Virus record (IMG/VR): IMGVR_UViG_3300007640_000104
Location: 1 to 35,421 of that record
Origin: a virus
Lineage: Duplodnaviria > Caudoviricetes
Direction: 5' to 3' (one strand)
Length of the DNA stretch: 35,421 nucleotides
How positions within the stretch are numbered: the first letter of the stretch is position 1; each line of letters begins with the position of its first letter. Of the stretch, positions 1-35,421 are shown piece by piece. Below the pieces are notes generated by a model. It saw only the letters and a program-made list of their open reading frames with translations, ran no database searches and was not told the origin of the DNA. The translations under genes were made by a program, and so were the position numbers.

Positions 1-1697
1 AAAAAGATGTTCAAGATAGATTAATTTATTCAAAACCAGAATATTCAACTGAAATTACTACAGAAGATCAAACACCAGAATTACTTAAACCTTCTCGAGT
101 AACAGGAATTAAAAATCCTAAAACAGAAGGTGAGAAAACACTTAACAAACAAATACAAGACGTAAATAAAATTAATGATGTTGCGGACAAGTTAGGTATT
201 ACAGATGCAACAAAAATGACGGACAAACAAATTAAACAAGTTGCAATTGAATCTAATGTACCTGAACAACAGGTAAGAGGATATCTTAATGTACCAAAAA
301 CCACTGGGCAACCGACACCTCCTAGCCCAGGAACACAGACAGCAGCTAATGCAGCTAACTTACAAAGCGGTAACTACAATGATGGAGAAGTTCAAGCATT
401 AGTTAACGACAGAAGCAAAACTTTAAACGCAGCTAAGTCTATACAAAAAGATCCTACACTAGCTGAAGAATTCGGTGCATTTAAAAGTCAGCTAGCAAAA
501 ATCACTGGAGATTCTAATGATAATTTAAATAATCTTATCGCTATGAAAGCAGCCTCTCAATTGTTATCAGGTAAAACAAGAGAGAAAGGAGTTAGAGGAT
601 TTTTAGATGTGGGCGGACAAGCTTTAGGAGCTTCTGCAGATATGATGTTCCAACTAGCATTAGCACAAAAAAATCAAGATATGAAATTAGCGGAAGCTTT
701 TTTAAAAGTTAAAGCCAAAAAAACAGGAACTAAAATTGGTGTAGGAGAAGATGTAACAGTACGAGTTAATGATCCATCTGCTCCTGGAGGATTTATAAAT
801 AAAAAACTTGCTAAAGGAGAAGATGGTAAGTTTTATGAAAGAAAATTTGTACCAGGCGTAGGACAACAATTTGTTGAAGCTTCTTTCACAGGAACAGATC
901 AAAAACCTAATAATGATAAAATTAATTTTAATGCTTCTCAATTATTTGAAAACAAACGAGGTGGAAAAATGATTGAATATGTTATTGATAATGCCTTAAC
1001 TGAAGCAGGTCCTAAAGCTGCTTTTGGATTAATGACAGAAAGAGCATTTGGTACTTTTGATTTCTTAGCAGGAGAACAAGGTGGATTAGGTAATAAAACT
1101 GCATCCGTTGATGCAGAAATTAAAAACATCATGGCTAAGAATACAGAAACAGGTTTATTAAGTGATGTGACAAAAGGAGAAAAACTACAACAACAATATG
1201 AAAAAGATATACAAGATGCTATAGACAATGGAGCTAAACGAGTTGAAAAAGAATTAAAACGAGCAGGTATCATTGCAAAAGATTATAGACCTACAGAGGA
1301 AGATTTAACTAAATACACTAAACTTGCACTTATTGAGCAACGTATGAAATATATTGTTGCGAATGCAAACAAATCAGAAGATCGATTAACACAAAAAGAT
1401 ATTGATAATGCTGCACAAAGAACTCAAATTATTAAATTTATTGCATCTCCAAGAGAGATTAGAAAGAACTATGAAAATTTAAGAGAAGAGTTTAGAGAAA
1501 AAGCTTCTAATTATTTATTACAATTTAAATTAAATGGAGGTTCAGAAGACTTTATTCAAACAAACTTTATGGATATTCCAGGAGTAAGAGACACTTATGG
1601 TGCATCAAAACGAGAATATGCATCTAGTCAAATGACTAAAAATAAACCAACACGAAATGATATCTTAAGTACAATACCAATTGCGGGAGGTAAGTAA
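1..1697 (+). CDS. Putative internal virion/DNA-ejection protein (5'-partial)
   Basis: The frame of ORF 216..1697 is open back to position 3, so the gene starts before the window. Helical, Ala/Gly/Lys-rich. Stop overlaps the next ATG (TAATG). Function inferred from position only. Confidence 0.55.
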   Translation, partial: KDVQDRLIYSKPEYSTEITTEDQTPELLKPSRVTGIKNPKTEGEKTLNKQIQDVNKINDVADKLGITDATKMTDKQIKQVAIESNVPEQQVRGYLNVPKTTGQPTPPSPGTQTAANAANLQSGNYNDGEVQALVNDRSKTLNAAKSIQKDPTLAEEFGAFKSQLAKITGDSNDNLNNLIAMKAASQLLSGKTREKGVRGFLDVGGQALGASADMMFQLALAQKNQDMKLAEAFLKVKAKKTGTKIGVGEDVTVRVNDPSAPGGFINKKLAKGEDGKFYERKFVPGVGQQFVEASFTGTDQKPNNDKINFNASQLFENKRGGKMIEYVIDNALTEAGPKAAFGLMTERAFGTFDFLAGEQGGLGNKTASVDAEIKNIMAKNTETGLLSDVTKGEKLQQQYEKDIQDAIDNGAKRVEKELKRAGIIAKDYRPTEEDLTKYTKLALIEQRMKYIVANANKSEDRLTQKDIDNAAQRTQIIKFIASPREIRKNYENLREEFREKASNYLLQFKLNGGSEDFIQTNFMDIPGVRDTYGASKREYASSQMTKNKPTRNDILSTIPIAGGK

Positions 1698-4600
1698 TGC
1701 CTACAATTCAAGAATTACAAACAGCAATTGATAATAAACAAATCGATACAAGAAAACTAGAACCTATACAATTACAAGCATTAGACGAAGCTTTTAAATC
1801 AGGGGAATTAAAAGGTTACGAAGGTATTAAAGACTATGAAAGATTAATTGATTTAGGAGCACAAAGTGTTGCTGGAACTAAAGAACAAAGATTAAAAGCT
1901 TTTGAAACCGCTACAGGTGTTGATAGAGGAGACTTGGTATTAACAGGAGCTGCGGGTATGGCGATGGTTCCTTACATGAAAAATCAACAAGCTTTATTAG
2001 AAGCATTTCAAAAAAATGGCTTTAGAGATTATTACGGTGTGGATAATAGATTTGGAGGAATGGCGGATATATATGGAAAAAGATTTTCCGTATTATCAGA
2101 TAGATTAAAAAAATTACCTAAGATACCAGGTATTGCAGGGGCTCCAATAAGAATATTATCTAATGTAGCAGGTTGGGCAGATGATACGATAGACCTATTT
2201 CAAAAATATGCAAGAAGAGGAGCATCCCCAGCATTAGCTACAGAAGCAGAATCTATTTTAATGGGTGCTGCTGGAGCAGCTGGAGGTTCAGCTTTATATG
2301 AAATAGGTAACTTAGGATCTGACTTTGTAGGTGCTACTAACCAAGATATGGCTAATCTTAGTGATAATGATATTAGAAAAATGAAATTTTCTGATCGATT
2401 ACTTTATAATTCATTAGTAGAAGCGCAAAACGATATTCTTTGGGCTGGAGGTGCATTAGGACTTATACCAGCAGTTAGATTTGCAGGCAGAGGACTAAAA
2501 GGTTCATTAGGATTGAATTCAGAACAATCTAAAGCAATTGCAAGACAATTTGAAAATCTTGGATTAAAACCTAACATTGCAGCATTAATACCAGGAGACA
2601 ATGCTTGGCAAAATTTCTTTAAAAAATTCTTTACTACCATTGGGGTATATCCAATCGTAGGAGGTCCTTTAACTAAATTTAATAGAGAATTTAATCAAAA
2701 ACTAACTCAAGAAAAATTTTTAGAAGTTATGGAATCATTAGAGCTTCCACCTAACGTTAATAATAGTATTATGAACTATGCAGGAGCTAATGAAATTAAA
2801 AACGAATGGAAACGAGTATGGTCTGCTATTAAAGATGAATATGATGGATTTAGAAAATTTTACGAAGATATAGGTAATCCTAATTTTATTCCTACTAGAG
2901 AAGTCAAAGAAACAAGTAGAAAATTAATTGAAAGATTAAAAGAAGTATATCCTGAAAGAAGTTCTTTATGGGATAGTTATTTAACTCCTGCTGCTGGTCA
3001 AATGAGAAAATTAAGTGAGGTAGATGATCCTATGGTCACTTATTTAAATTATTTAGAAGAAGTAGGAAAACAAGATCACATTAGAATAAGTGATTGGTTA
3101 GGTTTATCTAAATTACAAACAGCAGCTTACAGTGCATCTAACTATAAGAATGTAAATGATCAACTTATTATGGTTCGATCTGCATTAGAAAGAGATTTGA
3201 ATAGTCTATCAGATGCTACTCAAAGAGATACATTGAAAAAAATATTTAAAGACGATTACAATCAATTAGTACAAGAACAAGGTCCTGCAGCAGGAGAAGC
3301 TTTTATTGATTCTAGAATTAGAACTGCAGAAGCTGCATTTGGAAGATTAAAAGAAGCGAACACTTTTTATTCTATGGTATTGAGACCTTTTGAAAAAACA
3401 GCGGTAGGAAGAAAACTAAGAGCACAAGATGCTAAGTTGTTTGCGGACAAAGGTATTGAAATGGTAGGAACTGCTTCACTTGCACCTGATGAAGTGTTTG
3501 ATAAAGTTATTACAAGAATATTAGCATCTGATAGTCCTGATTCTGTTAGACAATTAAAACAAATTTTAGGATTAACTAAATCAGAATACAAAATATTTAA
3601 TGATGCAGGACAAGTTGTAAGAACAGTTAAAATTCCTGAAAGTAAAGAATCTAGAGCTGTATATGATAGATATGTAAAACAATTTTTTTGGAATGCTTGG
3701 AATGATTCAACTACTAGTCCGTTAAAAGATTTGGGTGGATTATCTGCACAACAAATTGGAGAAAGAGCTAGAGCAGCTGGTTTTGTTAAACCAAGATGGC
3801 AAGAGCTTGCAGCAGATGTAGAACAAAGAGTTAGAAACAAAGCTAAAGTAAATGAAACATTTGATGTTACACAAATAGATGGAAGAGTATTTACTCAAGG
3901 TAAAGGTATTGCAAATCTTAATGAAGGTTTAATTGCTAATCATAATTTCGGTGAAATTAATATAGATAACTTTGCAAAAAGAATTGGTATTGATAGTCCT
4001 CAAGGACGAGACAAATTAAGAGAAATGTTTGGTGGAGGACAAAGAGGAGACTTAGCGGTTAAAAAACTACAAGATTTAATTGATGTTAAACGTGCTGTAG
4101 ATACTGTTGATTTTACAGATCCATCTAAATTCGTACAAAGATCACTAACCTTAAGAGCTGGTTCAGGAAGTGGTATTGTTGCTGGAGCTTCCGCAGCGGC
4201 TTTTGGTATTGGACAAACTTTACAAATTATTCTTGGAGGTAGAATACTTGCAAGTATATTAGCAAGTCCTAAACTTGCAGAAAATGTTATGGATATGAAT
4301 AGATATTACAGAACATTGTCTGACGATCCAAATGTATCTAAAATTGCACCACAATTAATGCCTAGAGCTAGAACAGCTTACGCAAGAGCAGTAAATAGTA
4401 TTTTTGAAAATGAAGGAGATGATTTTAGAGTAGATCCAAATAATATTGATTTTGAAGAAGTACGACAAAAATTATTATCTTTACAACCTAATATTCCTTT
4501 AAAAGCAGGATTTAATTTTGAAATGTTACCTCAATTTACAAGAGATAGAATTTATCCTGAATATAAATATGCAAGTCAATTAGATAGAAATCAGGTTATG

Positions 4601-4909
4601 GAAGGCGAAGAATTTATGCAAGGTGCTAATTTAATGGCACAAAGCGATCAACAATTTGATGCAGTGGCAAACGGCAATCCAGTAGAGCAAATGCCTCAAC
4701 AACAAATGCCACAAGTGCAGGGTTCTCAATTAGAGATGCCACAAGCTCCTATGGGAGTAACACCGACCACTGGACAACAACCTGGACAATTTGCATCTTT
4801 ATTTCCGCAAGATACATTAGGTCAAGCAATTGCTCAACAAAGAGGATTTAATGATGGTGGATTAGTAGAGGATGCATACGCACGAGCAGATGAGGTTTTA
4901 AATGCGTAA
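1697..4909 (+). CDS. Large (1070 aa) putative internal virion/ejection protein
   Basis: Gly/Ala-rich hydrophobic segments (LMGAAGAAGGSALY, GIVAGASAAAFGIG), Gln/Pro-rich C-terminal linker, FASLFPQD..G and terminal FNDGGLV motif. Last large gene of a structural module. Confidence 0.6.
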   Translation: MPTIQELQTAIDNKQIDTRKLEPIQLQALDEAFKSGELKGYEGIKDYERLIDLGAQSVAGTKEQRLKAFETATGVDRGDLVLTGAAGMAMVPYMKNQQALLEAFQKNGFRDYYGVDNRFGGMADIYGKRFSVLSDRLKKLPKIPGIAGAPIRILSNVAGWADDTIDLFQKYARRGASPALATEAESILMGAAGAAGGSALYEIGNLGSDFVGATNQDMANLSDNDIRKMKFSDRLLYNSLVEAQNDILWAGGALGLIPAVRFAGRGLKGSLGLNSEQSKAIARQFENLGLKPNIAALIPGDNAWQNFFKKFFTTIGVYPIVGGPLTKFNREFNQKLTQEKFLEVMESLELPPNVNNSIMNYAGANEIKNEWKRVWSAIKDEYDGFRKFYEDIGNPNFIPTREVKETSRKLIERLKEVYPERSSLWDSYLTPAAGQMRKLSEVDDPMVTYLNYLEEVGKQDHIRISDWLGLSKLQTAAYSASNYKNVNDQLIMVRSALERDLNSLSDATQRDTLKKIFKDDYNQLVQEQGPAAGEAFIDSRIRTAEAAFGRLKEANTFYSMVLRPFEKTAVGRKLRAQDAKLFADKGIEMVGTASLAPDEVFDKVITRILASDSPDSVRQLKQILGLTKSEYKIFNDAGQVVRTVKIPESKESRAVYDRYVKQFFWNAWNDSTTSPLKDLGGLSAQQIGERARAAGFVKPRWQELAADVEQRVRNKAKVNETFDVTQIDGRVFTQGKGIANLNEGLIANHNFGEINIDNFAKRIGIDSPQGRDKLREMFGGGQRGDLAVKKLQDLIDVKRAVDTVDFTDPSKFVQRSLTLRAGSGSGIVAGASAAAFGIGQTLQIILGGRILASILASPKLAENVMDMNRYYRTLSDDPNVSKIAPQLMPRARTAYARAVNSIFENEGDDFRVDPNNIDFEEVRQKLLSLQPNIPLKAGFNFEMLPQFTRDRIYPEYKYASQLDRNQVMEGEEFMQGANLMAQSDQQFDAVANGNPVEQMPQQQMPQVQGSQLEMPQAPMGVTPTTGQQPGQFASLFPQDTLGQAIAQQRGFNDGGLVEDAYARADEVLNA

Positions 4910-5063
4910 AAAATCAGCTTTACAAAAAATAGAAGAACACGAAAAACTTTGCAGAATTATGCAAAAACAAACTTTTGCAAGAATTGCTAGATTAGAAAAG
5001 TGGATAATTAGTGGTTTATTTGCAATAGTTTTATCTTTACTTTCCAGTCACTTTGGTTCATAA
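4902..5063 (+). CDS. 53-aa coiled-coil + C-terminal TM protein (XhlA/holin-like), not in ORF track
   Basis: MRKKSALQKIEEHEKLCRIMQKQTFARIARLEKWIISGLFAIVLSLLSSHFGS*. GAGG upstream. Fills the gap between flanking genes. Confidence 0.7.
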   Translation: MRKKSALQKIEEHEKLCRIMQKQTFARIARLEKWIISGLFAIVLSLLSSHFGS

Positions 5064-5070
5064 GAACTGA

Positions 5071-5781
5071 ATGAAATTCATAGAAGAAGAAACTCACATC
5101 TCATTAACTGATTACAAATTAATAAATAAATACAACTATAAGAAGTATTCTAGAGCAGAAGATCCAGAAACAGGAAAAAGATTATATGCTGTAGATGGAA
5201 CTAAGTTACCTAGTGTAACAACGATTTTAGGAGCGACAAAAGACCAAAGCGCTTTAGATGCATGGAAAAAAAGAGTAGGCGAGGCAGAAGCGGATAGAAT
5301 TAAAAACGAAGCTGCACTTGTTGGTACTGAAATGCATTTAGTCATAGAAAAATATATCCAAGGAGAAGGGTATTTAAATCTATCAGAAACAGGAGCTAAA
5401 GCTAGAAAGATGGCTCATACCATATTAAGTAAATGTAATGATATTACAGAAGTTTGGGGTAATGAAGTAAGTTTAGCTTATCCAGAAAAATATGCAGGCG
5501 CAACAGATCTTGTTGCAGTTGCAAATGATAAGCCTACCATATTTGATTGGAAACAAACAAATAAACCAAAAAGAGATGAATGGGTAGAAGATTATAAATT
5601 ACAGTTAGGAGCATACAGTTTAGCTCATACACAAATGTATGGTCCAATAGAAGCAGCTTGTATACGTATGTGTTCTAGAAATTATGAATACCAACAATGG
5701 TTATTACAAGGTACAGAATTAAAAAACTATCAAGAAAAATTTATGGAACGATACGAAAAGTTCTTGTCAATTTCTAAATAA
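5071..5781 (+). CDS. PD-(D/E)XK exonuclease (Cas4/MGME1-like phage exonuclease)
   Basis: LPSVTTILG, GTEMH, E..L, YAGATD, IFDWKQT and QLGAY motifs. Confidence 0.85.
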   Translation: MKFIEEETHISLTDYKLINKYNYKKYSRAEDPETGKRLYAVDGTKLPSVTTILGATKDQSALDAWKKRVGEAEADRIKNEAALVGTEMHLVIEKYIQGEGYLNLSETGAKARKMAHTILSKCNDITEVWGNEVSLAYPEKYAGATDLVAVANDKPTIFDWKQTNKPKRDEWVEDYKLQLGAYSLAHTQMYGPIEAACIRMCSRNYEYQQWLLQGTELKNYQEKFMERYEKFLSISK

Positions 5782-5809
5782 TAAGTATATTAAAAGTGTA
5801 AAAACAACT

Positions 5810-5839
5810 TGTTTGGGCTACACTGTGGTAGCCCAAACA
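5810..5839. terminator. Hairpin between convergent genes, probable terminator
   Basis: TGTTTGGGCTAC-actgtg-GTAGCCCAAACA, a perfect 12-bp stem. Confidence 0.75.
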
Positions 5840-5847
5840 TTAAACGT

Positions 5848-5985
5848 TTATTGACAAGATAAGCATTCATCAGACCCTTCGTCTAATTTTGCTAACGCTT
5901 CCTGTTTACATTCATTACTGCAAATTGTTTGATGCTCATGAATAGCTTCAAATTCTTTTTTACAAATTGCACATTCTTTTTTCAT
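5848..5985 (-). CDS. 45-aa Zn-binding mini-protein with C-terminal CxxC, not in ORF track
   Basis: MKKECAICKKEFEAIHEHQTICSNECKQEALAKLDEGSDECLSCQ*. Coupled (TAATG) to the upstream acidic ORF. Confidence 0.8.
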   Translation of the reverse strand: MKKECAICKKEFEAIHEHQTICSNECKQEALAKLDEGSDECLSCQ

Positions 5986-6146
5986 TATTCTTCATCCTCT
6001 TCATCTTCGTCTTCATCAAAAGAATCTTCCTCTTCTACTTGATCGTCTGCTTCCATTTCCCAGGCTTTATCTCTTAGTTTTGTAAGATCCTCTTCCATTC
6101 TATCAATGATATCTTCGATTGTTTCTTCTTTTTTATTTTTTGGCAT
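5985..6146 (-). CDS. 53-aa highly acidic mini-protein, not in ORF track
   Basis: MPKNKKEETIEDIIDRMEEDLTKLRDKAWEMEADDQVEEEDSFDEDEDEEDEE*. Strong RBS AAGGAGGA 4 nt upstream. Confidence 0.8.
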   Translation of the reverse strand: MPKNKKEETIEDIIDRMEEDLTKLRDKAWEMEADDQVEEEDSFDEDEDEEDEE

Positions 6147-6258
6147 GTTGTCCTCCTTGGGTTAGACAAGAATGCTAACCCAAGAAAGAGATAAGAGATA
6201 CCTTGATAAAATTATTTTATGTTAATAAAATCAAGCTCTTCTTCAGTCCAAGGCCACA

Positions 6259-6681
6259 TTATTTAACCTTGATTTCCTGAGCTTTTATTTCTTCTGGTTC
6301 ATTAACACCTAATTTAACTGTTAATATACCGTCTTCCATTTTAGCTTCATCTACAACAACATCATTTCTCAATGAGAATTGTTTAAAGAATTTTCTAGCT
6401 GCAAGACCTTTTTCGATATATTCTTTTTCCTTGTCATCTACTTGACCAGCAACAGTTAATATACCGTCTTTGTATTCAACTTTGATATTCTTTTTATTGA
6501 ATCCAGCTAAACCTAGTTCAATTCCGTACTCACCTTTTCCGTATTTTACCACATTGTAAAATGGAAACGATTGTACTTTTGATAAATTCATAAACATTTC
6601 GTCAAATGAATCACCAAATAATGTGTTTGATTTATTCCAAAGATCTTTTTGGAATTTGTTAATTATATCTAAACCTGTCAT
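6259..6681 (-). CDS. hsp20: Small heat shock protein (Hsp20/IbpA family)
   Basis: FPFYNVVK, IELGLAGF, KGLAARKFFKQFSL and AKMEDGILTVKL alpha-crystallin motifs. RBS AAGGAGG. Confidence 0.95.
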   Translation of the reverse strand: MTGLDIINKFQKDLWNKSNTLFGDSFDEMFMNLSKVQSFPFYNVVKYGKGEYGIELGLAGFNKKNIKVEYKDGILTVAGQVDDKEKEYIEKGLAARKFFKQFSLRNDVVVDEAKMEDGILTVKLGVNEPEEIKAQEIKVK

Positions 6682-6770
6682 ATTAACCTCCTTGTTATAA
6701 GCAAAGTTTATGGGCCAACCCTATTGTTGCACCGCAAACATTATATAATAACGTTAACTAGAGTTTCAAG
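6682..6770 (-). promoter_or_regulatory. hsp20 promoter and ROSE-like 5'UTR
   Basis: Minus strand reads CTTGAAA...TATAAT: TTGAAA-N18-TATAAT, also CTTG-N17-ATTATAT, RpoH-like. UUGCUU-auaac-AAGGAGG can pair over the SD. Confidence 0.6.
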
Positions 6771-6879
6771 TAGTAAATAATTTACAGTAAATTAAATATC
6801 AAATTAACAAGGAATTAAGCCACTTTTGTTGCACCCCTTTACATAATTCTGTTACAGTAAATCATGTAAAGGAGTTATT

Positions 6880-7050
6880 ATGAATAAAACAAATAAAGGC
6901 ATTACAATAAATGATGATGACCAAGATTGGGGTTCATCTGGTTTAGATAACTATTTAAGCCAATCTTTAATTTCATCACCAAGTGTTTTAGATGCTAATT
7001 TATCTTTATTAGATAAAGAAGATAATACACGTTCATCTAAAGTAGATTGA
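6880..7050 (+). CDS. Possible 56-aa ORF overlapping the SNF2 3' end in antisense
   Basis: AAAGGAG RBS 5 nt before ATG; TTGCAC-N18-TACAGT upstream. Confidence 0.35.
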   Translation: MNKTNKGITINDDDQDWGSSGLDNYLSQSLISSPSVLDANLSLLDKEDNTRSSKVD

Positions 7051-8393
7051 CATATAATATCAGTATACAAAACAGTTTTGGTTTGTCCTGATCTATGCGC
7101 TCTGTCTTCAGATTGTTTTCTAACTTCAAAGTTAAATGAATTAGAAAAGTAAACTACATTGGTTGCTGCAGTCAAAGTAAGACCAAATCCACCCGTAGAC
7201 GGATTACCTACAAAGAATCTACAGGTATCATCTTCTTGAAAACGTTTCATGGCTAAAGTTCTTTTAGCTGAATCTACTGCACCATAGTTAGCAACAACAG
7301 ATTGTTTACCATATTTTTCTTCTAAGAATTTAATAATAGATTCAATACTATAAATGTAAGTAGCCCAGATAATCATTTTACCATCTGATTCATCAATAAT
7401 ATCTGACAAAGCATGAAGTTTAGGATTTTTAAATTCTTTAATTACTCCATCATTTGTTTTAACAAAACCATTAGCTACTTGGTGTAGTTTAATAATTTCA
7501 GTTAATTTATTATTATAAGAAACAGTATCATCTTGGACAATAGCAATAGCTGCTTGTCTAAGACTTTCATAAACTTTTTTCTGTTCTTCATTCATTTCAA
7601 CATAACGTTTCGCATATTGTTTAGGAGGTAAATCTAAACATTCATCTTTAGTTACACGGAAAGAAAACTTAGATAATTTTTCTTCTAACTCTTCCATACG
7701 TACATAGTATTTAGGTATTTCAGTATAACGACCTCCACCTAAATCTAATCTATGTGTAACACAATAACGACTTCTAAAAGTATAATAAGAAGTAAATCCT
7801 AAATGATGGGGACTTAAAAAATCACACTGTGTATATAAATCTAAGGGAGATTTAGTAACAGGAGATCCTGTAAGTATTCTTCTATACTTAGAATATTCAG
7901 CTAAGTTTAATACATTTTTTGTACGAATAGCTTTATGATTTTTAACTGTAGTGCTTTCATCAATAATAGTTAATGCTTTATGTTTTGATAAATATTCTAC
8001 AGCAGCTTTATAACCACGAGGCGTAGATAAAGCTTCTACATTCATACAAAAGATAGTTAAATCTTTATTCTTTTTATAAGCTTCTTTTAAACGTTTTGGT
8101 TTATCTATGTTCCAAGCATAAATAGAATATTCTATGTCTGGAGACATATGTTTTTTAATTTCATCAAAGGCCCAAACTGTATAAACAGATTTAGGAGCAA
8201 TGATTAAGACACCAGTAATACCTTTATGTAAGCGTAAAAGAGCAATATTATCTATCGCAACTTTTGTCTTACCCGTACCCATTTCCATAAAGAATGCATA
8301 GGAATCTTTGTCCCAAGATTTTTCTAATGCAGTTTTCTGATGCTTGTAAGGTGGGGTTTTGTAGTTAAACAAGTTCAACATAATAGTTGACAT
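6951..8393 (-). CDS. SNF2-family (SF2) helicase/ATPase
   Basis: MEMGTGKT, IIDEST, LTGSP, GGFGLTLT and QSEDRAHRSGQ. True start may be the ATG at 8381. Confidence 0.95.
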   Translation of the reverse strand: MSTIMLNLFNYKTPPYKHQKTALEKSWDKDSYAFFMEMGTGKTKVAIDNIALLRLHKGITGVLIIAPKSVYTVWAFDEIKKHMSPDIEYSIYAWNIDKPKRLKEAYKKNKDLTIFCMNVEALSTPRGYKAAVEYLSKHKALTIIDESTTVKNHKAIRTKNVLNLAEYSKYRRILTGSPVTKSPLDLYTQCDFLSPHHLGFTSYYTFRSRYCVTHRLDLGGGRYTEIPKYYVRMEELEEKLSKFSFRVTKDECLDLPPKQYAKRYVEMNEEQKKVYESLRQAAIAIVQDDTVSYNNKLTEIIKLHQVANGFVKTNDGVIKEFKNPKLHALSDIIDESDGKMIIWATYIYSIESIIKFLEEKYGKQSVVANYGAVDSAKRTLAMKRFQEDDTCRFFVGNPSTGGFGLTLTAATNVVYFSNSFNFEVRKQSEDRAHRSGQTKTVLYTDIICQSTLDERVLSSLSNKDKLASKTLGDEIKDWLK

Positions 8394-8419
8394 ATAATTA
8401 TTAATGTTTATATAGTCAA
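8387..8419. promoter_or_regulatory. Overlapping divergent sigma70-like promoters
   Basis: Plus strand TTGACA(8387)-N18-TATAGT(8411). Minus strand TTGACT (8414-8419) faces SNF2. Confidence 0.5.
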
Positions 8420-8443
8420 GTAATTAAATATAGGAGGCCATTT

Positions 8444-8986
8444 ATGGACTTAGAACAACTAACAACGATAAATATAAAAACTGATAAAGTCAAAGATATT
8501 GCAGATCATTGCAATAAACTTCTATCCCAAAATAAAAAAGTTGAAGAAGCAGAATTAGCTTTACAAGAAGCTAAATCTGAACAGGCTCGATTATCTGAGG
8601 AGGTTATTCCTGCTCTGATGTCAGAAGCTGGTGTTTCTAGACTTGATTTAGAGGATGGATCTTCAGTTAAGGTTTCTCCTTATTACTATGCGAAAATCCC
8701 AGAGGAAAGAAAAGCGGATGCTTTTGAATGGCTCCGTAAAAATAATGCTGGTGATTTGGTTAAAAATAATTTAACCCTCTCGTTTGGTAAAGGGGAAGAT
8801 TCTGAGGCAGCAAAAATAAAAGCTGAATTAGAATCAAAAGGACTGGTCGTCGACCAAAAGGAAGATGTCCACTGGCAAACTCTTAGAGGATTTGTGAGAG
8901 ATCAAATCGAAAAGGGTGTAAATATACCTTCCGATTTATTTGGATTGTATATTAGTCAGAAGACCAAAATAACAACTAACAACTAA
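8444..8986 (+). CDS. Conserved phage replication-module protein (coiled-coil N-terminus)
   Basis: AGGAGG RBS; IPALM..AG...L.DG and AFEWLR..G.GDLVKN pattern. First gene of the replication operon. Confidence 0.65.
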   Translation: MDLEQLTTINIKTDKVKDIADHCNKLLSQNKKVEEAELALQEAKSEQARLSEEVIPALMSEAGVSRLDLEDGSSVKVSPYYYAKIPEERKADAFEWLRKNNAGDLVKNNLTLSFGKGEDSEAAKIKAELESKGLVVDQKEDVHWQTLRGFVRDQIEKGVNIPSDLFGLYISQKTKITTNN

Positions 8987-9003
8987 CACATAAGGAGCAA
9001 AAA

Positions 9004-9810
9004 ATGGCAACACAAAAAGCCAACTCTTCAGCGGTGGTCGAAAAGACTACAGCTGCACCTCCATCATTAGACATTTCTTCTTTAGAGAAGTTTGCTGGTG
9101 CTGGAGCGGAAAATGTTACATCACAAGATGTATCACTTCCATTTCTTAAAATTCTCACTAGCAATTCACCTCATGTAACACAAGGTGATTCAAAGTTTAT
9201 TGAGAATGCAAGACCAGGACAAGTAATTAATACTGTTCTGAATAAACTGTATAACGGTAAAGACGGATTTAAAGTCGTACCGTGTTTTTATAAATTCGAA
9301 TATGTAGAATGGGCAGACAGAGGTAAAGCTGATTCGCTTGCACCTGTTAATTCTTATCCTGCAGATTCAGACATCATGACTAAAACTAAAAGAGGTGATG
9401 ATAGAAAAGATAGATTGGACAATGGTAATTACATTGAGCCAACTCATTATCACTATGTTTTAATTGTAGATGAGAATGATCAACCTGCTGAAACAGCGGT
9501 CATTGTTATGAAAGCCACTCAAGCAAAGAAATCTAAGAAGTGGAATTCAATGATGTTATCTCAAAGACGAAAAGGCAAGAATGGCTTTTTCCAACCACCA
9601 ACATGGTCTCAAATCTATACTTTGAAAACTGTGTTAGAAAAGAATAATTTAGGTTCTTGGTACGGTTGGGAAGTAGAACATACTAAAGACATTCCTAATG
9701 CAACTTTAATGGAAGGTGCGAAAGCTTTCTATGAAACTTGTTCTAAAGGAATGGCTAAGGTTAGTCTATCTCAAGAGAACGAGAATACTGCGGAGGCTAC
9801 ACCGTTTTAA
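9004..9810 (+). CDS. Putative single-stranded DNA-binding/annealing protein
   Basis: AAGGAG RBS, acidic tail ending PF, aromatic-rich core, lies upstream of the primase. Confidence 0.6.
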   Translation: MATQKANSSAVVEKTTAAPPSLDISSLEKFAGAGAENVTSQDVSLPFLKILTSNSPHVTQGDSKFIENARPGQVINTVLNKLYNGKDGFKVVPCFYKFEYVEWADRGKADSLAPVNSYPADSDIMTKTKRGDDRKDRLDNGNYIEPTHYHYVLIVDENDQPAETAVIVMKATQAKKSKKWNSMMLSQRRKGKNGFFQPPTWSQIYTLKTVLEKNNLGSWYGWEVEHTKDIPNATLMEGAKAFYETCSKGMAKVSLSQENENTAEATPF

Positions 9811-9812
9811 TT

Positions 9813-11354
9813 ATGGAGTCGCTAGATTTTTTTAGCGACCTATTCGGTGGATTAGACTCTGCTTACGGTACCTACGAGCTAAATGGGGCTCGTAGGTCCG
9901 ATGGTAAAGCTGAAGGAAAGGCATTTACTAAGAAAGGCGCTGTAACAAAAGAATTATTTCTGAAACACCTCAAAGGTGAATTGTCTTTAGGTATTGTACC
10001 TATTATGAAAGACAATAACTGTAAGTGGGGATGTATTGATGTAGATAAATATAATTTAGATATTACATCTACAATTAAAAAAATTAGAGATAATAATATT
10101 CCTTTATTTCCATACAGATCTAAATCTGGTGGATTACATTTATTCTTACATATTGATGGAGTTATACCTGCATCGGATATGATTTCTAAATTAACAGAGA
10201 TTGCTGGTGTACTTGGTTTTGGAGATTGTGAAATATTTCCTAAACAAAGAACCATTAATGTAGAATTAGGAACCATTGGTAATTGGTTAAATCTTCCTTA
10301 TCACAACGCAGAGATGACTATGCGTTACGCAATAAACGACAACGGCCACTCGATACCTATTGATGCATTAGAAGCAGCAGTAAAAAAATATTTAATTAAA
10401 CCAGAAGATTTTTACAAGATAGAAGCAAAACTAGAACATGAGGATGATGATATGTTTAATGAATATCCTCCATGTGTTCAAGCATTTATGACACAGTCTA
10501 TGGAAGCAGGAGGTCGTAACGAAGCTTTATTTAACGTAGGTGTCTGTATGATTAAGAAGTTAGGTAAAGATGGTGCATGGGAAAATGATCTTCATGAAGT
10601 AAATAAAAATTGGGGAGAGAATGCATTACCTGCAAATGAAATTAAAAATACTATTATTAAATCTTTAAATAAAGAAAAGGAATATAATTACAAATGTAAT
10701 ACACCACCTGCAAAAAGATTTTGTAATCAAGACTTATGTATCAAAAGAAAATTAGGTATTGGTAAAGGTAACTATAGTTTTTCTGTAGATTCATTTCAAA
10801 AGATAAATACCAAACCACCTAAATATATTTTAACGATAGATAAAAAACCTGTAAGACTTACAGGACAACAATTGTGTCAGCAACAATTATTAAAAACAGA
10901 ATTGTTTGATACAGATATTGTTTGGAAAACTATGGAGAAGGAACAATTTCATCTATGGTTAAATTATTTAAAATCAATTCAAACAGATGTAGAAGGATAT
11001 GACTTTACCGATGATGATAAAGATGAGTTTCAATATTTGTTTAAAAACTTTATTGATGACAATCAAGTTGCAGATCATATTACTCAAACACAAACTGATT
11101 ATGTCTATGAAGAAAACAATTATTTATTTTTTAGAGCAGAAATATTTAAGAAGTTTTTAAAAAAAGAAGGTCAGAACTTAAAGGCATCTGAAGTTAAAGA
11201 GATGTTAATTGATAATGGTGCAGAATATATTCGTAAGCATGGCGATTATACTGCAAGATTATGGAAAATACCTAAACCTAAACTAGAGGATATTAAAGAT
11301 CGAAATGTTAAATTCGACAAAAAACTCCCATCGTTTGACCCAGATAACCAATAA
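9813..11354 (+). CDS. Archaeo-eukaryotic primase (AEP) with PriCT-like domain
   Basis: WGCIDVD, SKSGGLHLF, EIFPKQ, GNWLNLPY, PPC..GGRNEALF and a Cys cluster. Confidence 0.85.
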   Translation: MESLDFFSDLFGGLDSAYGTYELNGARRSDGKAEGKAFTKKGAVTKELFLKHLKGELSLGIVPIMKDNNCKWGCIDVDKYNLDITSTIKKIRDNNIPLFPYRSKSGGLHLFLHIDGVIPASDMISKLTEIAGVLGFGDCEIFPKQRTINVELGTIGNWLNLPYHNAEMTMRYAINDNGHSIPIDALEAAVKKYLIKPEDFYKIEAKLEHEDDDMFNEYPPCVQAFMTQSMEAGGRNEALFNVGVCMIKKLGKDGAWENDLHEVNKNWGENALPANEIKNTIIKSLNKEKEYNYKCNTPPAKRFCNQDLCIKRKLGIGKGNYSFSVDSFQKINTKPPKYILTIDKKPVRLTGQQLCQQQLLKTELFDTDIVWKTMEKEQFHLWLNYLKSIQTDVEGYDFTDDDKDEFQYLFKNFIDDNQVADHITQTQTDYVYEENNYLFFRAEIFKKFLKKEGQNLKASEVKEMLIDNGAEYIRKHGDYTARLWKIPKPKLEDIKDRNVKFDKKLPSFDPDNQ

Positions 11355-12906
11355 AACTTTTAAAATATTTGGTCCTCCTGGTACAGGCAAAACGACTAGA
11401 CTAATTAAAATATTAGAAAAGTGGTTACGACTTGGAGTTAAACCGCACGAAATTGTTTATGTGTCTTTTACTAACAAAGCAATTAACGAAGCGGTATCTA
11501 GAGTATTAAAAAAGTTTAAAGATTACAAAGAAGAAGACTTTGATAATTTTAGAACCATACATTCTTTTTGTAAAAAACATTTACGAAGTGCTCAAGTGCT
11601 GGATCCTAAAACAGATATGTTAGAGTTTCATACAACGTTTGGAACGGTTAAAGCAGATCTTACTGAAGAAGATATGAATCATAAAGTATTTAATAATTGG
11701 TGTTTGAGAGTTTATGATAAATCTAGGAATATGTTAATTCATCCTGATGAAGGATTTAGAAGAGAATCTATGAAGAGAGCTCGATTTAAACAATACAAAG
11801 ACATTGTAAGAAATTATGAAGCATTTAAAAAAGATCACAGGATAGATTTTACAGATATGGTACAAAAATTTATTAAAGAAGTACCTGTTCAAACTTATAA
11901 AGTATTTATTGTAGATGAAGCACAAGATTTAACTCCTCTTCAGTGGCAATTTGTTGCAAAGGTTGCAGACAAAGCTCATAGAATTTATTTAGCAGGAGAT
12001 GATGATCAAGCGATCTATGAATGGAATGGTGCAGATGTACATACCTTTTTAAACTTTCCAGGTAGAGTGTTTATATTAAAGAAATCATATCGATTAAATA
12101 AAGATGTGCATTTATTATCAGAACAGATATTGAAATTAATTCCTATGAGACAGGAAAAAGAGTTTACATCTAACGATGTAGAGGGTCATATTGCCAGGTG
12201 GTCAAAGTTTAACGAAGTGCCTTTCGAACAACTATCTGGCAACTGGCTTATTCTAGGTCGGGTTGGAGATTGTGTGAATGAATTAAAAGAAATGGCAAGA
12301 CAAAAAGGATTATACTTTCAAGATATGAGAGGTAATAAATCTTTTAATATCAATAAATGGAATGCAATTAATTATTGGAGAAAACTAATTGGTGGAGAAA
12401 CTTTAGTTAGAGAAGAAGTAGGCGTGTTATATGATTTTATACAAGAGATTGGAAGAGGTTGGCGTAAGATTGATTCGAAAAATTGGTCTACTATACATCC
12501 TAATGAACCATTAAATTTAGAAAAGCTATATCAATGTGGATTAACCTCAACAGAAAAAGAGTGGTGGAAAGTTTTAAATAGAAAATTTACATCTAGAGAC
12601 TTGGATTATTTTGAAAATGTGTTAAGTAAAGGAATTGAACTTAATGACAAATCCAATATCATTATCGATACGATTCACGCAGTTAAAGGAGGTGAAGCAG
12701 ATAATGTTCTTATTTATGAAAAAGCTAATTGGCCTTCTAATTTTTCAAATAAAAATGGTGTGGAAAAAATGGCAGAAGCTCGTGTTTGGTATACTGGAGT
12801 TACTAGAGCAAAGAAAACACTTCATTTTTTATCTACTAATCATGAGTATTATTTCCCTATTGGCAAAATATTATCTAACTATGTAAGGAGCAAACATGAC
12901 AACTAA
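11305..12906 (+). CDS. UvrD/Rep-family SF1 helicase
   Basis: GPPGTGKTT, TIHSFC, VDEAQD, GDDDQAIY, TIHAVKGGEAD and YTGVTRAK. Start may be the TTG at 11335. Confidence 0.95.
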   Translation: MLNSTKNSHRLTQITNKTFKIFGPPGTGKTTRLIKILEKWLRLGVKPHEIVYVSFTNKAINEAVSRVLKKFKDYKEEDFDNFRTIHSFCKKHLRSAQVLDPKTDMLEFHTTFGTVKADLTEEDMNHKVFNNWCLRVYDKSRNMLIHPDEGFRRESMKRARFKQYKDIVRNYEAFKKDHRIDFTDMVQKFIKEVPVQTYKVFIVDEAQDLTPLQWQFVAKVADKAHRIYLAGDDDQAIYEWNGADVHTFLNFPGRVFILKKSYRLNKDVHLLSEQILKLIPMRQEKEFTSNDVEGHIARWSKFNEVPFEQLSGNWLILGRVGDCVNELKEMARQKGLYFQDMRGNKSFNINKWNAINYWRKLIGGETLVREEVGVLYDFIQEIGRGWRKIDSKNWSTIHPNEPLNLEKLYQCGLTSTEKEWWKVLNRKFTSRDLDYFENVLSKGIELNDKSNIIIDTIHAVKGGEADNVLIYEKANWPSNFSNKNGVEKMAEARVWYTGVTRAKKTLHFLSTNHEYYFPIGKILSNYVRSKHDN

Positions 12907-13135
12907 AGAAGATCTTGAACGAGTGTTTCCATCTAACAGACAAGAAGGTGGTGATCATTACAGTAAACACACAATACAGCCCTATACATTTATAACAGAA
13001 AACAATCTTTCTTTTTTTCAAGGAAACGTAATTAAATATGTTGTGCGTTACAAAGATAAAAATGGAATAGAAGACCTAAAAAAGATAATTCATTATTGTG
13101 AGTTAGAGATAGAGAGGATGAGAAATGCTAAATAA
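12896..13135 (+). CDS. DUF3310 protein (T7 gp1.7-like nucleotide kinase family)
   Basis: QEGGDHY, IQP, FFQGNVIKYVVRYKDKNGIEDLKK. Confidence 0.9.
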   Translation: MTTKEDLERVFPSNRQEGGDHYSKHTIQPYTFITENNLSFFQGNVIKYVVRYKDKNGIEDLKKIIHYCELEIERMRNAK

Positions 13136-13796
13136 GGAAATTATACCTTTATTTTCACATAATATTTTTAAATATAGAATTGATCCTAAATTATTTAACA
13201 AGAAAAAAATTTTAGATACTATTAATTCAAATTATAATAAAAAAAAGTATAGAAACAATTGGGATCACAATCAAGTTTTTCCTAGTAATTTTCATCACAG
13301 TAATAAAGATGAAGACAATAAAAATTTTTTAATCCCAGATTATTCTTCACTATTACCTATTTACGAAAATATATTTAAAAACTTATATACTAATTTAAAA
13401 TTTAAAACGGGTATTAAATTTAATTTTAGTTTTGACATTGTAAATTATACTTGTAGTGATGAAGATCAATTTATGAGAAAACACGACCATGTTAGAGATT
13501 CTGATTTTTCTTGTGTTCATTATTTACAATTTGATAATGAACATGCACCTACTGTATTTTACAATCCAAGTGAATTTATAGGTAGAGAAACATTAAAACT
13601 TTTAAGAAATAACTTTTTTAAAAAGTTAGATGATAATTATTTAGAAAATTCAGGTTATTTTAAATTATTAACACTGCAATGTGAAGAGGATGATATGATT
13701 ATATTTCCATCACATTTAGAACATGCTGTACCTCAAGTAAGAGAAAAATATAAACAAAATAGAATAACAATAGTTACAAATACTCGTATTGAATGA
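13125..13796 (+). CDS. 2OG-Fe(II) oxygenase superfamily protein
   Basis: HDH..SDFSCVHYL, IIFPSHLEHAV and RITIVTN. Confidence 0.9.
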   Translation: MLNKEIIPLFSHNIFKYRIDPKLFNKKKILDTINSNYNKKKYRNNWDHNQVFPSNFHHSNKDEDNKNFLIPDYSSLLPIYENIFKNLYTNLKFKTGIKFNFSFDIVNYTCSDEDQFMRKHDHVRDSDFSCVHYLQFDNEHAPTVFYNPSEFIGRETLKLLRNNFFKKLDDNYLENSGYFKLLTLQCEEDDMIIFPSHLEHAVPQVREKYKQNRITIVTNTRIE

Positions 13797-14458
13797 TGAG
13801 TAAACCTATAGAAATACATACCAATTTATTTGGCAGGCTAAAAGAACATAAGGTGGATATTAAAACTGCCGTAGATGTAGGTTGTTATAAAGGAGAATGG
13901 TCTAAACGATTAAAAAAAATTTATCCAAACGTAAACTTATACTTAATTGATGCCTCTGATACATATGCAAAAGAATTAAATGAACTAGGAACTTTTATTA
14001 GTGCATATGTAGGTCAAAATGAAGAAGAAAGAGATTTTTATCATAGTGATCAAAGTGAAACAGGAGACTCTTTGTATTTAGAAAACTCTAATATTAAATT
14101 TAATTCTAAAAAAATTAAAACTAAAAAATTAATGGATATAATTCCATTTCAAAATTATGATTATATAAAAATGGATGTGCAAGGAGCAGAACTAGAAATT
14201 ATAGAAGGTTCTTTACCTTTGTTTACAAAAACAAAATGGGTTCAATTAGAATGTCCTATTCATCCTAATAATGAAGGAGCTCCTAATTTTGCACAAATTA
14301 TTAATTATATGACAAATAGCGGATTTGAAACCTTTGATATTGAAAATATATTTTACAATAGGAAATTAATGTGTATAGATTTTCTTTTTAATAATATTAC
14401 TTTACCAAAAGTAACTGCCTTAGAATCTAAAACAATAGAATATAATATAACTAAATGA
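13793..14458 (+). CDS. FkbM-family SAM methyltransferase
   Basis: VDVGCYKGEWS, YIKMDVQGAELEII and DFLF. Confidence 0.9.
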   Translation: MMSKPIEIHTNLFGRLKEHKVDIKTAVDVGCYKGEWSKRLKKIYPNVNLYLIDASDTYAKELNELGTFISAYVGQNEEERDFYHSDQSETGDSLYLENSNIKFNSKKIKTKKLMDIIPFQNYDYIKMDVQGAELEIIEGSLPLFTKTKWVQLECPIHPNNEGAPNFAQIINYMTNSGFETFDIENIFYNRKLMCIDFLFNNITLPKVTALESKTIEYNITK

Positions 14459-16329
14459 CTACACAACTAACATTTACACAGACTGAAAGTGACTGGACAC
14501 CGCCCACCGAATACCCAGACTTAACAAACAGATCAGTTATCGCAATTGACTTAGAAACAAGAGATCCAGATATAAAACAAAAAGGACCAGGTTGGGCTAC
14601 AAAAAATGGAGAAGTAGTTGGAATTGCTGTAGCTGCAGATGGATTCAAAGGTTACTTTCCTATTGCACACGAAAAGGGACCAAACTTAGATCCTGGTATG
14701 ACTTTAAAATGGTTTGCAAAAATGATGGCGTCAGATGCAGACAAGATTTGTCATAATGCTTCATACGATATTGGTTGGTGTAAAGCTATGGGTATCAAAG
14801 TAAATGGAAGAATCATTGATACGATGTTAGCTGGAGCTATTATTGATGAAAACAGAAGAGGTTATTCTTTAAATGCATTATCTGCAGAGTATTTAGGTGA
14901 AGTTAAAGTAGAAACAAAATTAAGAGAGAAAGCAGAAGAGTGGGGTCTTGATGCAAAACAAGATTTGTGGAGATTGCCAGCAAGCTTTGTTGGAGAGTAC
15001 GCAGAACAAGATGCAGAACTAACTTTAAAGTTATGGAGAAAATTTGAAACAGAAATAAGAACTCAAAACTTACAAACCATATTTGATATGGAAACTAAAT
15101 TGTTACCTATCTTAATTGAAATGCGAGAGCATGGAATCAGAGTGGATTTAGATAAAGCAGATAAAATGAAAAAAGTTTTTGTTCAAGAAGAACAGAAAAA
15201 AGTCAAAGAAATCAAAGATTTAACAGGTGTTGATGTAGAAATATGGGCGGCGGTATCTTTAGCGAAAGCTTTTGACGCACTTAAAATACCTTATGATCGA
15301 ACAGAAAAAACAAAAGCACCTAGCTTTACATCCAATTGGCTGTTAAATTGCACTCATCCTTTAGCTAAACTTGTAAGAGAAGCTAGGGAGATGAATAAAT
15401 TTCATTCAACATTTATCGATAGTATATTTAAATATGAACATAAAGGACGAATTCACGCGGAAATTAATCAGTTACGTAGTGATAATGGGGGGACTGTTAG
15501 CGGTAGGCTTTCTATGTCAAACCCAAACCTCCAACAAGTACCAGCAAGAAACAAAGAATTTGGAAAACAAATTCGATCATTATTTTTGCCTGATGAAGGA
15601 ACCAAATGGGGTTCATTCGACTACTCTCAACAAGAACCAAGACTTGTGGTGCATTATGCATCTTCAGTCGATTCAGGATTCGAAGGATCCTTTGAATTAA
15701 TTAAAGCATATGAAAAAGAAGACACGGACTTTCACCAAGTGGTTGCTGATATGGCTGATATACCTCGATCGCAAGCGAAAACAATCAATCTTGGGCTCTT
15801 TTACGGAATGGGAGCTGCGAAGTTATCGAGAGAACTTGGTATTGATACGGAGTCTGCGAAAAATCTTTTAGCAGAATATAATCGTAAAGTACCTTTTGTA
15901 AAACAACTTGCGAATCGTTGTATGGCGGTTGCAGATAAAAAAGGTTGTGTGGTGACGATACGAGGAAGACATTGTAGATTTAATATGTGGGAACCAAAGT
16001 CGTGGGGTGTATATACTCCAATGACATTGCAAGAGGCATCTTCTAAATACGAAATGCATCAATTGAAACGTGCAGGAACTTACAAAGCATTAAACAGATT
16101 GATACAAGGTAGTGCAGCAGATCAAACTAAACAAGCGATTATAGATTGTTACGACAACGGCCACAGGCCACTGTTACAAATTCATGATGAACTTTGTTTT
16201 AATATTACATCAGACGAAGATACAAAAACAATTCAATCAAAAATGGAACACTGTTTAGATGACGTACCTATGAAAGTCCCTTCAAAAGTTGATATTGCAA
16301 TTGGTGATAATTGGGGCGATGCCACTTAG
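14455..16329 (+). CDS. polA: Family A DNA polymerase (3'-5' exo + pol, no 5'-3' exo), Leu762 type
   Basis: IDLET, HNASYD, YAEQDA, SGRLSMSNPNLQQVP, DYSQQEPR, RSQAKTINLGLFYG, IQGSAAD and QIHDEL. Confidence 0.97.
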   Translation: MTTQLTFTQTESDWTPPTEYPDLTNRSVIAIDLETRDPDIKQKGPGWATKNGEVVGIAVAADGFKGYFPIAHEKGPNLDPGMTLKWFAKMMASDADKICHNASYDIGWCKAMGIKVNGRIIDTMLAGAIIDENRRGYSLNALSAEYLGEVKVETKLREKAEEWGLDAKQDLWRLPASFVGEYAEQDAELTLKLWRKFETEIRTQNLQTIFDMETKLLPILIEMREHGIRVDLDKADKMKKVFVQEEQKKVKEIKDLTGVDVEIWAAVSLAKAFDALKIPYDRTEKTKAPSFTSNWLLNCTHPLAKLVREAREMNKFHSTFIDSIFKYEHKGRIHAEINQLRSDNGGTVSGRLSMSNPNLQQVPARNKEFGKQIRSLFLPDEGTKWGSFDYSQQEPRLVVHYASSVDSGFEGSFELIKAYEKEDTDFHQVVADMADIPRSQAKTINLGLFYGMGAAKLSRELGIDTESAKNLLAEYNRKVPFVKQLANRCMAVADKKGCVVTIRGRHCRFNMWEPKSWGVYTPMTLQEASSKYEMHQLKRAGTYKALNRLIQGSAADQTKQAIIDCYDNGHRPLLQIHDELCFNITSDEDTKTIQSKMEHCLDDVPMKVPSKVDIAIGDNWGDAT

Positions 16330-16957
16330 AATATTACACGTAAGAACATCTAAAACAGCTAGCACTGCATTACAAACGTGGGTTGGAATAAATCAAGAAT
16401 TTATTAAATCCACAGATAATACAAAATGGTTGAATCAGCCCAATAATCAAAATAAATTACAAGATAAACAATTTAATATTTATATAACTTCTGTAAGAAA
16501 TCCATATCGAAGAGCTTATTCGCAATACAAATATTTAATAAGAGACAATAATTGGAAAAAATATTGCACTCCACAATCTTTCAAAGAATTTTTAGAAATT
16601 GATTTTACTAAAATTAACCATCAACATTTATCTACCCATATGACCCCAATAAGTTATTATTTAGGAAAATCTCTTAATGGTAAAACGGTTCATTACCTTA
16701 AAGCAGAAAGATTATATGAAGATATAGGTATATTATGTAAAACATATGATTTGAAACCGCCTAAAGAAAAAAAAATAATTTATGAAACTCATTATTACAA
16801 ACCAGAGATGAATGAGCAATTTAAAAATAAAGAAATAAGAGAATTATGTTATAATAAATACAAAGATGATTTTATTAACTTTAATTACAATAAAGAAGAT
16901 TACAAAGATTTATATCCAGAACAAGCGCACTTAAAAAGTATATATTGCGATAGGTGA
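16319..16957 (+). CDS. Sulfotransferase family 2 (carbohydrate sulfotransferase-like)
   Basis: 5'-PSB-like HVRTSKTASTAL, 3'-PB SVRNPYRRAYSQY and C-terminal YKDDFINFNY. ATG 16319 overlaps the polA end. Confidence 0.8.
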   Translation: MPLRILHVRTSKTASTALQTWVGINQEFIKSTDNTKWLNQPNNQNKLQDKQFNIYITSVRNPYRRAYSQYKYLIRDNNWKKYCTPQSFKEFLEIDFTKINHQHLSTHMTPISYYLGKSLNGKTVHYLKAERLYEDIGILCKTYDLKPPKEKKIIYETHYYKPEMNEQFKNKEIRELCYNKYKDDFINFNYNKEDYKDLYPEQAHLKSIYCDR

Positions 16958-16988
16958 CAACTAGGGTGATGCAAGCTAAACTGTAGTA

Positions 16989-17183
16989 ATGAAAAAATTT
17001 CTTAGTCCCGACACTGTTGTGGGTCAATGTCCTAATTGTAGAAGAGATACAGTGTTTGATGCTACAGAAGATGTGAACATTTATACCTGCGGACTTTGTT
17101 ATAAAAAAGCAAAACAATGGAAGAATGGAAAAATACATTGGGCAGTTATTACCGATGATAACTCATATGTAGATTATCTTTAA
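16989..17183 (+). CDS. Small Zn-ribbon protein
   Basis: CPNC...CGLC. Confidence 0.65.
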   Translation: MKKFLSPDTVVGQCPNCRRDTVFDATEDVNIYTCGLCYKKAKQWKNGKIHWAVITDDNSYVDYL

Positions 17184-17242
17184 GCGAAAAATATCCTTAT
17201 AACAACATTCAATTTTAGGTTGTTTATACGACTACTAACTAT

Positions 17243-17455
17243 TTAACCAGCAAAAGCGTGTATTTCGTAATCTGTGCTATTGCCATTTGCAGTTTCAAAA
17301 TCTGATCTTGCAATCAGCTCTCTAACAACATCTTTAATTTGTCGAGAGATTGTCTGCATTTCATTTGTCACTTTGCCCTCTTCCATGAACTTAGTGTTCC
17401 AAAGAGACTCAAGAGCCATTTTCTTTGCTAAAAGTGACTGAGACGTTCTTACCAT
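17243..17455 (-). CDS. Hypothetical protein
   Basis: GAGGAG RBS, helical 70-aa ORF. Confidence 0.6.
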   Translation of the reverse strand: MVRTSQSLLAKKMALESLWNTKFMEEGKVTNEMQTISRQIKDVVRELIARSDFETANGNSTDYEIHAFAG

Positions 17456-17642
17456 TCTCTATCTCCTCTATAGTTACTAAACATAAATGTTTAAGTATAC
17501 CTGCTGAATCCTTTTGAATTTTTACATTGTTAGAATTCAGCTGTTTAATGAAGTTATCAATTGCCTGCTCATCTGACTCGGCCTCAACTTTATGATCGAG
17601 GTACGCTCCGAGATGTCGAGCTTGGATACGATACGACTTCAT
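17409..17642 (-). CDS. Hypothetical protein (YRIQAR...VEAESDEQA)
   Basis: TTGATT-N17-TAAAAT lies 6 nt before the ATG. Confidence 0.65.
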   Translation of the reverse strand: MKSYRIQARHLGAYLDHKVEAESDEQAIDNFIKQLNSNNVKIQKDSAGILKHLCLVTIEEIENGKNVSVTFSKENGS

Positions 17643-17673
17643 GGGATAATTTTAACTCCTTTTTATTGAAAAA

Positions 17674-17910
17674 TCAAGTTTTTTTGCCTTTTGTGGTTTC
17701 GATGCACCATAATTCTCCATTGGTAATTGTCAAGCCATTTCTTTCTAAAACAGCCCTAATTTCAATAGCTTTTCGTTTACCTGCATTATCACAATCACTT
17801 AAAGACTTGTAATGAACTACAGGTTCTTCCCAAAAATTCATACAGGATTCTCCCCATTGATTGTTATCCGCAAAACAAATCAAACCAAATAGTGCAAAAG
17901 TTTTTAACAT
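17674..17910 (-). CDS. Small exported/periplasmic-like protein with 4 Cys
   Basis: Hydrophobic N-terminus (FALFGLICF), then C...Y.S..DC...WC. Confidence 0.6.
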   Translation of the reverse strand: MLKTFALFGLICFADNNQWGESCMNFWEEPVVHYKSLSDCDNAGKRKAIEIRAVLERNGLTITNGELWCIETTKGKKT

Positions 17911-17953
17911 TTTTTACTTGACCTTTCCTTATCATAACCTATATACATGGGAT

Positions 17954-18175
17954 ATGAATAAAACTTTAACCAATAGAGAACGTCTAATCTCTAAACTAAA
18001 ACCTCTCGAGAAGAAAGGTAAAGTTACAATTAATTATGACACAGGTGAAGTAACATTACTAGGAAAATCGGAAGAAGAAAATCGTGACATACTTCAACGA
18101 TTTATGTATTCAGATCCTAGAACTTGTTTACAAATAATGCAACAAATGTATGGAGAGACAAATGACAATAACTAA
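17954..18175 (+). CDS. Hypothetical protein, probably leaderless
   Basis: In-frame ATG at 17954 directly after TTGACC(17918)...TATATA(17940). Confidence 0.6.
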   Translation: MNKTLTNRERLISKLKPLEKKGKVTINYDTGEVTLLGKSEEENRDILQRFMYSDPRTCLQIMQQMYGETNDNN

Positions 18176-18461
18176 AGCTAAAAGTGTTTGTTTTAAATTA
18201 TTCGTACGAGAGATTGATGATATCTTGAGTAAGATACACAATAAAAGTGTGGATGGGGATCCTTTAACGGAAAATCATCCTGAATGGTTTAGTGCTAGAG
18301 AAAGATTAATTAGCATTAAAGTCGGTGGACCACACTTCGGTACTTTCCCCATAAACTTTCAACTTGCAAATCATTTAATTTTATCTGAACTAGCACACAG
18401 AGAAAATTATTGTAAAGAACATCATGATGAGTATATTGAAAAGATGAGGTTAGTAAACTAA
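18162..18461 (+). CDS. Hypothetical protein
   Basis: GGAG RBS before ATG 18162 within ORF 18150..18461. Confidence 0.6.
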   Translation: MTITKAKSVCFKLFVREIDDILSKIHNKSVDGDPLTENHPEWFSARERLISIKVGGPHFGTFPINFQLANHLILSELAHRENYCKEHHDEYIEKMRLVN

Positions 18462-18571
18462 TGGATAATATCGGTTTAGCTATATTTGTTTTATTCTTAC
18501 TGTTATTTCCAAAACTATGTCTAGGATTACTTGCAGCAATTGCAGCATTTATTTTTGGCACAACATTTTAA
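18461..18571 (+). CDS. 36-aa membrane mini-protein, not in ORF track
   Basis: MDNIGLAIFVLFLLLFPKLCLGLLAAIAAFIFGTTF*; TAATG coupling. Confidence 0.65.
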   Translation: MDNIGLAIFVLFLLLFPKLCLGLLAAIAAFIFGTTF

Positions 18572-18578
18572 GGAGAAT

Positions 18579-18932
18579 ATGAAAAAAAAATTAGAAAATG
18601 AAGATGCTATGTTTGCAAAACATCAAAGAGACTGGCAAAGACAAGTACAAAAATTTATGATTAAAGGTATACAACTTCATGAAAAAATAACTAATCAACC
18701 CATGATTTCAGGAATGCAAGAAACTTTGTTGTTTAGCATTATGTGGATTGAATTTGTAGAAGCGTATAAAAATTTAAGCCCTAGCACGTTAGATGCAGAT
18801 GTAGATTTTCTAAAACATATGTTTGCTAAAGTCATGGAAGGAGATATTCCATTCAAACAAAGATGGCAGGATGGCGACGGATATGATGTTGGCCCTGCTG
18901 AAAATTTATATAAAAAACATACAATTAACTAA
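18579..18932 (+). CDS. Hypothetical protein
   Basis: AAGGAG RBS before ATG 18579. Confidence 0.65.
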   Translation: MKKKLENEDAMFAKHQRDWQRQVQKFMIKGIQLHEKITNQPMISGMQETLLFSIMWIEFVEAYKNLSPSTLDADVDFLKHMFAKVMEGDIPFKQRWQDGDGYDVGPAENLYKKHTIN

Positions 18933-18944
18933 GGAGAAAAAACA

Positions 18945-19154
18945 ATGGACATTAATAAATGGAAAAGTGTTGCTGTAAAAAAAGAAACGCACACACTCTT
19001 AACTGCACTCTGCACAATCAAAGAAAGGAATCCAGCACGAATGATATCCAAGCTGGTCAATGATTATGTAGAAATACTTGCAAAAAAGAATAAGCGATCG
19101 TTAGATGTTTATCGAAAGGAACTTCTTAAAAAAGGTTCTGATGCAACTAAATAA
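18945..19154 (+). CDS. Putative ribbon-helix-helix DNA-binding protein
   Basis: KWKSVAV strand, helix (KETHTLLTALC), turn, helix (PARMISKLV). AAGGAG RBS. Confidence 0.6.
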   Translation: MDINKWKSVAVKKETHTLLTALCTIKERNPARMISKLVNDYVEILAKKNKRSLDVYRKELLKKGSDATK

Positions 19155-19659
19155 AATAAAAGATATATCGAATTGTACGGTGAATATTATCAAAGATAAT
19201 CACCCTGGGATTTATTTTCTTTTTGATAAGGATAAAAAACTTATTTATATCGGAGAAAGTAAATTCCCTTTGATTCGAATACTCGATCATTATCATAAAC
19301 ATTATAAAATTCAGAAAGTGGGTGGTCGGCGATCTGGCTTTCAACAAAAAGGTATTGGTCCTGTATTTCATTATTTTAGAACGATGCATGTACAATCCGA
19401 AGATTATAGAATCCGACAACATTATGAAAAGCGATGGATCCGAAAATATGATCCACCTTTAAATTATAATACGAGAGCACTTGGTTATGATTTATCTTGG
19501 AAAGAAATTAATTCTTTTATTTATGTGTATGAATCTTTTTTTAAAACACAGATGACTTGGTCTCGTTATTTAAATGATGAAGTGTGTGCGAAAAGAGAAA
19601 GTTACATTACATTGAAAGCAAGAAAAAGAAAATTACGATATAACGCAACAGGGAGGTAG
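19141..19659 (+). CDS. GIY-YIG nuclease
   Basis: PGIYFLF...IYIGES...RI..H...EKRWI....PPLN. Confidence 0.85.
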   Translation: MQLNKIKDISNCTVNIIKDNHPGIYFLFDKDKKLIYIGESKFPLIRILDHYHKHYKIQKVGGRRSGFQQKGIGPVFHYFRTMHVQSEDYRIRQHYEKRWIRKYDPPLNYNTRALGYDLSWKEINSFIYVYESFFKTQMTWSRYLNDEVCAKRESYITLKARKRKLRYNATGR

Positions 19660-19660
19660 C

Positions 19661-19765
19661 ATGAAAAAGAAAGACATTGATGGTTATTACTTTGATGGAA
19701 AAGATACTTGGATTCTATACAAAGTCGATAACAAAATCATTAGAAAGAAAATGAAACGTGCCTAA
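19661..19765 (+). CDS. 34-aa hypothetical protein, not in ORF track
   Basis: GGAGG RBS; MKKKDIDGYYFDGKDTWILYKVDNKIIRKKMKRA*. Confidence 0.55.
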   Translation: MKKKDIDGYYFDGKDTWILYKVDNKIIRKKMKRA

Positions 19766-19857
19766 TTTAAAAGGACAAGAAATTATTTGGAAAGGTAAAT
19801 CCATTATATGGAAAGAAACATTGGTAGAAAAAATTATTAAACAAAGGAGGATACGCC

Positions 19858-20058
19858 ATGTCATACTATTGGAAGGAGATGAAACGACGATACGACAAGA
19901 TGAGAAAGCAATTAAAGAACATATTAGAACGTATTACTTATGAGAATCGAAAAGTGTTGGAGTCCAATTGGGATGAGAAACAAAATGAGGTTTGGACTCA
20001 TGTGTGTATTTTTTTATGGGGCATTGCTGCAATCATTATTTCGGTAACATTATTTTAA
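19858..20058 (+). CDS. Hypothetical protein with C-terminal TM
   Basis: AAGGAGG RBS, hydrophobic C-terminus. Confidence 0.6.
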   Translation: MSYYWKEMKRRYDKMRKQLKNILERITYENRKVLESNWDEKQNEVWTHVCIFLWGIAAIIISVTLF

Positions 20059-20064
20059 AATTAT

Positions 20065-20304
20065 ATGACTGAATTTACGAAAGGTATATTTGTATTTTTA
20101 AAACTACAGCTACAGCATAGCTCATTGGCTCGAGCAATTATTTATACGGTAGGTCATATTTTTATTGCATCTTTATGTAATATTTTTATAACAGGTGCTG
20201 AATTACATTTAGCAACGGCCGATGCAATTATTGAGCCATTTATTAACGGAATCTGGTATTACTTACTAGATAAAACTTGGAGTAGGAGAATCTATACATC
20301 ATGA
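20065..20304 (+). CDS. DUF2061-like membrane protein
   Basis: ARAIIYTVGH...TGA...A.A.IEP.IN..WYY.LDK.W. Confidence 0.7.
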   Translation: MTEFTKGIFVFLKLQLQHSSLARAIIYTVGHIFIASLCNIFITGAELHLATADAIIEPFINGIWYYLLDKTWSRRIYTS

Positions 20305-20456
20305 AAGAATACGAAATCTGTGACACCTGTAAAGGGAACCATTACGAGACTGACGAAAACGGGAACTACCATTTATGTGGTGGCTGTGGAGGAGTAGAGA
20401 AGGAGAAGGAACACTCGACACTGGCCACTGGAACCGATCCTTACGATAAGGATTAA
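20301..20456 (+). CDS. 51-aa DnaJ-type Zn-finger mini-protein, not in ORF track
   Basis: AGGAG RBS; CDTCKG...CGGCGG; ATGA overlap with the upstream gene. Confidence 0.6.
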   Translation: MKEYEICDTCKGNHYETDENGNYHLCGGCGGVEKEKEHSTLATGTDPYDKD

Positions 20457-20457
20457 C

Positions 20458-20724
20458 ATGAAAAATAAAGTAAATAAAAAACATATGGAAGAAGTGTTAG
20501 AACTTCTTGCGAATCGTTTAAACAAAATAGAATATGCCCAGGTGACTTCTGCTATGTCTATGTTGTTTATTGGACACACTTTTGGCATGTCTGAAGATGG
20601 GTTTGAGTTTATTAATTTAGCTATTCAATCAAGAAAATCGGCTCATGAAAAAAGAATTTTACGAAAAAAAGAAGATGTAAGGTCTTTACAAGCTAAGATA
20701 ATTAAGTTAAGAAAGAAGGATTAA
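20458..20724 (+). CDS. Hypothetical protein
   Basis: AAGGA RBS, 88-aa ORF. Confidence 0.6.
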   Translation: MKNKVNKKHMEEVLELLANRLNKIEYAQVTSAMSMLFIGHTFGMSEDGFEFINLAIQSRKSAHEKRILRKKEDVRSLQAKIIKLRKKD

Positions 20725-20769
20725 AACACTTATTTTTCCCCAAATGGTGATTTAATTTTTTGGATGTTA

Positions 20770-20806
20770 GAGGAGGATTATATTTTTCCCTTTGTTAGTC
20801 CTCCTC
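20770..20806. other. Intergenic stem-loop
   Basis: GAGGAGGATTA...TAGTCCTCCTC. Confidence 0.5.
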
Positions 20807-20863
20807 GACTTCTATTGCATTTCTCTCCAAAATCAACTAATCCTCGAATAAACATGGAGCTAC

Positions 20864-21289
20864 ATGAATTTAACAAACAAGGTGTTAAAAGTATTGGGTA
20901 TGGGATTGTCAAGTGAGATGCTTAAAACAAATTTGACTCCAGAAGTGAAACTGTGGAGAGCTGTATTGACTATGGCAATTGAAGATGTGCTGAATACAAG
21001 TCAAACGCGAAACGAATCTATTGCAAAAGCACAAGCGCATGATTGGTTTATTGAAAACTCTAATGACTTCCAGAACGTGTGCTATAACGCTGGTTTAGAC
21101 GCTGATTGGGTACGGGATAGGTATATTTTGGCACTGGACACTGGTTTAATTAGATTCACTCAAAAACAACACCTTTTTGTCCGATATTCGACTAAATACA
21201 ATCAACTTAAGGAGGAAAAAGACCCAAATGTACGTAAAAAACTACAAAAGATTATTGAAAAACTGCGCAAAAAGTTATTTGAGAGCTAG
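20864..21289 (+). CDS. Conserved phage hypothetical protein
   Basis: PEVKLWRAVL..AIED...AHDWF...DFQNVC..AGLD; GGAG RBS. Confidence 0.7.
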   Translation: MNLTNKVLKVLGMGLSSEMLKTNLTPEVKLWRAVLTMAIEDVLNTSQTRNESIAKAQAHDWFIENSNDFQNVCYNAGLDADWVRDRYILALDTGLIRFTQKQHLFVRYSTKYNQLKEEKDPNVRKKLQKIIEKLRKKLFES

Positions 21290-21355
21290 AAATCCACAAT
21301 TTAGAAAATTTTGGAAAAACCTTTACTTTAGGATTAAATACAGATATGCTAACTA

Positions 21356-21592
21356 GTGACTATGTGTCGAACAATCAACATGGGGAATATGATGAAATAT
21401 TCCTTTAATAATAAAAACGGATACCGATTCGTTGATACCAGACCTCTTTGTGCTAATTGTAGAGAAAAGAAAGCTGACGTCATGAAAGACAATTATTTCT
21501 TCTGTGGCGACTGTGCTTTGGAAATGCAAAACAGCAGAAAAACCACAAAAGAGTACCTTATTTCACAAAAATTACAAAAGACTGACCTCTAA
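21356..21592 (+). CDS. Small Zn-finger protein
   Basis: CANC...FCGDC. Start uncertain. Confidence 0.55.
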   Translation: MTMCRTINMGNMMKYSFNNKNGYRFVDTRPLCANCREKKADVMKDNYFFCGDCALEMQNSRKTTKEYLISQKLQKTDL

Positions 21593-21639
21593 ATAGATAT
21601 TTTTACCCTTTTACTACTTCACTACCTCCAAAAAAAGTC

Positions 21640-21749
21640 TGACATACGTGACAAGACCTCTATTTTAGACATAAGACATTGAATATATTGAATAATACCC
21701 TGTCACAAACACTCTAAATCTGTGACATAGACCTGACATACCTGACATA
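21640..21749. repeat. Cluster of (T/A)GACATA-like direct and inverted repeats
   Basis: TGACATA at 21640, 21723, 21734 and 21743; variants at 21649, 21667 and 21674; TGTCACA(21701)/TGTGACA(21721) inverted pair. Confidence 0.75.
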
Positions 21750-21847
21750 AACTATCTTGTGGAATGAATACCTAAATGGTTCATGAATCTTGAAAAGGAT
21801 AAAAAGATCTTATTGGACTAGAAAAACTTGACCGATTTGAGTATGAT

Positions 21848-22363
21848 GTGGCGATGCCTAAAAAAGCTAATATATTAAAAACTGTACATGAACTAACTCC
21901 TAAACAAAGAAAGTTTGTGGATACACTTGTTGCTAATTGGGGGGCTATCTCTAAATCTAAAGCAGCGGAAGAAGCTGGATATAAATCAAAAACTAAAAAT
22001 GGTTTATCAGAGATGGCATCAAGATTAACTAATCCAAATTTAAATCCTCATGTGGTTAGATATCTTGAAAAGAAATTAGCACAAGAAGAAGCAAAGTATG
22101 GAAACAAACTTCGTTCCTTTAAAAGATTAGAAAAGTTTGGCGACTTAGCCGTAGATAAAAATCAATTTGCAGCAGCAATTAATTCGGAATTTAGACTAGG
22201 ACAACTAGCAGGAATGTATGTAGATAGAAAAGAAGTAACTCATAATATGTTGGAGGGTATGTCTCGTGAACAACTTGAAAAAAGGTTATCCGAATTGGAA
22301 CAAAAGATCGGTGATGCCAAAAATATCATTGACGTCACGCCAGAAGAAATTGTGGAAGAGTAA
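21848..22363 (+). CDS. terS: Terminase small subunit
   Basis: LTPKQRKFV...AAEEAGY...ASRL HTH and AAIN.E..LG.LAGMYVDRKE. Start may be ATG 21854. Confidence 0.85.
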   Translation: MAMPKKANILKTVHELTPKQRKFVDTLVANWGAISKSKAAEEAGYKSKTKNGLSEMASRLTNPNLNPHVVRYLEKKLAQEEAKYGNKLRSFKRLEKFGDLAVDKNQFAAAINSEFRLGQLAGMYVDRKEVTHNMLEGMSREQLEKRLSELEQKIGDAKNIIDVTPEEIVEE

Positions 22364-22481
22364 AGAGCCATCTGATTTTTTCTTGTTGTTTAATGAAATA
22401 CATAACGCTCATTTAATGAGCACTAACGTGGGAAGTGTAAGTGTAAAGATAGATGGCAAAAAGAAAAATAACAATAAATAA
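22314..22481 (+). CDS. Possible hypothetical protein
   Basis: Fills the gap between terS and the next gene. Start uncertain. Confidence 0.4.
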   Translation: MPKISLTSRQKKLWKSKEPSDFFLLFNEIHNAHLMSTNVGSVSVKIDGKKKNNNK

Positions 22482-22746
22482 AAAATCAAAAGATTGGAAA
22501 TCTCGTTATCCTCTCGTTGAAGTCCATTGGTATGATATATCTGCGGACGCCTCCTGGCATACTCTGAAGGAGCTTGCTGAGAAAGAACTTCCTGTTTGTG
22601 TTTCAAAAGGACATCTGTATTCTCAAAGCAAAGGTGTTACTAGGTTGTTTGGTGACTATTCTTTAAATGATAAAGACACTATTGACGACATCGGAAATAG
22701 CACAATTATACCTAGCTGTGTGATAAAGGAGATAAAAAAGATATGA
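22453..22746 (+). CDS. Conserved phage hypothetical protein
   Basis: V.V.W.D...W...C.S.G...IP..VI pattern. Confidence 0.7.
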   Translation: MAKRKITINKKSKDWKSRYPLVEVHWYDISADASWHTLKELAEKELPVCVSKGHLYSQSKGVTRLFGDYSLNDKDTIDDIGNSTIIPSCVIKEIKKI

Positions 22747-22880
22747 AAGAAGCAAAAAGATTAAGAATTTTACAAGCCCAAAAGCAACTCAAAAAAGAAA
22801 AAATTAAAAAGTTTTTAAGTAAAGTATTACCTTTTTCTGTTTGTGTTTTACTTGGTTTAGCACTCATCTTGACCTATTAA
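22743..22880 (+). CDS. 45-aa basic protein with C-terminal TM, not in ORF track
   Basis: MKEAKRLRILQAQKQLKKEKIKKFLSKVLPFSVCVLLGLALILTY*; ATGA overlap. Confidence 0.55.
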   Translation: MKEAKRLRILQAQKQLKKEKIKKFLSKVLPFSVCVLLGLALILTY

Positions 22881-22881
22881 A

Positions 22882-23274
22882 ATGGCGTTAAGAAAACGTG
22901 AATCAAAGCTGTTTGACCGATTAAAGAAGAATATAAAAAACGTACATTTTACAAGGATAGAAAGCTCAACTATTAACGGAATACCTGATGTTCATGGCAC
23001 TGGTTCTGGTCATTCTTTTTGGCTTGAATTAAAATCTAATACTGGCAAGTTTCCGAAGCTTGATAAATTCCAAATCGCTTGGTGTTACGAAGAATACCGA
23101 CATGGTGGTAGAGTTTTTATTCTGTATCAAGCCCTCTCGCAGGGAGCCCTAGAACTTTACAGCGTGCAAGGTATCCCTACCGACAGTAAAAACCTCGTTC
23201 TCGTACACTCGCTACCCGACCCTGTTCCCGTTTCCCGTTGGGATGAGCTCAGGTCCTTCCTGATCCATCACTAG
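22882..23274 (+). CDS. VRR-NUC/Holliday-junction-resolvase-like PD-(D/E)XK nuclease
   Basis: ES.L...RIES...GIPDV...FWLELK...Q.AW...GG..FIL. Confidence 0.85.
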   Translation: MALRKRESKLFDRLKKNIKNVHFTRIESSTINGIPDVHGTGSGHSFWLELKSNTGKFPKLDKFQIAWCYEEYRHGGRVFILYQALSQGALELYSVQGIPTDSKNLVLVHSLPDPVPVSRWDELRSFLIHH

Positions 23275-23650
23275 CCTCCTCCCAGATGGTGAGCTGCAGC
23301 GTGGTCGGTATCCCGTTTCCCGTTCTCGTTTGTTAATCCCGTTTCTCGTTTATTAACGGACACCGCAGGATCCTCCTTCGCAGCTCAGGATGCTGGTGCG
23401 GAAAGAGTAGCTCAGTTCCCGTTTCCCGTTTGACAAAGAACAACAGATTGGTTAGGTTTTGGTAAGCAGCGTCAGGACCAGCTGCGAAGCAACCGTTTCC
23501 CGTTTCCCGTTCTTACACGAATGGGCGTGTAATAACTAATAAGCATCAGGAGCGTCCTTCGCAGCGAAGCTCATTCCCGTATCTCGTTGGTCGGTGGCGA
23601 AAGGCAAATGGTTAGGGAACACAGGACACCATCCTTCTGGCAGCTCAGGA
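23194..23650 (+). repeat. Quasi-periodic heptamer-doublet array (CCCGTTTCCCGTT) with unique GC-rich spacers
   Basis: Copies at 23227, 23312, 23418 and 23499; variants at 23338, 23576 and 23194. Spacing 77-106 nt. Confidence 0.85.
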
Positions 23651-23669
23651 AAAAAATAAAAATTAGCTC

Positions 23670-23727
23670 TTGACATTCAGGTTTACATATCTTATCTAGA
23701 TGGGATAACTTTAACAAAGGAGAAACA
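23670..23727 (+). promoter_or_regulatory. Sigma70-like promoter with palindromic operator and conserved leader
   Basis: A-tract, TTGACA(23670), TATCTTATC-TA-GATGGGATA, then CTTTAACAAAGGAGAAACA-ATG. Confidence 0.7.
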
Positions 23728-23994
23728 ATGACTAAACCACAACAGTTCGTCTACTTCAAAGATCTACAGAAGGGGGACGTCATCAAAACGAATCACTTAC
23801 ATCCGCTGCATCATGTGACTGCGAAGGTGATGGAATCACCGCGCCAGGGTAAAGGAGTCAAGAAAACACTTCTGTGTGAAGTCCACGGTACTCAGCTAGG
23901 ATTGTTTGATGAAGTAGGATCTATCTACAGCAAACAGGCGCTGCTGCGTTTGAATGCCGACAACACAACTTGGAGCAGGATTCTTCATGACTAA
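23728..23994 (+). CDS. Hypothetical (probable early) protein
   Basis: Strong RBS, beta-rich 88-aa ORF. Confidence 0.75.
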   Translation: MTKPQQFVYFKDLQKGDVIKTNHLHPLHHVTAKVMESPRQGKGVKKTLLCEVHGTQLGLFDEVGSIYSKQALLRLNADNTTWSRILHD

Positions 23995-24271
23995 GATGGA
24001 TGCACCAGAAGCGGGACAGGAATATCTCTTGGTTGGGGGATCCAAAGATAAATGCATTGCCAACGGCAACAGCTGGGCGGAGAGTAAGGTGAAGAAACGT
24101 TACCTCGTTCTCGTATCAGATGTCGTTGCTCGTAGGGTCTACGTTGAGGCCTCGTCGGAGAAGGAAGCTCTGGAGGCTGCGGACTACGGTGAGTGGGAGC
24201 TGCCTGCAGATGTAGAAAGCGAAGAGGTGGTGGAGCGTCAGGCGGTTGAGGTTCTCGATGTGGAAGAATGA
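23987..24271 (+). CDS. Hypothetical acidic protein with DpnD/PcfM-like C-terminus
   Basis: RYLVLV.....VYVEASSEKEALE. ATG 23987 overlaps the upstream stop region. Confidence 0.6.
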   Translation: MTKMDAPEAGQEYLLVGGSKDKCIANGNSWAESKVKKRYLVLVSDVVARRVYVEASSEKEALEAADYGEWELPADVESEEVVERQAVEVLDVEE

Positions 24272-24274
24272 TGA

Positions 24275-24400
24275 ATGTGGTTTCTAATTCTCGTACTGTT
24301 AATCGTCAGCGTCTCGTTGACAACCGATGCCGATTGGGTAACCTTCGGCGTCGGACTGCTGGCTCTGGCGATGGCAGATGGGCTGATGAACTTTTTTTAA
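24275..24400 (+). CDS. 41-aa two-TM membrane mini-protein, not in ORF track
   Basis: MWFLILVLLIVSVSLTTDADWVTFGVGLLALAMADGLMNFF*. Confidence 0.6.
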   Translation: MWFLILVLLIVSVSLTTDADWVTFGVGLLALAMADGLMNFF

Positions 24401-24418
24401 ATACAACCAAAAAGTTAG

Positions 24419-24479
24419 TTGACAAGTTCTCTTATTATGATAAGACAGAAGAAAACAAAACTTTAACAAAGGAGTTACA
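24419..24479 (+). promoter_or_regulatory. Promoter with operator and conserved leader
   Basis: TTGACA(24419), TCTTAT-TATG-ATAAGA, then CTTTAACAAAGGAGTTACA-ATG. Confidence 0.65.
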
Positions 24480-24887
24480 ATGGGGTTAGATATGTACATG
24501 TACAGCACTGACAAACGTATAGAAAGTTTGGAAGTGGAAAACAGAGAAAAGAAAGAGGGAGAAGAAGAGCAAGAAAGGGAGTTAGGGTATTGGCGAAAGC
24601 ACAATCGTTTGCATGGTTGGTTTGAGGAGAAGTGGTGTAATCGTCATAGTGATGTTGACACCGATTTCAACTGTGTTCGGTATTACCTTTCTCGTGATGA
24701 GTTGCTGAATTTGGAAAAAGATATTAAGGAAGAAAAGTTGCCCGCCACGCAAGGTTTCTTCTTTGGCAATGATAGTTACTCGTATGATGAACATGAGGAG
24801 CAGAAAAAATATGACTTGGACATCATTGATAAAGCAAAAAAAGAACTTGAAGCTGGTCGCTTTGTGTACTATTCAAGTTGGTGGTAA
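24480..24887 (+). CDS. Conserved phage protein (MGLDMY...YWRK...YSSWW family)
   Basis: MGLDMY, YWRKHN.LHGW, LP...GFFFG and YYSSWW motifs. Confidence 0.85.
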   Translation: MGLDMYMYSTDKRIESLEVENREKKEGEEEQERELGYWRKHNRLHGWFEEKWCNRHSDVDTDFNCVRYYLSRDELLNLEKDIKEEKLPATQGFFFGNDSYSYDEHEEQKKYDLDIIDKAKKELEAGRFVYYSSWW

Positions 24888-24897
24888 TTAAGTTTCT

Positions 24898-25095
24898 CGG
24901 TGGCGAGTAGCACTCTCGCCACCGTTCTTGGCTGATGAATTCTCGGATAGCAGAATTCACCAACCAAGCTCGTACGGAAAAAGATAACATCGCTTCGGTT
25001 GGAAGCACGGTACGGTCAGCACCAAGGGGAGTTTCCCAAAGCTGACCACAATATGAGTGGTCTTTTGTCAGAGTAGCTCCTGTTTTAGACCACTC
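24898..25095. ncRNA. Candidate structured RNA/processing region with five adjacent stem-loops
   Basis: Stems at 24898-24924, 24927-24968, 24992-25006, 25014-25047 and 25055-25095. Confidence 0.45.
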
Positions 25096-25324
25096 GCCCT
25101 AATCTCGTTCTTTCTCGTTATCAAACATTTCTTAAAATCTTGAGGGTACTAGGATACCTCGCAACCTCGTTTCGTCAATTCTCGGGCATCTATGGAAGAC
25201 TTTTTTAAGCAGGCAGCACCCAAAATGGCAGGATTGCAGAAAATCTAAAAAATAAAAATGTAAAAATTTTATCCACAAACCAAGTAAAAAATAATTAAAA
25301 TTTATTTTTTATAACTATTGTAAT

Positions 25325-25398
25325 TTGTAAAAAAATACTTATCTTATCCAAGATAAGATAAAATAATTTATCTTATTTAACTTAACAAAGAGGAAACA
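25325..25398 (+). promoter_or_regulatory. Promoter with triple operator and conserved leader
   Basis: TTATCTTATC-CAA-GATAAGATAA (25339-25361), a third half-site at 25367-25376, then CTTAACAAAGAGGAAACA-ATG. Confidence 0.65.
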
Positions 25399-25785
25399 AT
25401 GACAACAGTAAAACAAAAAAATCTGCCGACAGTAAGTCAAGCAGATAAACGTGTGCTTAATTCATACGTTGCTCAATCTTACTTATACAAAAAGTATAGT
25501 AAGTTAAGAACTGATACTAAAGAAATTGTATCGGGAATTTTTGATAGAGCAAAAATCAATATCATAATTCTTGATAACAAATCTTTTGTTCAAAAAATAA
25601 ATCGTAATCAAAGGCGATTCGATTCCACTTCTTTTATTGAGTATGTAAATAAAAGTGGCGACAGTGAATTAATCGACATGGTTAATAAATTCTATAAGTC
25701 AGTTGATACAGTAGAGTTTAAACCATTTAATGCTGATTATGATTTAGCCATGAAAAAAGATTTAGGGGGTTTTGATGTCAAATAA
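25399..25785 (+). CDS. Hypothetical protein
   Basis: GAGG RBS, 128-aa ORF. Confidence 0.7.
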   Translation: MTTVKQKNLPTVSQADKRVLNSYVAQSYLYKKYSKLRTDTKEIVSGIFDRAKINIIILDNKSFVQKINRNQRRFDSTSFIEYVNKSGDSELIDMVNKFYKSVDTVEFKPFNADYDLAMKKDLGGFDVK

Positions 25786-26065
25786 AAACTTACCTTCTTT
25801 ATTCAGTGCTATGTTAAGTGAAAAAGTTGATAGTAAAAATATCGACTTAAATCGAGTACATAGTTTAATGCAGAATGAAAAATTCAAATCATTAAATTAT
25901 GAGATACTTTATAAATTCCTTGAGAGTGCTGTTGAGGAATTTATACTTACTAACAATGGCAACCCACTTGCTGATGACTTTAGAAATAGAGTTGTTAATA
26001 AAATGGGTGATGTGTTGAACTTGTTACTAACTGGCAAAGTTGCTGATGAGCAAGATAAACATTAA
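25775..26065 (+). CDS. Hypothetical protein
   Basis: Overlapping coupling with the upstream gene; LNYEILYKFLES..EE motif. Confidence 0.65.
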   Translation: MSNKNLPSLFSAMLSEKVDSKNIDLNRVHSLMQNEKFKSLNYEILYKFLESAVEEFILTNNGNPLADDFRNRVVNKMGDVLNLLLTGKVADEQDKH

Positions 26066-26303
26066 ATACACTGATGATATTCCCCCGATTGTTTCGGGGG
26101 TGTATCTACTCATTAACTCAAAGAATAATAGAGTTGATTATGTTGGGTGTTCGAGGAATGTGTATCAATGTGTTATGGGTAGTTATCACTTAAACCCCAA
26201 GATACATAAGTTAAGAGTATTACAATGCTCATGGAATAACTTGCGGTACTACCAAAAAAGAATAGCCAATATGTTTAGACCTAGATTAAACTCTATTAGA
26301 TAA
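26046..26303 (+). CDS. Minimal, degenerate GIY-YIG-like protein
   Basis: SGVYLL...DYVGCSRN...P.LN. Canonical catalytic Arg and Glu not evident. Confidence 0.6.
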   Translation: MSKINIKYTDDIPPIVSGVYLLINSKNNRVDYVGCSRNVYQCVMGSYHLNPKIHKLRVLQCSWNNLRYYQKRIANMFRPRLNSIR

Positions 26304-26318
26304 ATCTATACCGATAGA

Positions 26319-26391
26319 GGTACCATCGCCGATCTGGAATTAGGATCGGCGATCGGCAACCCCCACCCCCTTTTGCTTGATTTATGGTACC
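26319..26391. other. GC-rich hairpin + C-tract flanked by GGTACC palindromes (terminator or packaging signal)
   Basis: ATCGCCGATC(26325)/GATCGGCGAT(26344), ACCCCCACCCCCTTTT, GGTACC at 26319 and 26386. Confidence 0.5.
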
Positions 26392-26444
26392 AGCGACGAA
26401 GACTTTACAGCCGATTACATACATGTATAGTATGCAAAATAGAT

Positions 26445-27914
26445 ATGTCGCACGAATTACTTACAACTGAACAGTTGCGCGATAGAGTCGAAAAATTATA
26501 TATTGAACACATTAAACTGTGCCAAGATAATTTCTTGTATTTTGTTCAAACTGTTTGGCCAGATTTTATTTGTAGAAAAGAAAAGGACCCAAAGAAATGG
26601 GGCCACCATCAACATATTGCCGACGAACTTACTAAAATTTCAAAAGGTTTGAATAAGAGGCTCATTGTTAATATGCCCCCACGTCATACTAAATCTGAAT
26701 TTGCATCCTATTTATTTCCAGCTTGGTTCATAGGGAAGTTTCCTAAGAAAAAAATTATGCAGGTATCTCACAACGCAGAACTTGCAGGAAGGTTCGGAAG
26801 TAAGGTTCGTAACTTAATTGATAGCCCAGAGTATAAACAGATCTTCGGAGATGTTAAACTACGAGAAGATAGTAAGGCAAAAGGCCGATGGGAGACCAAT
26901 CATGGTGGGGAATATTTTGCAGCGGGTGTAGGCGGTTCTATCACAGGACGAGGGGCGGACTTACTTATTATCGACGATCCACATACCGAACAAGACTCAT
27001 TATCCGATTCAGCTATGGAGAGAGCGTATGACTGGTACAATTCAGGACCCAGACAACGTTTGCAACCAGGAGGAACCATTGTCGTTGTTATGACCCGTTG
27101 GGCTCAAGACGATATTACAGGAAGACTCATCAAAGCACAAAGTGAACCTAAAGCGGATAAATGGAAGTTAATAGAATTTCCTGCCATCTTACAATCAGGT
27201 AATCCTGTTTGGCCAGAGTATTGGTCACTCGAAGAACTAGAAGGTGTTAAGGCATCTATCTCACCTAGAAACTGGAATGCACAGTACATGCAGGACCCAG
27301 TGGCCGAGGAAGGCGCAATCTTAAAACGTGAATGGTGGCAGCCTTGGAAAGGACAGGTTCCAGATTTAAAACATATTATCCAAAGTTATGATACAGCATT
27401 TTCTAAAAAAGAAACTGCAGACTATTCTGCCATTACAACATGGGGGATATTTGAACCTAGTCCAGGGGAGAATGCTTTAATTTTATTAGACGCAGAAAAA
27501 GGTCGTTGGGATTTTCCAGAACTAAAAGCAGTCGCTATGGAAGCATATAAGTATTGGGAACCAGAGTCCATTATTGTAGAGGCAAAGGCCACTGGCCAAC
27601 CGCTCATTCAAGAGATGCGTAGAGCAGGTATTCCTGTAATGGATTTCGTACCTACCCGTGGTAAAGATAAACATTCTAGAGTAAATGCTTGTGCTCCTGT
27701 ATTTGAGTCAGGTAATGTTTACTATCCTCATGGAGAGCATTTTGCAGAGGAAGTTATTGAAGAATGCGCAGCATTTCCTTATGGTCAGTATGATGATTTT
27801 GTAGATAGTACAACACAAGCTGTGTTAAGATATCGTCAAGGTAATTTCGTATCAACTTATATGGATGAACCAGAACCAATGAAAATTGAAGGAGAATATA
27901 AATACTATGCCTGA
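26445..27914 (+). CDS. terL: Terminase large subunit
   Basis: NMPPRHTKS, LLIIDDPH, VVMTRW, SYDTAF, DYSA, IVEAKATG and DDFVDS. ATG at 26445. Confidence 0.97.
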   Translation: MSHELLTTEQLRDRVEKLYIEHIKLCQDNFLYFVQTVWPDFICRKEKDPKKWGHHQHIADELTKISKGLNKRLIVNMPPRHTKSEFASYLFPAWFIGKFPKKKIMQVSHNAELAGRFGSKVRNLIDSPEYKQIFGDVKLREDSKAKGRWETNHGGEYFAAGVGGSITGRGADLLIIDDPHTEQDSLSDSAMERAYDWYNSGPRQRLQPGGTIVVVMTRWAQDDITGRLIKAQSEPKADKWKLIEFPAILQSGNPVWPEYWSLEELEGVKASISPRNWNAQYMQDPVAEEGAILKREWWQPWKGQVPDLKHIIQSYDTAFSKKETADYSAITTWGIFEPSPGENALILLDAEKGRWDFPELKAVAMEAYKYWEPESIIVEAKATGQPLIQEMRRAGIPVMDFVPTRGKDKHSRVNACAPVFESGNVYYPHGEHFAEEVIEECAAFPYGQYDDFVDSTTQAVLRYRQGNFVSTYMDEPEPMKIEGEYKYYA

Positions 27915-28107
27915 TAAAAAGAAAAAGAAATCCGAAATGGAAGAAATGATTGAATCATTTGAAAACGACAGAACTAAAGGTCTTCCACAAGAAGCTTACG
28001 AACAAGAGGATCAAACGATTAGTTATGAAGCACCTAAAATGAACATGGGTGGAGAGTGTCGAGGATCCAAAGCTATTAAAGGAAAAAAATTTAGCGGAGT
28101 ATTCTAA
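27907..28107 (+). CDS. Small protein with MNMGG motif, putative virion-associated
   Basis: Ends KMNMGGECRGSKAIKGKKFSGVF. AAGGAG upstream. Confidence 0.6.
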   Translation: MPDKKKKKSEMEEMIESFENDRTKGLPQEAYEQEDQTISYEAPKMNMGGECRGSKAIKGKKFSGVF

Positions 28108-28481
28108 TGGTTGAAAAAAGTAAACCAAACATAAAAATTAAACCTATTGCTAACATAAGTTCTTATAAATCTACTCCCGCAAAAAATGTTAGTGTAAAAG
28201 GAAAAGCAGGTATGTATGGTTTACAAGGAGAAGCAGATTTAGGTAAAGGCTTTAGTATATCTGGCATGCTAGGAAAACAATTTGATAAAGGTAAAGTTAA
28301 TTTCCCTGGTGGTTCTGAAAGTTGGAATGCAAAAATTCCTGATGAATGGAATATACAAATTAAATATAGTAAAAAGTTCGGGGAAAAAGCAAAACCTGAT
28401 TTGTCTAAATTTGTAGATGATAAATCTACAGGCGGTTTAATTAAAGGATATCCTAAGTTAGCTAAGAAAGGTTGGAAGTAA
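28107..28481 (+). CDS. Basic beta-rich protein with C-terminal GG motif
   Basis: Amphipathic strands; ends KSTGGLIKGYPKLAKKGWK. Confidence 0.65.
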   Translation: MVEKSKPNIKIKPIANISSYKSTPAKNVSVKGKAGMYGLQGEADLGKGFSISGMLGKQFDKGKVNFPGGSESWNAKIPDEWNIQIKYSKKFGEKAKPDLSKFVDDKSTGGLIKGYPKLAKKGWK

Positions 28482-30808
28482 TGGCAGATCTAATCAACCC
28501 ACAAACTTTTATTGAGTCCATCAAGAAAGGTTCCGCAGCTCCTGTAGAACAACAAACAACTGTTGTTACTCCAGTAGAGGATTCGGATCCGTCGGCGGTT
28601 GGCGGGTTGATGGCGCTCGGTGCTACCGTGTTAGGAGCAACTGCTCTTGGAAGAAGAATACCTGGTGTACGAAATTATTTTAAAGTTTCCAAAGCACCTC
28701 CTAAAATAAATACTTACAGTATCAATAAACCTGTGGAAACAGGAAACCTACCAACGGCCACTGGACAAGCTTCAGAGTTAGTAACGACAGGAAGAGATTT
28801 AGTGGTATCGAAATCACGAATGGGAGAAGTACAAGACATTCCATTTTCTTATGGTGCAGGATACAAAGCAACCAATCCACTAGTAGGTTCCCCTGCCTTT
28901 GATCGAGTCATGGAAGCTCCTTTTGATAAAGCTCCAGCGAAACAATGGATTAAATGGTTAGATGATGCAAACCGAGGAGACCTACGAGTTACATCAGGAC
29001 CCTTAGCAGGAGTTTCGCGACAAGTTCAAAGAGAGGAACTGGCAGACCTGAATTTATATTTAAAAGGACCCGATGGTCAGCCTTCAGGCTTTTTGCAATA
29101 CGCTTTAGATAACAATCTAGAAATAGATCGAGATATGTTATTAACCACCATTAAAAACAGTCCGATTAATAAAATTAAAAAAGTAGTATTAGATATTCCA
29201 GGGGCTCCTGAATCCGATATTACTAAACTTCAAACAAGTTTTAGAAATATTATTGAAAAGATACCTGATGAAGGAAAAAGAAGTGCAGCAAAAATTTCTT
29301 ACCAACAATCTATCGATAATATCTTTGATGAGAATTTTTCAAATTATCAGTTTGGAGGAGCACCTTTTTCTCCTCAAGATATTAATACACTACAACAAAA
29401 AGTAATAGATTTATCAAGAAAGGTTCCAGAAGTTTCTAGCGACGCAAGAGAATTTTTACGAAACTTTAATGCAACGGTTGGAGAATATAATTTAAGGGCA
29501 ACTTCATTGTATCCACCTAACATCTTTAAATCAGGGAATATTACTTGGAATCCAAAAGGGGGAAGAAGTAAACCAGATTATTATCCAAGATATAAAGGAT
29601 ATGGAGAAGGTCAATATAATCTTCTTGGAGGAGAAAATTTTACAGAAAATGTTTATGTATTAGATTCTAAAATTCCTAACACAACCAAAGATGCTTTTAA
29701 ATACGTAGAAGGTTCTCCACATTATTTTGATAATAAAGAATTAGTGTTTGCACGATTTGATGATTTACCTAATCCTAAATTAGGAGGAGTAAGACATATT
29801 AGATTATCAGAAGTTCAATCGGATTTACACTCAAGTGGTAAAGCAAGTAGCCAAGATACAAGAGAAAAATTTTTTAGGAACCGAGTTAATACGTTTAATG
29901 CAGATGCTCAGATTCAAGATATGAAAATGAAACGTCAAAAAATTTTAGATCAACTCACTCCGTATACAGAAATTGGACGAGGTGCATTAACACGAAATCA
30001 AGAACAAGCTAAGAGTCGATTGATGTATCAATTACAACAACTGGATAAAAATGCCTTAAGCACATTATCTAAAAGAGGAACTATTGAGGATACCACTTAT
30101 GGTCCTTTAGGTGTAAACATGAATGATTATGTGATTAAAGATTTATTAAGAACGATGGCGGAGAAAAATATTAATGCCATCTCTGTAGTTCCTGCACCTA
30201 TAAATCAAAACATAAAAGGTTTGTTCAGTTCTGGAAAAATTGGAAATGAAATTAATTATGGATTGATGGATGGTACAAGATTAACTAGAGTAGATGCTAA
30301 AGGAGCTCAACTTGGAAGAGGCCAAGAGGGATCCATCATAAAATCTTCTAAACTTTCTGATTTAAATGAATCTTTAAAAAGAATTGCAAAACAGTATGGA
30401 GCAAAGTATGAAATTATGCCTATGCCAAAATCTAATCCAAATAAAAGATTTAAATTAATTGAAGAAATAGAAGTGGCTACGGAACAACCAGATAATACAG
30501 CTATTCAATTAGGAAGAAAACATTTTAATACAAAAAAAGGGAAAAAATATATTTATGAAAATCATCTTGCAGCTGCGGATGACTTAGAAACTATTAATAT
30601 GATTAAAGCTCAAACAGAGTCTAGAAATAGCATGAGAGGAAAGCTACAAGTAATTGAACTTAGTCCTGATAGTCCTAAAAATTATGAAATGGTTCCAACT
30701 TTAGTTGCTCCCAATGAAGTATTAAAGAAGTTTTTATTGCCTTTTAAAGCTTATATGTATGAGGGTGGTTTTGTAGATAAAACCAACATATTCAAACCAA
30801 TATTGTAG
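28481..30808 (+). CDS. Large putative internal virion protein (polyvalent-protein-like)
   Basis: N-terminal hydrophobic helix, W..WL..V..EEL, FARF...LSEVQSD.H, terminal MYEGGFV. Confidence 0.6.
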   Translation: MADLINPQTFIESIKKGSAAPVEQQTTVVTPVEDSDPSAVGGLMALGATVLGATALGRRIPGVRNYFKVSKAPPKINTYSINKPVETGNLPTATGQASELVTTGRDLVVSKSRMGEVQDIPFSYGAGYKATNPLVGSPAFDRVMEAPFDKAPAKQWIKWLDDANRGDLRVTSGPLAGVSRQVQREELADLNLYLKGPDGQPSGFLQYALDNNLEIDRDMLLTTIKNSPINKIKKVVLDIPGAPESDITKLQTSFRNIIEKIPDEGKRSAAKISYQQSIDNIFDENFSNYQFGGAPFSPQDINTLQQKVIDLSRKVPEVSSDAREFLRNFNATVGEYNLRATSLYPPNIFKSGNITWNPKGGRSKPDYYPRYKGYGEGQYNLLGGENFTENVYVLDSKIPNTTKDAFKYVEGSPHYFDNKELVFARFDDLPNPKLGGVRHIRLSEVQSDLHSSGKASSQDTREKFFRNRVNTFNADAQIQDMKMKRQKILDQLTPYTEIGRGALTRNQEQAKSRLMYQLQQLDKNALSTLSKRGTIEDTTYGPLGVNMNDYVIKDLLRTMAEKNINAISVVPAPINQNIKGLFSSGKIGNEINYGLMDGTRLTRVDAKGAQLGRGQEGSIIKSSKLSDLNESLKRIAKQYGAKYEIMPMPKSNPNKRFKLIEEIEVATEQPDNTAIQLGRKHFNTKKGKKYIYENHLAAADDLETINMIKAQTESRNSMRGKLQVIELSPDSPKNYEMVPTLVAPNEVLKKFLLPFKAYMYEGGFVDKTNIFKPIL

Positions 30809-30863
30809 ATTTATTAATCATAATAGTTTACACTATTTCCATATACGTATATAGGAGGAAATC

Positions 30864-31310
30864 ATGTCTAAGAAAAAACTAGGAAAAGCAATTGCAGCAG
30901 GTCTTGCAGCTTATGGCGCAAGTAAAATGCTCGGTGCTTCTAATAAAGCTAAACTAGCAGCAGCACAAACTGATACAGCAGATTTTGGATCTCAAATGGA
31001 GAACGACACTGTGTTAGCTCAAGGTACAAGAAAAAACTATGAAGCTGGAATTGCAACACAGAAAGCAAAAGAAGCTAATAGTCTTTTAGGTAGAACTAAG
31101 AAGTTTTTAAAAGAAGAAGTTTTTACAACGAATCCAAAAACAAAACTTAGAGACGTTTTACCAAGTTTTAAAGGTTCATCTTCAAGTGAAATGTATGGTC
31201 TAGAACCAGTAGGAGGAGCCAAAAAAGGTGGAATGATGAAAGCGGCTAAAGGAACTTACGTCACAGCTAAATGTAAGATGGGCAGAAATAAAAAAACTAG
31301 AATTGTATAA
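30864..31310 (+). CDS. Basic Ala/Lys-rich protein with AKKGG motif
   Basis: AGGAGG RBS; ends AKKGGMMKAAKG..AKCKMGRNKKTRIV. Confidence 0.7.
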   Translation: MSKKKLGKAIAAGLAAYGASKMLGASNKAKLAAAQTDTADFGSQMENDTVLAQGTRKNYEAGIATQKAKEANSLLGRTKKFLKEEVFTTNPKTKLRDVLPSFKGSSSSEMYGLEPVGGAKKGGMMKAAKGTYVTAKCKMGRNKKTRIV

Positions 31311-33643
31311 TGGCAATTGAAAAAGATAATCCGATCAACGATGAAGTTGATGTGGAGGAAGAAGTAACTGTTAACTTTGATGAAGAAGGTGCAGACGAAG
31401 CACCTGAACAGGATTTTTATGGCAATCTTGCAGAAGAGATTGATGAAAGAGCCCTGCAACAGTTATCTTCTGACTTAATCAACGAATATCAAAAAGACAG
31501 AGAATCTAGAAAAGATTGGGAAGATGGCTACGTTAAAGGTTTAGATCTTTTAGGATTTAAATACGTAGAACAAAACAGACCTTTCAGAGGAGCAGCAGGT
31601 GTTACTCACCCAATGCTTGCAGAAGCTGTAACACAATTTCAAGCACAAGCTTACAAAGAATTATTACCCAGTGATGGTCCTGTACGAACTCAAATCATGG
31701 GTGCAAAAAATCAAGCCGTAGAATTACAAGCACAACGAGTTAAAGATTTTATGAATTTTATGATCATGGATCGTATGGAAGAATATACTCCAGAGTTTGA
31801 TCAAATGTTATTTTATTTACCACTTGCAGGATCTACATTTAAAAAAGTTTATTATGATGCAATGTTAGAAAGAGCAGTTTCTAAATTTGTTCCTGCGGAA
31901 GATTTAGTGGTTCCTTACTATGCAACGGATTTAAAAGAAGCATCAAGAATTACTCACGTATTAAAACAATCAGAAAATGATTTATTAAAAAAGATGGCCT
32001 CAGGATTCTACAGAGAAGTAGATTTAATGAAGCCAGCAGAAAAAGATAATAAGATTCAAGACAAATATAACGAGATTGATGGAGTTAAAAAAGTAGAATC
32101 TACCGACATGCTTTATAATGTTTTAGAAATGCATGTTGATTTAGATTTATCGGACTACATAGCAGAGAACGAAGAAGATAGTTTAGGAATTAAAATACCA
32201 TACATTGTAACTATTGAAGAATCTTCCAGAGAAGTTTTAGCTATTAGAAGAAATTACAAAGAAGGTGATCCTAAATTTGTTAAACAAGATTATTTTGTAC
32301 ACTTTAAATTTTTACCAGGATTAGGTTTTTATGGATTTGGTTTAATTCACATGATCGGTGGCCTGTCACGAACAGCAACGGCTGCGTTAAGACAGCTACT
32401 CGATGCAGGTACATTATCCAATTTACCTGCTGGATTTAAGTCTAGAGGGATGAGAGTTAGAGATGATGATCAACCCATTCAACCTGGAGAGTTTAGAGAC
32501 GTCGATGCACCTGGTGGAAACATCAGAGATCAGTTTCAATTGCTTCCATTTAAGGAACCAAGTGCAACTTTATTTAATCTTTTAGGATTTTGTGTTTCTG
32601 CAGGACAAAGATTTGCAGCAATTGCTGATCAACAAGTCGGTGAAGGCAATCAAATGGCAGCTGTAGGCACTACGGTTGCTCTTTTAGAGCGTGGAAGTCG
32701 TGTGATGAGTGCAATTCACAAGCGTTGTTACTATGCAATGCGTCAAGAATTTAAACTTTTAGCAAAAGTTATTGCTGATTACCTGCCACCTGAGTATCCA
32801 TACGCAGTTTATGGCGCAGATCAGATGATAAAACAGATGGATTTTGACGATCGAGTCGATGTTTTACCTGTTGCAGACCCAAATATCTTCTCAATGGCAC
32901 AAAGAGTGACTCTTGCACAGACACAATTGCAAATTGCACAGTCAAATCCTCAAATTCACAACATACATGAGGCTTATCGACGTGTTTATGAGTCATTAGG
33001 GACTAAACAAATACCAGATTTACTAAAACCAGAGCCAGTTCCGACTCCAAAAGACCCTGCAATTGAAAATGCAGAGGCTTTACAGATGCAAATTCCTCAA
33101 GCTTACCCAGATCAAGACCATGATGCGCATATTGCAGCGCATTCTGCGTTTATTAGAACAAGAATGGTACAAATTAACCCTCCAGTGTATGCTTTGTTAC
33201 AAGGACATATCTCTCAACACGTGTCTTTTAAAGCACAAATGGAAGTTCAGCAGATGATGCAACAAAACCCTGAAATGCAGCAGATGATGCAACAAAATCC
33301 TCAAGCAGTTCAACAATTATTTAATTCAGAAGTAGCTAAAAGAGTTGCACAAATCACTTCTGAGCTTGCGCAAGCTGAAATGATGGGTGATCAACAACAA
33401 AAACAAGATCCTTTGATTATGTTAAAGCAAAGAGAGCTTGATTTAAGAGCTATGGATATGCAAAGAAAAGCTCAAGAGGCTGCAGAGAAGATGGAGTTGA
33501 ATTCTGATCAATTTGATGAGAAACTAGACTTTGAGAGATTAAAATTAGAAACTCAAGACGATCAATCGGATGAAAGATTGAAAGTTGCGAGAGAAAAAAT
33601 GGAGAAACAAAATGTCGGGAAAAAAACTGGGCCTAGAGGGTAA
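31310..33643 (+). CDS. Portal protein
   Basis: SRKDWE...GLDLLG, HPMLAEAVTQFQAQA, GSTFKKVY, GFYGFGLIH..GG and a Gln-rich coiled-coil C-terminus. Downstream of terL. Confidence 0.9.
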   Translation: MAIEKDNPINDEVDVEEEVTVNFDEEGADEAPEQDFYGNLAEEIDERALQQLSSDLINEYQKDRESRKDWEDGYVKGLDLLGFKYVEQNRPFRGAAGVTHPMLAEAVTQFQAQAYKELLPSDGPVRTQIMGAKNQAVELQAQRVKDFMNFMIMDRMEEYTPEFDQMLFYLPLAGSTFKKVYYDAMLERAVSKFVPAEDLVVPYYATDLKEASRITHVLKQSENDLLKKMASGFYREVDLMKPAEKDNKIQDKYNEIDGVKKVESTDMLYNVLEMHVDLDLSDYIAENEEDSLGIKIPYIVTIEESSREVLAIRRNYKEGDPKFVKQDYFVHFKFLPGLGFYGFGLIHMIGGLSRTATAALRQLLDAGTLSNLPAGFKSRGMRVRDDDQPIQPGEFRDVDAPGGNIRDQFQLLPFKEPSATLFNLLGFCVSAGQRFAAIADQQVGEGNQMAAVGTTVALLERGSRVMSAIHKRCYYAMRQEFKLLAKVIADYLPPEYPYAVYGADQMIKQMDFDDRVDVLPVADPNIFSMAQRVTLAQTQLQIAQSNPQIHNIHEAYRRVYESLGTKQIPDLLKPEPVPTPKDPAIENAEALQMQIPQAYPDQDHDAHIAAHSAFIRTRMVQINPPVYALLQGHISQHVSFKAQMEVQQMMQQNPEMQQMMQQNPQAVQQLFNSEVAKRVAQITSELAQAEMMGDQQQKQDPLIMLKQRELDLRAMDMQRKAQEAAEKMELNSDQFDEKLDFERLKLETQDDQSDERLKVAREKMEKQNVGKKTGPRG

Positions 33644-34373
33644 GTATAAAAATTTTTACAAATCAATTGGAACTCTTCCAGCAGCGTCTGGAAATAAAAA
33701 TACACTTTCAATCAATCCTATGCAAGATGATTTTAATAAAAGCATGGGTATGGGAACTACAGGTGCTTTTTTAACGAGAAGAGCTATATTAGGAGCAGGA
33801 TCAAAAAACGCTTCCTCTCTTTTAGAAAAAGCAGGAAAATCTTCTGTAAAAGAAACATTTAAAAAAGCTAATATTATGGGTGCCACAGGTTATGCTGGAT
33901 ATGAAATAGGAAAAAATGATGGTTTAAATAAATTAGCAAAAACAACAAAAGAATTTATTGAAAAATCAAAAACCATGGGAAAAAAATATGGCGGTAAAGT
34001 TATGAAAAAAATGTTAATCGGTGGTCAAGCTAAAATTGATGCTAACAAAGATGGAAAAATTACTGGAGAAGATTTTAAAATGTTACAAGCAAAGAAAAAA
34101 GGAATGAAAGTAAAAAAAGCCAACCTTGGATTACTAATGGCTAATAAAAAAATTGCTGGAGCAGGGTTACTTGGTCTAGGTATGTTAGCTAAGAAAAAAG
34201 GAATGTTTAGTAAAGGTGGAGAAAGTAAAATTAAAAAAGTAATGGGTGAGTATAAAAAAGGCGAACTCAATATTGGTAAGTCTAAGAAAAAAGTTAAAAA
34301 TAGAAAACAAGCAATTGCTATTGCGCTTTCTGAAGCGAGAAAGAAGCAAAAAAGTGGCAAACGAAAAGCATAA
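33612..34373 (+). CDS. Lys-rich protein with EF-hand-like loop and DUF6496-like C-terminus
   Basis: DANKDGKITGEDF; KIKKVMGEYKKGEL..G...VKNRKQAIAIALSEA; repeated GG motifs. Confidence 0.7.
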   Translation: MSGKKLGLEGKYKNFYKSIGTLPAASGNKNTLSINPMQDDFNKSMGMGTTGAFLTRRAILGAGSKNASSLLEKAGKSSVKETFKKANIMGATGYAGYEIGKNDGLNKLAKTTKEFIEKSKTMGKKYGGKVMKKMLIGGQAKIDANKDGKITGEDFKMLQAKKKGMKVKKANLGLLMANKKIAGAGLLGLGMLAKKKGMFSKGGESKIKKVMGEYKKGELNIGKSKKKVKNRKQAIAIALSEARKKQKSGKRKA

Positions 34374-34707
34374 AATTTCTGGCAAAAGATCAGGGCCTCC
34401 TCCCCTAAGAGGCCCTAACCCTCAAGGAATAGATCCAACTCAAAAAGCATTTATAGATAAATCTTATACAGAAAAAGAAGTTCTTACACTGCATGATTTT
34501 AAAACAAATCGACAGCTTTCAGGAGAAAAAGATATTCAAATTTACAGAACACCTGAAATTATGTTAAAGAATAAAAGTAAAAAAACTATACGAACACAAG
34601 ATTTAAATAAAGGTGGATGTCCTTATAGAGACAGTTCATTAAAAAATATGTATCCTGGTAATAATGGAATTCAAATTAAAGGATTTAAATTTACAGGAGT
34701 TAAATAA
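34354..34707 (+). CDS. Basic protein with LNKGG motif
   Basis: GTG start; GKRSGPPPLRGPNPQG; ends IQIKGFKFTGVK. Confidence 0.6.
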   Translation: MANEKHKISGKRSGPPPLRGPNPQGIDPTQKAFIDKSYTEKEVLTLHDFKTNRQLSGEKDIQIYRTPEIMLKNKSKKTIRTQDLNKGGCPYRDSSLKNMYPGNNGIQIKGFKFTGVK

Positions 34708-35096
34708 TGTTTCCGTGGGGTTTATTAGGACAAGGACTTAAAGCAGGTCTAGATATTTACAAAAATAAGAAAAAATCAGAAGTAGCTATGTCTGAAGCTG
34801 CATTATTACATGCAGAAAAGATGAAGCGTGGAGAAATTGAATACACGGGTAAAGTTTTTGAAAATCAGAAAAACGATTGGAAGGACGAATTCGTACTTTT
34901 GACAATTTCATCACCTCTGTTTTTATTAGCGTATTCTGTATTTGCAGAAGACGAAAAGATGCAACAAAAAATCGATCTTTATTTTCAAAAATTACAAGAA
35001 ATGCCTTGGTGGATTGTTGGCCTTTGGGTTTCAGTTGTGGCTGCCATATATGGACTTAAAGCAACTGACGTAATAAACATGAATAAACAAAAATGA
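34707..35096 (+). CDS. Putative holin (3TM-holin-like)
   Basis: N-terminal amphipathic helix, WKDEF, two TM segments, P.W......AIYGLK. Confidence 0.7.
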   Translation: MFPWGLLGQGLKAGLDIYKNKKKSEVAMSEAALLHAEKMKRGEIEYTGKVFENQKNDWKDEFVLLTISSPLFLLAYSVFAEDEKMQQKIDLYFQKLQEMPWWIVGLWVSVVAAIYGLKATDVINMNKQK

Positions 35097-35203
35097 GACT
35101 TTTCTGGACAATAGCTGATAAATTTGCTACGTGGTTATCTAACAAATGTTGGCAAAAATTATATAGACGTAGGAAATATTGTACATGCAAGAAGAAATCG
35201 TAG
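35093..35203 (+). CDS. 36-aa basic amphipathic peptide, not in ORF track
   Basis: ATGA overlap; MRLFWTIADKFATWLSNKCWQKLYRRRKYCTCKKKS*. Confidence 0.5.
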   Translation: MRLFWTIADKFATWLSNKCWQKLYRRRKYCTCKKKS

Positions 35204-35415
35204 AAGGTTATTCTACCGTAAAAAAAGTAGCTAATAAAAGAATTGAAACGCTCAAAGACACTCTAGTGTACTCCGTTGACAATGTGGAGCAACTTCACTA
35301 TATTAGAGGACAAATCAAATCCCTAGAGGATTTGCTTCAGGATCTTAAAGACCTGCAGCTTAAACAGGAGCGATTAAATGACGGAGAGCTTAGAGGCTTC
35401 GAAAGAAGTACCTAA
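35185..35415 (+). CDS. Conserved coiled-coil hypothetical protein
   Basis: V...EQL.YIRGQI.SLE pattern. Confidence 0.65.
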   Translation: MQEEIVEGYSTVKKVANKRIETLKDTLVYSVDNVEQLHYIRGQIKSLEDLLQDLKDLQLKQERLNDGELRGFERST

Positions 35416-35421
35416 AAAAAC
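35378..35421 (+). CDS. Start of a 3'-truncated gene (MTESLEASKEVPKK...)
   Basis: AGGAG RBS at 35366. Too short to assign a function. Confidence 0.4.
   Translation, partial: MTESLEASKEVPKK

Follow-up and report, generated by a model that had tools for sequence, protein, structure and literature searches.

The question raised by this locus is what an array of short repeats, placed directly behind the gene for a PD-(D/E)XK nuclease in a virus record (IMG/VR IMGVR_UViG_3300007640_000104; Duplodnaviria; Caudoviricetes), is made for. The first-pass annotation left two options, a genome-end, packaging or ejection signal on the one hand, and on the other a transcript processed into unit RNAs of about 80–100 nt that partner the adjacent nuclease. 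The whole record of 35,421 nt (positions 1 to 35,421), hereafter the window, was analyzed; it is a linear viral record with an estimated completeness of 58%. The window is assigned to the HTVC023P-type pelagiphages by its TerL (Table 1), for which the best named matches outside this group are 30–44% identical. According to a preprint (bioRxiv 2019.12.14.876532), no other known group of marine phages is as abundant as the HTVC023P type.

The order of genes around the array is terS, two small genes, the nuclease, the array, a promoter-like site, small variable genes, and terL. The Pfam match of terS falls just under the curated cut-off. The array occupies the stretch between the 3' end of the nuclease gene, in which it starts, and the first promoter of early type between terS and terL. 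This promoter candidate at 23670 is not in the list of the consensus scanner, but the same layout is present in relatives; the leader AACAAAGGAG belongs to the first early-type gene. The counts of the promoter and terminator scan were at the chance level, and none of its elements was listed within the array. The variable genes that follow are early by position only, while early timing is known for HTVC027P genes at the corresponding position: the early-clustered genes gp34–39, the last six of 15 'early' entries in the available part of PMC12753301 (Table S3), sit between the nuclease gene (~16216–16570) and terL.

Table 1. Features of the window around the repeat array (positions in nt; a point marks a feature without strand)
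Feature	Position	Strand	Basis or remark
Terminase small subunit (terS)	21848..22363	+	Pfam Terminase_2 E 2e-5; PHROG 51, 641, 1595
PD-(D/E)XK nuclease, VRR-NUC/Hjc Holliday-junction-resolvase type	22882..23274	+	130 aa
Word clusters 1 and 2 (CTCGTT-type and CCCGTT-type doublets)	23193..23239	+	in the nuclease gene
Predicted terminal repeat	23194..26400	.	contig depth about doubled; both edges approximate
Five inter-cluster segments	23240..23650	+	62–73 nt each
Word cluster 3	23309..23350	+	five words
Word cluster 4	23415..23430	+	TTGACA hexamer directly after, at 23430
Word cluster 5	23493..23511	+	three words; then TTACACG/CGTGTAA hairpin, 23509–23536
Word cluster 6	23573..23588	+	
Candidate sigma70-like promoter (TTGACA, 17 nt, TATCTA) and leader AACAAAGGAG	23670..23727	+	by eye
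Variable module of small genes, nuclease to terL, early by position	23728..26303	+	ORFs
ATAGAGGTACCA, conserved non-coding site present once; candidate for the right-hand cut	26314..26325	+	
Terminase large subunit (terL)	26445..27914	+	78.7% identical to Pelagibacter phage HTVC023P TerL; PHROG 38 E 3e-120

Several other features of the window were recorded. A second repeat patch, with TGACATA-type words and inverted copies, lies before terS (21580-21760); it is iteron-like and a candidate replication origin, and the depth does not rise there. At the matching position, HTVC023P carries CTAGGA six times and MinM2 a GTCATA cluster. Right behind terS of HTVC023P (L001:12470-12565) is a 33-bp tandem repeat in three copies, similar to its post-nuclease repeats. 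Within the variable module, the ORF at 25399-25785 codes for a conserved early-type protein of 128 aa with no Pfam or PHROG family, and its C-terminal RFD motif presumably recalls the tail of YqaJ recombinases. A small heat-shock-like protein, a 2OG-Fe(II)-oxygenase-like ORF and an FkbM-like methyltransferase were noted by eye at 6259-6681 (-) and 13125-14458.

The repeats reported by the first-pass annotation were all found in place. CCCGTTTCCCGTT is present at 23227, 23312, 23418 and 23499 and absent elsewhere on both strands of the window, and a variant copy is located at 23576. The intervals of 85, 106, 81 and 77 nt are correct for these copies, but a copy at 23338 had been overlooked, and the series then becomes 85, 26, 80, 81 and 77. 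The second motif family, GCAGCTCAGGA (23380 and 23640), CCTTCGCAGC (23375 and 23556) and GCGAAGC (23484 and 23564), and the inverted pairs TTACACG/CGTGTAA and GTTAAT/ATTAAC were likewise as described. The same is true of the setting: the gap is GC-rich in an AT-rich genome (GC 0.49 vs about 0.33 in the flanks) and non-coding, with no ORF of at least 50 aa between 23275 and 23727, and its first copies are embedded in the 3' end of the nuclease gene, where word clusters 1 and 2 fall within the last 27 codons.

The unit, however, is not a fixed 13-nt repeat but a word of 6–7 nt, YCYCGTT, arranged on one strand in clusters of 2–5 that are about 80–100 nt apart. Between 23190 and 23650, 15 instances of the form YCYCGTW were counted; in 2000 dinucleotide shuffles the mean was 0.54 and the highest count 4. 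The best 13-mer was present four times in the array and at most twice in 2000 such shuffles. The array is the top local word cluster of the window (-log10P 14.5; runner-up 6.9). Beyond it, words on the same strand are located at 22501, 22512, 24103, 24109, 24289, 24312, 25103, 25113 and 25165, partly within ORFs, those in the variable module being scattered over 24103–24317 and 25103–25171. The segments between clusters mostly consist of an AT-richer part and then a GC-rich CAG/CTG block, contain CAGGA six times, and are 49–63% alike among themselves.

As to RNA elements, no Rfam match at E<=1 was detected in 22500–26500. Folding of the array in the window gave z values of -1.34 (+ strand) and -2.10 (- strand) relative to shuffles, and the means in 25 relatives were -1.6 and -1.5, with no strand preference. 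Two special readings were discarded. As an anti-Shine-Dalgarno element, the core word at 23323–23336 is complementary at 13 of 14 positions to the leader at 23711–23724, but this reading was rejected because relative L006 has lost the complementarity and the word mismatches AAGGAG. A CsrA-sponge reading of the six CAGGA copies was set aside because alphaproteobacteria, to our knowledge, generally lack CsrA.

A pattern scan of metagenome contigs gave no match. A total of 209 loci of relatives, redundant loci included, had enough sequence behind the nuclease gene. A YCGTT cloud was identified in 86 and a GCTTG or GCTCG cloud in 74, while 49, mostly of the HTVC023P subclade, carried neither. Within this last group, the 28 loci inspected mostly have a hairpin after the stop codon and two or three AT-rich repeats of 50–58 nt, which differ between close relatives. 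On comparison of these sequences, the position of the array is kept in relatives and its word changes by lineage (YCGTT, GCTTG heptamers, or 50–58-nt repeats). Among 39 non-redundant YCGTT relatives, CTCGTT was counted 318 times on one strand and once on the other, successive words were 6 or 7 nt apart, and the distances between word pairs had maxima at 70–110 and 160–200 nt and a minimum at 40–60. The GCTTG loci gave 228 gaps of exactly 7 nt and no 85-nt period. At the 3' end of the nuclease gene, the word density increased about fifty-fold and on one strand only, in 15 YCGTT loci from 0.4 to 19.6 per kb and in 19 GCTTG loci from 0.3 to 19.9 per kb; within terL, both word types had fallen below 1 per kb again. 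One heptamer run of HTVC027P is contained in gp32, a gene on the opposite strand; in DSL-LC04 no clear cloud follows the nuclease gene and a CCGTG cloud is located before terL.

The first-pass annotation had proposed a check for conserved repeats with varying spacers downstream of homologous nuclease genes. The conservation held for the position of the array, with a lineage-specific word, but the spacers turned out to be inherited by position: they are 80–99% alike in L006, and in L011 and L012 the first, the last and some middle spacers are 63–85% alike. Whole units were lost or gained between strains of the clade of the window. The number of word-type changes needed was two on the TerS tree, two on TerL, three on the nuclease and five on a gp22-like gene; these trees (71 rows; 37 for TerL and 67 for the gp22-like gene) were made by a quick method with no mixture model and exclude the long or unclassified rows L004 and L218. 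On these trees the word-type pattern appears to be explained by shared descent, and no reader protein is singled out. Members of the HTVC023P subclade have almost the same TerS but different long repeats, which counts against a strict sequence read-out by TerS. The loci L137-L141 have nucleases 65–67% identical to that of HTVC023P, yet carry a YCGTT array instead of long AT-rich repeats, and represent an early branch of this subclade or a recombinant.

The assignment of the adjacent gene to the PD-(D/E)XK nucleases proved correct, the motif residues E7, D36, E49 and K51 being invariant in 46 relatives. Its profile matched 4QBN and 4QBO (VRR-NUC structures) and 1OB8, and an alignment-based model (pLDDT 88.5) had Hjc/Hje resolvases as the top fold matches; the single-sequence fold was poor (pLDDT 63). 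No match to Pfam VRR_NUC was obtained, and Hjc matched 13 of the 46 members. The E..PD..ExK catalytic motif and the Hjc fold, as seen by alignment, profile and model, point to a stand-alone resolvase of the Hjc/VRR-NUC type, and the model of the 130-aa protein consists of the resolvase fold with no added RNA-binding domain. Stand-alone VRR-Nuc proteins cut four-way junctions, as stated in the available part of PMC4103454. The gene is unannotated in HTVC027P (L002:16216-16570) and in 023Pt_psg01 (L003 near 15010-15395), and the annotated HTVC027P gp32, which overlaps the heptamer array on the opposite strand, may be a miscall. At L037:4050-4090 and L051:5400-5447, the repeat word lengthens the nuclease frame into an Arg-Ser dipeptide tail.

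An RNA structure was identified in marine relatives of the window. A U-rich motif, about 30–145 nt from the nuclease stop codon, was present in 52 of 85 YCGTT loci (in L012 without a stem), as against 4 of 49 and 4 of 74 loci of the other word types. The motif forms the loop of a hairpin with compensatory changes at 8 of 10 consensus pairs (23 sequences) and with G-U pairs on the + strand; examples within the array are L014:5500-5560, L026:5406-5466 and L051:5504-5564. The loop is complementary to the leader, at the ribosome-binding site, of the homologue of window gene 25399–25785. Among the leaders of called ORFs, this cognate leader bound best in 15 of 26 loci and was within the top two in 22 of 26, a ranking in which the L014 leader was probably miscalled. 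The mean energy of own loop–leader pairs was -16.7 kcal/mol, against -15.4 for foreign pairs, and none of 10,000 permutations was as good, the loci being related; loop and leader seem to co-vary, for example in L042 and L051. The hairpin is a candidate translation-blocking RNA, and its complementarity points to translation control rather than nuclease guidance. It is absent from the clade of the window and therefore does not explain the array of the window.

The listed runs numbered 24, all in the form of contigs, of which 22 were DNA runs and two RNA runs (shares 0.05–0.06). Sequencing depth was obtained from eight of the 22 DNA runs, on the 64 longest listed near-identical contig pieces, with 2137 and 724 further pieces beyond these. 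The eight runs share a habitat label, date from nearly the same year and possibly stem from a single campaign. Contig depth is a crude measure, one figure per contig summed over strains, and gives no copy number. The region behind the depth step (23.64–26.57 kb) was deeper than the upstream region in all eight runs (ratio 1.34–2.52, median 2.11), and deeper than the downstream region in all eight (1.39–2.04, median 1.71). Relative to the outside mean of each run, 18 inside pieces showed values of 1.42–2.56 and 38 outside pieces 0.64–1.38, with no overlap. From the eight pieces spanning the array, the step was estimated at a median position of 23194 (range 23089–23588). The pieces at 26090–26567 kept a high depth in X5, X7 and X8 and had an intermediate one in X6, and the depth at 27089 was close to the baseline, which places the right edge at about 26.3–27.0 kb. 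At the level of contigs, this is a multi-kb block of two-fold depth, from about 23.2 kb to about 26.3–26.6 kb, such as a long exact terminal repeat of the SPO1/T5 type gives, although three inside/upstream ratios exceeded 2.2, beyond the effect of a terminal repeat alone.

GC bias was ruled out as the cause of the depth, because AT-rich inside pieces (GC 0.27–0.30) were equally high or higher. A second strain type, 95% identical, shares 75–89% of 31-mers at 24.4–25.6 kb and could inflate the depth there; its sharing in the array bin was 0.24, below most upstream bins (0.07–0.69). If the alleles form one haplotype, the minor-allele shares were alike outside and inside both in X1 (2.7/7 vs 5.18/13.1) and in X6 (23.5 on a baseline of ~41–43 vs 45.6/86.8). 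Contig ends did not pile up at the array, where nine ends were observed in 35 kb at risk (0.26 per kb, vs about 0.21 upstream); breaks per kb were 0.10–0.21 inside the module, about 0.21 upstream, and 0.29–0.49 near or in terL. Separately from the depth, contigs of X1 and X4 skip 141 nt at 24909-25051 and carry in their place 18 nt that end with the repeat word. This strain indel lies in the hairpin-rich non-coding stretch 24888–25398, into which many other contigs enter at about 25053–25098.

Close to the right edge of the depth block is a conserved site. The 9-nt core of ATAGAGGTACCA has a single copy in each of three genomes, the window, HTVC023P and HTVC027P, and is absent from psg01. ATAGAGGTACCA was exact in 25 of 42 loci and replaced by an AAGGCTC variant in 14, with neither form in three. 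The exact copies come from three deep lineages, whose non-coding DNA before terL cannot otherwise be aligned; the variant is that of marine YCGTT phages and is usually located behind a hairpin. The site AGAGGTACC was located at 20296 in HTVC027P and 17052 in HTVC023P, the repeat arrays at the nuclease 3' end being at about 16.5 and 14.9 kb, respectively. A word loosely like ATAGAGGTACCA is also found within the first 50 bp of T7.

Taken together, the array is a true feature that keeps its position in relatives. It most probably represents a packaging signal at a genome end, known in kind but new in form. That it lies at a genome end, headful packaging included, is quite probable from the depth. 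The more specific reading that we favor, with a probability of roughly 0.55, is that the array marks the left chromosome end, at the edge of a predicted terminal repeat of 3.1–3.4 kb with the early genes in it, and is bound by TerS for the end cut. The depth step would then reflect a repeat at both ends of the linear virion DNA. The clusters, about 80–100 nt apart, would serve as loading sites for terminase, with its first cut somewhere in ~23.1–23.6 kb and the second at or near ATAGAGGTACCA. The small subunit is the likely reader of the words, but several model phages have a TerS that binds pac DNA weakly or without specificity (PMC9611059, available part). The adjacent resolvase would debranch concatemers for packaging instead of using RNA guides. 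On infection, the inward host-type promoters at the array end would be the first to fire and would allow immediate early transcription, as in T7 and SPO1. The genome-end option of the first-pass annotation thus gains support from the roughly two-fold depth in 8 of 8 runs, the place of the array before the early module and the likeness to T7, though it is not proven.

The same left depth step would result from headful packaging at a pac site, with a single cut at ~23.2 kb, rightward packaging, a redundancy of about 5–6% and a variable right end. The downstream depth is often above the upstream depth (ratio 0.90–1.60, median 1.17, above 1 in several runs), which fits headful packaging as well; in X5 the depth falls through 40.6, 34.4, 19.6, 16.9 and 10.8. 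According to the available part of PMC9611059, pac sites with multiple contacts are known in SPP1, but SPP1 uses pac about once per four packaging events, whereas a near two-fold step needs almost all molecules to start at pac. The right edge, in addition, roughly coincides with a conserved single-copy site, and we consider headful packaging unlikely. It is rather improbable that the words bind a phage or host protein controlling early promoters or DNA entry, their nearness to an end being incidental to that of the early module. Word clusters do occur near promoter-like TTGACA deeper in the module (window 24312–24317; L013) and beside TTGACA sites in HTVC027P (17396–17435 and 17719–17733), but the strand of the word follows the genome and not the promoter, since + words stand before + promoters in the window and behind - promoters in HTVC027P (gp33 and gp34), and the densest cluster begins within the nuclease gene at the depth step.

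Fast turnover of tandem 6–7-nt words, with whole-unit indels, and the strain variants present in the runs would also suit a functionless microsatellite grown by slippage, the depth step then being an artefact of strain mixing or of the library. This is very unlikely, because position, strand and cluster spacing are fixed across relatives with 41–51% nuclease identity, an unrelated word takes the same place in another lineage, and GC-rich sequence is maintained in an AT-rich genome. A replication origin of iterons, with replicating DNA as the depth excess, would account for oriented short repeats near the depth peak of a phage with its own primase, helicase and polymerase genes, but the depth forms a one-sided step and plateau with no peak centered on the array, a separate iteron-like patch precedes terS, and the array is GC-rich with no turn of the cumulative GC skew; an origin here is hardly to be expected. 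Equally little credence can be given to the other option of the first-pass annotation, unit RNAs of 80–100 nt cut from an array transcript to guide or bind the nuclease. The nuclease is constantly adjacent in all three word lineages, the units are periodic, and the covarying + strand hairpin of marine relatives indicates that RNA structure can be selected here. Against this stand spacers inherited by position with whole-unit loss and no hypervariable acquisition, words inside ORFs including HTVC027P gp32 on the opposite strand, the lack of an Rfam match, the weak folding, and the fold of the nuclease, a resolvase type that cuts four-way junctions. Among 50,697 phage records, none matched the spacers at E<=1. 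CRISPR is further marked by evenly spaced, nearly identical repeats of about 23–50 nt, and these were not found either, the best 26-nt family being 65–77% alike at spacings of 26–85. The earlier label of a repeat-spacer array overstated the likeness to CRISPR, and an assignment as a CRISPR-like or RNA-guided nuclease array is not supported.

A wider proposal, possible but doubtful, extends the terminal-repeat reading to the family. HTVC023P-type pelagiphages would have a terminal repeat of 3–4 kb, with the left end marked by a lineage word code: clusters of YCGTT spaced 80–100 nt apart, runs of GCTTG heptamers, or repeats of 50–58 nt. The right end would be marked by a 12-nt site unchanged across the family, and in many marine members the hairpin RNA of the late transcript would block the ribosome-binding site of an early gene as a late-to-early switch.

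The finding predicts the position of the virion DNA end and two cis sites. If the terminal repeat is true, the early module is doubled in each particle, biasing read-based abundance of its genes. How small terminases recognize their own DNA is still disputed (PMC9611059, available part), and the swaps of the repeat word between lineages, with two cultured members, are suited to a comparison of cognate and non-cognate binding. A false lead for an RNA-guided nuclease is also removed. The literature, subscription papers excepted, contained no report of the array, genome ends or packaging signals of HTVC023P-type phages, though the supplements of PMC7111524 and PMC9599517 may list ends of related genomes; neither genome ends nor headful packaging nor these repeats are mentioned in the available parts of two genome papers on the HTVC023P type.

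Among known systems, the arrays of Altae-Tran et al. (PMC10910872, available part) resemble the window in that spaced repeats lie next to a PD-(D/E)XK protein. There, the spacers are hypervariable, a promoter precedes the array, small RNAs are expressed and the protein is an AddB-like nuclease/helicase, whereas the spacers of the window are inherited, its unit is a cloud of short words, and its protein is a stand-alone resolvase. With the phage VRR-NUC/Hjc resolvases (4QBN, 4QBO, 1OB8) the window nuclease shares the catalytic motif, fold and size, but its activity is predicted only, and the Pfam VRR_NUC match is absent. The pac sites of SPP1 and P22 are, like the array, near terS, and SPP1 has several contacts around the first cut; pac of P22, however, is one 22-bp site inside terS, while the depth step of the window, about two-fold, lies ~0.8 kb and two or three genes beyond terS.

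The comparison with T7 drawn in the first-pass annotation holds, CCTAAAG being repeated there on one strand between positions 17 and 355, in front of promoters A1–A3. As in the window, a 7-nt word on one strand, in 16–17 copies within the first 355 bp, is followed by host sigma70 promoters and early genes; a many-copy short word on one strand and a following early module were both found in the window, with the promoter-like site at 23670 identified by eye. The T7 end repeats are named SRL and SRR, a copy being present also at the right end, and the terminal repeat of T7 is short (160 bp). T7 words are evenly spaced at 13 nt, while those of the window form clusters of 2–5 every 80–100 nt. Unlike that of T7, the array of the window starts inside a coding gene, its word changes by lineage, and the predicted repeat is ~3 kb; TerL of the window is only weakly similar to T7-type terminases (E about 2e-4). 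In size, the predicted repeat is similar to the long terminal repeat of Listeria phage CKA15 (3,134 bp), and the available parts of PMC3896407 and PMC12282133 place early genes, a host-takeover module, in the redundant part of SPO1 and CKA15. These two are Herelleviridae myoviruses of at least 137 kb, whereas the window is of a podovirus type of ~60 kb with a repeat predicted from depth.
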